A stretch of 64,000 nt of DNA from Dicyema japonicum (taxonomy: Eukaryota; Animalia; Dicyemida): the NCBI GenBank assembly GCA_011109175.1, contig RDEW01000013.1, forward strand, positions 597,221 through 661,220, read 5' to 3'. The notes under the pieces were generated by a model. The model was not told the origin of the DNA, made no database searches, and was given only the letters and a program-made list of their open reading frames with translations. Both the position numbers and the translations under genes were made by a program. Positions 1-64,000 of this stretch are shown in pieces (position 1 is the first letter of the stretch; every line of letters starts with the position of its first letter).

Positions 1-92
1 AATGCGAAAAATTGTGTATGGGAAATCGGGAATCATCCCGTACTACAAACGTTTTACTGGCTATATATTGACTCATCTATTTCTATGCACGT

Positions 93-146
93 TAATTAGT
101 TTGGTTTTACCGTGGTCTTGGGTTAAATAAATAAAAAAATCAAAAT
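93..146 (+). mobile_element. Ultra-short 5'-truncated retro-insertion (LINE/SINE 3' tail only) with 13-bp TSD
   Basis: TTAGTTTGGTTTTACCGTGGTCTTGGG followed by a (TAAA)n tail, flanked by direct repeat TTTCTATGCACGT at 80-92 and 147-159. Confidence 0.8.
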
Positions 147-379
147 TTTCTATGCACGTGCCCCATGGGGGCCTCCGTGCCCATGGGACCACTAATTTTT
201 AATATTTCATACTACACTTAATGTTATTTATCTCACCTTAGGAAGAACTCGTACTTTATTTAAGGAATAAGAACACTCACGATGATCCGAGACATTAAAA
301 ATGTTCTTTACTTTTCGTTCTTATCTTTTGGTTTATGTTTGAGTCCAAAAGACAATCAGGTCCTTGATTCCGCTGAACT

Positions 380-600
380 TACTTCTTTTAGATACTCAGC
401 AGTGCTCGCTGCTGAAACCGCGCGCAACGATGACTTGAGCAACTTCCCATTATAGAAAGTGTCCATGCACGCTAAATCCCAAGCAAGACGCCTCTCTTAG
501 CTCCATGTCATGTCTTTGCGCCATCCGGCCTCTTGCCACCACCTCTACTAAAACCGGCGTGTTCTAGATGGCAAGTAAAGCCGTCATGATTATCGAATTT
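380..600 (-). pseudogene. CRE/Utopia-like non-LTR retrotransposon restriction-like endonuclease fragment
   Basis: Minus-strand translation across frameshifts gives GGGKRPDG...LAWDLACMDT...SAASTAE, matching the RPDG..WD.TC.DT..AE..K RLE motif. Confidence 0.55.
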
Positions 601-751
601 AATATTGCGTTACGAGGAAATCTCCAGACTCTCCGTCAGAATGACAGCGGATGTGGTCCTTTCCTGTCAACTATCGTTCCAGACAGAGCTAAAGGGGGCC
701 AATTAAATATTAGGGGGGTCGAAAAAAGTAAAGGGGTCGACGAGTAAAAAA

Positions 752-767
752 AGGCTGAGAACCCCTG
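752..767 (-). mobile_element. Isolated hAT terminal inverted repeat
   Basis: CAGGGGTTCTCAGCC on minus strand; adjacent 8-mer CGCTAAAG fits the Buster NNNTANNN target. Confidence 0.5.
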
Positions 768-1289
768 CGCTAAAGGATGCGAAAATATAAGAAACTGGGA
801 TTACTCCAATATCTTTTTTCATTGTGGTCCGAATAGTCTATTGGAACATAACTTGGGTCACTATAAATCACAATTTCTTGGTTTTGATGATTTTATATAA
901 ATAATCACTTTAAGCTTTAAATCTTGATTTTTACTAACAAAATGACTGAACGCCATGGAAATGAAAGAAATTTAAATCATATAATCAAGTTTTCATGGCG
1001 AGGTGGCGACTTGTCTCGTTTCTTAATTGGACAAAAATTAAAAGAATTGTCTGGGTGTCAAATACAGGGATGTCTTGAAATTGGAGTTTGTTATGTTCAA
1101 CACCAGAGAAATTTTGATGTCATCATAATATAGTATTTTATTGTATAGTTATTTAATTTAAATTAATTTCACAGTCAATTGAATTTATCCTATTTGAATT
1201 TTTTAATATTATATTTATTAGATTGCATGTTAATTGCGTCTTTTATTTCATGAGCCCCAATTTTTTGAATAAGTGAAAGTTTTATGGCC

Positions 1290-1304
1290 AACTGGCCACC
1301 ACTG
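1290..1304 (-). mobile_element. Isolated hAT terminal inverted repeat
   Basis: CAGTGGTGGCCAG on minus strand; flank ATCTATTT fits NNNTANNN. Confidence 0.45.
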
Positions 1305-1839
1305 ATCTATTTGGCTATTTTTACCTCCCAGCATAGGTCTTCTTTATATAAGGGTAACCACTTTACAACATCAAAATCATTATATTGTAGTTTTTCTAGT
1401 TAATAGTGTTGTGTATTGTCAGACATACGAGTTGAAGTCACATTATCGCAAGTTCACGCGCATTCCAAATACTCGACCCAAAGAGTCAAACCATTAAAAG
1501 TGACAGGACTTGTAATTAAGTCCCATAACTTTTATCCATGACTATCGAAATGTGAGAAACTCTACTGCCATGGCCTACATCCATTTGAAACACATTGGAC
1601 CTAACAGACTCGAGGCTTTCAAGGCCATTTATGAATTACCAATCACTCCCTACTCAAAACAGTAAAACTTTTTTTATTTAGAACAGACAATTCTAAGTAA
1701 AATTAGTTAACTATCTAAAATGAATTCATTGTTAATAATCAAACAAAAAAAGTATATACTCGATGTTAAGTTGGTATCTTAGCATAAATCTATAAGAAAA
1801 AAAAGAATTAACTACCAATGGGATCCATGTGATTGATAT

Positions 1840-2530
1840 TTTTACCAAAGATTCAAGTATCTGGCACTATTTGTGTTATTTTTAAACGAATATCTCCTCA
1901 AATGGACACATCCAATCTGTTTCGTTCTTTATTTACAATTCGATGTAAAATGCTAAATCCGCATTCAACACAGTATGATGTCGGAAAATAGAGTAGCAAT
2001 TCTGTCCACAATTTTGGATAACTCTCACTTTCATATTTTGCCAAAAAATAACAGGTGATTGTGAATCATTATAATATAGTTTTAATTCTGGATTGAATTT
2101 TAGCATAATTAATTCTCTTAGGAACTCTCATTTTTGGAATAATCATTGCAAATTATAGGATGCAATTAGTCCTAAATATAATTTAAAATAACGACAACTA
2201 TTGTTTCTTTCAATACTATTTGTAAAAACAGTGTCAATCGTTTTTTTGTTTACGAAAAAAATCCTTTAATTTGTCAAAATACTCTAATGGTTAATCCTTT
2301 TTATTCGAATGTTTTCTTCTAAATGAACCAACAATTTGGAAGGTTTCATTGCATCATTTGATAATGACTTATAACACAGTAAGCATATGGTCTATTATCA
2401 AAAGAATTTTTTATAAATAAATCCAAATATTCATTTTTATATTGACGAATTTTTAATGTAGAAGGACTCATACACGAACAAAAACAAGCATGGTAATTTA
2501 AAAATTTTAAATAACGAAGGTTTACCATTT
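1840..2530 (-). pseudogene. Internally deleted hAT (Buster/ZBED5-like) transposase
   Basis: N-terminal RQYKNEYL..FI..CLLCYKSLSNDAMKPSKLLVHL joined to C-terminal dimerisation motif YPKLWTELLLYFPTSYCVECGFS..RNRLD..RGDIRL; frameshifted. Confidence 0.75.
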
Positions 2531-2894
2531 TAAAAATAGACTAACTTAATTTAAAATGAAAAAATAAATGTATTAAATTTATTTTCGACCCCCAAATATT
2601 TCATTTTTGACCACCTTACGATCGATGTGGATTGATTTTAAACTCCTGGGAATCGAATCGACCCCAGGTTGTGAACCGCTGCTTTAGCGAACCCTTCTCC
2701 TATAATTATTCACGACGAATCATCTATTCTGCGAGGAAGGATAGGAAATTACCACATAGGGACCATCAAAGAAGTATTAGATCAATCACACCCAATGGAA
2801 GTATCCCAAGAATAAATACCATAACCACTACGAGTTATCTGTACAAAAAATCATGCCTAACAGAAGTAAAGAGTAAAATATTCACAATCAAAAT

Positions 2895-5130
2895 CTATTC
2901 AGTCCCTTGTTCAACAAGCATCCTCTTCTCATATGACTTTGTCTTCCTTATGTAACCCATATTCCGGTTGATAAGCTCCACAATTGATGGATTAACTACC
3001 AAACTACTGTCAATCGGTATTGTTGCATAACTAGGAGACGAGTGCCCAAACAATGCCGTATGACTGTCATCCTCCTTCAATTCCTTTGTGAAAATCAGCC
3101 AACGTATCTTCTTTCCAACACATTCCTAATCTCCCACAGGAAATACTCGTTTGGCGGGAAAAAACGCCGATACATCTACTTCGGACTCCAACAGAGTATT
3201 CTTACCCTTCCAGTTATGTGGCTCACTAGGCAAGACAGTCGGCTCAGTAATACTGAGTAAGTTTACAGAAGAAATGGTGGGCATGTTTGTTGATCATGTA
3301 CTTTGAGTTCTAACAAGGTCTTCACATCTTCCCGATCACGTGGGTCACCAGACTAAACAGAAAACTCAGTAGCATCGGGAGACAATACAGAAAAAATGGT
3401 GTGCATTTCAGTTCGATTACTGACCCGTTTTTGTCGCCTTTTAAACTGTTTGGCAATGGTGGAAGGAAATTGGCTGACGGAAGCAAGTTTGGTAGGTTCC
3501 TTGGTAGGTTCCGAGTCAGAAAGATCTGAGAACAACTCTGTGTAGGTTCTCTCTCCAGTGTCTACTTCCAGACCATCATAAGGAGTCACATAACGAGCAC
3601 TCACTGTCTCATAGTGGTTGTGACTGACTGGATTGGTGACCCTGTACATAAACAGGTTCCAGTCAGTCTCCACAAGCCCCGCCTTCTTACTTTCCCTTTT
3701 TCTCCACCAAGTAAGCCAGGTTGCGGACATATAATAATGGAGACCCTCACCGAGTCCAACTGCTGTCTAAACTTTATTGAACGCTTAATCACTCTGAACT
3801 GCCTTCTGTAGTACTCCCTCATCGGGTCACGTTCCTGTTTGAGTAAAGGACAAAAAAAGTTCGCCTAAAATTAATCCAACCCAAACAGTTCGTTTCAGCT
3901 TTCAATAGTCACAAATATCTCCCACCACCTTCAATGGAACAAATAATTTTTTCAGCTATGTCCTCCACGTGCACAAATTTGTGGAACTCCATCATAGACT
4001 GTCTGTTATCGACCTCCTCACGAGTTCTATTGGCGAAAGAGCTGCTGGAAACCATCTTACCATCCAGTTACATCCCCCTATTTCCAGTGAGGGATCTAAA
4101 ATCCCCCGTATGGACTTTACAGTACGCCTACAATAAGAAAAGAGCATACTCTTAGGCTCACATCACTCCTCTCCACCATAGTCAACATCTCTAGGCTGTG
4201 GCTGAAAGCACAGGACACATGGAAGGCAGTCTAACAAATCTCCACAGCACATTGTAGACAAACCCCCGACCGTTGTCGACAGAGGGAGCATCTGAAGCCA
4301 TACCGCTTGGATGGGATATCCGCCACCCCAACCACAGGTTCCATGAGCACGTGGTCAGCGACTGAGACTTCGGGGGTCCATAGAACACAGCTCAGGTGAA
4401 ACCAATTCTCCTTCCCGTCGGAGTTGTAGGCCCCTGTTTTGCCGCCACATAAAAAGCACGTGGGTTTGGTGACATTGGCGGCACAAGGAGCGCAAAAAAA
4501 GCGGTCCTCGGGGATGACTTGGAGTCCGTAGCATGCCTGGTGGATGGCCACGTTACAGCCATCACAGAAAACGATCTCATTTCCCTCCAAATTGGACGAC
4601 TGGAATGATAAAAACACTACATCAAGACACACAGCACAGACGACCTCCTCAGGAAGATCTTCATTGACTCGTTCTGTTAGATTTTTGTGCTGCATCAGGT
4701 CCCTACACTGCTCCTCCAAGGCTTCCATCACATCTTCAAATAAATTCGGCTCAATTTTCTCACTTTCTGCTTAAATTTAAATATATACTTTTGCTGCGAT
4801 TGTACTCGATGAGGAAAAGTTGGTCAAGACTGTCAATTTCATAGGTAGGGATGAAAAAATACTCCAATAGTTGTACGTTTGTCGGAGCTTGAAGTGTGGA
4901 TGGAGGTAGGTTAAGGGGTTTATGAACGAAATTTGAGGGTGTCGGGTTAAGATCGTTTGGAACCTGAACTCCTTTGTCGTACTTTGACTTCTATTTGTCC
5001 CCCAGATATACGTAATCGTTCTTATCAAAAGGCTGAGTGTCCATCTGTCGCATAGCACTAATATAGTCTTTGCGATGTAGTTCCACTTGGGCATTCTTGG
5101 AGAGCTTTTCCTTCTATACTGGCATCCCAC
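2895..5130 (-). CDS. JADE/BRPF-family PHD finger protein (EPL1-like region, PHD, zf-HC5HC2H), multi-exon with frameshifts; ends approximate
   Basis: CAVCLD..GNEIVFCDGCNVAIHQACYG..FCAPC..CFLC..WFHLSCVLWTPEV..MEPV..CSLC..GVCLQC (4231-4731); YEIDSLDQLFLIEYN upstream; no bromodomain seen; in-frame 21-nt intron 4600-4620. Confidence 0.85.
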
Positions 5131-5349
5131 AGTGATAGAAAATATTTATTTATTTAGTATTTATTTATATTATTAATTATTATAAAACAAATAAAATAAA
5201 GTTATATAAAATCGGGGTAATAAGCAAACTATTTGGTAGTTGCATGTTAAGAGATATTGGTAGTTGGTAGTTTCTTAACTAACAAAAAAATAGACGTAGG
5301 CCTTGGCTTAACACAAATAAAAAAAGAATTATACCTACCCTTAACCATT

Positions 5350-6100
5350 ACAGAGCTCATTCAGTCGCACTAAAAATGATCCTTGACTGGGTTTCCACTA
5401 ATGCTTGAATCAACAACTTCTGGGACGTCTTTCTCAGATCATTGATGGAAGTAAAGCTTTCTTACATCTGGGAGTACTTGCCATTTGTCATGCCTTCTTC
5501 GAGCTCACCATAAGGGTTTACAAGACTAATGAACAGAATCCCTATGCCTTTTCTGCCTTCTAAAAAACCAGAAGACGGATCTCTCCTACTATTCTCCAGG
5601 TCCGCCTTCAATTTCTCCACACATAAGATGTACCCGACGGTTCTTCAGTAGCCTCCGCTTTTGAGTGTCACTCTCCAGATATCGACCCTTTTCCTCACTT
5701 TCCGAATCCTAAAAATGTGTCTCCCGTCAATTCGGATGACAATTACGAACATCTACACCTCCTCCAACCCGATGTGGTGACTCCCCAACATCCCTATCGT
5801 TCCTTCTCATGCAGCTTGCAAATCCTCCTACGAAAAGGTACGACGTCCTTAGCTCCACGTTTTCCTTCCGAACAAGTTCTCCTGAAACATCAGAAAGTAA
5901 TTCCAGAGAGCTAAATGACTGGTCGATGAGGCATTTACTACGACATTGTCAAATAACGAGGTTCAATCTGCTATCTTCAAAAGTCAATAGTAGAAGACTT
6001 CGATGAATATCATGAATATTACAGGCTAATCCTGTTTCCTTTTGACTGCAGACTGTGAACATGATTGTGCATAGGGACTTACATGCTCGAGTATTCCGTT
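5350..6100 (-). CDS. Possible unidentified fragmented coding region
   Basis: GC-richer block with partial open frames (VEKLKADLENSRRDPSSGFLEG...); no family recognised. Confidence 0.2.
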
Positions 6101-6260
6101 GACCGAATAAGCTTTTCTAATGTACATTCCTCGTTTCTAAAAATTTGTAAAAACTAGATATTTTCACGAGGACCTTTTAGTATATTGAGCTCTCATCTTT
6201 TTTTTTATCGGGGGTGATTAAATGTCAAAATCGGAGTACGAAAGAAATGTGAATATTTTA

Positions 6261-6420
6261 GCTCTCGTGGAGACTTTTTGGACACGTCCTGAGGTTGGAC
6301 CCGAGGGATCTGACTAAGAACAGAAAAGCCTGAAACAAGCTAACTCTTTCTCTTGTCTTTTTTGCTGCACATGTGGGGCTATAAATATTATGGCTATCGT
6401 GAAAGTGCTAATAATATCAA
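6261..6420 (+). mobile_element. RTE-clade LINE 3' end, internally deleted copy of 9420-9718
   Basis: Near-identical to 9420-9455 fused to 9599-9718; ends ...GTGAAAGTGCTAATAAT. Confidence 0.75.
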
Positions 6421-6429
6421 TAATATGTG

Positions 6430-6595
6430 CTATCCAGTAACACTATGATCCTTTTTCGTGCCGGCCTGGCACTGGGCGTCACCTAGACAAGTGGATCACA
6501 TGACGCCACTCTAATAGGAAGAGAGAAGAGGAAGAGACAAGCAAGCAGAAAACGTCAACCGATTAACCACGCAGCACCACATTGCGCCACGCGGC
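6430..6595 (-). mobile_element. SINE-like family A copy (3'-truncated, divergent subfamily)
   Basis: Head GCCGCGTGGCGCAATG (tRNA 5'/A-box-like), pyrimidine tract and core homologous to copies at 18365, 20990 and 49148. Confidence 0.65.
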
Positions 6596-6845
6596 TAATT
6601 CAACTGGTTATTAATTAGAAACGAATCTGTCTACAGGTAAAGCATGGCTTGAAATTTTGAAAGGAATTCTAGAAGGGAATTTAATTCTAAGATCATATTC
6701 AGACGTACCACGTGGTCGAATAGCTTTAAATATTCCTGACTATACGACTGATGGATGGAAGAGTCATTCAACATATGATGATAAATATTAATGAAATATT
6801 CATGTACATATTCCTTCTATAAACTTATATAATCATCTATTACAT

Positions 6846-7875
6846 TAGTGAACCATGAGGGTTACACCACTTTTAAGCATTAGACTATACCTTAAATGAT
6901 TTTAATAGTTGTAATTAATCATTTTGGATGTGTGTTCTTAGAGAGATTGGAAGCGAAATCTGTCAAGGCTGAGAGATCCACGGGAGCGACGACGGTTCCA
7001 AAAAAGGCTCGGAATTCTAATCGTTTGTGGCATTGCTTACTGTCTCTTCGCAGGTAACATATGAATTGCTTCTTTTGTCCAAAAATAAATTTGATATCAT
7101 TTTTGACTGAATTTAAAAGTATAAATATTTATTATTTTAGATTATATTATGCCCACATGATTACAGACTAACCATGTCTGAATTTAAGAGGAAAGAGCAT
7201 TCATTACAAATCAAAGAACAAATAGTACGAGAGATAGTAAAGGATATTGAAAGCTTTCGAAAATATTTGAATCAGCTCAATAAAAACATTATTATAAGAT
7301 ATAATCGATTTGGTATCGACATTAGTTCACCAGGTCAGGAGCAACGTTCTCGATTTTTTACTCATTTGAAAAGCTACCCAACAGCCTCAGAAAATAAGAA
7401 AAGAATTATACTAAGATTTAAAAATGGTAGGCACAATTGTATCTCTGCGAACAATAACAACACATGGCCAAAGAAGGACTAAAATAAAGACCTCAAAAAC
7501 TCTCTTCTTAACGAAAACATGAAAAGGATAGATTACAATCGAGAATTTTTTAATTGAGAGAAGATGATTTTATTAAGCAAATTCTTGAAAAAAGTAGAAT
7601 TGTTGGGAAAATATACGTCTTTATTTTGGAGAAAACTAAATACAGCATATCAACCATAATATAATGCAACTGTAAAGTGTGGGGGAGGAAGTATCATGAC
7701 TTATTGATAAATAATGAATTTTTTCAAATATTGCGACATATAGAAGAATGTCTGCTCAAATTCGCAGAGAATCTGAATTTAAACCCAAATGAATAAGTAT
7801 TTTAACAAGAGCCCAAAACATACTTCAAAAATGAACAGAAAATGGATTGAAGATGATAATACAATATTCTTAAAT
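6846..7875 (+). repeat. ~1-kb duplicated segment containing a Tc1 transposase remnant (copy 1)
   Basis: Aligns with 10082-11050, differing mainly by small indels; encodes MSEFKRKEHSLQIKEQIV (Tc1 HTH start) and ATVKCGGGSIM. Confidence 0.85.
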
Positions 7876-8300
7876 GGNAGGGAGGTCCGGACTAATGGCG
7901 GATAGTACCAATTTTTCAAGAAGTTTTGATAATGTGCTGGTTAGGGTGATCGGCCTGCATAAAACAGGTCCATCCCGTTTTCCAGCTTTCAAAACTGATT
8001 TGATAACAGTTCTTCCAAATCTTGGGAATAATATTGTAGTTCGCGATAAAAGTCTTTTGGACAAATCCACGTCAACGAAGTTACTGAAGCCAGACCAATC
8101 AACTTTCCTATAGTTCTTTAATCTTTTCACTTCAGTCTGCAGTGTCCGGCGTCGTAGTAATCCTCTTGAACCATAACTCACTTCCATGAAGCAGAATGAT
8201 GTGATTGTGGTTACTGGAAACCATAACTCACTTCCATGAAGCAAGTCCTGATAAAGGGGGGGGGGCATAAACTTAAATCGAGAGATGTGCTGCAATCGGT
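7876..8300 (-). pseudogene. APE-type LINE reverse transcriptase N-terminal fragment
   Basis: KSVLKAGKRDGPVLCRPITLTSTLSKLLEKLVL matches the K.GK....YRPISL.S..SK.LE motif. Confidence 0.75.
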
Positions 8301-8419
8301 GCTTCTTAATGGGTTTCTTGTGTGTAATTTAGAGTCATTCAAAATAATCATCCTCGACTGTCAGAGGACTGAGAAGCAAAACAAAGGTGGTGTCGCGAAT
8401 TAAGGTCGCCGCATATTAA

Positions 8420-9300
8420 AAAGTTCTTTAGTTCTGAAAGGAAGGGGTATATTTGGGGCATGATCCTTTTGGCGGAATGTATAAATTGATCAAATTAATC
8501 CATAGAGAAGGGAATAGTTGGATTTTGATGGCAATCTGTTCAATGGTATTGTCAGAACCCAAAAGCTCTGAAGTCCGTTGACTTACTTCCATGAAGGATT
8601 TATATATAAACATTATACTCTTATATCCATAAAACGTGATGAAAATTCTAATCTCAATTCCATAACTGTTTGCATATTCATGGACATTGGTAGGATTCGT
8701 AGAAAGAAAATTCACATAATGCGTCATATTTCTTTTTGCAGCTATAATTCCCACAACTTCAATTTCTTTTCAAAAGCAGTGATTTGGGAATAAATTTAGT
8801 GTATAAAATAATTACTTCCCTGCAGTTTCAAATTTAGGTCATTTAGATGCGAAGTTATATCCACAAAAATACCAATTTGGAAATGTTAACAATATTTCGG
8901 AGAAATATTCGAAATTCCCAAAAGCGTTGTTAAAAGAGAGATTTAAAGATTTTCTGCTACTGCAATTAGGCATTCTTTGATAAATTCGCTGTCTGTAAAT
9001 GATTTCATTCGTTTCGTAATTATCATTGTAATTTCGTAGCTGGTACGTGTGTCTTTTTTACAACTCAAATTATAGAAAAATGTCCAGTCTCTAATTTCCA
9101 TTAAGTGTGACTCTCCTGCAAACTTGAAATTTTCGTAATGCCAAGTTTCATAATGTCGCATGATGTTATAAAGTTTTGGGACAGCAACTTTATCGGAGCA
9201 TAGGTTTTCCATAAGAAATAGTCGAGTCCAATTTGCATTAAATGTAAGAGTTTGATCTTTCATTCTTTTCGAATAATTCGGCATTTTAATAGACAACAAA
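8420..9300 (-). pseudogene. hAT transposase remnant (GTF2IRD2/Buster-like)
   Basis: FNANW..VAVPKLYNIMRHYETWH..SYEI..IITKRMKSFTDSEFIKECL. Confidence 0.75.
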
Positions 9301-9389
9301 AAATTATTAACCGTGTGGAAATTTATTTAATTTTTAATAATAGGTAAAATAAATATAAAATATTTTACTAATTGGCCCGCGACTGTACA

Positions 9390-9718
9390 CCAATGAGTCT
9401 CGAGATCATAAGCTCTTGTTGGAGACTCTTTTGACTCGTCCTTAGGTTGGACCCGACATCGAATATCGTCATGGAAGATTACCACTCCCCCATGTAAAAC
9501 GCTTTCGTGAAAGACCAAGAACAACTCTCCCGGTCGTTTTAAAAACGATTTTAAAGGCGTAAAGAAAACATTGGCATCTGGTGACGACCTGGACACACTG
9601 AGGGATCTTGCTAAGAACAGAAAAGCCTGAAACAAGCTAACTCTTTCTCTCATATTTTTTGCTGCACATGCGGGGCTATAAAAATTATGGCTCTCGTGAA
9701 AGTGCTAATAATAATAAT
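9390..9718 (+). mobile_element. RTE-clade LINE 3' end with (TAA)n tail
   Basis: Frameshifted WRLF.HVLRLDP...RPRTTLPVVLKNDF...GDDLDTLRDLAKNRKA, homologous to the ORF at 17465-17791; ends GTGCTAATAATAATAA. Confidence 0.75.
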
Positions 9719-10081
9719 TGGGTCGCTAGGGACCATTTTCGACTCATGTTGTAGATAGACGAGGGAATTAGTTAGAAGAGCAAACCATAATGTCCGGATG
9801 TCTACCATTTTTATGACCAAAGTGGTTAATTGATATCACATGGGGTAAGTTGTGTCTTGTATTGATGAGTAGATGCAATACTGGAGAACATTGCTTTCAT
9901 GTTGGATCACTCAATGTCTAATCCTTTGGAATATCCACACATATGTTAACTTTCCCAGTAAGTTTTTGAATAGAATTGCTAGTCGTATTGACGTATAGTG
10001 AGAAATTCCTTGTTTGAAACGTATGTAATCTTATATACGTTCGAGAACTATCGATTCTGCTATATCAAAGGATATATCATG

Positions 10082-11050
10082 TAGTGAACCATGAGGGTTA
10101 CACCACTTTTAAGCATTAGACTATACCTTAAATGATTTTAATAGTTGTAATTAATCATTTTGGATGTGTGTTCTTAGAGAGATTGGAAACGAAATCCTGT
10201 CAAGGCTGAGAGATCCACGGGAGCGACGACGGTTCCAAAAAAGGCTCGGAATTCTAATCGTTTGTGGCATTGCTTACTGTCTTTTCGCAGGTAACATATG
10301 AATTGCTTCTTTTGTCCAAAAATAAATTTGATATCATTTTTGACTGAATTTAAAAGTATAAATAATTTATTATTTTAGATTATATTATGCCCACATGATT
10401 ACAGACTAACCATGTCTGAATTTAAGAGGAAAGAGCATTCATTACAAATCAAAGAACAAATAGTACGAGAGATAGTAAAGGATATTGAAAGCTTTCGAAA
10501 ATATTTGAATCAGCTCAATTAAAAACATTATTATAAGATATAATCGATTTGGTATCGACATTAGTTCACCCAGGTCAGGAGCAACCAAACAGCCTCGGAA
10601 AACAAGAAAAGTATTATACTAAGATTTAAAAATGGTAGGCATAATTGTATCTCTGCGAACAATAACAAACATATGGCGCAAAGAAGGACTAAAATAAGAG
10701 ACCTCAAAAATTCTCTTTTTAACGAAAACATGAGAAGGATAGATTCGTGAATTTTTTAATTGAGAAAGAAGATGATTTTATTAAGCAAATTCTTGAACAA
10801 AAAGTAGAATTGTTCGGGGAAAATATACGTCTTTATTTTGGAGAAAACTAAATACAGCATATCAACCATAATATAATGCAACTGTAAAGTGTGGGGGAGG
10901 AAGTATCATGACTTGTATTGATAAATAATGACTTTTCCAAATATTGCCACATATAGAAGAATGTTTGAATGAGTATTTCAACAAGGCCCAAAACATACTT
11001 CAAAAATGAACAGAAAATGGATTGAAGATGATAATACAATATTCTTAAAT
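10082..11050 (+). repeat. ~1-kb duplicated segment containing a Tc1 transposase remnant (copy 2)
   Basis: Copy of 6846-7875 with the same start (TAGTGAACCATGAGG) and end (ACAATATTCTTAAAT). Confidence 0.85.
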
Positions 11051-11690
11051 TTCGGGAGTTTTGTCTCTTGAATTATGGGAACGTCAATCGTAAGTTTAGT
11101 CAAAAGAGAACGTAGTTCAAATAACTTCCCTCTTATTCCGTTGATGTTTAGTTGTAACACAGTGGTCAGTCTCTTGCTTACTTAGATTGTCCATAAGAAA
11201 CAAAGCTGAAAGACTGAAAGAGTTTCCAAGTTTGGCTAAGTTTTATTCTTCTATTAATTACCTCAAGATGACGCGCTCTCGCAAAAAGAAACTGAAAGTC
11301 AAGGCGTTCCCATTTTGTCAATACAACTCATGTACCTCATCACAAAAGGACCTGATGGTCTTAGTATCTTCCACCTGAAGAATGAATCCAAGTGTGCTTC
11401 CACTTATGCGATTTACGATTCAGACATCTTCCAAGTGGGGTTCTGTTTTCTCCCCAAGCTTTTTCAACCTTCATCGATTATTTCAAATTGAGCCCAATGT
11501 TCTGGGAGAGCCATTGTGTCATTCTAGGCTTGTCTTCCGCAGCCCGCCAAGTAGTCCGATTAGCCTGATCAATTCAGACGTGCTCAGGTCATTAACGCCA
11601 GACGTCTCAACGGAGACTTCTGGAAAACGAACTGGTAACCAATGCCGGCGTACTTCCTTCTCTTCAAGTCTTCATATAATAAAATGTCCT
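11051..11690 (-). pseudogene. LINE 5' region with start of AP endonuclease domain
   Basis: LQLNINGIRGKLFELRSLL....DVPIIQETKL matches the APE N-terminal motif (N.NG...QET). Confidence 0.75.
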
Positions 11691-12079
11691 TAATTTATTT
11701 ATACTGTGTTGATTGAAAAAAGCTGATTCTCTGATGTGATTGTAACACAAAATATTCTTATTGGCTGGTATCCCAACCAACTGAAACCCTGTGGTCGATA
11801 TGTCCCTCTGTGGTCGATTATCTTACATGTAATGTCCGACATTGTTTCTCATGCGATTACACCCAATTTTGGTGGTACTCAAAAGACTTGATGCCTCCGT
11901 TTTTTAATTTTCAAAAAGTTATCGAGTATAGATATTTTGTTCTCTGATTTCGCGGTTGAATGTTTTACCACCGAAAAACAATCGATTCTTCTATCCCTAG
12001 TTAGTACCCTCGGACGTCTAAACTCTCATTATAAAAATAAATTCCTTATAAAAACCGAAATCGTCTACGATCAGTCTAA

Positions 12080-12410
12080 AAAAATAAATAAAATAAAATA
12101 AATAAATTAAGCGGATTTTAATCCAGATTGCTGGTAATCCCTATTCTTCTTTTCTTAGAAAAAAGTGTGCCATAAACTCCCTGTTATTCCCTATCTCCAC
12201 ATCAGATTCAATTGAAATATCTCTTTTAAAGTCCAGTGGGCTATCTCACGGCATGCCAGTTCTACAAGTTGGGAGGCAGCTGAGGCGTACTCTTCATCGT
12301 ATACCTTCATCCCATGCTTATGTTCAGTGAGCATACTTTCAAGCGGTCTTTTCAGCACAACCGATTGGATGTAAGTCCTCGGTGATTCTTGAATAAATAA
12401 TTTATCCATA
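12080..12410 (-). mobile_element. 3' end of R4/Dong-like RLE retrotransposon
   Basis: MDKLFIQESPRTYIQSVVLKRPLESMLTEHKHGM is homologous to the C-terminus at 62390-62500; A/T-rich tail near 12080-12110. Confidence 0.7.
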
Positions 12411-12547
12411 TGATTCTTGTATATTCAAAAATGGAAATTATATAATTTCTAAAAAAAGTCAGAATATCCCTCATTTTTAATCGTAAAATATTTCCTTTTA
12501 TAGTGTACAATCAAAGATAAATAAAATATTCGTAAATATATCCATAA

Positions 12548-15500
12548 ATGTCTTCAGCCAACAATAGAATTTCTTGTGCTCTCACAAAATTGAAAATTCA
12601 CGAATTGGTATTTTCTCATTTACCATTTGAGAATGAACCTCAAGACAAAGTGAACATCTTGAGTAACCAACGAAAGTGCCAGGTTTGTTTTGATAGCTTA
12701 GTACAAAACAGCCAACATTCAGAGTACCAATCGATATTCTAATCGACGAAATATCTGTCATTTTGCACAACAAAGTATAAACCGTTACAACTTTAGAATT
12801 GCAAGTTCCACGCTTTGTTGGACAAATTAAAGGCGATGGACCTTCTCGTGAGAAACGACACAAATTTGTAATTTTTGGTTGTAACTCAGATTTATTTATG
12901 ACTTTATTTCTGCCAAGGTGAACGGGATTTACTTTCTCTCGAAGATTGTCGGATTTTTACTCATCGAATTGTATTTCGATATTTTACGTAAAGTGGCAAA
13001 TTCAAGGATAGCAGGCAAAACTCAAAATCTCTTAAAAAGGGAGAAAGTATCGTCGACTGCACGTGTCTTCTTGTCGACATATTTAGTGAGATGGTCGATA
13101 ATTCCGTAATTTGTTGGTTTCACTTCAGGTTGGGCTTTCTCAAATCAGAAAAATTGAGAATCTCCTACAAATTTTTCTGATGCTTTTATTCGCCGGAAAT
13201 ACCAGGTTTGCCAAAAAATGAAAATTTAGAATAACAACTTCTGTTTTGAGATTTCTGACAAGACTCTGCCTCCAGAATGAAGTGAACCTAGTAACCTGTG
13301 GAATCATTAACTTATATGAGGTCCCAAATATTTTATTCCAGGAAAACTGTGAGAAGTATAACTTCACAAAAATTTACGAAACAGCGGATAAGCAGAATGT
13401 GAGTTTATCAGTAATTTTCACTTTAATTTGAGATTTCGTTAGTAAAATTCGTCGAAATACTGGTGGACCGACAGGAGGTTCACTCCACTCGAGTGAAGCT
13501 GAAGCATCACTTAAACTACAGTCGTTATAAGCATACCTTGAATGTGAGTCTGAACCGTAATTTTAGAAACTGAAAAAGACTTTGAACAAAAATTTAAAAA
13601 TGAAAATATCAGAAATCATCAATAAGAGTGAAAAATTCAAAATCAAAAATATCCCAATCGACCATCTACAGAATGAACTCCTAAGCCTTGAGAGGGAGTA
13701 CTCTAATGTTTGATTACTTCTAATTTAAGTCTTTGTGTATTATTGATGAGATTAAAGGCTCCACGAAACTTTGCAATTCTGCGAAGGACCATATTTTTCT
13801 TAACTTTGTAGTTTTTGTAAATTACATAGGCGAAATCGAAACCCAAAAAAATGAGTGAATTGAGTATCTCAGAGTGCCAATCTAAAGAATCTCATGAAGA
13901 CGAGTCACAGAGCGAAGAGGATAACTGTCTGAACATAAATCCAGACATTTTTACCACAGATGACGAAATTTCAAACTTTATAAGAGTTCCATTAAAAAAG
14001 GAACCTTCTAATGCCGTTGTTGAAGGTTCCCAATATTGCAAAATCTGAAACTATCAAAGAAATCATTACAACCTCAAGAAATCAGTACTTCTGAAGATAT
14101 CGACACCACCTTCATAAAATCCAATGCCTCCAAAGAGATCACTTCCAATGGATTGAATCAAACAACAATACGATTGAAGACATAGGCGACAAGATACAAG
14201 AGAATATCAGCGATGTCTCAGTCAAGAATGATAAAACATCCCCACAAGAAAAAAATATGAATGTTAAAGAATGTCTGATTCTGCCAACTCTTAAAATTTT
14301 CCTTCCCCCACCGCCTTTGCTAGGGAAAAGCATCAAAAAGGTGGAAAGCAAGAACAAAATCCTGACCCCTTCCACGGCAATGAAAATAGATTCAGACGTC
14401 TTAACCTCAGATGACGAAATTTCAAACTTTATAACATCCCCGTTAACAAAGGAACCTTCAAATGCAGTTGTTGAAGGTTCCCCCAATATTTCAAAATCTG
14501 AAACTATCAAAAAAATCAATACAACCCCAGGAAATTATACGTCTGAAGATATCGAGACCACCCTCATAAATTCCAATTCCTCCAAAGAGATCACTTCCAA
14601 TGGATTGAATCAAACAAACAATACGATTGAAGAGATAGGCAACGAGATACAAGAGAATATCTGTGATGTCTCAGTCAAGAATGATAAAACATCCCCACAA
14701 GAAAAAAATATGAAAGTTAAAGAATGTCTAATTCTGCCAACTCTTAAAATTTTCCTTCGCCCACCGCCTTTGCTAGGAGAAAGCATCAAAAAGGTGGAAA
14801 GCAATAACAAAATTCCGACCCCGTCCAAGTCAATGAGATTATTCCACTGGACTTCAATTATTTCCGACGAAATCAAAGACACCATCTTCTACAACAACAA
14901 CGAGGATATGCTCTATAAAGTTTAAATTCGATTTTACCTAGAAAATTGATCTAAAGTCGTTCACGGACAGTTTTTACTCCCAAGTCAACAGCATTGAAAA
15001 AGAATCAAAGAGAGATTTCAGCTCAAAGAAAATGTCTCTTCTTTCTGCAGACAGACTTCGTAGCATCGGTTTTGTCTTAAGTAATTTAAAGCGATCGCCA
15101 AACGAACTGTAGGCAACCACCTATTCGGAGACCTTGAAGCAATCAACAAATGTGATTGGAACTACTGCCGAATTGGTGATCTCGAAGTTCTCAGACAAAT
15201 CATTCCGACAGAAGATGAGGTCATATTATAACCTGATCCCTAGAAAGCTCTCTACAAGGACTATATAGGAAAACCAGCGCTCATAGAGACACTTTCTGAT
15301 AAAGACAAATTTTTCATTCGAGTAATTTTCCATTGGTTTACTTAGCTTGTCGAAATTGATGACTTTGAAGCTAAACTGAAGTGTTTGTTCTTTATGGCGT
15401 ACTTTGATGATTCCTACGGGTCTCTACTAAAGGTACCATAGTAAAATCATCTCAAGGAAACTGAAATGATGAAAAACGTTCTAAATAGTATAATCAGGTC

Positions 15501-16178
15501 CGAGAAACTCCCGGAAGTTATGAAAGTAGTCTTATCGTTAAATTAGATAATCCTGGCTTTGGGGAATTTCATGAACTACGGAAAGAAGGAAACGATATCA
15601 GGATTCCGCATTAAATGCTTAGAAAAGGTGACCCTCCTCTTTAAATCTCTAGATGGTCACGATCAAGTCCCCAAATCAAGAAACAACTTTTTTGGATTAT
15701 CTAGTGAGGCTCATCAAAAGATCATTCAACCACCTATACGAGTTTTGTGATGAATTTTCTGAGTTATCGAAAATGCTGGCTTCTGGCTGTATGCATTTGT
15801 CCTTATTGCAGTGACGGTCGAAAATATTGCCGCTAATTTTCAGGAAATGAAAAGTTTTTATGAAGTTATAAAAAATAAACACAAGGGAGACCAAAACTCA
15901 GCGAATTTACATACCTTCGTAGCAGCCAACCAAGACTTGATGTCTTCCTTAGCCCTAAAAGTGATGGAAGTGAAGGTAGATTGGCCATAATTTTGTAGAA
16001 TTTATCGAATCAAGTAATTTTTTATTTTGGGGAATCTCCCGAGAAAACAAAACTGGCGGAGATTTTAAAGAGTCTCGAATTTTTTATTGAGCAATTTAAA
16101 GTTTTAATAGTAATTATTGTAGCAATCTCAAATCAGATATAGAAAAGACTACCTCAAAAAATAAAGTATTTTCTAAGT
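12548..16178 (+). CDS. Formin (GBD/FH3, short FH1, FH2; FMNL/DAAM-like), many tiny introns, some frameshifts
   Basis: Spliced FH2: PSKSMRLFHWTSI, IPTEDE/KALYKDY, IILALGNFMNYG..GFRIKCLEK/MVTIKS..TT; PPPPLLG FH1 motifs; GT-AG introns 15220-15243, 15322-15345, 15433-15456, 15526-15546, 15628-15652, 15789-15811. Confidence 0.88.
13931..14833 (+). repeat. Intragenic tandem duplication (~450 bp x2) in the formin FH1 linker
   Basis: GATGACGAAATTTCAAACTTTATAA near 13959 and 14410; each unit ends in IFL(P/R)PPPLLG..IKKVES. Confidence 0.9.
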
Positions 16179-16289
16179 AGATTAATTAATTATAAATAAT
16201 TCTGTTATTTTTCGATTTATTTTGTGTCACAGTTCTATAAATCGCTAAAAAATTTATTTAAATATAGGTTTGCCATTAAAAAATTGCTT

Positions 16290-16460
16290 TTGTTTTGTAC
16301 CGGTGGCAATCGAAACGTCTGGTGCTGCGGGGAGTATCACAGCCTCTTTTCTGAAGGAAATCGGGGGGAAATTGGCCCATCGTAAAAAAACGTCCTGGAA
16401 GCGGTCTGGCTAAAGCAGCGAATTGGGATTGCAATACTTTGCTTCCATACTCCTCGTATA
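16290..16460 (+). pseudogene. CRE/Utopia-like RLE domain C-terminal fragment
   Basis: FVPVAIETSGAAG...FLKEIGGKL...WLKQRIGIAI matches FVP.AVET.G.WG..F..ELG..QR.S.A. Confidence 0.7.
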
Positions 16461-17115
16461 CCTAATATGAAATTTTTAACTCTATAAAAATTATTCTTCT
16501 ATATTTTCGCCGCCATTTTCAGGTTCTATGCAATAAATCGGATAATTTTTCTCCACTACACAGTATTTCGCAGCATCCAAACCATCATGCAGTGCAGTGG
16601 TTCTCTACCTTTTTTAATCGACTTTTATCTTCATTAATTTGATCCCCAGAACTGTGAAAGGTTTTCACTCTTGAATTTGATTTTGACTTCATTTTTTAAT
16701 TCAATTAATTCTTGAAATTATTCGTCGCAATTATACGAATCTGGTACAAAAAGATTAATCATCTAATCTGAACATTTTAAATTTATCAAGTCGGAAAATC
16801 TTTTTTTCAAATTACGGGCCAAAGATTGTTCAATGTCATACATTTCATCAATTCTTCCTATTGTGTCATTGCTTAATGGGATGGTCTTCAGTATGTTTGA
16901 AGAATCTTTTTGTAAATTTCGAAAATAAATGAATCTAAACAAAGGAGAATAACACTCTCTGCTATCGAATGAGGATTACCTACAAATTAAAATAAGTTAA
17001 ATTACCATTTTTTGCAATTATCTCTGCAACTTTGCATGAATAAAATAGTCCAGAAACATTTTGAAGTATACTTTTATTATTATTAATAGCATGTCCTAAA
17101 CACTGAACAATCTTT

Positions 17116-17380
17116 GAGTCGGGTGGCATAGTGGTTAGGTGTCGGGCTAAAGTGGCTTAGTCACGAGTTAGATTCTCACTGCTGTGCACCTGGTGGAAGG
17201 TTCCACGCATCTACGATGCGAAAAGGGCTTGAAGAGTGACGCCGTCATCAGTGGAGATTCACTGCGGAACTGGATAGTCAAAAGGACATACACACAAGAA
17301 AAAGAAAAAAACAAAGAAGAGAAGATCATTCCTTGGTTCTCCCTCTACGATTAGTTATAATAACTTTCTTTACTTATTAT
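17116..17380 (+). mobile_element. tRNA-derived SINE, family B (full-length candidate)
   Basis: A-box TGGCATAGTGG (17124-17134), degenerate B-box GAGTTAGATTCTC (17165-17177); body matches 50571-50709. Confidence 0.7.
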
Positions 17381-17389
17381 TTAATGTCC

Positions 17390-17810
17390 GCGAAACCAGA
17401 ATAGTGAACTAATTCGAGATTCCAATTTTGCCATGCATCTATGGATACGCGCTGTAAGTCGTTTTCATCCTCCTCTGTTTCTCGCAACCGCCCTCAGGTC
17501 ATCCAGATCCTCTCCTGTTTTCAGCTTTCTTCTTATCAAAGTGAGTCTTTGTAGAGCGTCGACGGCAACTGTCCTTTGTCGACCTCGATAAGTTGTTTTG
17601 TTTAATATAGAGAAGTATGATTCCATGGCCTGATTGGCCGCTGCCAATTCCGAAGGTCTTAGGATATGTCCAAAGAGCTGCCATTTCGCCCAAGTCACTT
17701 TATTCCCAATCTGTGTTGTTTGAGTGAGTCTGTAAAGCTCGTCGTTGGTCAGGTGGTGACGTGCCTTTTTTCCACAAGATGTCTTTTTCATGAATTCAAT
17801 CTTCCATGTT
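17390..17810 (-). mobile_element. RTE-clade LINE 3' end
   Basis: WQLFGHILR...RGRQRT...LDDLRAVARNRGG, a typical RTE ORF2 C-terminus. Confidence 0.75.
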
Positions 17811-18364
17811 CTCTATTGGATCATTCAATGTGAGAGGACTAACATCATACGAAAAAAGACTTTACTAAAAAAAGTTAAAATGTTTTTATTTTCATGATTT
17901 TTTTAATTTAACAAAAATTCTGTTTTTTTTACAATTGAATTGGGATGTTTTAGCTGTTCGATTAAGCGATGTCTTTGTTGCCTCATTAGAAAAGACTGTA
18001 CCACATTGCAAAAAATAGGTTTATGAGGATCCTGAGGATTTTTAATAAATCCAAAGAAATAGCAAGTATTAAATTCTCATTTAATAATTTGTCGTCTTCA
18101 CACAACTTAACTTGTGCTCAGTCTAAAATTAATCTAAACGATTTAATTACTCCAATGGATTTGAGTTTCAACTCAATATTTTCAACACAAAAGAATCGTA
18201 ACTGCCCCTATAATGAGTTCCTTCTTCAAAAATAAAATTTCCAGCTATTTTCGTTAAACGATCCCTTTCTCGTCTTGAGATGTTTAATTCCTCCTTCATT
18301 TCCTTTATTTTTTCCTTGGTTTCTCTTAAAATTTGCACCAGACGCATTTCAGCACGCTTAAATT

Positions 18365-18588
18365 AAATTATTCCAAAAACCAAGGGTAACCAAACTAAAT
18401 AACTCCTCGATCCTGACTAGTTCTAGCGTTCCAGAACTTGTCTCCAGGTAACGGATAGTGGATCCTCTTGATGCCGACCAGGCACTGGGAGTCTCCTCAG
18501 TAAAGTGGATCCAATGACGCAATCAAAGGGATGGAAAATAATTTTTGACATACTAGCCACATGGCACCACATAGAGCCACACAGCCAA
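18365..18588 (-). mobile_element. SINE-like family A copy
   Basis: Homologous to 49148-49385 and 20990-21256; imperfect TSD ACGCT(T)AAATT / ACGCTAATTT; tail TTAGTTTGGTTACCCTTGGT. Confidence 0.75.
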
Positions 18589-18849
18589 ACGCTAATTTAA
18601 TTAATTAATTTTATATACATTTATTTATCAATTAATACTATTTGTAAATTCCAATGGTTTTTAAATATTCTTAATATTTTTTAATTCATTCTGTGGACAG
18701 TGACGATTTATCAGACTGTGACATTTTTTACTAAACTTGATTAATTGATTGTGACCGGTTGAGAATGTGCCGAGGTTATTAAGTCGATATTTAGTAATAG
18801 TTGCATTATCTACTTGGCAGGTGCTAGTTTGAATCTCGCTGTACATTCT

Positions 18850-19450
18850 CTCATTGATCTACTCAAAATAAGTTGTGTCCTGTCTGGGAGGACCTATAGC
18901 TAACATGGCTCTCCGTAAAGTGCAGTAACTACTTCTCAACATAAAGTCAAACGTAGCGATGGTTAATTTTATTACCAAAGGAAAGTAAGAATGTATTTTG
19001 GTTTCTTGTAACACAAGTCCTCCCATAGCTTGGAGTCTCTTCTGCGACCTCATATCCCTCTTATGCTGCGATATATGAATCAATGATCGCATTTCTTTTC
19101 AGAAACTTTGCCATCCTTTTCTCTGATCGACACTAATATCCGATCTTCATCTTCATCCAAAGTCTCGACGAGCCTTTTGTGTAGGGAAATCTTGATCCCT
19201 GCTCTCCTCGATTTTTCAAGAACTGAGATAACATGCTCCTTGTATTCAGTGTAATTCCATCCTTAAAGTCCACAAAAAGCGTTGGAATGATGTGGAAAAG
19301 ATCACATGGTGTACTTTCTCCTTCGGAGGTTAAGTCGTATAACGTACCCCCAGTTTTCTCAAAAGCTGTTAAAGATACTTCGGGGATTTCACAGTATTGA
19401 TTCCACATAGAGAACTTTGCTAACGATTTTTTTCATTTCGATCGAAAAAC
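18850..19450 (-). CDS. Unidentified coding exons, weak GST-fold resemblance
   Basis: ORFs 19133-19408 (IIPTLFVDFKDGITLNTRSMLSQFL) and 18859-19092 (LTIATFDFML); similarity judged by eye only. Confidence 0.25.
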
Positions 19451-19479
19451 TGTTTTTCATTAGATTTTTCTGACAACTT

Positions 19480-19950
19480 CAATCCTTAGAGACCGCATCA
19501 GTCTCCTACCTCTTCCATATATACATTTAGTCTCCTGTCCAAGGTCACACTCGATCTCGACTAGTCAGACAGTAGTACATCGTCTGCGTTTATCAGCGAT
19601 CTATTACATGGTGATTCGAAAATGGGGGACCTGCCATCAGAAAGTTAAAAGGATCAAATGGATCCTACTGACTCCTTCGGCCTTCATGTCAGAGACAACT
19701 GATCGATTATGGCTCAGTGGCGATTATGGCTCATTGTCAAACGCTTTTGACATATTCAAGAATTATTTGTAGTCTCTGGCTTTGCACAACTTGGAGTCCA
19801 TACAATCGTTTTCTTCCACTTGTGTGGAATATGACCAATCTTCATGATTGCTTTGAACATGTTTGTGAGAAATTTGAATAGATTTGAGGTTCGACAGATT
19901 CGCCGTGGGCTCCGACGTCTTCATTACTCTTGGTCACATAACGTTGACAC
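19480..19950 (-). pseudogene. Degenerate LINE RT fragment
   Basis: MFKAIMKIGHIPHKWKKT, MSKAFD and NADDVLL motifs across frameshifts. Confidence 0.55.
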
Positions 19951-20989
19951 TAACTAATTACGTACAATGCTGTGAAAATAGTCCCCTCGATGATAAAGTT
20001 ATAACTTATGGCGTCCAATAACTAGTCTTTGACCTGTGCAACAGAAAGCTTTTTGTAGAATCAATGACAATTGGTCCGGTGGAGCCCATATTCACTTAAA
20101 CCTTGTATAGGTCTCTGACATTTACATTCACTACATAACTGAAATTAAGTATCCATTGATTCCATTGACATCTATCCTCCTCTGTCTTATTTTTTAAAAG
20201 CAAGAGTTTTTTAAACTTTTGTAGTCGGGATTATATGCCGATATCAATATATGCATTTATCGAATGGTTTTAACGTGTCATTCAATATTAACATGTTAAT
20301 GTGTAAATTATTTAATTTCTGAGTTTTTAGTCAATTTCTCTCGCTAGAACTAGTCAGTTTTTGATTCAATTTTTAAATTTTGTTATCTCAGTTTGTTTAA
20401 CCAAGACAGTTTTCATGTGGCCTAAGAGTATTTCGGCAGTCAGAAATGAATTGGACTACTTTGACTAGTGAGTTATGGTTAAGTGTAGAAATCATGTTGA
20501 AAGGGGTAAGTGCGATGTATTTGAATATCTTTTGAAGGAGCTGTTTTTCCAAAACACCAGAAAGTACAGGGATAGTGAAGACCGGTAGATAAGAGGAGAG
20601 AAGGTCGGAGGTTTGCTTTTGAAAGAAAATGACATATATGGTTTATTTGTAAGCGGTTATTATGTTTGAAGGATTTTCATCTTCTCAAGGTAATGACAAC
20701 ATTACTTGGTGATATGTGGCTACTTCTTATGTTCCTCTTCTTTCCTTTATAATAGAGTGACGTGATAGGATGGCATGTAAAAGACCATTTGTTTTCCTCC
20801 ACTACACTGGAGGGTTTCAAAAATGAAAGTAATGGATGTGTACCTTGTCATTGAAGGACTATTTCTGTGACAGTGGGAACTGATAAACTTAATTAGTTTT
20901 GTTAACTGTTTACTTTTTTTGGTGTATCTGGGGTTAATAATAATCTCCTCAATGTGGATATACCTCTTGTCTCCTTTTAAATAAAATTA

Positions 20990-21256
20990 TTTCAAAGACC
21001 AAGGGTAAAACAAACTAACGCGTTCCAGCATAACTTTCACCCAAGAACAGTGATCCAGAGGACGATGGCTAGGAAGCTGAGGTCGACTCCAGAGCTCGTC
21101 GCCAGTGAACAAAATTGTCTCCCGGTGGAATGAATAGTTGGATCTTTTTAAATGACGGCCAGGATCGGGTGTCTCCTATGTAAAGTGGATCCAATAACGC
21201 AATCAGAGGAAAGGAAGAGAAATTTTAAACCAATTACCCACATGGCACCACACGAC
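20990..21256 (-). mobile_element. SINE-like family A copy with longer 3' part
   Basis: Core GCGTTATTGGATCCACTTTAC..GGAGAC; 3' part shares TCGTCCTCT..GGATCAC with the LINE 3' UTRs near 28920 and 58170. Confidence 0.7.
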
Positions 21257-22239
21257 TTAAAAAACTTAATAAATCTTATAACGGATTCAACCTATGACAC
21301 ATGGCACCAACGTTAGTGTGGTGCAATGTAGCTACTAGAATTGAAGGTTTTTTGTTTGCTTCTTCTGTTACTCCTCTTCCCTTTTGCTCCAGGGAACTCG
21401 AATTGTTATGCGTCATGTGGTTCTTTTCGGTTTTATTATTTTTCATGATTAATTATGACCAGACATCAAATGCCATTGAAACAAATTGGTATTTTGACTA
21501 AATAAAATAGAGTCAGGAAAAATGTTATAAAAATACTAAAAAATTAGATGGAGTTCCACGTACGGACGGTGACACTATATATGGGGGAACTTTAAAGTAC
21601 AGATTTTGAAATGCAAAATGAACTACGTGAAGCACAAAGTAACGGTGGAGTTCTGCGTGAATAGGACCAAGGTCAAATCAAACAGCGTCGTATCCTAACT
21701 TATAGAGAACGTTTATGAAGTTCCAGTAGTGGTCACAGAGAGAAAAACCTACATGGGGTCACATTTCATTCTAACTGTAGTTTTCTCTAGTACATTAAGA
21801 TGTGGGTTTTATAGTGCCAGAAGACGTATTTCCAATTTCATATAGGGCGTCGGATCTAAATGAATTTTTTGAGGGATTCAAGGACTCGAAAGAGGTCTTA
21901 AAAAAATTTTGGAAGATTCAACTCACCGAATCTGAAAAATGAAAGAGGACGATTTCAAAAGTAAGAAAAAATTTCCGACGACTTTTTCCTTACAATGCTT
22001 AATAAATCTTGTTCACGATTGATTTATAGCGCCCAGCTACAATTGTCGGGCACTCCCATAAATCCTTCATAGAGAGGGGGCCTAAACTAACGAAAATCCC
22101 ATTTGAGGCGAGGTTTCTTGAGCAAGTAAAGTGATTATACTTGGAATATTTGGATGTGGGTTCTTTCTTAAGGAGGGTCCGGGGAAGCTGATCTCCAGAG
22201 TCTGTGAACAATATTCATTAAAGATCAAATTTAGTATTA

Positions 22240-25200
22240 TTACACATTATTAGATATTTCAGAGGTAATCATCTCCCTATATTTTTGTTCGACATTCTCG
22301 ATGACAGGAAGTAATTTTTTGAAGCAAAGTCCGTCAAATTTTCCCTTAAGCAGCCACAACTCCAAATCTCCGTCTCTGTAATGCCTTCTTATTCTGTTCT
22401 CACAAAATGCCAGTATAGCGACAAACAGACACACCTAAATCACCACAGAGTCTACCTCCGTTTGGAGACCATGTACTAAGCAGGCATTTAGAAAATGCAA
22501 GATTTGATGGAAATCCGCGTAATTCCACAGAAGCTGAGTTTGCCAACGTCTAACAACCGCCACAATTGACACGAAGCTGGACTTCAAGGCAATACTCACT
22601 TCAGGGAGTTCAATCTCTGTTATTTTCTCTACCAGACTCCCAACAAAGAGGGAGTCGTTCATAGAATGACTCCAAAACAGATTATGTTGAGGATCATCTC
22701 TCATTCTAACGATTAAAAGAGGATCTCCACCTTAGTAGACATTTCATGGTATCAGAAGGATCTCCCCTTCGTGCTATGAACACGGTCGCAGCAATCCAGT
22801 CGTATCCAGAGGAAATTAAGCTTTTATTATAAAGAGTGAAGATTATTCTCATTAAGTTGTCCACGTGGTTTTCCATTTTTAGATTTAACTGAATATTAAT
22901 ACGAAGGTACCAATCCAAGTCGTTTTCCGTATTCCACGGCGATTTGACTTCCCGTGAGACAGAAATTGTCATTTAATAGATCACTCAAGACCACGTGGTT
23001 GGTGGACTTTGTGGAAAGAACAAATTTCAGAAAATTGATTGAAAGGAGGCAATCCATATCGAAAATCTCACTCAATGTCTAAGAAGACTATAAGCTGTAC
23101 CTTTCCAAAACCTCCTTTTTTTGTGGATTTCTTACTAGAACCATTTGGGTGACAAATAATCTTGTCAGTGGGTCCCCCAACAAAGTCTATTTGCTGAATT
23201 ATTTTCTGTCTTTTTTCGTACAACTCATCGATGACTTCATTTGCCTGAGCAACAAATAAAGCGACAAACTTTCTGGAGACGTCTCATAGGACTGATAAAA
23301 TGGTGATTTGACTCCAAAAAACAAAACATGTCCAAAGAAGAGATCAGGGAATCGAGGATAGAAAGAGCCACATAAAGACTGTCCTCAAAATAAACGACCC
23401 ACTAGATTATTGGTCAATCACAAACGTCGGGGCAATCCACTGTGGTACATAGATGAATAATCTTTGATATATTCCGACTATCCACCAATACAAGGTAGAG
23501 GGAAGGGTAGTGAAACTGAATCGCCTCTATTTGGTTGAAAAATGGAGTTCTCGGATTTTGCAGGACTGTTTCCCCCGGTTGAATGTTCTCGGCTATCAAA
23601 AAAAGTGACCTCATTTTCGCACGTGTCGAAGATATTGGTCGTCAGATATTCAAAATACGACAAATCTTGCATACTTTTCACGCATTTTTTGTTCAAGGCA
23701 AGTCTGGCCAGCAGATTTGTTTGTGTTTCCTTAAATTAACGGAAAGCAGACTTTGTGGGCTGTTTCTTGGAAAAGAATATATTCCAAGAGACTTTGCCTG
23801 AGATTCTCGTCATCTAACAAAATTGATTCCGACGAGGGAAAACGAGAAATAGCATCCACAATGAGGTCCTTCCAATGTTGAAGTTGTTCAAATTCGGTAA
23901 AACCAGACTTCCATAAGTTATAACCTCTACCAAGTCATCAGCAATGGGAGTCAGAGACCTCACGTCTTTCTCCGATAGTCTATTCCACATAGTCAGCAAG
24001 AATTCAATGTATTTTCTCAGAAAGTCTGAATTATCACACAGAATGTCAATTTCGTTAACAATTCGAGGAATGAGAGCTGACATATTAAGAGAAAACCAAC
24101 ACAGAAAGGAATATCCCCCATCACCGTAGTTGTCCAAATCAGCAAATATTTTCATAAAGTAGGATGCGACTGTTTTGTAGAATATGCAAAGTTCCTGCTT
24201 ATTTTGTTCTGTCCCACGTGCTATATGGAGTACAAGTCTCAGATAATATTCGATTTGGTCGTTTCTTAAGGCTGGAATAGAAAATCACGCCTACTCATCA
24301 AATCAGTGTCCCCGTCGGCCGTAGTTTGAAGTGGTTTCAAAAAGTGCTCATTTTCAGCCAAAGATGGCAAAATCAAGGAAGCAGTCTACCAATCAATGAA
24401 CACTCAGCCTTGTTGTTTCCAGATATCGAGATCAGGTAAGATTCCACGTTGGTTCTCATGCTCACAATATCACAATCGGTGTTTTCCGTTATTGCTACGT
24501 TATTTATCTGCAGAATGACAGATTCTAGTGAATTCCCCATTTTACGACACTACAAATACAGAAAACCCCTACTTCTGCTTGGATGAGGCTTATCCCCTTG
24601 GAGTACGAGATCAGGTAGAAGAGAACGTTTACCATAAAGTAATATTTCAAGTAAGCGGACTGTTGTGGGCTATATCTCCCGATAATACGGTCTAATAGAT
24701 TAAAGCTGAAGTTACTGTCAATATTTGCAGTTCCAGTGAAGAAATTAATCAGATTCTGGACGAGGGATGAATTCTGCAGCAAAAAATTGTAAATTATGGT
24801 TCTAAAATGCTACCAGTCATTACCTGCTGTAGTTCACGTGAAGCCATCTTTTCAGCCATTTGACTTCGCAATCAACCAAAGCCAATGGTAACACGTGTTC
24901 GTCACAGGAAAGTACTTGTTTCATTTGTAAGCAAATTACTCGTTCAGAGAAACTAAAAATTACACATTTTGTACTTTCTAGAAAGTCTCAACCACATGGA
25001 GGGTAGCTCAGTGCAGTACCGAGATACGAGATACGCCATTTCAATGCACTCAAAGTCACTTGATCCAAATGTGTCAATATTATTAGTGAGGATCTCGAAC
25101 ACATCGGCTGATTGAATGGCCATACTGGAGAGACATTTGGTTAAGAATTTAAGGGATAGTCTGGAAGTCGTAGGTGATGATAAATATTGCCGCAAATAGT

Positions 25201-25813
25201 CGACAATGTCCCCCCATCGCTCAGAAGTCATCACATCAGAGGTCAGACATCGAATGAGCATCTTCAAGGCGTTCCGTGGGTCCTTTTCAAGCAGATGTAG
25301 TAAATGTTGAAGATTTGAGGGAGTCAGGAATATGTTGTTCTCGTCCTCCGTGTGAGTTTTGTACCGACAGATTCGTTCCTGGCGTATTTATCATGAAAAA
25401 CGTTAAATAGATGGCGATCATCATTCAATAGTTCAAGAGAGGACAAAATGAACTGAGAAAGACGCTCCTGAATTTGAGAAAATTGGCTATAATTAGAACT
25501 CATCATGATTGCTCTGCTTTTACTAATCATATTGCGTTTATTCATGTTAATTATAGTTTTCTGGTGTTGCCGCTGACAAAAATGGCGGGAAATTTTGTCG
25601 ATTTCATGTTGTAACTGAAAAATTATAACACAAAACCCCATTAAAGAATTCAAATCTATTTAAATTTTGATAGTTGGAAAAGAAAGATTCCATTGACGAG
25701 AACCAGTCATCCATGGTCGAGGATTTAGCCAAAAATGAAATAAGACATTCAATCAGTCGTTTGATCGACTTGCTTACAACTTGAGTGTACGGCTTGTCTT
25801 CAAATGAATCCAT
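22240..25813 (-). CDS. TBC1D32: TBC1D32 / BROMI (broad-minded) ciliary regulator, full-length, multi-exon
   Basis: C-terminus GYDWIAATVFIARRGD..RWQTQLLWNYADFHQILHFLNACLVHG..AIL..RRHYRDGDLELWLL..IENVEQKYREM parallels BROMI (GHDWF..MLGD..W..QCFWNYLDW.EICHY..C..G..QHTQ..DLQVFL..EQNYR); N-terminus IKRLIECL..QNLNRFEFF parallels LRRLFQS..ENFHNYEFV (reference sequence recalled from memory). Confidence 0.82.
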
Positions 25814-26779
25814 ATTTTGTATTTCCTTGGAAATAGTATATTTCTGGAATCATTAATATATTTGTTTTATTATTTTTATTTTAAGTTATAATTTAGATTT
25901 TTTTAAATTTAAAATTTTTACCGTGGTCTTGGGTGTTAAATAAATAAATAATAAAAATTAAAAACATTTGAGGTTTCATAAAACCTATCCTTATAATTCG
26001 GTACACATGTAATCTCAAAACTTGAGGAGAAAAGCTCGACTCGCGACATAGAAGATAACCATGGTCCCTTTTAGAACGGAATCGACCAATGCGGAAGGTT
26101 TATATAAAAAATGACCCACAGGATTCATTTACAAGGTACTCGGTAAATATCGTTACAGAGGAAAGATTGTGTGGACTTTACGCATGAAGTTTCCATGGAA
26201 GAGCAACTTTTAAATGAAAAATAATGAGGGTCTCAAGTCTGAAATCAAATCGCAGTCATCGTCGTGTCAAGTATTTTAAGAGGCTAGAAGACTATATTGC
26301 AATACGTACAAAATGAGTTTATTGGAGGGATTCATATTTCAGGATTTTCCCATACTCCTTTCTATCTGCCTCTTCTCTGGGGAGTGTATTGACGTCAGCA
26401 ACCTGCCCCACAAATGGTGCCACATATGAACGTCCCAAAAGAGTGATTTTTTATGGGGGTGTAGAAATAATGATATCCCATCTGTTTTGGACGGAGACGA
26501 TGGGAAGAGCATAATTAAGAAACATCTAAAACTAACAGGATTATCATCATTTACTATGTGACATGGGCAACCTGTTACATTTTTTGACCTTGTAAAAATC
26601 CTTTGATTATCCGACATTTATTTATTTTTATATCCGATTTCAATCGTGATTTCTATGATGCTGGATTATTTTTACTTCATAAACGTTATGATTCTAAAGA
26701 TTTTATTTTTATAGCGGCAAACCTAAATTTTCAGGGTGATATCTAGCGTGGAAGATTATTCTGTTGTAATTGGTTCTTA

Positions 26780-27640
26780 CAAGGGTTATGTGAAAGACTG
26801 CGTGGAATATGAAATTTTAAAGATGCTTTGGATAATAAATTTTCCAAAAAACTTCAGAGGCACCGAAAATATCGCCTTGTTAGAAGATAGAGATTTTTCT
26901 ATTATCAATGAAAGGTATTGTAAATTTGCAATAAATGTACAGACTACATTTTGAATGCACTAATCCCAAGTTAGTCATATTCCTGGATAATGAAACCCAG
27001 ATGGAGCTCGTGGCGAAACCATTACACGAGTTTTCAAACGGAGGAGTAAATAAAATTGAGTATGGATGTCGACAAAGATACTTCACTGTCAGAAAAGTCA
27101 TTCCAAATTGTCAAGTTTGCAAATTTACTGGTCCTTTAAAAGTTTAAGATTTTTTTTAATTGTAGATTGGAGATATAAATCACCATGTGTTCGCTTCTTG
27201 TCCAAATGAACGTTTTCAGGTAGAAAAGATTTTAACAGTAAATCAAAATTTCAGATGGATTTTACTGGTCATTGACAAATATAGTAGGTTGGCTTTTTAA
27301 AACAATTTTTTAGATTTGCATTTGTGAGACCACCCTCTATACGTCTGGAAGAGAGGTGTTTGAAAACCTAAGATTTTTGTTTTATCTGAATCAGCCGTGC
27401 AAATTTCTTCAGTCTGAATTCATAAATCGAGAAATAACAAATTTTTCACTGATTTCAACAGCAAATTCATGGAAGGCCTAACAATCCTCGGGCACAAGGA
27501 ATTGTCGAAAAATTCAATCAAACGAGAAAGTTGTCCAAAATGCTGGTAAACAGTGAAAAAGTGGAATGATAAATTAGAAAATGCTGTGCACAGTTATAAC
27601 ATATCTGTCCATTCATTTTCTACCTAAAGTCCTTTCTAAG
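26780..27640 (+). pseudogene. Ginger/Gypsy-type DDE integrase remnant (copy 1)
   Basis: HHCC-like LHEFSNGG..CQVC, then FQMD..IDKYSR, EFIN.EI, NPRAQGIVEKFNQT, KWNDKLENAVHSYN. Confidence 0.7.
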
Positions 27641-27689
27641 ATATCCAGGAATAAGCACCTAGGCCATCGAGCCCTGGAACTATTAGCCT

Positions 27690-29010
27690 ATATATTCAAC
27701 CTATCCATTAACACGAATAAATCCCTGAAATATGGAAGAAGTCTCTAATCAAACCTATTCGAAAACCCAACAAACCAATAGATGAACCATCTTCCTATCG
27801 CCCAATATCTATTCTGAGTCCGGTCTCAAGGATCCTTGAAAGGCTTGTTCTGGAAAAAGTACAAGACTCAATCTCAATACTCTCGACCCAGCACGGATTC
27901 CGGACAACCATTCTACACAACACACCTCACAGCCATCGCACAATTCATCGCGGGAAGATTTAACTCCCCAAACCCCATCAGAGGACAGTACTTATATCCG
28001 TGGACATCACAAAAGCGTTCGACACAGTCTCTAGGAAACTCTCACAAAGAAGATATTGAAACCAACATCTACCCGAACTTGAAACTTTGGCTTGGAAACT
28101 TCTTTAATGGAATACAAGCACAAGTACTCTGCAACAAAATCAAATCAAGATCTCGCTATTTCCCAAATGGAGTCCCTCAAGGCCCCACTATCACCCCTAC
28201 TCTTCAATCTCTACATAAACGACATGCCACAAACCTGTAATGAAAACTGTCTAATCCTCTCTATGCCGACGATATCATTCTTGCCTCCAAGACAGAAGCA
28301 TTCAATCAGCGACTCAGTTGGCTCAACAAATGCTCGACAACTTGGAACTATGGCTCTCGAAGCGGAGACTTGACACATCAGCAGCAAAGTCCTTTGTCAC
28401 ACTGTTTACCACCTACAAGAGACAGCTCTGTATCGAACCAAAAGTCTTTATGAAGAACGAAGCTATCTCTATTAACAAAACACCGAAGATTCTGGGAGTA
28501 ACCTTTGATCAGGGACTCACCTTTATCCGGCATGTTGAAAACAGAGTAACTTCTGCTCTGAAAAAATGAGAATTTTAAAAGTGCTCTCAAAAATATTTAG
28601 AGATCAAACTGGGATCCTTGCTACGATTTACAAACAATTATCCGACCAACGATGACGTATGCAAGTCCTTCATGGGCAATGCAAATGTCACGATCTTCCA
28701 CATTGAAGTTATCTGCAATCGAGGAGACAGCAATAAGGTTAATTGGATCAGAACACAAAATCCAGCACATTGAAAATTTCTTAATCGATTTACAACGAAA
28801 CTCTTAAAGGATGCAAGTTTACCCAGCTGCCCTCTATTTCATACACTATTGAAATATCTACAATCATACAGAAATCATTTCCAATAAGAAGAGCTGTTCA
28901 GGATTCTCGCCCCCGCCTGACTCGTCCTCTCCTTTGTCGGTCTGGGATCACTTAGTTGGATGAGAACTTTATTTCTTTTTCTTTGACCCAGTATCCTGGG
29001 GTAATAATAA
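27690..29010 (+). mobile_element. APE-type LINE: RT domain, 3' UTR and (TAA)n tail, frameshifted
   Basis: KPIRKPNKP...SYRPISILS, DITKAFDTV, NGVPQG..SPLLFNLYIND, YADDI, PKILGVTFD; ends CCTGGGGTAATAATAA. Confidence 0.9.
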
Positions 29011-29149
29011 TTGTAATATCTGCAATAAATTTTAGTAAAAAAACAATCCTTGTAGACAACACAAGTTTTTGATGCGAATTAAGAACCATTTGACCGATTC
29101 CACTGCATTATTCCTTTAAGGATAGTCTTAAATAGACCTGAGTTACTTT

Positions 29150-29877
29150 CTTCATTTGAGTTACTTTCTTCAGAAATCATCGAGGAAATATGTCATGGTT
29201 TTCTGTGTTTTTGTAAAGAACCAATAAATCTTTTCATTAACACAATTTCCTAAACAGAGGAAACTCGTTCGGTTAAAAAGAATGATACCCTTATCGAGTT
29301 CCTTTACAGAAGTTTTCTTCGCTTATTTATGGATGCTTTCTTTGCTAAATTGAATGAAATCAAATCATTCACACTCTTGCGTTATGATGACTCAGATTTG
29401 CTACATCAGCTATTTATGACTGGATTCAGAAAAATAAGGATTCTCAACCTCCTTGGACACTACAGCACTACGACTATCTATAAAAGTACACTAAAAATAA
29501 TTCTGGAACGCATAAATTTTCACATCTTAATTACTGATTTTGAGGAATTTACTGGAAGCTTGAACAATCCAGAGTCTTTAAAGTAGATTTTATATCAAAT
29601 TTAGGTGTTTCGTGCATACAAGTGATGGGATATTAAAAGGATGACTGTAATTTCTTTTCTCTTTTCAAAAAAGCTTACTTGTGTGAATTTATCTGGATAT
29701 TTTATTGAAAGAAGAGTATTAAAAAGTAAACAAAGTTTTGATTTTAATAATTCTAGACGAATAAGAAAAATAGGATTTAAAAAATTTCAACACTGTAAAA
29801 TTTTACATTTCAGTAAAAATATAAGCGATTCTGTATATTTTATAGAAGAATATGGATTGAGCCGCGATCATGTTTAA
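29150..29877 (+). CDS. Unidentified two-exon coding candidate
   Basis: ORFs 29329-29586 and 29641-29877 separated by a GTAG...TTTAG candidate intron; no family recognised. Confidence 0.25.
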
Positions 29878-30526
29878 ATAACCTTGTCTCGACTACTCAA
29901 CATTTTTATAATAAAATCAATTTTTGAGCTATACGGTTCACAAGATTATTGATTGTGGTTTTGAAATTGAAAATAAATTAGTAAAACCATTTTTCATAGT
30001 ATTTAAAATATGAATTTAGTTGCTTTGCCGGTACACGTTGATGTAAATTTCAAAAATCTTATTTACGACCGATTTCACATGCTACTTGTTGGTATTAGTA
30101 GATTTCATTCATAGCTTTATTTTTGATAATTTTCTTGAAATCATGTTCTATGATGATACACTATATGTATCACTATATCTAATTTATAGTTGTTTATCCA
30201 GCTTTTGACCTATTTTAAACTGCCCAAATATCTATTTTTGTTTGGTAATTCTTATTTTAGTTGACTGTCATTTATATTGATAAATCTTGATTACTGGTAT
30301 CAATGTTATTCACTTGATCTTGAATTAATCTTAAAAATATGAGTACAGATTTTCTAGCCTATTGTTGCCTATTCTGAAGGACTTGTCAAAGTTCATGTGA
30401 CAATAAATTTTTAGTAATGTGTTGAACATTTTAAAACAGAAGACTTAAGTAGAAATACAAAATTTCTATTATTGAATTTTCTTCTAGGTATTTAAAATAT
30501 ATTTTTTTAAAGAAAATGAAAAGAAT

Positions 30527-31150
30527 ATGAATTTGTTTCTCGATTTTGGTGGAATTTATTATATTTATTATTTTTTCCAAAGACATTCTGTGTCTCCAGA
30601 CAATACGTATGTCAGTTATATATTAGTTCCCGTTATTAAGATTGTCGAAAATATGGCTATAGGGCCAAACACCAGATATTTAATATGGGCGTATGGTCTA
30701 ACTAATTTTATATTGTACAATTATTGTTCTATTCAAAAGGGAAATGGACTTGCTAACTGTTCTATTCATGCAGGATATTCTATTTTAAGTTGTATCTGCC
30801 AGATATTAATTCATTCAAATGATATTTTGCCTATTTTTGTGAATTCAGATTTTAGCGATTTGAATCCATGTGAACCCATTTTAGATAAAATTGTTCACTT
30901 TATAAAAATCATCCTTTTGATTACAACTATAATTTCGATAAGTGAACATTTCTAATTTTTTATTTTAAGGTCAATGAAGCCGACGATAAATTTATCGAAT
31001 GCGATCACTGATGAACGAATTTGGCTTTGGGCTGTGTGGGAATGCGCTAATATAATAGAGATATATCGTTTTTCCTTATTTTTATAATAGCTTTTGAATT
31101 TATGGACTATTTTATTTCTCTCAACATTGGTATAAAAATTGAGAATATCT
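30527..31150 (+). CDS. Unidentified hydrophobic (membrane?) protein candidate
   Basis: 142-aa ORF plus downstream RIWLWAVWECANIIEIYRFSLFF segment; no family recognised. Confidence 0.25.
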
Positions 31151-31304
31151 GTTCACAATCCAATATGAAGGAGATCCATCATTATGCTGAAATGTTTCAA
31201 GAATATTACCATGTTGTTATTTTCATAATTTAGAATTATATTAATCAGCCGTAAAGCTAATTCAGTGATCACTTTATTAATAATATTACTAATAACATTT
31301 TTTT

Positions 31305-31410
31305 CTATAATAAGGGTAAAATCAAACTGACTAATTCGTCGATCCTGACTCATGCACAGAGATCTTAGAGTTCATTGTCCGAAAAGGACAGGTCGATGCA
31401 AGAACTTGTT
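31305..31410 (-). mobile_element. SINE-like family A 3' fragment
   Basis: ACAAGTTCTT..GAGTCAGGATCGACGAATTAGTCAGTTTGATTTTACCCTT matches the 3' part of the 18365 and 49148 copies. Confidence 0.55.
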
Positions 31411-31669
31411 ACTAGGGAGCAAATGGCTTCCCGTAGAATGTAGATAAGAAATCTTTTGACTGTCGGCAATGCATTGAGCGTCTCGTAACTAGCTATACTT
31501 TATTAACTAGTTGGCAATTACTATTCCTACGTTTCGCACATGTCATCTGTTGCTCATTGTTGTTGAAGAACCCACCAATATTATCTTCTCTGAGTAGTAA
31601 AGTTCTATGTTGCCACCAAAGCAATGATTTCTGGCTTGTCAAGGGAGATTCATAAGGTGGATTATATTA

Positions 31670-32915
31670 AGTAGTTGAAATATGAAATTTTAAAAAATGC
31701 TTTGGAGAATAAATTTCACCTAAATTTACCGAGGCATCGAAAAAATAGCCTTAAGATAGAGAATTTTTATATTATCAATGAAAGGTATTGTAAATTTTCA
31801 ATAAATGTACAGACTGTACCTTGAAAGCACTGATCCCAGGGTAGTCATATCCCTGGATAATGAAACTGAAATGGAGCTCGTGGCGAAATCATTACACGAG
31901 TTTTCACACGGAGGAGTAGAAAAAATTGAATGTGAATGTCGACAAAAATACTTTACTGTTAAGAAGAGTTTGCAATTTTTCGCGTTTTGTAAAGTTTAAA
32001 ATTTCTTTTAATTGTAGATTGGAGATTCTGCCCAAATTAACGTTTTCAGGAAGATCTTATAGATCTGAAAAGATTTTCAACAGTAATTCAAAATTTCAAA
32101 TGGATTAAAAATACAATTTTACTAGATTCTTATTTGTCAGACCACTCTCTAATACAGTGGTTTTCAAGAATTTTGACCCAGGGGCCAAATCAATACATTA
32201 TTTTATTTGTAGGGGCAGCCAATTTTTTTAAAACTTAATTAATATAAAAAAGCAAAAGTAAATTTATAAACCATTAATCAATTAACTCTTTAAAAGCTGG
32301 TACAATAAAGATCCGTGACAACTGACTTAGATGTATATCTGGTATTTGTTATTTTAAGCATTTTGCTGAAAATGGATTCACATACATAAGTTGATCCGAA
32401 CGTTGAAATATTCATGTATGCATTATTAACAATATTCTTAAATTTTTCTTTGGGTAGAGATTGGTACAATTCGATAAGAGAAGTGTTGGTAAAAAAAGCG
32501 TTCAAATGTAAATTGGCTGCCAAATCAGTCAATTCAATTTGGAATTGTACAGGAGATTCTTTAATTTTGACGTTGAAGGGCGTTGCAAATATTTTCATTA
32601 AGGGTAATTTATCTTTAAAATTCTAAATTTTCATATATTTGTAAATTAAATTTAGAATCGCCTTGATAAGAATAATGAATTGATTCGTGCTGTTGATAAT
32701 GTCTTTTGACGGAGTAGGCTTATAACGATTTAATAAATAACGATTTAATCGTTATAACAAAACTTTGCACTGATTACAGCATCGAGCAAATTCATGGAAG
32801 GACTAATTGGCCACAATGAATTGTCGAAAGATTCAATCAAACGATAACGAGAAAGTTGTCAAAAATGCTGGATAGCTGTGAAAAAAGTGGCTTGATAAAT
32901 TAGATTCTTTGTGGT
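31670..32915 (+). pseudogene. Integrase remnant copy 2, interrupted by a hAT insertion
   Basis: 31670-32150 aligns with 26790-27340 and 32745-32915 aligns with 27430-27590. Confidence 0.7.
32155..32640 (-). mobile_element. hAT 3' end (dimerisation domain plus TIR)
   Basis: TIR CAGTGGTTTTCAA at 32155 preceded by CTCTAATA (NNNTANNN); ORF FQIELTDL..STFGSTYVCESIFSKM. Confidence 0.8.
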
Positions 32916-32999
32916 TAATAAATCAATAATGAAATTAATCTTAGTTCAAGGTTAAGTAACGGCTGCCCATGTGACATATTACCACACATATGAACAACT

Positions 33000-33095
33000 T
33001 TAATTTGGAATTGCAGGTCAAAGACTGCCTCATAACTCAGTTGTCAGATAATATAATATAACAAGCCCAAACCATCAAACTACCACCACCATGTT
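33000..33095 (-). pseudogene. Tc1 transposase fragment
   Basis: VKHGGGSLMVWAC on the minus strand near 33060-33095. Confidence 0.65.
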
Positions 33096-33429
33096 TGACT
33101 AATAATAATATTATTGCTTATTATTAGGGCGAATTTTTTAACCTAAAAATGAACAATTTAACCTAAAAAAATTAACTTTATTAACCTAAAAACTAAAAAA
33201 TTAACCCAAAAATTTAACTTTATAACTAAACAATAAAAACACTAAAACTTTTTGTTAGACACACAAATTACATAATTTTCTAAATTTCCTGGTAGAAAAT
33301 GCATGTTGGATCTTAGAAAATTCTTAATCTAAGAGAAATATCGTTCAACCGAGCACGAAGTTGGCTGACAATTCAGGAGTAATTAATACTCGGCAGGAGA
33401 TATATGTGAATTATTCATTTTAATTATGT

Positions 33430-34110
33430 TTGAAATATCATTTTTGTAGCTTTTTATTTATGTATTCTTTAATAAATTTGTTGTCATCTCCAAATTCCAA
33501 CGATTCTAAACCATCATATGCTTGTTCAGTTGTGAAGCGTGTACTTTCAAATTTCGTAATAATATCTGCATTATTCGGAACCTGGAATGTTCGAATAGCT
33601 TCGGATAAGGTCACTAACACGTGAACACGTGGTTTTTGAGACTTTCTTTAGCTGTTCGAACTAGATATCCATCATCCGCGAATAATTCGAAAATATTTTG
33701 AACTCCGATCAGATTTTCTGAATAGTATGTAGCGGCCTTAAGCCAGGTCCCCCATCTTGTCAAATGCACACGAGGTGGAATGGCGATGTTTATGTCTTTG
33801 AATATTAGTTTTATTCTATTGTTCTTGTTAATTGTTGCTTGTACAGTAGCTATCATCAAATCAATTTCCGGATAAGAGTCTCTTATTTTCTCACAACAAT
33901 TGTGTAATAGAGCACATGTGACATGGAATAGCTTGGGTAAAGATTTTTAAGTATTTTGCCAACTAAAACATAAACATAAAATTTTACCTGACTTCATATA
34001 ATTTGCAGCATCCGAAATTAACAAAAGGAAATTTTCCCTTTGAACTAAATTATTTCCAAGTGCATCGTCGACTATCTGAGTAATGATGTTCTTGTTAGGA
34101 GCAGATTCTA
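33430..34110 (-). pseudogene. hAT-like transposase remnant (TRWGTW type)
   Basis: PPRVHLTRWGTWLKAATYYSEN motif. Confidence 0.55.
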
Positions 34111-34399
34111 TCGCCTTAAACGAAGGTCAAAATAATTTTAACCTTATAATTTTAAATTTTAAACCTAATAATTTTGTTTAATATACATTTATTTAAGAGG
34201 GTTCAATTGGACAAGGCGCTCTCGGAGTTGTTTCAGAAGCCAGAATCGAACCTGCCTGAGGAGGCTGGCGAACAGGCAGGCGAGGAAGGTTGTTGATTAT
34301 TAAATATATTAACTTGTTATTGTTTGTTAAATAAAGTGGAATACATTTATTTATAATAAAATATAGTTAAAATCATTTTAATGATTATTTATTTACTAT

Positions 34400-34990
34400 T
34401 ATTAAATTTTAACTTTTTTTAACTTAGTTCGCCCTACTATTATATTACCATGTTTGATTGTAGGGAAAATATTTTTGGGTTCTAACCCCTTATTTGGTTT
34501 TCTCCAAACTAAAAGCTTTTCATCTGAGTATGAAAAATTGTCAGAAAATATAATACTATTCAGCTTCTTTTGATCATATTGAAGCCATTTACATGCTGCT
34601 TCAGAACGTAATTTTATTATTCTTGGTGTTAACATAGGCTTTTTTATTGGTTTGTAGGATATATTTTTATTATTCGATATTCTTTTAATTGTCATAAGAC
34701 TAATTGATTTTTACCATTCTTCATTCTAGTCGAAATTTTTCTTAATGAAATTCTGGGTTTTGTTCAATTTCACAACAAATTATTCTAGAAATCTCTTCAG
34801 AACAAATATTATGACCACCACTGCCTTGTCGGCGTTCTGTGTTGTTGGTTTCAGGTGTCTTTTTTATTTGTTTAGATTAGTTGGCTGAGAGCATTCAGTA
34901 TAGAAGCAATCTGTTTTTGTTTAAAACCGGCATCTTTTAATTGAACGATTTGTGCAATTTATGTGCAGATAGTTTCATTTCTATAAGTTA
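34400..34990 (-). pseudogene. Tc1 transposase remnant
   Basis: KKPMLTPR..LRSEAACKW..IIFSD..VWRKPNKGLEPKNIFPTIKHG. Confidence 0.75.
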
Positions 34991-35220
34991 CTTTTTATTT
35001 ATACTTTACACAACAAGAATCACCAGAAATTTTTAAAATTCAAAAAATATAACATTTTTTCTGTTACAAAATATAGCATATTAAATAAAATTGACTAAAA
35101 TTATGCATTTTTTAAATATTTTGAAAATTTTTAAAAAAAATAGATAATATTTAATATCATTTTAGTGATGTAAATATTTAAATTTAATATTATCTAATAT
35201 TAAATGGTGTTTTAAAAATA

Positions 35221-35700
35221 CAGTAAACCCTCATTAATCCGGAGTTAGCAAAATTTTACAAAGTTTCCTCACAAATAGGCTTCAATGAACCGAAACTTCA
35301 TAATCCGCAATCCGAAAGACAATTATTAAAAATTTCGGATTAATTTATTTTGTTTTATCATACATTTATGTGAATTTATATTTAAATTTAAAATCTAAGA
35401 TTACCAAATTGTTTGAAAAAAGGAATATTTGTGAAATAAAAATACATCAAAAATGACTCTCAGAGAATTATCCCATATCTGTGAAATAAAAATGAACTCT
35501 TATTTGGGAATTTCTACACTTTCAGAAATTCTAAAAAACCGTGAAGTTGGAAAACTGTGAAAATACGATTAACAAGTCCAGAACCAAGTAGTAAACATCA
35601 TCAATTGATAATTCACTTGTTGAGTGGATGAAATTAATAGTTTTATCACTGAAGATATCATCTGTAATTAAAGGAATTAATTAACTATTGGTGTTTTAAA
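35221..35700 (+). mobile_element. pogo/Tigger 5' half (TIR plus CENP-B HTH remnant)
   Basis: TA|CAGTAAACCCTCATTAATCCG; GISTLSEILKN; homologous to 38860-39598 in inverted orientation. Confidence 0.75.
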
Positions 35701-36044
35701 AGCACAAGAAAATATTTTTCATGAAAAATACACAAAAATGGAACAATGATCAAATAATGGTTTTTATTTATTTTTTCTATGTGCCTTCCACAACTTCAAA
35801 CTCTTGCAGTTATGGGAATCCCTCTAAGGAATGATCCAGTAGACGGTAGAACTGTATACAAAGTGACCTCTTTTCCCGCTTAAATATATTTAAATTCAGT
35901 TTTGAGTGAGACAAGGCTGCAGATTCTACACAGAGGAACTCACAAGGATACAAAAAATTTAAATAGCAAATTCGCAATTATCAATAATATAGGAACATAA
36001 ATTATATAAATCAGTACTCCTCAGGATTATAAGCCATGAAGAGG

Positions 36045-36490
36045 TCATGCTTTCTCTGTTGGCTGACTCGCTTTTGTTTGCACTTCTAAAGTAACCAAAA
36101 CATTAACCCGAAGGTTAGAACTTGTCATTTTATCACGTCGGTTACACGTGACATTCATATCAGCATCCTGTTCTACCTCAATTCCAAGAAACGATGTACC
36201 AGGTCGTTTTTCTAGAGTTAATACGACGACAACCTCAAAATGAACATCCGAAAAGATCTCGCGGAAGCAGAATACCTCACAAACGTAACCCAGTCCTTTA
36301 TGGGAAAGCAAGTCCCCCGAATCTTCAACTTTAAGAGGGGACATGGAGGATGTGTCGAAAACAAACAATCCAGAGATCGAAGAGATCCCCTGTGATTGGC
36401 TCGGTCTTTTTTCGCCACGTTTTTGGCAGGAATAAGCCAAAAATCGCTCAAAATTGGGTCAATTAAGCATTTTAACTCCATTAGCACGTG
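36045..36490 (-). pseudogene. Possible LTR-retrotransposon gag/protease remnant
   Basis: Overlapping frames with CPLLKLKIRG and VHFEVVVVL..FLGIEV; weak resemblance only. Confidence 0.25.
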
Positions 36491-36779
36491 TTCATACTAT
36501 TATTTCAATACTGGGATACCTGATCGACATCTTTGAGTCTCTCAACTACAAGGCAGAGCATTTCGCTAGTCTTCAGCCTCATCACAACTGAATTCGTGTC
36601 ACCGGAGAAATTCTGAGCATCCAAAAGCGCCCCGAGACAGTTTTTCATCATTCTACATCACAAGAAACACAACCTCCTCACGTCAGGGACCACTTGCCAT
36701 TTGGGAGACACAGAAAATAGCAGAGACCACCCCAAAATAGCACTTTCGACAAAGTCTTTCGGAAGTTTCCTACAACGGG

Positions 36780-37140
36780 ACATGACATCCTCAAAAATAT
36801 TCAGATTTAGCTAAAATAAGAAAAGGGAGAACCTCACGGAGATCACAGGAGACGAAGTGAAGCATAGCATAGGAGAGCTAAAATCTCAAAAATCCCAAAC
36901 TGGTAATTTAGTCACGGTCGTTCCAACGACGGTAATCAAGGAAGTAAAAATACCGTGAGTAACTTCCAAGAGGGAACTAAAGCTGACAGAGTTGGTAAGG
37001 TCGGGACCATACTGGGCACAGAGCATCACCGAGCAGTCCAAGCAGCCTACAACATCGGTGGTGGTTTTCTTCCGTGCAATGATCGTTTGCAACGTGGAGA
37101 GCAAGGACTCACAGATCCTACAATAGAGGACATGAATACG
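36780..37140 (+). pseudogene. LINE RT remnant; 37040-37140 repeated at 38565-38660
   Basis: EITGDEVKHSIGELKSQK; shared TTCTTCCGTGCAA..TTTGCAACGTGGA..CAGGGA..ACAGATCCTACAA. Confidence 0.45.
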
Positions 37141-38859
37141 AGATATCGACAGTCCCAGGGATGTAGTTTTTGCTGAGGATAAGGTTGATGTCCTTCAGTG
37201 CTATGTCTCTATGTTTTGTTCTGAGATATGTATGCAAAAGGTACCTTTTGTCGGTCATGAGTACACGGTTGGCTTCATTTAGTCTGAGACTGAAATCGTC
37301 TGAGAGTGGATCGTCGTATTCGAGCTGAACTTGGAGATCATGTGCCATGCACATGTATCATAAAATTTTGAATTTGTAGTAATTATATAACAAATCTTAT
37401 TATTTTTTTATTAACATCAATATCTTTAATAATTAATTTTTAAATATTAATTACAATAAAGGCATTGGATATGAAAAATTGCTTTCACAATAAAATTGCA
37501 ATAAAATAGAATTATCCTAATTAGCTAAAACTGTAGGGAATGTGCTAAAATCTGATGGTGATTCTTCTGCAATTCTGTGGAAACGCTTAATTTGATATAA
37601 TGCTGTATCTTAAACAACTAATTCATCCGAGGAAGGAATTCATGGGAGAACATCTGTTTGTGTTAACCAAATTCATTTTCTAATAATCCATTACAGGCTT
37701 CCCTTCCGAAGAGAGGTGGAGAACTAGGTTCGTCCTCTTCTATTTTCATCACACGGTCGCGACTCACTTCATTTTTAGCCAGAAGAGTCTACATAATGGT
37801 TGGTCAAGGAGACAAATTAACAAGGCCTGATAATTGATTCCCACGCATTGCCTATTGATTTACCATTTTATCGACTTAAATTTATTTTTGGAAACTAATT
37901 TTCTGTATTGGGATAACTCCTAACACTAAGATTATATGTTTGCACAACAATGAAAAGACATTGTTTGCACTTTAACCAATCAAAAAGTGACAACCACAAA
38001 TATGACTGATGAGATTGTAGATGTCGCTCATTTCTACAGCACAAGAATCGAGATAGCTGAAACTTCCAACAACGATAAGTCTATTACCTGAAGCGGAAAA
38101 AATTGATTGTCAACAAGATAGTTGAAATTTCTTTAAATGCTATAAAGTTTCGTTATTCGTAGGTGAAGAGTGGATAAATGTATCTTTCCACGGATAACTG
38201 CCTTGTATGTCAAGAAATGAGAATCCAACACTAGTGGAGAATAATTCCGAATATATTATATAGTTAAAGGATTTTGACGTAATTTAGTTAAAATCCATAA
38301 AAAATACGTTTGCTATATTGTGAGTAGCCATTGTTGTCTACGGTGACCGAATTATTAAGCAGTCGCAAATACGAGATTCCCATTGAAAACTAAAATAATT
38401 GTAATATCTCCAAATAAGGCTGATGGTTTTACAGGTCCTCGGAATGGACATTGTCTGCTACAGGGTTTCTCAACCTTTTTTACATATGAAACCAGTTGGC
38501 TATTGATGCTATATAAGTCGATTCATCAAATTGGAGACTTATAGGGCATGGACGTGATTTAAAGCAGCCCGCAAAGTGGATGCTGGTATTCTTCCGTGCA
38601 ACGGTGGTTTGCAACGTGGAAAGCAGGGATTACAGATCCTACAAATCCAGGATTAATACGCTTCACTGTCTGAGACAAGAAATCACTAGATATATCTTAA
38701 ATTCTTAAAGATATTGTATCATTCGAGAGAGCAACCTCTTAAAATTTAGATGCGAAATCACTCCAAGAAGAATTTCTTCCATAGCGAAAACGGAGTTATA
38801 AATAATTTTATTCCTTTGAATAAACCTTCTAACTTTTGTATTTAAATTTTTATGTGTAA

Positions 38860-39598
38860 AGGTTTAATTTTTATTGTTCTAATTGCATTAGCACAAAGAG
38901 TTGTAGTAATCCTCACTTTTGATTGCTTTATGCCCTTTCTTTAGATTATTTTTTCTGTAGCAGAAAGATTGAAAAGAGTTCAGTTTTATCCATGTTTAGG
39001 AATACATCAGAATCGACTTCTTTGAACTAATAAATTATATTTTTTCTACTCAAATTAATTTCATTTGTGCTAAGCTGTTAGATTCTTGAAGAACTTTTAG
39101 TTTAAGACTTAATCTTCCTGTAAATTTGAGTAGCCAGCTTTTGCTAAATTCAAGATCATTGATTCCAAGTTTTTCACCGAATACCTTATAATTTAAAATG
39201 CTGATACCTTCAGTAATAAAACCATTGATTGCATCCATCCTTGAAATCCATTCAACAAGTTAATGATGTTTATTGTCTTACATTGTTAATCGTAGCTCCA
39301 GGTTTTCCCATTTTTCACGGTTTTAAAGAATTTCTGAAAATGTCGAGCCATTTTTGATGTATTTTTTATTTTTCAAATCTTTCTTTTCTTTTTCTAACCA
39401 CGTGGGACTATAAGATTTAAATTTTGAATGTAAATTAATTTAAATGTACAATAAAAACAAAATAAATTAATCCGAAATTTTTAATAAATGTCTTTCGGAT
39501 TGCGGATTAAGTTTCGGATTATTTGAAGTCTGTTTGTAAAATTTTACGACTCGTCAAAAAATTCTGATTATCGAAGTTCGGATTAATGGGGTTTACTG
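38860..39598 (-). mobile_element. pogo/Tigger 5' half (TIR, HTH and start of DDE_1)
   Basis: TA|CAGTAAACCCCATTAATCCG; EKLGINDLEFSKSWLLKF; KQSKVRITTTLCANA. Confidence 0.8.
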
Positions 39599-40021
39599 TA
39601 TAGTTTATTGATTTTTAATTTAAAATTCACGGTGACCCCCACCCCGTTGAAAAACAATGGTGCACGGGAATGTCCACTGTCTGTCGTCAGCTGTGCACAT
39701 AGGGCTTGATATTAATTATTGGTAATATATTTAACCATTTATTCAAAGGTGGTTTGATAAATTTCCATTTTCCACCAAATCGCCAAATAAGTAGACAAAT
39801 TACGGTAAGTCTGCTAATTTAAACACAAATTAAGCATAAACAAAATCTCGTATAGAAATGAGCATTCGTCCAGATAACTTGAATTCCTATGACTCACTGA
39901 CACACAGATGTAACACATTCATGGTAGAATTCAGTCCATTATTGACAGGACAGTACTTCAGTCTGTGGATCAGAAGCTTCGACGTCAATATCTTGTTACA
40001 ATGTGCCTGTAAATAATCCAA

Positions 40022-40426
40022 ATGGGGCAATTCAGCAACTATAATGATGATTTTGGTCTTTTTATCAATTTTGAGTATTCAGCTTATAAATTTCAGTTCC
40101 TGTGGCGTTTTTGGGGGAATGAAATATTCCAAGAGTGTCAACCAGATGACTGTCTGTAAATCGATGACAGTCAAGTCAAAGACCTGAGAATTTCGTGGAA
40201 GATTGACTTCCTTAGCTTCAGAGAAGACGGATGGGTCGAATACATTGACGAGGGGCAGTCTTATATTACCTGGGGACCAATCCCAAAATGGTGGGAAGAT
40301 TTGGAGTTGGAAAACTATATAATAACATCACGAAAGGATGCAAAGTCCTTGAACCCAGTATTTTTTGTATATTCAGACAACAACGTGGAATATACTGGTC
40401 AGGTTTATTTACTCTGTGATGATTAA
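40022..40426 (+). CDS. Unidentified Trp/aromatic-rich reading frame not in the ORF track
   Basis: ATG at 40022, 45 codons, one in-frame TAA (40157), then 88 more open codons in the same frame. Confidence 0.25.
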
Positions 40427-40679
40427 ATTGTTATTTTAAATACGGTACGAGCGTTTATGTCAGGGACATTTTATAATTTATGACTTATATCAATCGAGGG
40501 GGACAAATTTTACAATATTGTACGTAATTAGCAGTCAAAATTATGTGATAAAAAGACGTTGGTCAGTGCAATGTGGGTTATTCCCAAAGGATGAACTCTG
40601 ACCTATCCGATATTTTAGAGATCGCCAAAGAATAGACTAGATTTAAATTATTCAAAGTCTGCGACTAACACGCAAGTAT

Positions 40680-41170
40680 GTAGCGAGTTAGTAAGAGTCC
40701 TAGAGGAACACGAAGGATATAAGTATCTGGGGTTAGCGAAACTCCAAAGTCCATTATAATGCCTGAGCCAAAGCGACAAATTATTAAAGGCATTCGTAAA
40801 AGAGCAGCGTTATTGTGTAAGACGTCTCTAAATGCAAGGAATTTGTTCCAAGCATTAAATGAGTATGCTGTCTCGCTGCTAAACTACTTCATATGTGTTG
40901 TGGAGTTTGAGCCCAGAGTATGATGAGATGGATGTTATGATCCGTGGAGTACTCAGAGCGAACCATGTCCATGTGTTGGCAGCCAATAAAGAGAGACTAT
41001 ATTTACCCCGTGATAAATTCGGCCGTGGACTGTGTGGAGTAGTCCAACTAAGTGAGCGTATCCTAATGCGAATGCACGACACCCTGATAGCTGGGTCAAG
41101 TGTGTCTGCTAGGAAACACGCACTATTAGACCTTTTTTGTCTGCTAAGTATGGTGTTGATGATGGTGGGC
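40680..41170 (+). pseudogene. R4/Dong-like non-LTR RT thumb-region fragment
   Basis: GYKYLG..KTSLNARNLFQALNEYAV..ERLYLPRDKFGRGL. Confidence 0.8.
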
Positions 41171-41949
41171 TAGTAAATGTGAAGGCGTTGATCGAATTAC
41201 AACATAATAATTTGGTGGAGACATGATCTCAAATCTGTCAGAATGGATTGAAATATTTATCGACTCTATGGAGCTTTGGAAATTCTCTAAAACTGTAAAT
41301 CACAATGTTCGCTAAAACTGGTAGATTTTATAGTTAATTGAAATTTTATATTTTCCACTAAAAAATAATATTTATTTTTTTATAAATAAGATAAATTCGC
41401 TGTCGTCGAGCGACGCTGGAATTCTTGAGTAGTCTAAGGAATCGGATTTCTGCATAGACAGAGATCTTCTTGAGTGCTGCTGCCCATTGTAGCGAATCAC
41501 TAGAGACAAGACTTTGTATTACCCTCTGCTGACTGATATTTTATTTTAATTAACAATTGTTTTTAAAAATTGTGTTGTTCAAATATTGAATAAGCGTTTA
41601 GACATATATGATGCTCTTATCCATATATGCTGGCAAACTAAGCCGAGCCATTAATTGCCTAAAAAAACGTAAAGATCCTAAAGTTTTATATACAAGTCTC
41701 TAACGGGACTCATCCTTATAAAACAAGTTATTTGCCCTGTATTAACACTTTCATTGGATATATCATTGTCTCGGTGCTGAGCAGCTTATTAATCTAGATA
41801 TTTACCAAATATCTGAGAGCTGCTTTACTTGTCTATTATATTTGGTTTTTCTTAAATAAGCAGTACCACCCATCAAATCCCTAAACAAGACGGGGTAATG
41901 ACGCCTTAAACAGGAAGAGAAAAACTTTTTTTTTTAATTTTCAACCTTC

Positions 41950-42650
41950 TCATGCAAGAAGAGTTTGGGCCTTTTCCTAACAGTTATGTCTTCAATAAAG
42001 TATCCTTCTTTTGATTGACACTCCAAGATATTTTACGGTAATGGCATCATTTATGTTCCTCAAGGGAGTTACAGTCTAGTGAATAATGGCCGCCATAGAG
42101 GATAACAGGAGTTCCAATTCAGAATTCGACTCTATGAATTCTTTCAGATTTTCAGCCAACGCCAAGGCTTGTTGGACCTTCTTGGATCCCGCCAAGTGGT
42201 ATCCGATTGAGGGACATTTTATACAACGGGAAAATTTGACTTCCTTCCCAGTGACGGATACTAAAATATGCAGATTACCGATTCTGAGGACATCAATTGA
42301 GGAGAGTAACCTGTCCTGTAGTAAACTAGGATAACTTCAAATTGAGCATTTCTTTGGAATAAAGCAATGTCTTACAGTATGAGACGCCCATCTTCGTCAA
42401 TTTTAGTATCGTTAGCCAGCTAGCTTGACATTCTTGGGTAAGTTTCGATGAAATCTTCACTTCGGTGAGTGCCTGTTCGCAAATATAACTCCCAAAGTCG
42501 TCCACGACGATCACCATTATAGATTTCAGAGTCATCACAATGAAATAACCGATTCATGTACATTGGACGACAGTAAAGATCAAAAGCCAATATAATGGAA
42601 TTCGCCAATCTGGAAGAGATCATCTTTTTAGGGATCTTCCGGTAATAAAA
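41950..42650 (-). CDS. GSS: Glutathione synthetase, central part only (5' end cut by Tigger insertion)
   Basis: Spliced LANSIILAFDLY, DEDGRLILNAQFEVILVYYRTGYSP, RCIKCPSIGYHLAGSKKVQQAL; 24-nt intron 42352-42375. Confidence 0.8.
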
Positions 42651-42652
42651 TA

Positions 42653-43500
42653 CAGTACGACCCCGCCCCAGTAAAACCCCGGCCTTGGATCATCTTCTGT
42701 TTTGGGGGCAATTTTTTTAATAAATTATTTTGAATGATTTTTACATTTTTTACATTTTTTTACCAATAGGAAGCCTAAATTTAAAATACAAAACCCCGCT
42801 TATTGGGGCACTTTTTCAATCGATAATATTAAAATTTATTATTTCATTTTTATCTTTATTTAATTATTTAAAAAATATTTTTAAGCATGCCTGCGAAGCT
42901 TAGTCGACACCTGAAACAGAAGATTTCCGATTCTTTAATGAAAGAAAATATGTCAGAAAGAAAAATTTGTCAATTATACAATATTGGAAAGGGAACTATT
43001 TCACGAATTAAAAAAAAATCGGAAAAGGGGTTTCAAAAACACAAATATGCTCTGATGAAATCTCATCTAAGAAGTTCGAATCAGATCATTCTATTCGAAT
43101 TGATCGATTAGCATTCGAAGTCTAAAAATTTGAGAGAGGATGGTAAAATTTGAGAGAGGATGGGGGATGGTATTTCAGTTTCAGTATTTCTCTCTAATCT
43201 ATTGCAAAAAATTGCAGCTAATCTTGACTTTAATAATTTCAAAGCATCAAATTTAAAAAGCACATGAATTATTGTTCAAAGTAATTTCGGGTGAAATGAA
43301 CTTATGTAACTGAAATAAAGTCAAAGATTACTATTCGACACTATTGACGATTAATGTGAGGCAAATAATTGCATTTGTAGGAGAAGCTTGGAGTCGAGTA
43401 ACAACAACAACGATTGTCAATTGTTGGATGAAAATAAACGAACAGAGAACATATGGTCGTGAAATTAATATTAAAAAACATCTGAAATAATTGATAAGCA
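42653..43500 (+). mobile_element. pogo/Tigger-like element, internally deleted
   Basis: TA|CAGTACGACCCC; MSERKICQLYNIGKGTISRIKK (CENP-B HTH); EAWSRVTTTTIVNCW (DDE_1 C-terminus). Confidence 0.75.
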
Positions 43501-44999
43501 TGTTTCAGGCTTAATGGAACTTTAAATAACTGAATTGAAGATAATGGGACTTTGTATAATGAAAATGATGACATTGAAGGGATATGTTTAAAAAATTTAA
43601 TAATCTCCAAACTTCTTTATTCAATACTTGCCCTGAAGGGCTCAAAGAATACTGTGAATTCAGAATAAAAATTTCAAAGATTCTAAGAAATAAGTATAAC
43701 ACTGAATTCAAAATTCAAAATAACTTCCGTCTCCGAAAAGGCTCGGAGACGAGGAGCTTCTTGTGGCTTCCATGGAAAATGGTCGCAACAACGTGGTCAT
43801 CGACTTCAGCGCTTTATTTTTTTGTTTTATAGTGGCATTGCTAAGAATTCTGGGCGGAAAGGAAAAACTTGGATTTATGGAAGTATTTGTTTCTAAAATT
43901 ATAAAGGGCATACATTTGATATTTAACATCATAGCTGCCAGTGAAGGAGGCTCGAATGGAACATAGAACTCCTCACAATTACCACTACCTAGTGGACACT
44001 GTCGACCAGATTATGATTGAAATATTCGACTTTTTGAATGAAAAATCCTCAAAAGAAGTGAATTTTTTCTGTGAAGCATTCCAAGTCACTGGATTCGTCT
44101 ATAACAGAAAGTCGTGAGTTATCTTAGGCAGATCCTAACTTTTTTGGACGCTGTGGAAATGTTAATAGTTGAAGGGCATGGAATTGAATATTTTGATAAT
44201 TTCAACTCCTCCCAGGAAAAGCGACTGGACAAATTCGTAAAAAGAAGATTGTATTGTCTTTACTGGTAGTTGGTGACCGATTTTTATAAATGGATAAATA
44301 TCCACCACAAAATGTCTGATTTTGGCAACAAAGTGCTGTATTTGTAGTGATGTTATGGCTATTCAAACTCATTTGATATTTTTATGAGAGGATAAGAGAC
44401 CTGTTCTGGTGCTCAGAAAGTCCACGATGCGAATTTCTTAATAAGTGAGCTAAGGAGCATGGAATAGGTTCTGGGTTTTTCTGATCTTTGATTTGGAGAC
44501 CATTGGGGAATATATCAACTCCCTTGAATATGGAGCTTCTCCTCACGGGTGGATCGGTGTTGGATTCGAACGGGTCACCCTGTGGACTTCCTTATTGGCG
44601 AATATTTATTAAGAAACCTTTAAAAGACATGAATAGGAACTAAAAGTGAGAAAAATAAAATTGTAAGGATTCGTTGATGAAATTTGAATGTATTTGCCCG
44701 GGACCCCAGTGAACTGAGATAGTATTATCAGCACCTTATAATCTCCATCGTCCGATGCAATCCTCACTGTTGGTGCTCCGATGCAATCCGTCTAAAAAAT
44801 GAACTTTACATTGTTAGACAATATGATGTCTCCGATAAATGAAAACTCTGTTACCAAAAAAAATAAAATCAGATATTTATTTTTTTAGGGTAATTTAACA
44901 TTTACACAGTGATAAATTGCAGAATTACAATTCCAAAAATCACATTAAATTTTTAATTTTTTTATTCAGCAAGAATTTATTTAAGAAAGAAAATAGAGT

Positions 45000-45284
45000 A
45001 ACGGTTATGTGAAAGCTGCCCTGACTGCGTGGCTATTCCTCTCAGGATAGCGAGCGAGATTCGCTCAAATAACCAGCAGCGCTCACGAGGGTCTCCTTTC
45101 GTGTAATTTTTTATTATAAAATAAAAATTCTCTTTTTTTCGTGTTTGTTTCTCGTTCTCTTGTTTTGTTAAATAAAATCTAATATTAAAAAATTGTTATT
45201 AAAATACAAAAAATGTATACAAGTCGATCGCCAGATAATCGCTATATAAAAAGTAGCTCGGAGCGACAAAGGTTGCCACCCCTG
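45000..45284. mobile_element. hAT end with subterminal region; left boundary approximate
   Basis: TIR CAGGGGTGGCAACC on minus strand ending at 45284; flank ACGTAACC fits NNNTANNN. Confidence 0.5.
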
Positions 45285-45398
45285 ACGTAACCATTCAACC
45301 AAAAAACATATTTAGTGACAACTTTACAAATCGACCACTTAGAATCGTTGTTTTTTCGTGTACTTTTAGTTCTCTATCTTTGTGGCTTATTGGCCCTC

Positions 45399-47040
45399 TT
45401 ACTTTACAATCGATTCAAATGTACTCTTTATAACTAATATGCGATCGGTCAAAGTTTGTAGTGCAGTCGCTAACGAACTCTCTTGGTGTCTATATAATTT
45501 AACGGATATTGACAAGAGGAAGCATAAAATAAGAATAGTGAAAAGAACGTAGGTGAATAACTCCATCATTTTAGAGTCGCTTCCGTTTGATCCATGGAGA
45601 CCATGAGCCCAGAATTTCTTGCAAAAGTCTTCCTTAGTATTCCGACCTGAATTTTTGCAGAAATTTACTGGTGACTGAATAACACCCAAGTAGAATTGTC
45701 CACTCTAAAAAGGGTATATATAGACTCAATTTGCCTCATGTTCCCATCAACGAGCTTTTGTACCATATATGTTATAGATTCGGTTCCTTAATCCTCAGTG
45801 TAAGTTATTAACAAATTATCAAGAGATCTCCAAAGTAATATAACGGACAAACTCTGATTCTCACATTCACTTATAAGAAATTTCTGTCTCGATACTGCCA
45901 GCTGATTCAATCTGTCAAAACCAGCTATTTTGTTATCGAAAATAAGCCTTATCCAAAGACTCGATAATCCATAGTTTTCTGCCATGTTTGAACGACCAAA
46001 AAAGTTTTTTTAACTGTTTGAGAAATATGGATATATTGGACCAGAGTTCCTTCCATTAAACCTTCTCTGTAGGGGATAGTGCCTTTACCATATTCCTATT
46101 GATATTAGTAAATGACATTAAACTGACACACGTGTTATTTCTATCTTGATTGGATAAAAAATATCAGCACGTTTTTTATCGTTCAATACAGATGATGTAA
46201 GACATTGAAATGCTAGTTTAAAAAATATGAATTAAAAAATATTTATTAACCGGAAAACATGAGAAAAAAGTGAAACAATGGACCACCTTCGCGAGTATCC
46301 CAGTCCTCTTTATTAGTCCTCTTTTACTTGTATACCTCTTGACGACTAATTTCCAAAGTTTAGGACCATGTCAATAAATTTGAAAAAACGATAACCAAAG
46401 TTCAGGAACGTGTCAAATAAATTTTGAACATTTTCAGACGACTTGGTTTCTCATTGAATAGTTTAATTGATGGGAGTATGTTTTTGCATTCCTTCATATA
46501 CCCAGTCATTACGACATGAGTGGAGTCAAGTGTCCCCAACGATATTTTGGATTGGTCATGTTCAATGAGCCCTTGAGGAATAATGTTCATTGGGTCAATT
46601 CTTCTTTGGGTATGACGGTTAGTCTGACAGTCTTCATAGATCTCCTGCCCATTCGAGAAACTGAACTACTAGAAAGAATCTTCTTTTGTCCATAAAAATA
46701 GCTTCCTTAGAATTATTTTGGGAGACTTATTCTCAATATCCGTAATCTTTTTGTTCTCCGTGCCAAAAATAGTAGGTACATCAAGTTTACGAAAGTTTTA
46801 GAATTCAGGGTTCAAGATGACATGGATTTTGCAGAAGGCACGTGCGGTCTTTGCCGGACACAATTGTTAAGCGTATTCACGGGTCTTATTTGTATTGATT
46901 CCCTTATTGAGTTGAGAGGATGGCTGATGTTAGTGGTCGATCCACATAGAGATATGGGAGAGGTAAATACCCTTCACCTCAAAACTGGGAATAATCTTAA
47001 TATTTCTATCTACTATTCTACTCTTAATAGACATTCTCAT
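45399..47040 (-). CDS. Unidentified multi-exon gene with C-terminal hydrophobic segment
   Basis: Successive minus-strand ORFs 46402-46590, 45788-45985 and 45399-45689 (ELFTYVLFTILILCFLLSISV). Confidence 0.35.
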
Positions 47041-49147
47041 TAAAAAGTCCTTTAAAAAATTACAAAAATCTTAGAGACCATAAACTGATATTTTCAAGTA
47101 ATTCTGTTAAGAGATTAATATTCACTTTATCAAATAAACTTCAACTCCCAACTGCATGTGCTGAAAAATCACGTAAATTTTTCTTTAAAAATCATATTTT
47201 TGAAAGTTCTTTAGTAAGCAACAGAATTTTAGTAGTCATTGAGGTTTAAACTATCAACCAATCAATCAAATCGATGCTGCATTGGGAGAATATTTGTATT
47301 TAGTGACGCTTCCATGGCTTCATTTATGACTGGAGTATCTAGGACAGTATTCCATTATTATTATTAATCCCAGGCTTACCATTGTAAGCCCAGCACAAAC
47401 AGTCACAACTGACTAATCCAGGAAAAAACCAGTATTCCATTCAAACTCACAAAATTTTATTATTTATTTAAAAATAAATTCGCACTAAAAATAAAAGTTT
47501 ATTTTTAATGTTTTATTTTTTTAATTTTAAAATCTAAGGGGTCGTGATGTTTAGGGAACATTATTATCTTTGGTCAAACAGTTGAGCAGATGATGTAACG
47601 TCTAATTAGGTATGTAATCCCAAGTCTACATTTTTGTTGCCTTATGAGACACCCAATACAACAAGGTTTGTTAGAATCATCGAAATCCTTAACCCTAAGA
47701 ACGGACCTTAGAGTAATAAATTTGGACGAGTTTGTCTTCCCTGAGGAACTATAAGTTAATGAATGATTGTTATTAACACAGGAAATTAATTAGGGATCAA
47801 CATGAAGGACGGTTGAAATATCGTGATCCTGTCTTGGAAGGCCTAGACTCTTCACTGAAGTCCCTCTTCAGCTGGTTTAATCCATGGTTAGCTGTATATG
47901 ATGACAGATTACAGAAAGTCTTGCAGAAGGACATACTCCTCCAGTCTTTTTAAGTGTTTTCAGTAGTCCTAGTTCAATTGAAGCGAAATTTAATGAGCAT
48001 TGAGAAAAGAACCACCACTGTGGGTCAGAATGATTGTCCAAAGATTGAGAGTAAAGTCTACTTAAGTTAAATATTAACTCTGAATGTTCTCTTAACGTTT
48101 ATGTTTTTACTGAACAATCTAAGAACCCCAATAGACAACCATTATTAACATAGGCCGAGAAGTCAATGGGCTATGTGAAACACTCTGTTGCACTATTTCC
48201 CAATCTATGTGAAACACAAGAATCTGTTGAATTACCTCTCCATGTGGTGTCACGACCTGATTGTCCTATCTCTACAAGCCATCATCGACCATGAGGCAGA
48301 AAGACTCTGTACATTAAAATGGTCCAAATTTTAAAATTCAATAATAAACGTAAAGAATTTTTCGTGAGTTAAAAATTAAACAGAATTAGTAACTCTCCCG
48401 CAGAATTCTCGTAGACAGTATTTTCGTCATAATCATAAGTATCCTCGTAAATGGAGTTTCTTTAAATATTTAATAAAAATTACGGATCATGTAATTTCTG
48501 TTCTGGTTTCGAGGATACTCTTTTTTCCCTAAAAAATCTGTAGGCCAAATAAATCTCAAGAATCACGATACCGATAATGGCAAAAATGATAACATAATTA
48601 GAATAATCTATTTTAGATGACATGCCTACCAGAGAACCCACTCGAGGGTATTTTTTCGATATCTGGAGTAACTAGTAATTATGAATAAGCTTAGTAGAAT
48701 TAGAGGGATTAAGAAATAAACCTGAATTTAGGAATAAAATGGATTATAGTTCTCTAAATTAATATTATTAAAATACTACCCGCAGTACTTTGGTCAAATG
48801 CCTGGTGATCAACTCCGGGATTTCCGTTATTCTAAATAGTGTTTTATGGTGAAAGTACATTAACTGGAGTTCCGAATCCGATTTCTAATAGTGAACAAAA
48901 CACTACTCAGGTTTATTATGAGGAATAGAACACAGCCTGCAAATACCATTGGATTCTGACTTTTTCAAATACGCTCTGAAATTATTTAAATACCGTTTCA
49001 TCCGCGAATTATAAAATCAGGATGTTGCCATATACGCTACACGAGCTATGTATATCGTTTTTAGTATATTATGAATTATAGGACATTTTTCAGTGAAGGG
49101 TCTTTTTTTAATTATGTTTTACCTTTCAGAAGTTATAAATTGAATTT

Positions 49148-49385
49148 ATTCTAAAGACCCTGGGTAACCAAACTAAATAACTACTTGATCCTGACTCGTT
49201 CCTGCGTTCATGAACTTGTCTTCAGGTAACGACATTGTCTCCTGAGGAAAGAATAGTTGGATCCTCTTGATTTCGGTCAGGTATTGGGAGTCTCCTCAGT
49301 AAATGGATCCAATGACGACATCGAAAAAGGAAAAATAAATTTTGACCAACTAGCCACTTAGCACCACATGGAGCAACACGCCCAA
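49148..49385 (-). mobile_element. SINE-like family A copy
   Basis: Head GGGCGTGTTGCTCCATGTGGTGCTAAGTGGCTAG; core and tail align with the 18365 copy. Confidence 0.75.
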
Positions 49386-49409
49386 GTTTTTAAAAAATAA
49401 TAATTATAA

Positions 49410-50225
49410 CACCAGAGACCATGGATACAAAAACTAACTCGTCACTTGATCACAGCACGCTCTAGCAGGAACCTTATTTTGGCCCGATGGTCCTCCCTCG
49501 ACCCCACACAAACACGTATTGATCGAATGACTGGATCTTCGCAGTCACGACGGCGCGTTCCATGATTCATTCGTAGTATCAAGGCTTCAGGAGGCATTGG
49601 TGGCTGAAACTCTCCAGAAATCCAGCGTTCCGTGATATTGGAGGCTTTTTTTCGGCTAGCTTCGATCTTCAAGACATTTGTCCAAGAGATGACCCCACAT
49701 ACCACGTGCGTAAGAGATGCATGGTTCAATGTATATAGCTTCATTGTTTGCCTTCAGTTCTACCGTCCATCCCAGTCTTGTCTGAAGTAAATAGGGTTGT
49801 GACGGACTTCTCGCTGCTGGCAGCTAGGCGATTCTTCGATAGTCATTCGTCAAGACGGTCCAGATTTTGCTGCAATCTCGAAGTGGTGATCTGGATTTCC
49901 TGATCGCGTGACGCAATTACGATGTCGTCGGCATAAGTTAGAATAATATCATTTTCGGCGTCTGGTGTGGAGGTCCGCCATGATTAGGTTGAATAAAACT
50001 GGCGACAAAGGGGATCCTTGGGGAACACCATTAGGAAGAAGCCGTGAATAATGCAGACGCGTCCCCTCCGACCACTAAGGAAGTTAGCTAGCCAGAGTTT
50101 AAGCTTTCCAGGATCTTTGGTCAATTGTTCGAGAATCTCCTTGACACCGAATCAAAAGCCTTGTGGTCGTCTATGGAGCAAAGTACAGTCTTCATAGATG
50201 TCATTTTTGGTTTTAAATGCCATAA
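49410..50225 (-). mobile_element. APE-type LINE RT remnant with 3' tail
   Basis: KAFDSV, WLANFLSGR, NGVPQGSPLSPVLFNL, YADDIV; tail TTAGTTTTTGTATCCATGGTCTCTGGT also present at 61981. Confidence 0.8.
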
Positions 50226-50242
50226 TTCGTTTTAGTTGCCAT

Positions 50243-50443
50243 TTATTTTTATTTATTCAACCCCAAGACCACCAGGAAAGATAGGTCAAAACTAACTAAT
50301 TAGGTGATCCCAGCTTCCAGCAACATCCGGACTCTCTTCAATTGGTCTTCTGATGATCCAACCGTTTTATTATTATTATTATTTAAGCCAAATAAACACC
50401 GTCTTAACCAATAACTAATATTCAGGTGATCCCGGCATCCAAC
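50243..50443 (-). mobile_element. Two nested short retro-tail insertions with TSDs
   Basis: Outer TSD CGTTTTAGTTGCCAT (50228-50242, imperfect copy 50444-50460); inner TSD ATCCAACCGTTTT (50356-50368 and 50437-50449); both carry GGGATCACCT..TTAGTT tails. Confidence 0.65.
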
Positions 50444-50570
50444 CGTTTTTAGTTTGCCATAATCACGACGGTTAGAAATATGATTTATTTAAATCATTTT
50501 ATTCAATCATTTAATTATTTCAATATTTAAATCAATATTAAATTAGTTTATTGGTGAAATTCTTTCTGAC

Positions 50571-50709
50571 GAGTGAGCCGTCATCAGTGGACTCTCACTG
50601 CGGAACTGGATTGTATAGAAAGGACACTCACACAAGAAAAAGAAAAAGAAGTGAAGATCATTCCTTGTTCTACGATTAGTTAAAATTAACTGTTCTTTAC
50701 TTAAATAAA
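50571..50709 (+). mobile_element. SINE family B, 5'-truncated copy
   Basis: Aligns with 17234-17375 (CCGTCATCAGTGG..TCACTGCGGAACTGGAT..AAGATCATTCCTTG..TACGATTAGTTA). Confidence 0.75.
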
Positions 50710-50890
50710 GTGTGTGTCCTGCCTATGCGGAGCTAATACCACGGCTCCGTGAAAAAGGCTGTTATTATTATACAATTCTTGTGTCCATGGGATAGGGGAG
50801 TTTGCGACTTTTTTTCCAACACTTTCAAGTGAGCAGGACTCCAAATAGATTAATCCAGGACTCCAAAAACTAACCGCATGAAAAGGACTA

Positions 50891-51094
50891 TACCATTTCA
50901 GGTTTAAAGTGGGTCTTACCAAAAGCAAAGTGGTTCTTACCAAAAGCAAAGTGGTACTTACCAAAAGCAAAGTGGTACTTACCAAAAGCAAAGTGGTACT
51001 TACCAAAAGCAAAGTGGAACTTACCAAAAGCAAAGTGGAACTTACCAAAAGCAAAGTGGAACTTACCAAAAGCAAAGTGGAACAAAAATTATTT
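50891..51094 (+). repeat. Left TIR (204 bp) with 8 tandem 21-bp units AAAGTGG-NN-CTTACCAAAAGC
   Basis: Units counted directly; inner end CAAAAATTATTT shared with the right TIR. Confidence 0.95.
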
Positions 51095-52178
51095 AATAAA
51101 CCATGTCATCATTATTTAACACCGATGGGGCCAACCTCTGAATTCTAGCAATTACGGTGTTGCATAAAGATGGAGTGATTATACATAATGAATTAATCAT
51201 ACTTTCTTCTAACTTTTGAAGTCGAAACTCCGTAGTTGACAAAGCTTCTTGTCTCACACCATTCAAAATATTTTTCATATCTGTAGCAATGTGTCTTTTT
51301 ACATCAGCTTTGAAAACTGACCAAATATTCTCAATTGGGTTGAGCATAGGGCTATAGGGACCCAATCTTAAAATTTTATTTCCGATGAATTCATTATCTC
51401 TGACAATTTCTTCAATTCCTGAATGGCATGGAGCATTGTCTACTACTAGCACTACTGGAAAATTGTAAACTTCCCTGGCTTTTCGTAGACAAATTCTCAC
51501 CCATTCATGGGCGGATTCTTTATTAAAGGATCCACGTTTGAATTCATAATGCAACAATCCAAGGGACCCGATGCAACCAATGAAATGTACATTGGCACCT
51601 CGCGAACTTGTTGCAACGACATTAGCCCTTGTTCCTTTTTTTGATCGACCCTTTTTACGGGATATGTGCATGTTTATATTTGTTTCATCCATAAATAATA
51701 TTGGAATTTCCTCCGATTGATATTCCAATAATGAAGTTATAAATTTTTTTCTTTTTTCTTTATTTAATTCACTATTGCCTTTCTCTGGTTCATACCTGAT
51801 ATCTTTCAAAGAATAACAGGCACCGTCCAAGTGGACTCGAATGGTTTCTTTTGAAACATTTAAGCTGAAATTAGAATTTAAAAGAATTCTCAAGGTCTCA
51901 AGAGTAATCCTAGGGTTAATTTCGAGCTGTTCAACACAATAATCTTTATGTTTATCAAGAAATTTTTTTGCTTTTGATCCCCCTCGCTGATCAGGTTTGT
52001 TTTTGTTTTTCAACCAACGATAAGTAGTAGTTTTCGGAACATCGAGAGATTTTGCAAGTTCCCTCCAGTCACCATCTCCCTCATAAGCCCCGATAATAAG
52101 ATTTTTCTTAATTTCAGCTTCAGACTTTTTTATTTGAGCAGGCATATGAATAAAAAAATGAAATATTTGCGCAGACAT
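51093..52178 (-). CDS. DDE_3 (IS630/Tc1-type) transposase, DD35E, uninterrupted 361-aa ORF
   Basis: HTH (WRELAKSLDVPKTTTYRW); catalytic FMDE, VVDNAPCH and LGPYSPMLNPIE with 35 residues between the second D and E; a second possible start Met lies 11 codons in. Confidence 0.95.
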   Translation of the reverse strand: MSAQIFHFFIHMPAQIKKSEAEIKKNLIIGAYEGDGDWRELAKSLDVPKTTTYRWLKNKNKPDQRGGSKAKKFLDKHKDYCVEQLEINPRITLETLRILLNSNFSLNVSKETIRVHLDGACYSLKDIRYEPEKGNSELNKEKRKKFITSLLEYQSEEIPILFMDETNINMHISRKKGRSKKGTRANVVATSSRGANVHFIGCIGSLGLLHYEFKRGSFNKESAHEWVRICLRKAREVYNFPVVLVVDNAPCHSGIEEIVRDNEFIGNKILRLGPYSPMLNPIENIWSVFKADVKRHIATDMKNILNGVRQEALSTTEFRLQKLEESMINSLCIITPSLCNTVIARIQRLAPSVLNNDDMVY

Positions 52179-52203
52179 GCAAATATATAGGTTTTTGCTT
52201 AGT

Positions 52204-52490
52204 CACTTTTGCAATTGATCTCGACACTTTTGCATGTTGCTTTGTCACTTTTGCCAATGATCTCGACACTTTTGCATGTTGCTTTGTCACTTTTGCAATG
52301 ATCTCGTCACTTTTGCATGTTGCTTTGTCACTTTTGCAAATGATCTCGTCACTTTTGCAATTGATCTCGACACTTTTGCATGTTGCTTTGTCACTTTTGC
52401 AATTGATCTCGACACTTTTGCATGTTGCTTTGTCACTTTTGCGAATGATCTCGACACTTTTGCAATTGATCTCGACACTTTTGCAATTGA
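52204..52490 (+). repeat. Internal higher-order minisatellite of two 21-bp units (CACTTTTGCAATTGATCTCGA / CACTTTTGCATGTTGCTTTGT), ~13.5 units
   Basis: Read directly; lies between the right TIR and the transposase start. Confidence 0.95.
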
Positions 52491-52515
52491 AATTAATCTT
52501 CATCCTATAACAAAA

Positions 52516-52780
52516 AAATAATTTTTGTTCCACTTTGATTTTGGTAAGTTCCACTTTGCTTTTGGTAAGTTCCACTTTGCTTTTGGTAAGTACCACTTTG
52601 CTTTTGGTAAGTACCACTTTGCTTTTGGTAAGTACCACTTTGCTTTTGGTAAGTCCCACTTTGCTTTTGGTAAGACCCACTTTGCTTTTGGTAAGACCCA
52701 CTTTGCTTTTGGTAAGACCCACTTTGCTTTTGGTAAGACCCACTGCTTTTGGTAAGACCCACTTTAAACCTGAAATGGTA
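52516..52780 (-). repeat. Right TIR (265 bp) with 11 tandem 21-bp units
   Basis: Reverse complement of the left array; one unit has a 2-bp deletion near 52741-52745. Confidence 0.95.
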
Positions 52781-53319
52781 TAGTATGGACACCGGGATCA
52801 CTTAATTAGACGATAACTTTATCCTCTTCTCGTGATTTCGGGAGTTAATAAAATAACTAATTTTCACTTGATGAATTTTATGATTGGGGGTTTGTTAAAT
52901 AAACTAATTTTGTAGGAATTGTGCTGTATTTTAGTTTATCCAGTTCAAATTTTAACATCCATGTGAATCCCGACTATACCATAATATTTAGTGGAGTAAT
53001 TAACTTGATGATTACATCTGAGAGAACTGTAAATGAATGTGATAATGGTATGGTCGAGTTATCAATTTTAACGAATCAACTGTTCGATATACGAGTATAG
53101 GAAATTCATTCTTCCTCCAACTTATGATTGAATATTCTACCATTAGATTTAAAATTCGATTGGATAATTTGCTAGGATTAATTAGAGTGACTGTTCTTTA
53201 TAAAATAAAGCGTGAGTTCTGGCTAATGGAGACAATAATTCTTGACGGCAGTGTTTTTGTTGTTATATCTTCTTTTTCTCAGTTTCCTCGCCTCATCAAT
53301 TACTCAGAACTCAATTCTT

Positions 53320-53680
53320 TTATCGTACGCAGATGATCTCAGGATTTCAGAAAAACATCGAAGGGTCGAGGAGGAGACTTTAAACCTGGTAAGTTCTTGA
53401 ACAAAAAGAGCCTCTGTTATGCTACCTCTAAATCTATGTGGAGTACAGTAAACATATATAATTTTCCTATTCCCATTAAGAAGATCCTTTCCATCTTGGT
53501 AGTCACCTTCGACCTCCTCCTTTCACTCACACATCAATTGGATTTGGTAACCTCGAGGATCCAAAAGAAAATTGGAATTTTCAACACATTCTCCAATATC
53601 TTAACCTCCCTTCATTGCAGCTTCCATACAAACAATTTGGTCCACCTAGCCCTAGTTATCGTGAACGCAAATTAAATTAA
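53320..53680 (+). pseudogene. LINE RT C-terminal fragment
   Basis: YADDLRIS; ILVVTFDLLLSLTHQLDLVTSRIQKKIG. Confidence 0.6.
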
Positions 53681-53849
53681 GTTTTATGCACAACTCATTA
53701 GAATCAAATTCTTTGTCATTCTTCGATAATATGAAGTATAACAATACGATGATAACTGTGATTCAAAGCTATCGATCTATCAGCCTTATCTGTTCAATAT
53801 CAGAGATGACTAATTAGCAAAAGGATTTCAAATTTGGCTAAGAGAAAAG

Positions 53850-54800
53850 TTTATAAGGAAAGCAAAAATCATTCAGAAATAGTCAAGACCTCGTAGCTTC
53901 TGTAATAGTTCACCAATATAGAGAATTGATTTGATGGTGCATTGATTCTGACATCGCGATTCTCCAAGCGGTGGAGGCATACTTCACAAAGGATGCTGGT
54001 CTCCGTCGATAAAGTTTTTGATGTATCGTCCAGATTTAAAAGAATTCTCTAAGCAAGTGGACGTAAAACATTTGTTTTCTGTAGTTCCTTTATGGCTGCT
54101 CTCTTGGAATGAGTCGTGATCAGTCTGTTTTATGTTACTCTGATAATTTTTGAAGGGTTCGTTGCAGCCACTCGCACAAGGTTAATGAAGATTCTGGGTT
54201 CTTCTTTATATCGGTGGTCTAAGGTAAATAATGCCCACGTTGATTTTATTGTCGAAACAAGGAGGTGGCTGTCAACCAGTAGATACATTCCCCAGCTTCA
54301 TTTGAGCCATGGAGCTGTGATTGACTTGGAGCGATTTCCGGTGGTTAACTCATCTGCATGGGATAATAGCAGGGAGTCTTCGTCGTCATACGTAGAAGCA
54401 TGTTGAATAGAACTGGAGACAATATGAACCCACGAGACACTCCGTTTGCTATTAAACAAAATCTTGATCTGAGGTGATTTCTCAAGCGTTGTCCTGAGAA
54501 AAGTTTGCCGACCAAAACTTTACGTAGGGATAAATGTCCAATGAGTAGATGAGGTGTTTCCTCGAAACTGTGTCAAAAGCTGGAGATGACTGCAGTTCGC
54601 ACATATTGGGAGGGACTGCATTGAAACCTTCAACAATAAATTGTGGCAGCGTTGACAGATGCGTAGTAGATCTTCGATATGAAAACCTCGATGGAATCAA
54701 TCCAAATTTTCTGTATGGTGTTGCAGTTTACAGATCAATTAAAAACCTGAGTGCAAGCCCGCCAGATTTTTAATACGACGATAACTTTTGAATTTTGTCT
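53850..54800 (-). pseudogene. LINE RT remnant (same family as 27690-29010)
   Basis: AFDTVSRK..VKFWSANF; HADELT..KSTWALFT; YASTAW. Confidence 0.65.
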
Positions 54801-55651
54801 GAAAATAATTCCTGGTAAAGACTTCTCAATTAATGCACTTTAATGTCCATAGCGGTCTATGAAACTGATGGAACGCAATGCTTCATGATAGGACGTATTT
54901 GACACGAGGATCCGCCTTGTCCCATAAGCATTTTCCAGCAAAAAAAATATTTGTTTTAGTGATTCCAAAGAGCACTTTCCTTAATGAGAGAGTGACTAGA
55001 TAGTGTCATCTCGGGTGTACGCAAAAAAAACAGCAATTCACTTTCCATGTGATAAGTTTTTACGGAAGGAGATATACATTATCCAAAGTATTCAAAGGGA
55101 GTCGTCAACTCAAGCTTGATCGTAGTTTTTTCAATTACATGATACGACTCTAAAAGCTCTGTGATCCTTGTCGTTAAAATATAGACCGTTTTTCATATGG
55201 TTGGAGACTACAACAACTGCCGATCTCGAAGTGCAGGCGGATCACAAAATATCCAGGAAAAGATGAAAGCTTGAATTCTGTAGTAAAAGCAAGATCCAAG
55301 TGGATTTCAAAAGGAAGATCCGGAAATTAAAGGATCTTCCTTCAGTTGTAGAATTGGTAAACCTGATCCAGGATTAGACTCAAGTCACCTAGCATCAGGA
55401 TAAACAGTGAAGAATAGTAAAAAAGCCGATCGGAAGTAAAACGCAGTAAAATGATGAACCACCCCCATTCAACAATCCAACGAGGAAGGGGAGGATAATG
55501 AATTTTTAAATCCTTTTCGGATCGAATACAACCTTTTAAGACTAGTCACATGGAAAATTCCACAGACATTGCGACTATTTTATTTATTTATTAAAAAATT
55601 AAACTACAAATAAATTGTTTAAATTAATAATATTATTACTCTTGTGGTCTA

Positions 55652-57762
55652 ATGAAAGATTATTCAGAATTTGATGGAAACCAAATGGGAAGAGTAATGT
55701 CTTCATCAGAAAGGGACATAGACATGGAGAACTTCATGTCAGAGCACCACAGAGAGTACATCACTTATTCCAGTATGAACATAATGTGCATCACCTTCAA
55801 CGTAAATACTCGTTCCCCGAGAGGAGAGATAATAAACATGTTTATCCCCCCAAAAGATTTCAGCAAACCAGACTTGTACGCTCTCTCCCTTCAGGAGATG
55901 GACTTGGGTACAGAAGCCCTTCTCCGTGGATCGGGGATTACTAACCGCGAGCAGGAGTGGCTGAACGTAATTGCCTTGTACCTAGATCCTGGTTATTTGC
56001 GTATCTCCCGTCAGAGACTCCTTGGATTGCCCTTTTTGTACGTGGCAAAGGACTGCCGGGCCCACGTGCGGCTGAAAGACGAAAGGAACCTCGCAACGGG
56101 GCTGATGGGGATCGTGGGAAACAAGGGTGGAGTCTCGGCCACGATCAGCTACATGGACACGACCATAACATTTGTGGGGTCACACTTTCCCGCTCACGAG
56201 GAGAACGTGAGTGAGCGGAACCAGAACTTTCGTGACATTGGACGGGTCTGTGTGGGGTACAATGACGTAATCTTCTGGCTGGGGGACCTAAACTACAGAC
56301 TAACCAACGTGGGAAACGAGTATGTAAGACAGACGATCAGTTCCAACGACTTTGAATCACTGACACAGTTTGACCAACTGAACATTGAGAAGGAGTCGAA
56401 GCGGGTATTTGTGGAGTATTTTGAGCCACCGATAATTTTCCCTCCTACCTACAAGTTCGATCCTGGAAGTGACGACTATGACACATCTCCCAAATTCAGG
56501 GTCCCTGCCTGGACCGACCGGATTCTCTACTACTACTCTAACAACAATCCAGTGGAGTACTTGTACTATAACTCGGTACCCGATGTCCGATTCAGCGACC
56601 ACAGGCCAGTCCGGGCCATTTCTCCGTAACTGTGTGGGCTCAGTGAATCCCGAAAAGGAGAAAGTGATCCGTGGAAAGTTCAACATGGAGAGGACCCGAA
56701 TCGAGTCAAGGATGCAGCCGAAGGCCGAGCTCTCACAGAATGAAGTCAACTTTGGCAATGTATACTTCATGGAGATCGCGGAAAGGATCGTGGAGCTCAG
56801 AAACGTTGGAACTACCCCTCTCAGTTATGAGATTGTCAACATCTTTAACGGAGAGACCTCTTCAGCCCTCCATAGCAGCTGGCTCAGTGTGGAGCCTCGG
56901 TGTCACACCATTGAAGCAGGAAAAACAGAGCGAATCTACCTCTCCGTCCACATCACTATGAGGGACCTGGAGAAGTTCAACCACATGGAGCAGATGAGCG
57001 ATACCCTGATTGTCCAAGTGGACAGAGGATCTCATCATTTTCTGTGTGTGGACGCTTGCCTGAGACCCACCTCGTTTGGAAGGTCCCTGAATCTCCTGTG
57101 CAACACTACCAGCCATTCTCTCAGTTGGATGCGGCTGATTTGGTAGATGGTCAGAGTCAGGAACACGAATTGCCGGTACCCAAGGAGCTTTTTTACCTGA
57201 TCGACCGTTTGGTTGAACTGTATTCTAAGGGAGAGGTGGATATTACCTTGTTCAGTGAATCGGAATTGCTAAGTTCGGAACTCTCCCATATTGTCCGGTG
57301 TATCGACGGCTATTGTGAGTGCTGTTCCCCCCAGAATCTAGTTGGTAGTGTTTTCTGTAATTTAAGCCTCCTCCAACTCTCTCTTTTACTCACTGCTGCT
57401 ATTCATTGGGTCCCTGACTAGACCTCTGATCAAGAGTTCGAATATCACTCTATTCATGGACCCATCATCCTCCTCCCCTGTCAAAGACGTTTGTTTGTGA
57501 GTGATTGTAGGTCCTCGACTACCTCCCGTTCCTGGATCGATGTAATGTGCTGTATTTGATGGCGTTTTTACGATACATTTCGCAGAATGTGGAGTATGAT
57601 GATAAACTGGAGTTTGCGTCGAAGATTGAAACCTCGTTGTTTCAGACTGGTGAATGTCAGAACTCGGATGACGAAAATAAGAGGATCCTGTTTATACTGA
57701 GATTCCTGAACATGGATGATCGTTTGTTGAGTGAGTTGTGTGAGCCGGTTCAAGAGTTTTGA
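55652..57762 (+). CDS. OCRL: OCRL/INPP5B-type inositol polyphosphate 5-phosphatase (IPPc, ASH, RhoGAP-like), with apparent 1-bp frameshifts
   Basis: TFNVN, GNKGGV, VGSHFPAH, IFWLGDLNYR, PTYKFD, VPAWTDRIL, SDHRPV; ASH ELSQNEVNFGNV..WLSVEP; RhoGAP-like LPVPKELFYLIDRL. Confidence 0.92.
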
Positions 57763-57899
57763 TATTTTGATTTATAAATTAAACTTTTTTTAATTTTGAT
57801 TGATCTTCTCTGTAAACACTTGCGGAGTCAGTTGCGAGGAATAGTTGGATCACTCGTTGCCCATGGGAATTCTGGGAAGTTTGAGAATAACTAAAATCT

Positions 57900-58258
57900 T
57901 AAGTCCTTCGTGGGTAATGCAGATTTCACGCTCCTAATCGCATAGGCGCAATCGAGGAGACTGCAGTAAAGGTGATTGGACCAGAACACAAGATCTAACC
58001 TATTGAAAATCTTCTAATTGAATTACAACGAAAAATTTAAATGTGGTTAGTCCACCGAGCTGCATATATTACAATTATGCAAAAATTTGAAAAATATCTA
58101 CAATTATGCAAAAATTTGAGGCGATGTCATGTCCAATGAGATAAGATGTACAGGATTCTCGACCCTGCCGGAATCGTCCTCTCCCTTGTCGGTCTGGGAT
58201 CATTTAGTTAGTTGAGAACTTATATTTCTTATTCTTTGACCAGTGATCCTGGGGGTAA
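57900..58258 (+). mobile_element. 5'-truncated LINE 3' end (same family as 27690-29010)
   Basis: GCAATCGAGGAGAC..CAGAACACAA and 3' UTR TCGTCCTCTCC.TTGTCGGTCTGGGATCA shared with 28710-29010. Confidence 0.8.
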
Positions 58259-59749
58259 TACACTCAATCCCATAAATGTTGACCCAATTCCCATAAATGA
58301 TGTCCATTAGTGAAGGACTCACAATACCAATTGGTCCTGCTCTCATTGGTTACTTGGTCGATGGTTTCTCTTTCTTTTTTTTCGTTCTTGTCTTCCTTTG
58401 TCCTACTAAGGTGTGATCAAATATCTCAGATGACTCCCAGTGTCAGGATGGAGTGAAATATGATTTTTACTATTTCCCAGTCCATTGGTTCTGAATGGAA
58501 TTATGTGATGTTGTAAAATTCCTGCTATGACTGTTTGAATTAAATACATTCGACCCTCGCAAATTGGCCATTTTTGGTTCCATAGAATTTTGTGGCATTT
58601 TGAAAAAAATAAAATCAATATTTTTGAAGAACAATGAACAAAGAATTTTTTAAAATGCCTTAAATGAACAAAAAACGTATTTAAGTTTCCTGACTGTTTT
58701 TTCTTTCCAATACTTGTTTTGTACTTTCTTATTGCAGAAATTAGACTTTCTTATTGAAGAAACTTCATTCTTAACATTAGCTAAGAGTTCCCTTTCTATT
58801 GCAGTTAATCTAACTACAATATCCATTTTGTCTATAGGTCTTACATTTTTCAGATTCTTGTTCACTATTTTCTGAATCTTCTAAAAAAATTTCATTTTCA
58901 TTAAATGAAAAAATTCTGCCTTGGTTTCATATAGTAAACCACCTAGATAATTGATTTTTCGTAAAAATACCTTCAGACCCTACTACCTACATCCATTCTA
59001 CCAACTAATCTTCAAAGTTTAAAAACTTTGGTTTATGTAGAGCTTTAATTACAGTTGATAATTTTTTAGAATCTTTCTACAATAAAAGATTATTTTCTCG
59101 ATATCGTCTTACGATTCAAGTGCAAGAATTTTTTCTCGGTATCGTCTTACGATTCAAGTGCAAGGATCTATATTCTATAATTAACAATTTGAGTTTTTCA
59201 TTAAAAATAAGCCAAGTATAGCGTCCACGAGATGAATTGGAAGATAGTGTCAATTAAATTTTTATTTTTTTCCAATTTTTAAAAATTAGCCAATTAATAA
59301 GGAGAATTGGATTTTTTCCTAGAAAAATTTTCAAAATGTGGCTAATTTGCAAGGGTCGAATGTACATTTAATTAGTTGTTAAATATTAACTCTTTTCTCG
59401 TTGTACCAAGGCTTCTGATAGTTTTAGTAGATTTACAGTCATGGATTGTTTCTGATGTGATTGATAGGGCGCAGTCTCTGAAATGGTTGAATCCGAATAA
59501 TCTCCTTTTGTTTGTGATGACCCAAGGGCAATGAGCTGGATGTCCCAGCGCCAGGAACAGCATGTGGGTCACCTGCTCTTGGAGAAAACTGCCTACATTA
59601 GTATCGAACAACCCAACTTATTTCCTTACCAAGCAACTACCAAATAGTTTGATTGGTAATGGCTAAGAGTGCCAAACTACCGTTCCCATAATTCGGGGGA
59701 TAATAATAAACATGAAGAATGACAAAACACGAACATAATGAATTAACAA

Positions 59750-61266
59750 TCACACAACGTTAATTTGAATGTCATTGTCCAGTTGACGACATTTGACTTT
59801 ATTATTTTTGCTCAGGACTATGTTAATAATCGGTTATACCCAGCAGACTACTAAACACTTTGGCGGCTGTTGACTTTGAACACTTTGTAGGACATATTGT
59901 AGAAAATGTGGTTGACTGAGATGGTTCTTTCTTGCATTTCGTTAGTACAATCTCTTCAATTCTACTATGTCCCTCGCATATAAAAGATTGTGAGGTGTCT
60001 GATAAAAGTGGAACGCATGGATCACTGTCCTTATGTGTGGATACAGTATTTCTACAAATAAACACTCAACAACTCCTGGTAGGTGACTGTCTTAACGGAG
60101 ACATCCATTTGATTAGCCTCACACCTATCACAGTCGCGTCTCATCATCTCAATGCCTTGACTGACTAAACTGTTTGCTAATAGTCTGAAGGAATCTCTAC
60201 TGGCATATTCTGCATATTTGATCATTTTCTGAAAGGGTTCTCACGTAAATATGGAATATACTTGAATATTTATTAACGAATAGCTCTTTTACTTCATTAG
60301 TACTAGCCATGACAAACGATAATATCTGACATTTGTTCATGTTCTCCTTTAGTCTATCCGAACTATAATTAATTGCTGTGTCCTTTATTGTACTATTATT
60401 CTGGGGTTATCCATAAATAGTACTTTCAGTTCATCAATACTCTGCTGTAAACTAAGCCTCTTGGGGGAAAAATGGTTCAGTTCGTTAATACTCTGCTGTA
60501 AACTAAGCCTCTTGGGGGAAGAATGGTTCAGTTCATCAATACTCTGATGTAAACTAAGCCTCTTGGGGGAAGAATGGTTCGACAAATTGCTAACATGTAT
60601 AATATTGTAACCTTAATGGTCGTTTGGCGTCGTGGAATTGGAGACAGTCAATAAACTGGTTATACTCACACTCTGTGAAGGATGGTAAAAATTCGTCTTG
60701 CAGAAATGAAGTAGTCTTAATGTTCTCATCTGGTAATGATATAAGTTTGGGGTCAACACTGTATTTGTTGGTCATCATTAAAGCATTCTACAATATAAGT
60801 GAAGTGTACATATTGTGTCAAGTCTGGCATTTCATACTCATTCAATTCTAAGCCTTTAAGATGAGATTTGCAGCTCTTTTATCTCGATGAGTTGATTTAT
60901 TACTGTTGATCATAGTGTGAATCAGTTTCATCAAGTCATCTTTACTAAGCAATCTAATTTACTTATCAAAAAATCCATTTGTTTGCAATAAATTCTGAAC
61001 ATTCCAATGAATAATCTGGCTGATAAATATATGGATAGTCGGACTTTATTTCTCTCCGTTTCAATCTTAACAAGTCCACTCACGCAAGAATTCAGTTCAA
61101 TACTAAATTTATGGTCACATTGATACCAATTTTTTACGATATTTGCTTCGCAATACTCCTTTCGAGTAATTCTTGTACTTCTCGAGGCAGCCAACCTTGA
61201 ATTATCATTGCTATATTACCAGATTATTCCAAATTTTTCCTTCTTTTTGATCATAAAATTTTCCAT
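59750..61266 (-). CDS. REC8: Meiotic cohesin kleisin REC8, multi-exon
   Basis: Spliced N-terminus KFGIIW/LAASR..RLSIYLSARLFIGMFRIYCKQ (Rec8-type SLYLSA.L signature); C-terminus STAAKVFSSLL/VLSKNNKV; 22-24 nt introns, e.g. 61196-61219. Confidence 0.85.
60425..60580 (-). repeat. 3 x 51-bp coding tandem repeat in REC8 (NHSSPKRLSLxQSIxEL)
   Basis: Units start at 60425, 60476 and 60527. Confidence 0.95.
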
Positions 61267-61762
61267 TGGAATCACTTCTTTTACAAAATATTTATATTTT
61301 CCCGCTTTAAGTTTTTATTTTTATAGGCTTTCCAGCATGTAAATTTTTTATTATATTAATATTATCAAAATTGATTATTATTTTTAATCAAAATGTGACT
61401 TAAAAAGATTCTATCTGCCAAGAGTCATTTGAAACCTGGAAACAAGGAAATATTCTCTCTGCTAAGAGATAAGCTACAAATTGATTGGTATCAATTACCC
61501 ATAAAAGTGAACGGATGCTTTTACATTTCCTCTGAGACCTGGAAAAGTCGAAGTATTGTTTGAGGAAAGCAGGGATCTACGGGTCATAAAATCAAAGAAA
61601 ACTTGAAAAAATTCAGATGCCCTTTCAATGAAAAAGACTCGACATCTCATTTTTTAACTCGAAATCTCTTGTTTATGCTTTACCCTTTGACAGCCATCAC
61701 TAAACGACATTTGACTGGATCTACAATACAAGTAAAAACTAAATAATACTTGTGTTGTTTTT

Positions 61763-61960
61763 TCAAATGCAAAAAATAATCCACAGATTTTTTGAATAGT
61801 AACGATGCTTGGAAGTAAAATGTCTATTTAGTTTGCTAGAAACCATATCATCATTATCCAAAACTTCCATGCAAATTAAGCATTGAGGTAGTTTTCTTTT
61901 ATCATCGCATGTAAATCCAAATGACAAATAAGAATTTTTATATGAACGACGAACTGATTT
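61763..61960 (-). pseudogene. hAT Buster/ZBED5-like N-terminal zinc-finger fragment
   Basis: RRSYKNSYLSFGFT..PQCLICMEVL..MVSSKLNRHFTSKH. Confidence 0.75.
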
Positions 61961-61974
61961 ACCCATTATAATGA

Positions 61975-62040
61975 TAATAACACCAGAGACCACGGATACA
62001 AAAACTAACTAATCACGTGTTTCCAGGACGCACTAGCAGG
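61975..62040 (-). mobile_element. Short LINE 3' tail insertion
   Basis: Aligns with 49410-49460 (CCTGCTAG..TTAGTTTTTGTATCCGTGGTCTCTGGTG). Confidence 0.65.
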
Positions 62041-62299
62041 ACACAGTTTGACAATCTCTGCTATAAGTTTTCCATCATACTTAAAGTTTTTGATATTGAT
62101 GGTTCACATAGACATTGTCTATAATTTTTTTGCCAACAGTCAGAAATAATTTCAGCATTACTCCTGCATCTGAGATTCTTGTTACCACTGATCACAAGAA
62201 ATAGATTCTCCTGAAGATTCTTTGAATTCTAATTCATGCCTCTGTTTGAATTTTGAATTTTAGTTCATTCCTCTGCTTGAATTTCTCTAATTTGAAGTT

Positions 62300-63700
62300 T
62301 TAAAATTGTTTCAGCCCATTTTCGAAAAAACTGTTAGTGAAATTTTTTAAAGAGTTTCAGAAACTGGAGCATTCTGCTTTTCATCAGAAACATTCATCCC
62401 GTGTTTGTGTTCAATCAGCATGCTTTCTAGAGTCCTTTTCAATACAACTGACTGGAATTAAGTTCTCGTTGCTCCTTCAACAGATAGCTTATCCATAAAA
62501 TTTTTGAAGCATTTAGAGACAACTCCATCCCAAGTCATAACTAGTGGGATAATCTACCTTAAAATTGTAGAGAAGCGATAGCTCATTTTTGAGGGAGTCG
62601 ATCTTGCGACATTTTTCTACTACCCCCTGTTTTAGGAGATCCTGAAGATGTAATTGTTGAACTGTACTTTTGTTTCGGTCAGAATCGACGTATCGACCCT
62701 TATCTCAACATTCTGTGTTGATAGAATCGACTGAACTGAATGCCCCTTCAACTTTTCAGTCCCTTTGATTCCATATACTCTGCATAGATGGAGAAGTAAG
62801 CACTTTACAACTTTGTTGTGTCTTCGGACGTAATCACTATTTAACGTTATACCACACTGAGTGGCCAAGTGATCAACAGTCTTCTTGTTTTTCTTGCAAT
62901 GGCTAGATAATGTCCCCGACGTAGAAAGGAACACATTCCTGTCTAGCAAAAGGCAATACATTGCTTCACTTCTTTGACCGATATTTTCTTTTGACAACCA
63001 CCCACTGTACGTTTTTACATCAACGTTAGGTTCCTCCGTGCATCTAAAGAACACAGAATGTATTTTTACAATTAATTTTATCAAACAAATATTGAGTCTG
63101 GGTGGTCTTGAGGGACTGAATATCCATGTTGTCCTTGTCGGCAATTCCATGTTTAGAGACAAGAAATCCTGCGATTGTAGCCAATATCATTTCCTTGATT
63201 TAATTACTCGCAGAATCCCCGACCTCCGCAAACATATGTCCGACTGCCTTTACAGATTTGTATAAACCGGAAAAGCATCAGTTCACTTTTGAAAGTGACC
63301 GAAGTGAGTCCTCTCCCGAAGTCTTCCAGTTTAAATATAACCTCTCTATTTGCAGGTTTGAGATGTAACCTGAGGGTCGTAAGCAGTTGCCGTATTTGAA
63401 GGTCAATAGATTGCGTATTCATTTATTGCATGAAACAAGTTCGTAAAATTTAACTTGGTTTTTGAAAGCATGGTTATCTTCGTAACATTTTCAAAAATGG
63501 ACTCTATAACTTTATTCTTGAGAACATTACTTCCTCCATCTTCAAAAACATCCAAATATCGATATCCATTAACTCCGTCCAAAGTCTCACCGCATGATAA
63601 CGATTTAACATTTGAAGCTGACTTTTTCGAATTCATCTCCAAACCCGCAACATGAAAGAACTCGCGAAGAACTTCCATCATTTTAATAACAGTATCTTAG
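62300..63700 (-). pseudogene. R4/Dong-like RLE non-LTR retrotransposon (RT end, CCHC, RLE), degenerate
   Basis: GLEMNSKKSA..YRYLDVFE..NLFHAINEYA; TVDHLATQC..YVRRHNKVVK; IIPLVMTWDGVV. Confidence 0.8.
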
Positions 63701-63961
63701 ATCGTCAATAAAAAACTCTGAAATCCATATTTCCACCATTTTGCTCTTCAATACAATCGACTACATCATACTTACCCCCTTTTATTTTTTGACCATCTAT
63801 TTCTGCTGACACAGACTTGAACTCTTCGAATGTTTCTAATTGAACTGATTAGGGATAAAGCTCCATTCACCCTTAGGGATCCTCCAAATCTCTGTTCCGC
63901 AGCATAAACTATCTCAGACTTAAAATTATCATAATATTCATTAAAAGTTTCTAAAAAAGAT

Positions 63962-63992
63962 CTGTAGATCTGTAGGTCGTGGGTTCGAATCC
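63962..63992 (+). pseudogene. tRNA-Tyr-like 3' half fragment
   Basis: CTGTAGA anticodon loop, AGGTC variable loop and GGTTCGAATCC; no D-arm or acceptor stem upstream, T-stem broken. Confidence 0.5.
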
Positions 63993-64000
63993 AAAAAATG

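What the first reader, a model, noticed from the sequence alone, without database searches (positions are those of the whole stretch)
50891..52780. Intact foldback-like IS630/Tc1 (DD35E) transposon whose TIRs are arrays of 21-bp modules
Seen: this is the only uninterrupted transposase in a window full of decayed elements. Its TIRs are 204 and 265 bp, each a ~15-bp terminus plus 8 or 11 tandem 21-bp units. The transposase stop codon overlaps the inner edge of the left TIR. The reconstructed empty site is ACTAGT. Established: bacterial IS630 prefers CTAG and duplicates TA; most Tc1/mariner TIRs are short or carry only 2-3 direct repeats; long modular TIRs typify Foldback-type elements and Tc3. 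Inference: this is a recently active family combining IS630-like catalysis and targeting with foldback architecture. The 21-bp period (two helical turns) could place many transposase-binding sites on one DNA face.
Basis: partly seen in the sequence, partly recalled or inferred. Interest (0 to 1): 0.8.

Follow-up and report, generated by a model that had tools for sequence, protein, structure and literature searches.

The report
IS630-like transposon with modular ends
This is an intact IS630/Tc1-mariner-type jumping gene whose ends are 8 and 11 tandem copies of a 21-base module, and because its relatives in beetles, octopus, a microsporidian and many environmental eukaryotes share the same module design and the same CTAG landing site, it is a conserved design, not described in any paper I could find, rather than a local oddity.

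Summary
Window 50891-52780 is a 1,890-bp element with perfect 23-nt inverted termini and a TA duplication. Its TIRs are 204 and 265 bp, made of 8 and 11 units of 21 bp. It carries an intact DDE_3 transposase with D164/D247/E283 (DD35E).

The protein passes NCBI's curated IS630-family cutoff. Its model has two helix-turn-helix bundles plus an RNase H fold, and the best PDB match is full-length Mos1.

The arrays are not local slippage. Relatives at 32-62% protein identity carry arrays of period 20-21 bp (41-42 as a double unit) at their ends. These relatives are Harmonia, Zophobas, Octopus sinensis, the microsporidian Cucumispora and about 12 metagenome contigs. Unit sequences differ but share a core motif. 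An oomycete relative has only two units.

CTAG targeting holds across the clade: C before the TA at 10 of 11 ends and G after it at 15 of 15. Copies of the surrounding host repeat that lack the insertion show that this C and G are host DNA.

A third array of 14 units lies just upstream of the gene and keeps only half of the TIR module.

That the units bind transposase is inferred, not shown. My text searches found no paper describing this architecture in IS630/Tc1-mariner elements. I rate it a new variant of a known kind, of moderate to high interest.

The parts
50577..50888 (.). Left part of the very high-copy host repeat into which the element inserted
   Evidence: Word depth in run X1 reaches 1.9-2.4 million here, against 500-1,300 in the unique flank. 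Contigs join 50868 to 52783 with about 21 replacement letters, which are paralogous copies without the insertion.
50889..50890 (.). Left copy of the TA target-site duplication (target ACTAGT, core CTAG)
   Evidence: Read directly from the sequence. The paralog consensus reads GGACTG|GTATGG.
50891..51094 (.). 3' TIR relative to the gene, 204 bp: a unique 15-nt tip followed by 8 units of 21 bp plus a partial unit
   Evidence: Unit variants run from outside to inside as GGGTC x1, GGTTC x1, GGTAC x3, GGAAC x3.
51093..52145 (-). Transposase gene, 350 aa from M12. An in-frame ATG at 52176-52178 would give 361 aa.
   Evidence: DDE_3; IS630 family. Homologues, including the octopus protein, align from M12. 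Residues 1-12 have pLDDT below 50. A TATA-like box lies 5 nt upstream of the M1 ATG.
51822..52127 (-). Predicted bipartite DNA-binding domain: two three-helix bundles (residues 18-58 and 75-119) joined by a basic RGG-containing linker
   Evidence: AlphaFold2 model, mean pLDDT 85.8. Full-length Mos1 transposase is the top PDB match at E 7e-12.
51330..51689 (-). Catalytic core holding D164 (51687-51689), D247 (51438-51440) and E283 (51330-51332): DD35E
   Evidence: These columns are invariant in alignment A1. The Sleeping Beauty catalytic domain aligns over residues 166-304.
52183..52189 (-). TATA-like box (TATATAT) between the internal array and the start codon
   Evidence: Its role as a promoter is inferred.
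52201..52494 (-). Internal array of 14 units of 21 bp with the invariant core GCAAAAGTG[A/T]C, in the same orientation as the 5' TIR units, ending 22 bp before the first ATG
   Evidence: The core matches the GCAAAGTGG half of the TIR unit. The other half of the TIR unit (CTTACCAAAA) is absent.
52516..52780 (.). 5' TIR relative to the gene, 265 bp: a unique tip followed by 11 units of 21 bp plus a partial unit (the second unit lacks 2 bp)
   Evidence: Unit variants run from outside to inside as GGGTC x5, GGGAC x1, GGTAC x3, GGAAC x2.
52781..52782 (.). Right copy of the TA target-site duplication
52783..52865 (.). Right part of the interrupted host repeat
   Evidence: High depth, and joints from 50868.

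Best explanation
This is a young, autonomous cut-and-paste DNA transposon. It belongs to a eukaryotic clade of IS630-type (IS630/Tc1-mariner) elements.

Shown:
- It made a TA duplication inside a CTAG site.
- Each end is a unique tip of about 15 nt followed by a head-to-tail array of 21-bp units.
- This design is conserved across the clade.

Inferred:
- Each 21-bp unit is one bipartite binding site for the paired-like DNA-binding domain. The GCAAAGTGG half is the part conserved across the clade.
- Because 21 bp is about two turns of the helix, the sites would lie on one face of the DNA. The arrays would then load many transposase molecules side by side, raising occupancy and specificity and helping the two ends to pair.
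- The conserved unique tip (YACCWTTTY) next to the TA would fix where the DNA is cut.
- Unit number would drift by slippage or by gap repair after excision.
- The 14 half-site units upstream of the gene would act like the Sleeping Beauty 'half-DR': extra one-subdomain sites that enhance transposition or feed back on the element's own promoter.
For: Anatomy:
-.

Protein:
- Pfam DDE_3 at 4.5e-21.
- NCBIfam IS630 family at 113.5 bits, above the cutoff of 100.
- Invariant D164/D247/E283.
- The AlphaFold2 model has two three-helix bundles plus an RNase H fold. Foldseek puts full-length Mos1 first at 7e-12 and the Sleeping Beauty catalytic domain at 6e-9.

Arrays as a clade trait:
- Arrays of period 20-21 bp (41-42 as a double unit) flank the gene in Harmonia (6.5 and 9.6 units), Cucumispora (about 7 and 7.6), Zophobas (8.4 and 9.4), Octopus sinensis (4.9 and 3.0, plus a neighbouring array of 15), L005 (7.7 and 7.8), L009 (6.5 and 6.3), L029 (21.4) and others.
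- Lag 20, 21, 41 or 42 is the best autocorrelation lag at 25 of 26 ends.
- Arrays occur in every subclade of the tree. The three bacterial IS630 loci examined have none.

Units look constrained:
- Unit consensuses share a motif (AAATTGGGAAT or AATTTCAGAAT). The similarity score is 211 against 189.6 +/- 2.6 for shuffled units, with 0 of 200 shuffles reaching it.
- The motif type follows the protein tree.
- Within arrays, the shared half is better kept than the rest (0.89 against 0.82, p 0.007).

CTAG target:
-.

Family multicopy and recently active:
- Depth over the gene is 39,000-82,000 against 500-1,300 in the unique flank.
- Many variant contigs and six internal-deletion joints are present.

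Precedents for multi-site TIRs:
- Sleeping Beauty IR/DR and half-DR (PMC7827188).
- Galileo THAP-domain sites in tandem repeats of long TIRs (PMC3688188).
Against: - No binding, footprint or transposition data exist, so the role of the units is inference.
- In the window copy the variable unit positions (8-9 in the shared register) fall inside what I call the core, so the half-site boundaries are uncertain.
- The core-versus-rest test uses arrays that are not all independent, and a register chosen by cross-species similarity.
- The oomycete relative manages with two units, so long arrays are not essential for the clade.
- Whether run X1 is DNA or RNA is unknown, so the depth ratio is not a copy number.
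- Unit counts rest on a single assembly.
Confidence: 0.72

Rival explanations
1. The arrays are neutral by-products. Slippage and template switching during gap repair keep duplicating a subterminal binding site. Only the outermost site and the tip matter, and the rest is ballast.
For: The two TIRs hold the same variant blocks in different numbers (5/1/3/2 against 1/1/3/3), which shows ongoing gain and loss of units. Unit number ranges from 2 to 21 among relatives. Tandem repeats expand readily.
Against: The period stays at 20-21 bp in every lineage while the unit sequence has diverged almost completely. Both ends always carry arrays. A core motif is shared across the clade and tracks the protein tree. 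Neutral arrays would be expected to decay or to vary in period.
Confidence: 0.15
2. The arrays mainly restrain the element. They could titrate transposase away from the cleavage site, a built-in form of overproduction inhibition. The internal array could occlude the promoter. Alternatively, read-through transcripts of the long inverted arrays could fold into hairpins that yield small RNAs, whose typical 21-nt length would match the unit length.
For: The 14-unit internal array sits directly upstream of a TATA-like box and the start codon. The long inverted repeats can pair. The period equals a common small-RNA length, which may be coincidence.
Against: No small-RNA or expression data could be obtained. 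The internal array is specific to this lineage, whereas the TIR arrays are universal in the clade. Self-silencing hairpins would not obviously be kept by selection acting on the element.
Confidence: 0.08
3. The element belongs to an ITm family that already has a name, such as Hiker DD35E, Gambol, or a Repbase entry. Its modular TIRs are then already on record, and nothing here is new beyond one more host.
For: Hiker (DD35E) exists but its paper was not in the searchable library (reference 51). Repbase could not be consulted. The family is large, with 997 representative clusters at E<=1e-30, so curators have probably met it.
Against: Nine full-text searches found no ITm element described with tandem 21-bp TIR arrays or with a CTAG target in eukaryotes. 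Traveler is excluded: its TIRs are 13-68 bp with CAGTC tips. Dici, which its authors place close to Gambol and Hiker, has 432-478 aa transposases and a CAGTCGGT tip. This clade has about 350 aa and YACC tips.
Confidence: 0.15
4. The arrays are an assembly artefact or a chance repeat.
For: Short-read contigs break inside the arrays, so the exact unit numbers are not independently confirmed.
Against: Contigs from four runs of two samples, plus a second organism, cover TIR units, the internal array and the gene. Independent genomes of other species show the same design. Chance expectation for the unit core is 0.02 matches against 18 seen.
Confidence: 0.02

Closest known systems
Bacterial IS630 family (IS630 of Shigella sonnei, ISY100)
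   Same: One transposase gene of about 340 aa with two N-terminal HTH motifs. DD35E spacing, which is the classical value for IS630 (PMC11544213). TA duplication with preference for 5'-CTAG-3' (Tenzen and Ohtsubo 1991, cited in PMC2170065). The protein passes the NCBIfam IS630 cutoff.
   Different: Only 22-28% identical to bacterial IS630-family proteins on plasmids. It forms a separate eukaryotic clade on a long branch. IS630 has 20-bp TIRs (PMC11544213), and the three bacterial loci checked have no arrays. Here the TIRs are 204-265 bp with 8-11 units.
IR/DR Tc1-like elements (Sleeping Beauty; from my own knowledge also Tc3, Minos, Paris, Bari3)
   Same: Long TIRs of about 220 bp carrying more than one transposase-binding direct repeat. 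Sleeping Beauty has a left-end-only 'half-DR' bound by one subdomain that enhances transposition (PMC7827188). This parallels the one-sided internal half-site array here.
   Different: IR/DR elements have two separated sites per end, not 8-11 contiguous phased units. They use DD34E. Sequence similarity to Sleeping Beauty is marginal (E 4.5e-4). Their TA targeting has no CTAG requirement.
Galileo (P superfamily) and Foldback-like elements; Tm1 (Mutator/Foldback)
   Same: Long, internally repetitive TIRs. For Galileo, the transposase DNA-binding domain binds several sites within the tandem repeats (PMC3688188). This shows that foldback-style ends can arise in different transposase superfamilies (PMC3169594).
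   Different: These are different transposase superfamilies (THAP/P and MULE). Their TIRs are much longer and less regular. Here the TIRs are only 25% of the element, with a strict 21-bp period.
Traveler (DD35E Tc1/mariner family)
   Same: DD35E spacing, transposase of about 340 aa, TA duplication (PMC7093834).
   Different: Traveler has short TIRs of 13-68 bp with CAGTC or CAGCC tips, is closest to DD34E/Tc1, and is essentially confined to vertebrates. This element has YACC tips and modular TIRs of more than 200 bp, and it scores as IS630 family.
Tc4/Tc5 of C. elegans (from my own knowledge, not checked here)
   Same: ITm-related elements with fold-back or very long TIRs and a palindromic target (CTNAG).
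   Different: They make a TNA duplication, belong to a pogo-like transposase lineage, and their TIRs are not reported as phased 21-bp arrays.

Membership tests
IS630/Tc1-mariner (ITm) superfamily | DDE/D transposase with an RNase H-like catalytic fold of the DDE_3 type | tested here: met
   Pfam DDE_3 at 4.5e-21. Invariant D164, D247 and E283. Foldseek matches to Mos1, Sleeping Beauty and SETMAR catalytic domains.
IS630/Tc1-mariner (ITm) superfamily | N-terminal bipartite (paired-like) HTH DNA-binding domain | tested here: met
   The AlphaFold2 model has two three-helix bundles, residues 18-58 and 75-119, with a basic linker. Full-length Mos1 is the best PDB match.
IS630/Tc1-mariner (ITm) superfamily | TA target-site duplication flanking terminal inverted repeats | tested here: met
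   TA lies on both sides. Host-repeat paralogs without the insertion fix the boundaries. Relatives show the same arrangement.
IS630 family (as defined for bacterial insertion sequences) | Protein reaches the curated score of the NCBIfam equivalog NF033545 | tested here: met
   113.5 bits against a cutoff of 100, over model positions 9-292 of 299. Four relatives score 107-119 bits.
IS630 family (as defined for bacterial insertion sequences) | DD35E spacing and insertion at TA within CTAG | tested here: met
   The spacing is 35. The flanking base is C at 10 of 11 ends and G at 15 of 15.
IS630 family (as defined for bacterial insertion sequences) | Short (about 20-30 bp) simple TIRs; prokaryotic host | tested here: not met
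   The TIRs are 204 and 265 bp and modular. The window carries animal-type genes, an OCRL-like 5-phosphatase and a PHD-finger protein. Bacterial relatives are only 22-28% identical.
Traveler (DD35E/TR) | Short TIRs (13-68 bp) ending in CAGTC or CAGCC; closest to DD34E/Tc1 | tested here: not met
   The tips are TACCATTTC and the TIRs exceed 200 bp. Similarity to Sleeping Beauty is only E 4.5e-4. Family features are taken from PMC7093834.
Hiker (DD35E) and Gambol (DD34E) | Placement inside those clades in a transposase phylogeny | not testable with these tools
   No reference sequences could be obtained by reference, and the Hiker paper is not in the library. The only indirect signs are from Dici, which its authors place close to these families: it has longer transposases (432-478 aa) and a CAGTCGGT tip.
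Foldback elements (Drosophila FB type) | Long TIRs built of tandem repeats | tested here: met
Foldback elements (Drosophila FB type) | TIRs make up most of the element, with little or no unique centre; not an ITm transposase | tested here: not met
   TIRs are 25% of the 1,890 bp. The centre encodes an IS630-type transposase.

The most novel reading that the evidence does not exclude
A widespread eukaryotic offshoot of IS630 keeps the bacterial CTAG target rule. It has also evolved a distinct way of recognising and pairing its ends: transposase assembles cooperatively, filament-like, on phased 21-bp binding-site arrays, one protein per two helical turns, with a separate conserved tip for cleavage. 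This would be a new synapsis architecture within the IS630/Tc1-mariner group. It would also be a naturally site-restricted (CTAG) eukaryotic transposon that could be developed as a tool.
Probability: 0.3. Interest if true: 0.75.

Novelty: new variant of a known kind. Interest (0 to 1): 0.6.

Why it matters
Known Tc1/mariner and IS630 elements have one, two or at most a few transposase-binding sites per end, and the eukaryotic ones land at almost any TA.

This clade reaches from dicyemids, cephalopods and beetles to microsporidia, with a reduced two-unit form in oomycetes. Its members keep 3 to 21 phased 21-bp modules per end and an almost absolute CTAG target.

This matters in three ways:
- It gives a natural series, from 2 to 21 units, for testing how the number and phasing of binding sites control end recognition and synapsis in the best-studied transposase superfamily.
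- It ties a eukaryotic lineage to bacterial IS630 by a functional trait (target choice) as well as by sequence.
- The window copy looks intact, so it is a ready candidate for a new transposon with restricted sites.

It also warns annotators that short-read assemblies break at these arrays. Most database copies are therefore contigs that hold only the ORF.

Tried and rejected
- One search scanned genome contigs for the 23-nt tip. That collection is bacterial and archaeal only, so the blank result says nothing.
- An exact-sequence look-up of the window protein found no record.
- Three homologue contigs could not be fetched because the sample files were too large.
- The contig of the closest relative, P0001 (62% identity), ends at the inner TIR edges, so its arrays could not be read.
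- The IMG/VR scan found no viral copy.
- Only one partial copy of the host repeat lies in the window, at 17230-17376. The paralogous empty sites therefore came from reads, not from the window.
- No allele of this exact locus without the insertion was seen. All joints across the element carry paralog-type differences.
- Membership in Traveler is rejected.
- A recent transfer from bacteria is rejected, given 22-28% identity and a long branch.
- A recent exchange with the named octopus copy is rejected, given only 44% identity.
- The kind of run X1 (DNA or RNA), and the identity of 'organism B' that holds pieces at 90% identity or more, could not be resolved.
- Host identity (Dicyema japonicum) is taken from earlier notes. 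I did not re-test it.
Full report
**1. What is there**

Window 50891-52780 is a 1,890-bp element.

- **Tips.** The two 23-nt tips (TACCATTTCAGGTTTAAAGTGGG) are perfect inverted copies and occur nowhere else in the window.
- **Arrays at the ends.** Inside each tip lies a head-to-tail array of 21-bp units: 8.3 copies at 98% match on the window-left side and 11.3 copies at 96% on the right. The 19-nt unit core occurs 18 times, all within the element, against 0.02 expected.
- **TIRs.** The arms pair at 98% over 189 nt. The TIRs are 204 bp and 265 bp, together 25% of the element.
- **Gene.** Between the TIRs, on the minus strand, is one uninterrupted ORF, 51093-52178, whose stop codon overlaps the inner TIR edge.
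- **Third array.** A further array at 52201-52494 was not part of the finding's text. It has 14 units of 21 bp with an invariant core GCAAAAGTG[A/T]C. It points the same way as the adjacent TIR units and ends 22 bp before the first ATG.

Read from outside to inside, the two TIRs hold the same variant blocks in different numbers:

| TIR | GGGTC | intermediate unit | GGTAC | GGAAC |
|---|---|---|---|---|
| 5' (window right) | x5 | GGGAC x1 | x3 | x2 |
| 3' (window left) | x1 | GGTTC x1 | x3 | x3 |

The arrays are therefore colinear and have changed by gain or loss of units.

**2. Boundaries and target**

The flanks read GGAC-TA[element]TA-GTATGG.

The element sits inside a very abundant host repeat. 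Read-derived contigs of other copies of that repeat run straight across the site and read ..AAAAGGACTG|GTATGGACACC.. (tables 5, 5c and 7). This has three consequences:

- The C before the TA and the G after it are host DNA, not part of the TIR.
- The duplication is TA.
- This particular repeat copy carried ACTAGT where the family consensus has ACTGGT.

**3. The protein**

- It hits Pfam DDE_3 at 4.5e-21.
- It passes the curated cutoff of NCBI's IS630-family model with 113.5 bits against 100, over positions 9-292 of 299.
- In a 23-sequence alignment, D164, D247 and E283 are invariant. The D-to-E spacing is 35 in the window protein and in all relatives at or above 44% identity. More distant relatives range over about 32-36.
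- An AlphaFold2 model (mean pLDDT 85.8) shows two three-helix bundles, residues 18-58 and 75-119, joined by a basic RGG linker, followed by an RNase H-like domain.
- The best PDB matches are full-length Mos1 transposase (7e-12) and the Sleeping Beauty catalytic domain (6e-9). By sequence alone, Sleeping Beauty is the only PDB hit, at 4.5e-4.
- Bacterial IS630-family transposases on plasmids are 22-28% identical.

The true start is probably M12 (window 52145, 350 aa), for three reasons:

- Homologues, including the octopus protein, align from there.
- Residues 1-12 are modelled as disordered.
- A TATA-like box lies only 5 nt upstream of the M1 ATG.

**4. Relatives have the same ends**

This is the main result. 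For homologues whose contigs could be fetched, TRF finds arrays of period 20-21 bp (41-42 as a double unit) on both sides of the gene.

| Relative | Protein identity | Units (5' / 3') |
|---|---|---|
| Harmonia axyridis | 49% | 6.5 / 9.6 |
| Cucumispora dikerogammari (microsporidian) | 48% | about 7 / 7.6 |
| Zophobas morio | 38% | 8.4 / 9.4 |
| Octopus sinensis | 44% | 4.9 / 3.0, plus a neighbouring 15-unit array |

- Of 32 metagenome loci, those with enough flank show the same design. L005 has 7.7 and 7.8 units, L009 has 6.5 and 6.3, and L029 has 21.4. L006, L012, L015-L020 and L028 also show it. Most of the remaining contigs are too short to reach the ends; a few with flank (L007, L021) show only weak, degenerate units.
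- Lag 20, 21, 41 or 42 gives the best self-match at 25 of 26 ends.
- The oomycete Aphanomyces invadans copy has a 56-bp TIR with two motifs 21 bp apart.
- Three bacterial IS630 loci have no arrays.
- In a tree rooted on those bacterial sequences, the eukaryotic proteins form one clade and arrays occur in each of its branches.
- The tip is conserved too, as TA|YACCWTTTY.

**5. The units look constrained**

- Unit sequences differ between hosts, but after rotation they share a core (AAATTGGGAAT or AATTTCAGAAT; in this element AAAGTGG..). The similarity score is 211, against 189.6 +/- 2.6 for shuffled units, and 0 of 200 shuffles reach it.
- The TTTCAGA type is found in the basal branches and the TTGGGA/GTGG type in the crown clade, so the motif follows the protein tree.
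- Within arrays, the shared half is better conserved than the rest (0.89 against 0.82, Wilcoxon p 0.007). The caveat is that arrays of one element are not independent.
- The internal array of the window element keeps exactly this half (GCAAAAGTG) and lacks the other half (CTTACCAAAA).

**6. CTAG**

At independent insertion sites of the window element and its relatives, the base before the TA is C at 10 of 11 5' ends. The base after the TA is G at 15 of 15 3' ends. Background frequencies are 0.18 and 0.20, giving binomial p of 4e-7 and 4e-11. Together with the paralog evidence in section 2, this is a real target preference. It is the one reported for bacterial IS630 (Tenzen and Ohtsubo 1991, as cited in PMC2170065).

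**7. Activity and abundance**

- In run X1, word depth over the gene is 39,000-82,000, against 500-1,300 in the unique flank at 52866-3200.
- Many contigs carry different single-base variants.
- Six joints skip internal parts of the element, for example 50912>51612, 51264>51882 and 52231>52549. These are the pattern of deletion derivatives.
- A second sample of the same organism (X5) and a different organism (X6) also hold pieces of the gene, the TIR units and the internal array at 90% identity or more (table 8).
- Whether X1 is DNA or RNA is not on record, so the ratio is not a copy number.

**8. How it most likely works**

Shown:
- An IS630-type DDE transposase with a bipartite HTH domain.
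- A TA duplication in CTAG.
- A conserved tip plus phased 21-bp arrays.

Inferred:
- Each unit is one full site for the bipartite domain.
- The 21-bp period (two helical turns) lines the sites up on one face of the DNA, so that several transposase molecules bind side by side and help the ends to find each other.
- The unique tip positions cleavage.
- The internal array offers half-sites, comparable to the Sleeping Beauty half-DR. [quoted passage not shown]
- Alternatively, the internal array lets transposase sit on its own promoter.

For Galileo, a P-superfamily element with foldback-like ends, the THAP domain was shown to bind repeated sites inside the TIR repeats (PMC3688188). This is a precedent for the idea in another superfamily.

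**9. Comparison and novelty**

- The element is an ITm transposon and scores as IS630 family, but it is not a bacterial IS.
- It is not Traveler. That family also has DD35E, but its TIRs are 13-68 bp with CAGTC tips.
- Its relation to Hiker (DD35E) and Gambol could not be tested.
- Nine full-text searches found no ITm element described with tandem 21-bp TIR arrays or with CTAG targeting in eukaryotes. Repbase could not be searched.
- The family is large: 997 representative clusters at E<=1e-30.

I rate it a new variant of a known kind. The scan has a separate note on the internal array of this same element. It also has notes elsewhere in this genome on foldback elements with 21-bp-repeat TIRs, which may be non-autonomous relatives; I did not check them.

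Noticed in passing
L004:1501-2583 (Zophobas morio, P0063); P0098 (Octopus bimaculoides); P0051, P0061, P0062, P0065, P0066: A subclade of these IS630-like transposases carries an N-terminal RING finger (Pfam zf-RING_2) fused to the transposase. The octopus gene models are annotated as 'E3 ubiquitin ligase ZNRF4'. The Zophobas copy still has 21-bp modular TIRs and a CTAG site, so it looks like a transposon rather than a domesticated gene.
   Followed up: partly
window 50577-50888 and 52783-52865: The element interrupts an extremely abundant short repeat, with word depth up to 2.4 million in run X1 and several length variants at a poly-A stretch near 50642. It is probably a SINE-like family. Only one other partial copy lies in the window, at 17230-17376.
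   Followed up: partly
run X6 (organism B); also X9 (organism C): A different organism's run holds contigs at 90% identity or more to the gene (51370-51536), a TIR array (52670-52742) and the internal array (52300-52353). This is either a sister species or a partner in horizontal transfer. Dicyemids live in cephalopods, and octopus genomes carry this family, although the named octopus copy is only 44% identical.
   Followed up: partly
L019:2378-2485 and L028:784-894: Another lineage of the clade has an internal array of 19-bp units (5.7-5.9 copies) between the transposase stop and the 3' TIR. Extra internal arrays have therefore arisen more than once.
   Followed up: no
L037:984-1301: In Octopus sinensis a 15-unit array in the opposite orientation ends about 20 bp upstream of the 5' tip of the gene-bearing copy. 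The two together form a hairpin-like pair. It may be the 3' end of a second copy or a foldback-type derivative.
   Followed up: partly
window 55652-57146 (+) and 4231-4731 (-): Host genes lie near the element: an inositol polyphosphate 5-phosphatase of the OCRL type (Exo_endo_phos2 at 1.5e-65 plus an ASH domain) and a PHD-finger protein fragment. The region 56-58 kb has 47% GC against about 35% elsewhere.
   Followed up: no
window 13930-14836: A 453-bp unit is repeated twice at 89% match and overlaps an ORF of 222 aa that has no Pfam hit.
   Followed up: no
(protein atlas): The nearest feature-space clusters include DDE_3 transposases recorded from giant viruses (Nucleocytoviricota) and from Cnidaria, some of them carrying a PAX-type paired domain. 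My IMG/VR scan found no viral copy of this clade.
   Followed up: no
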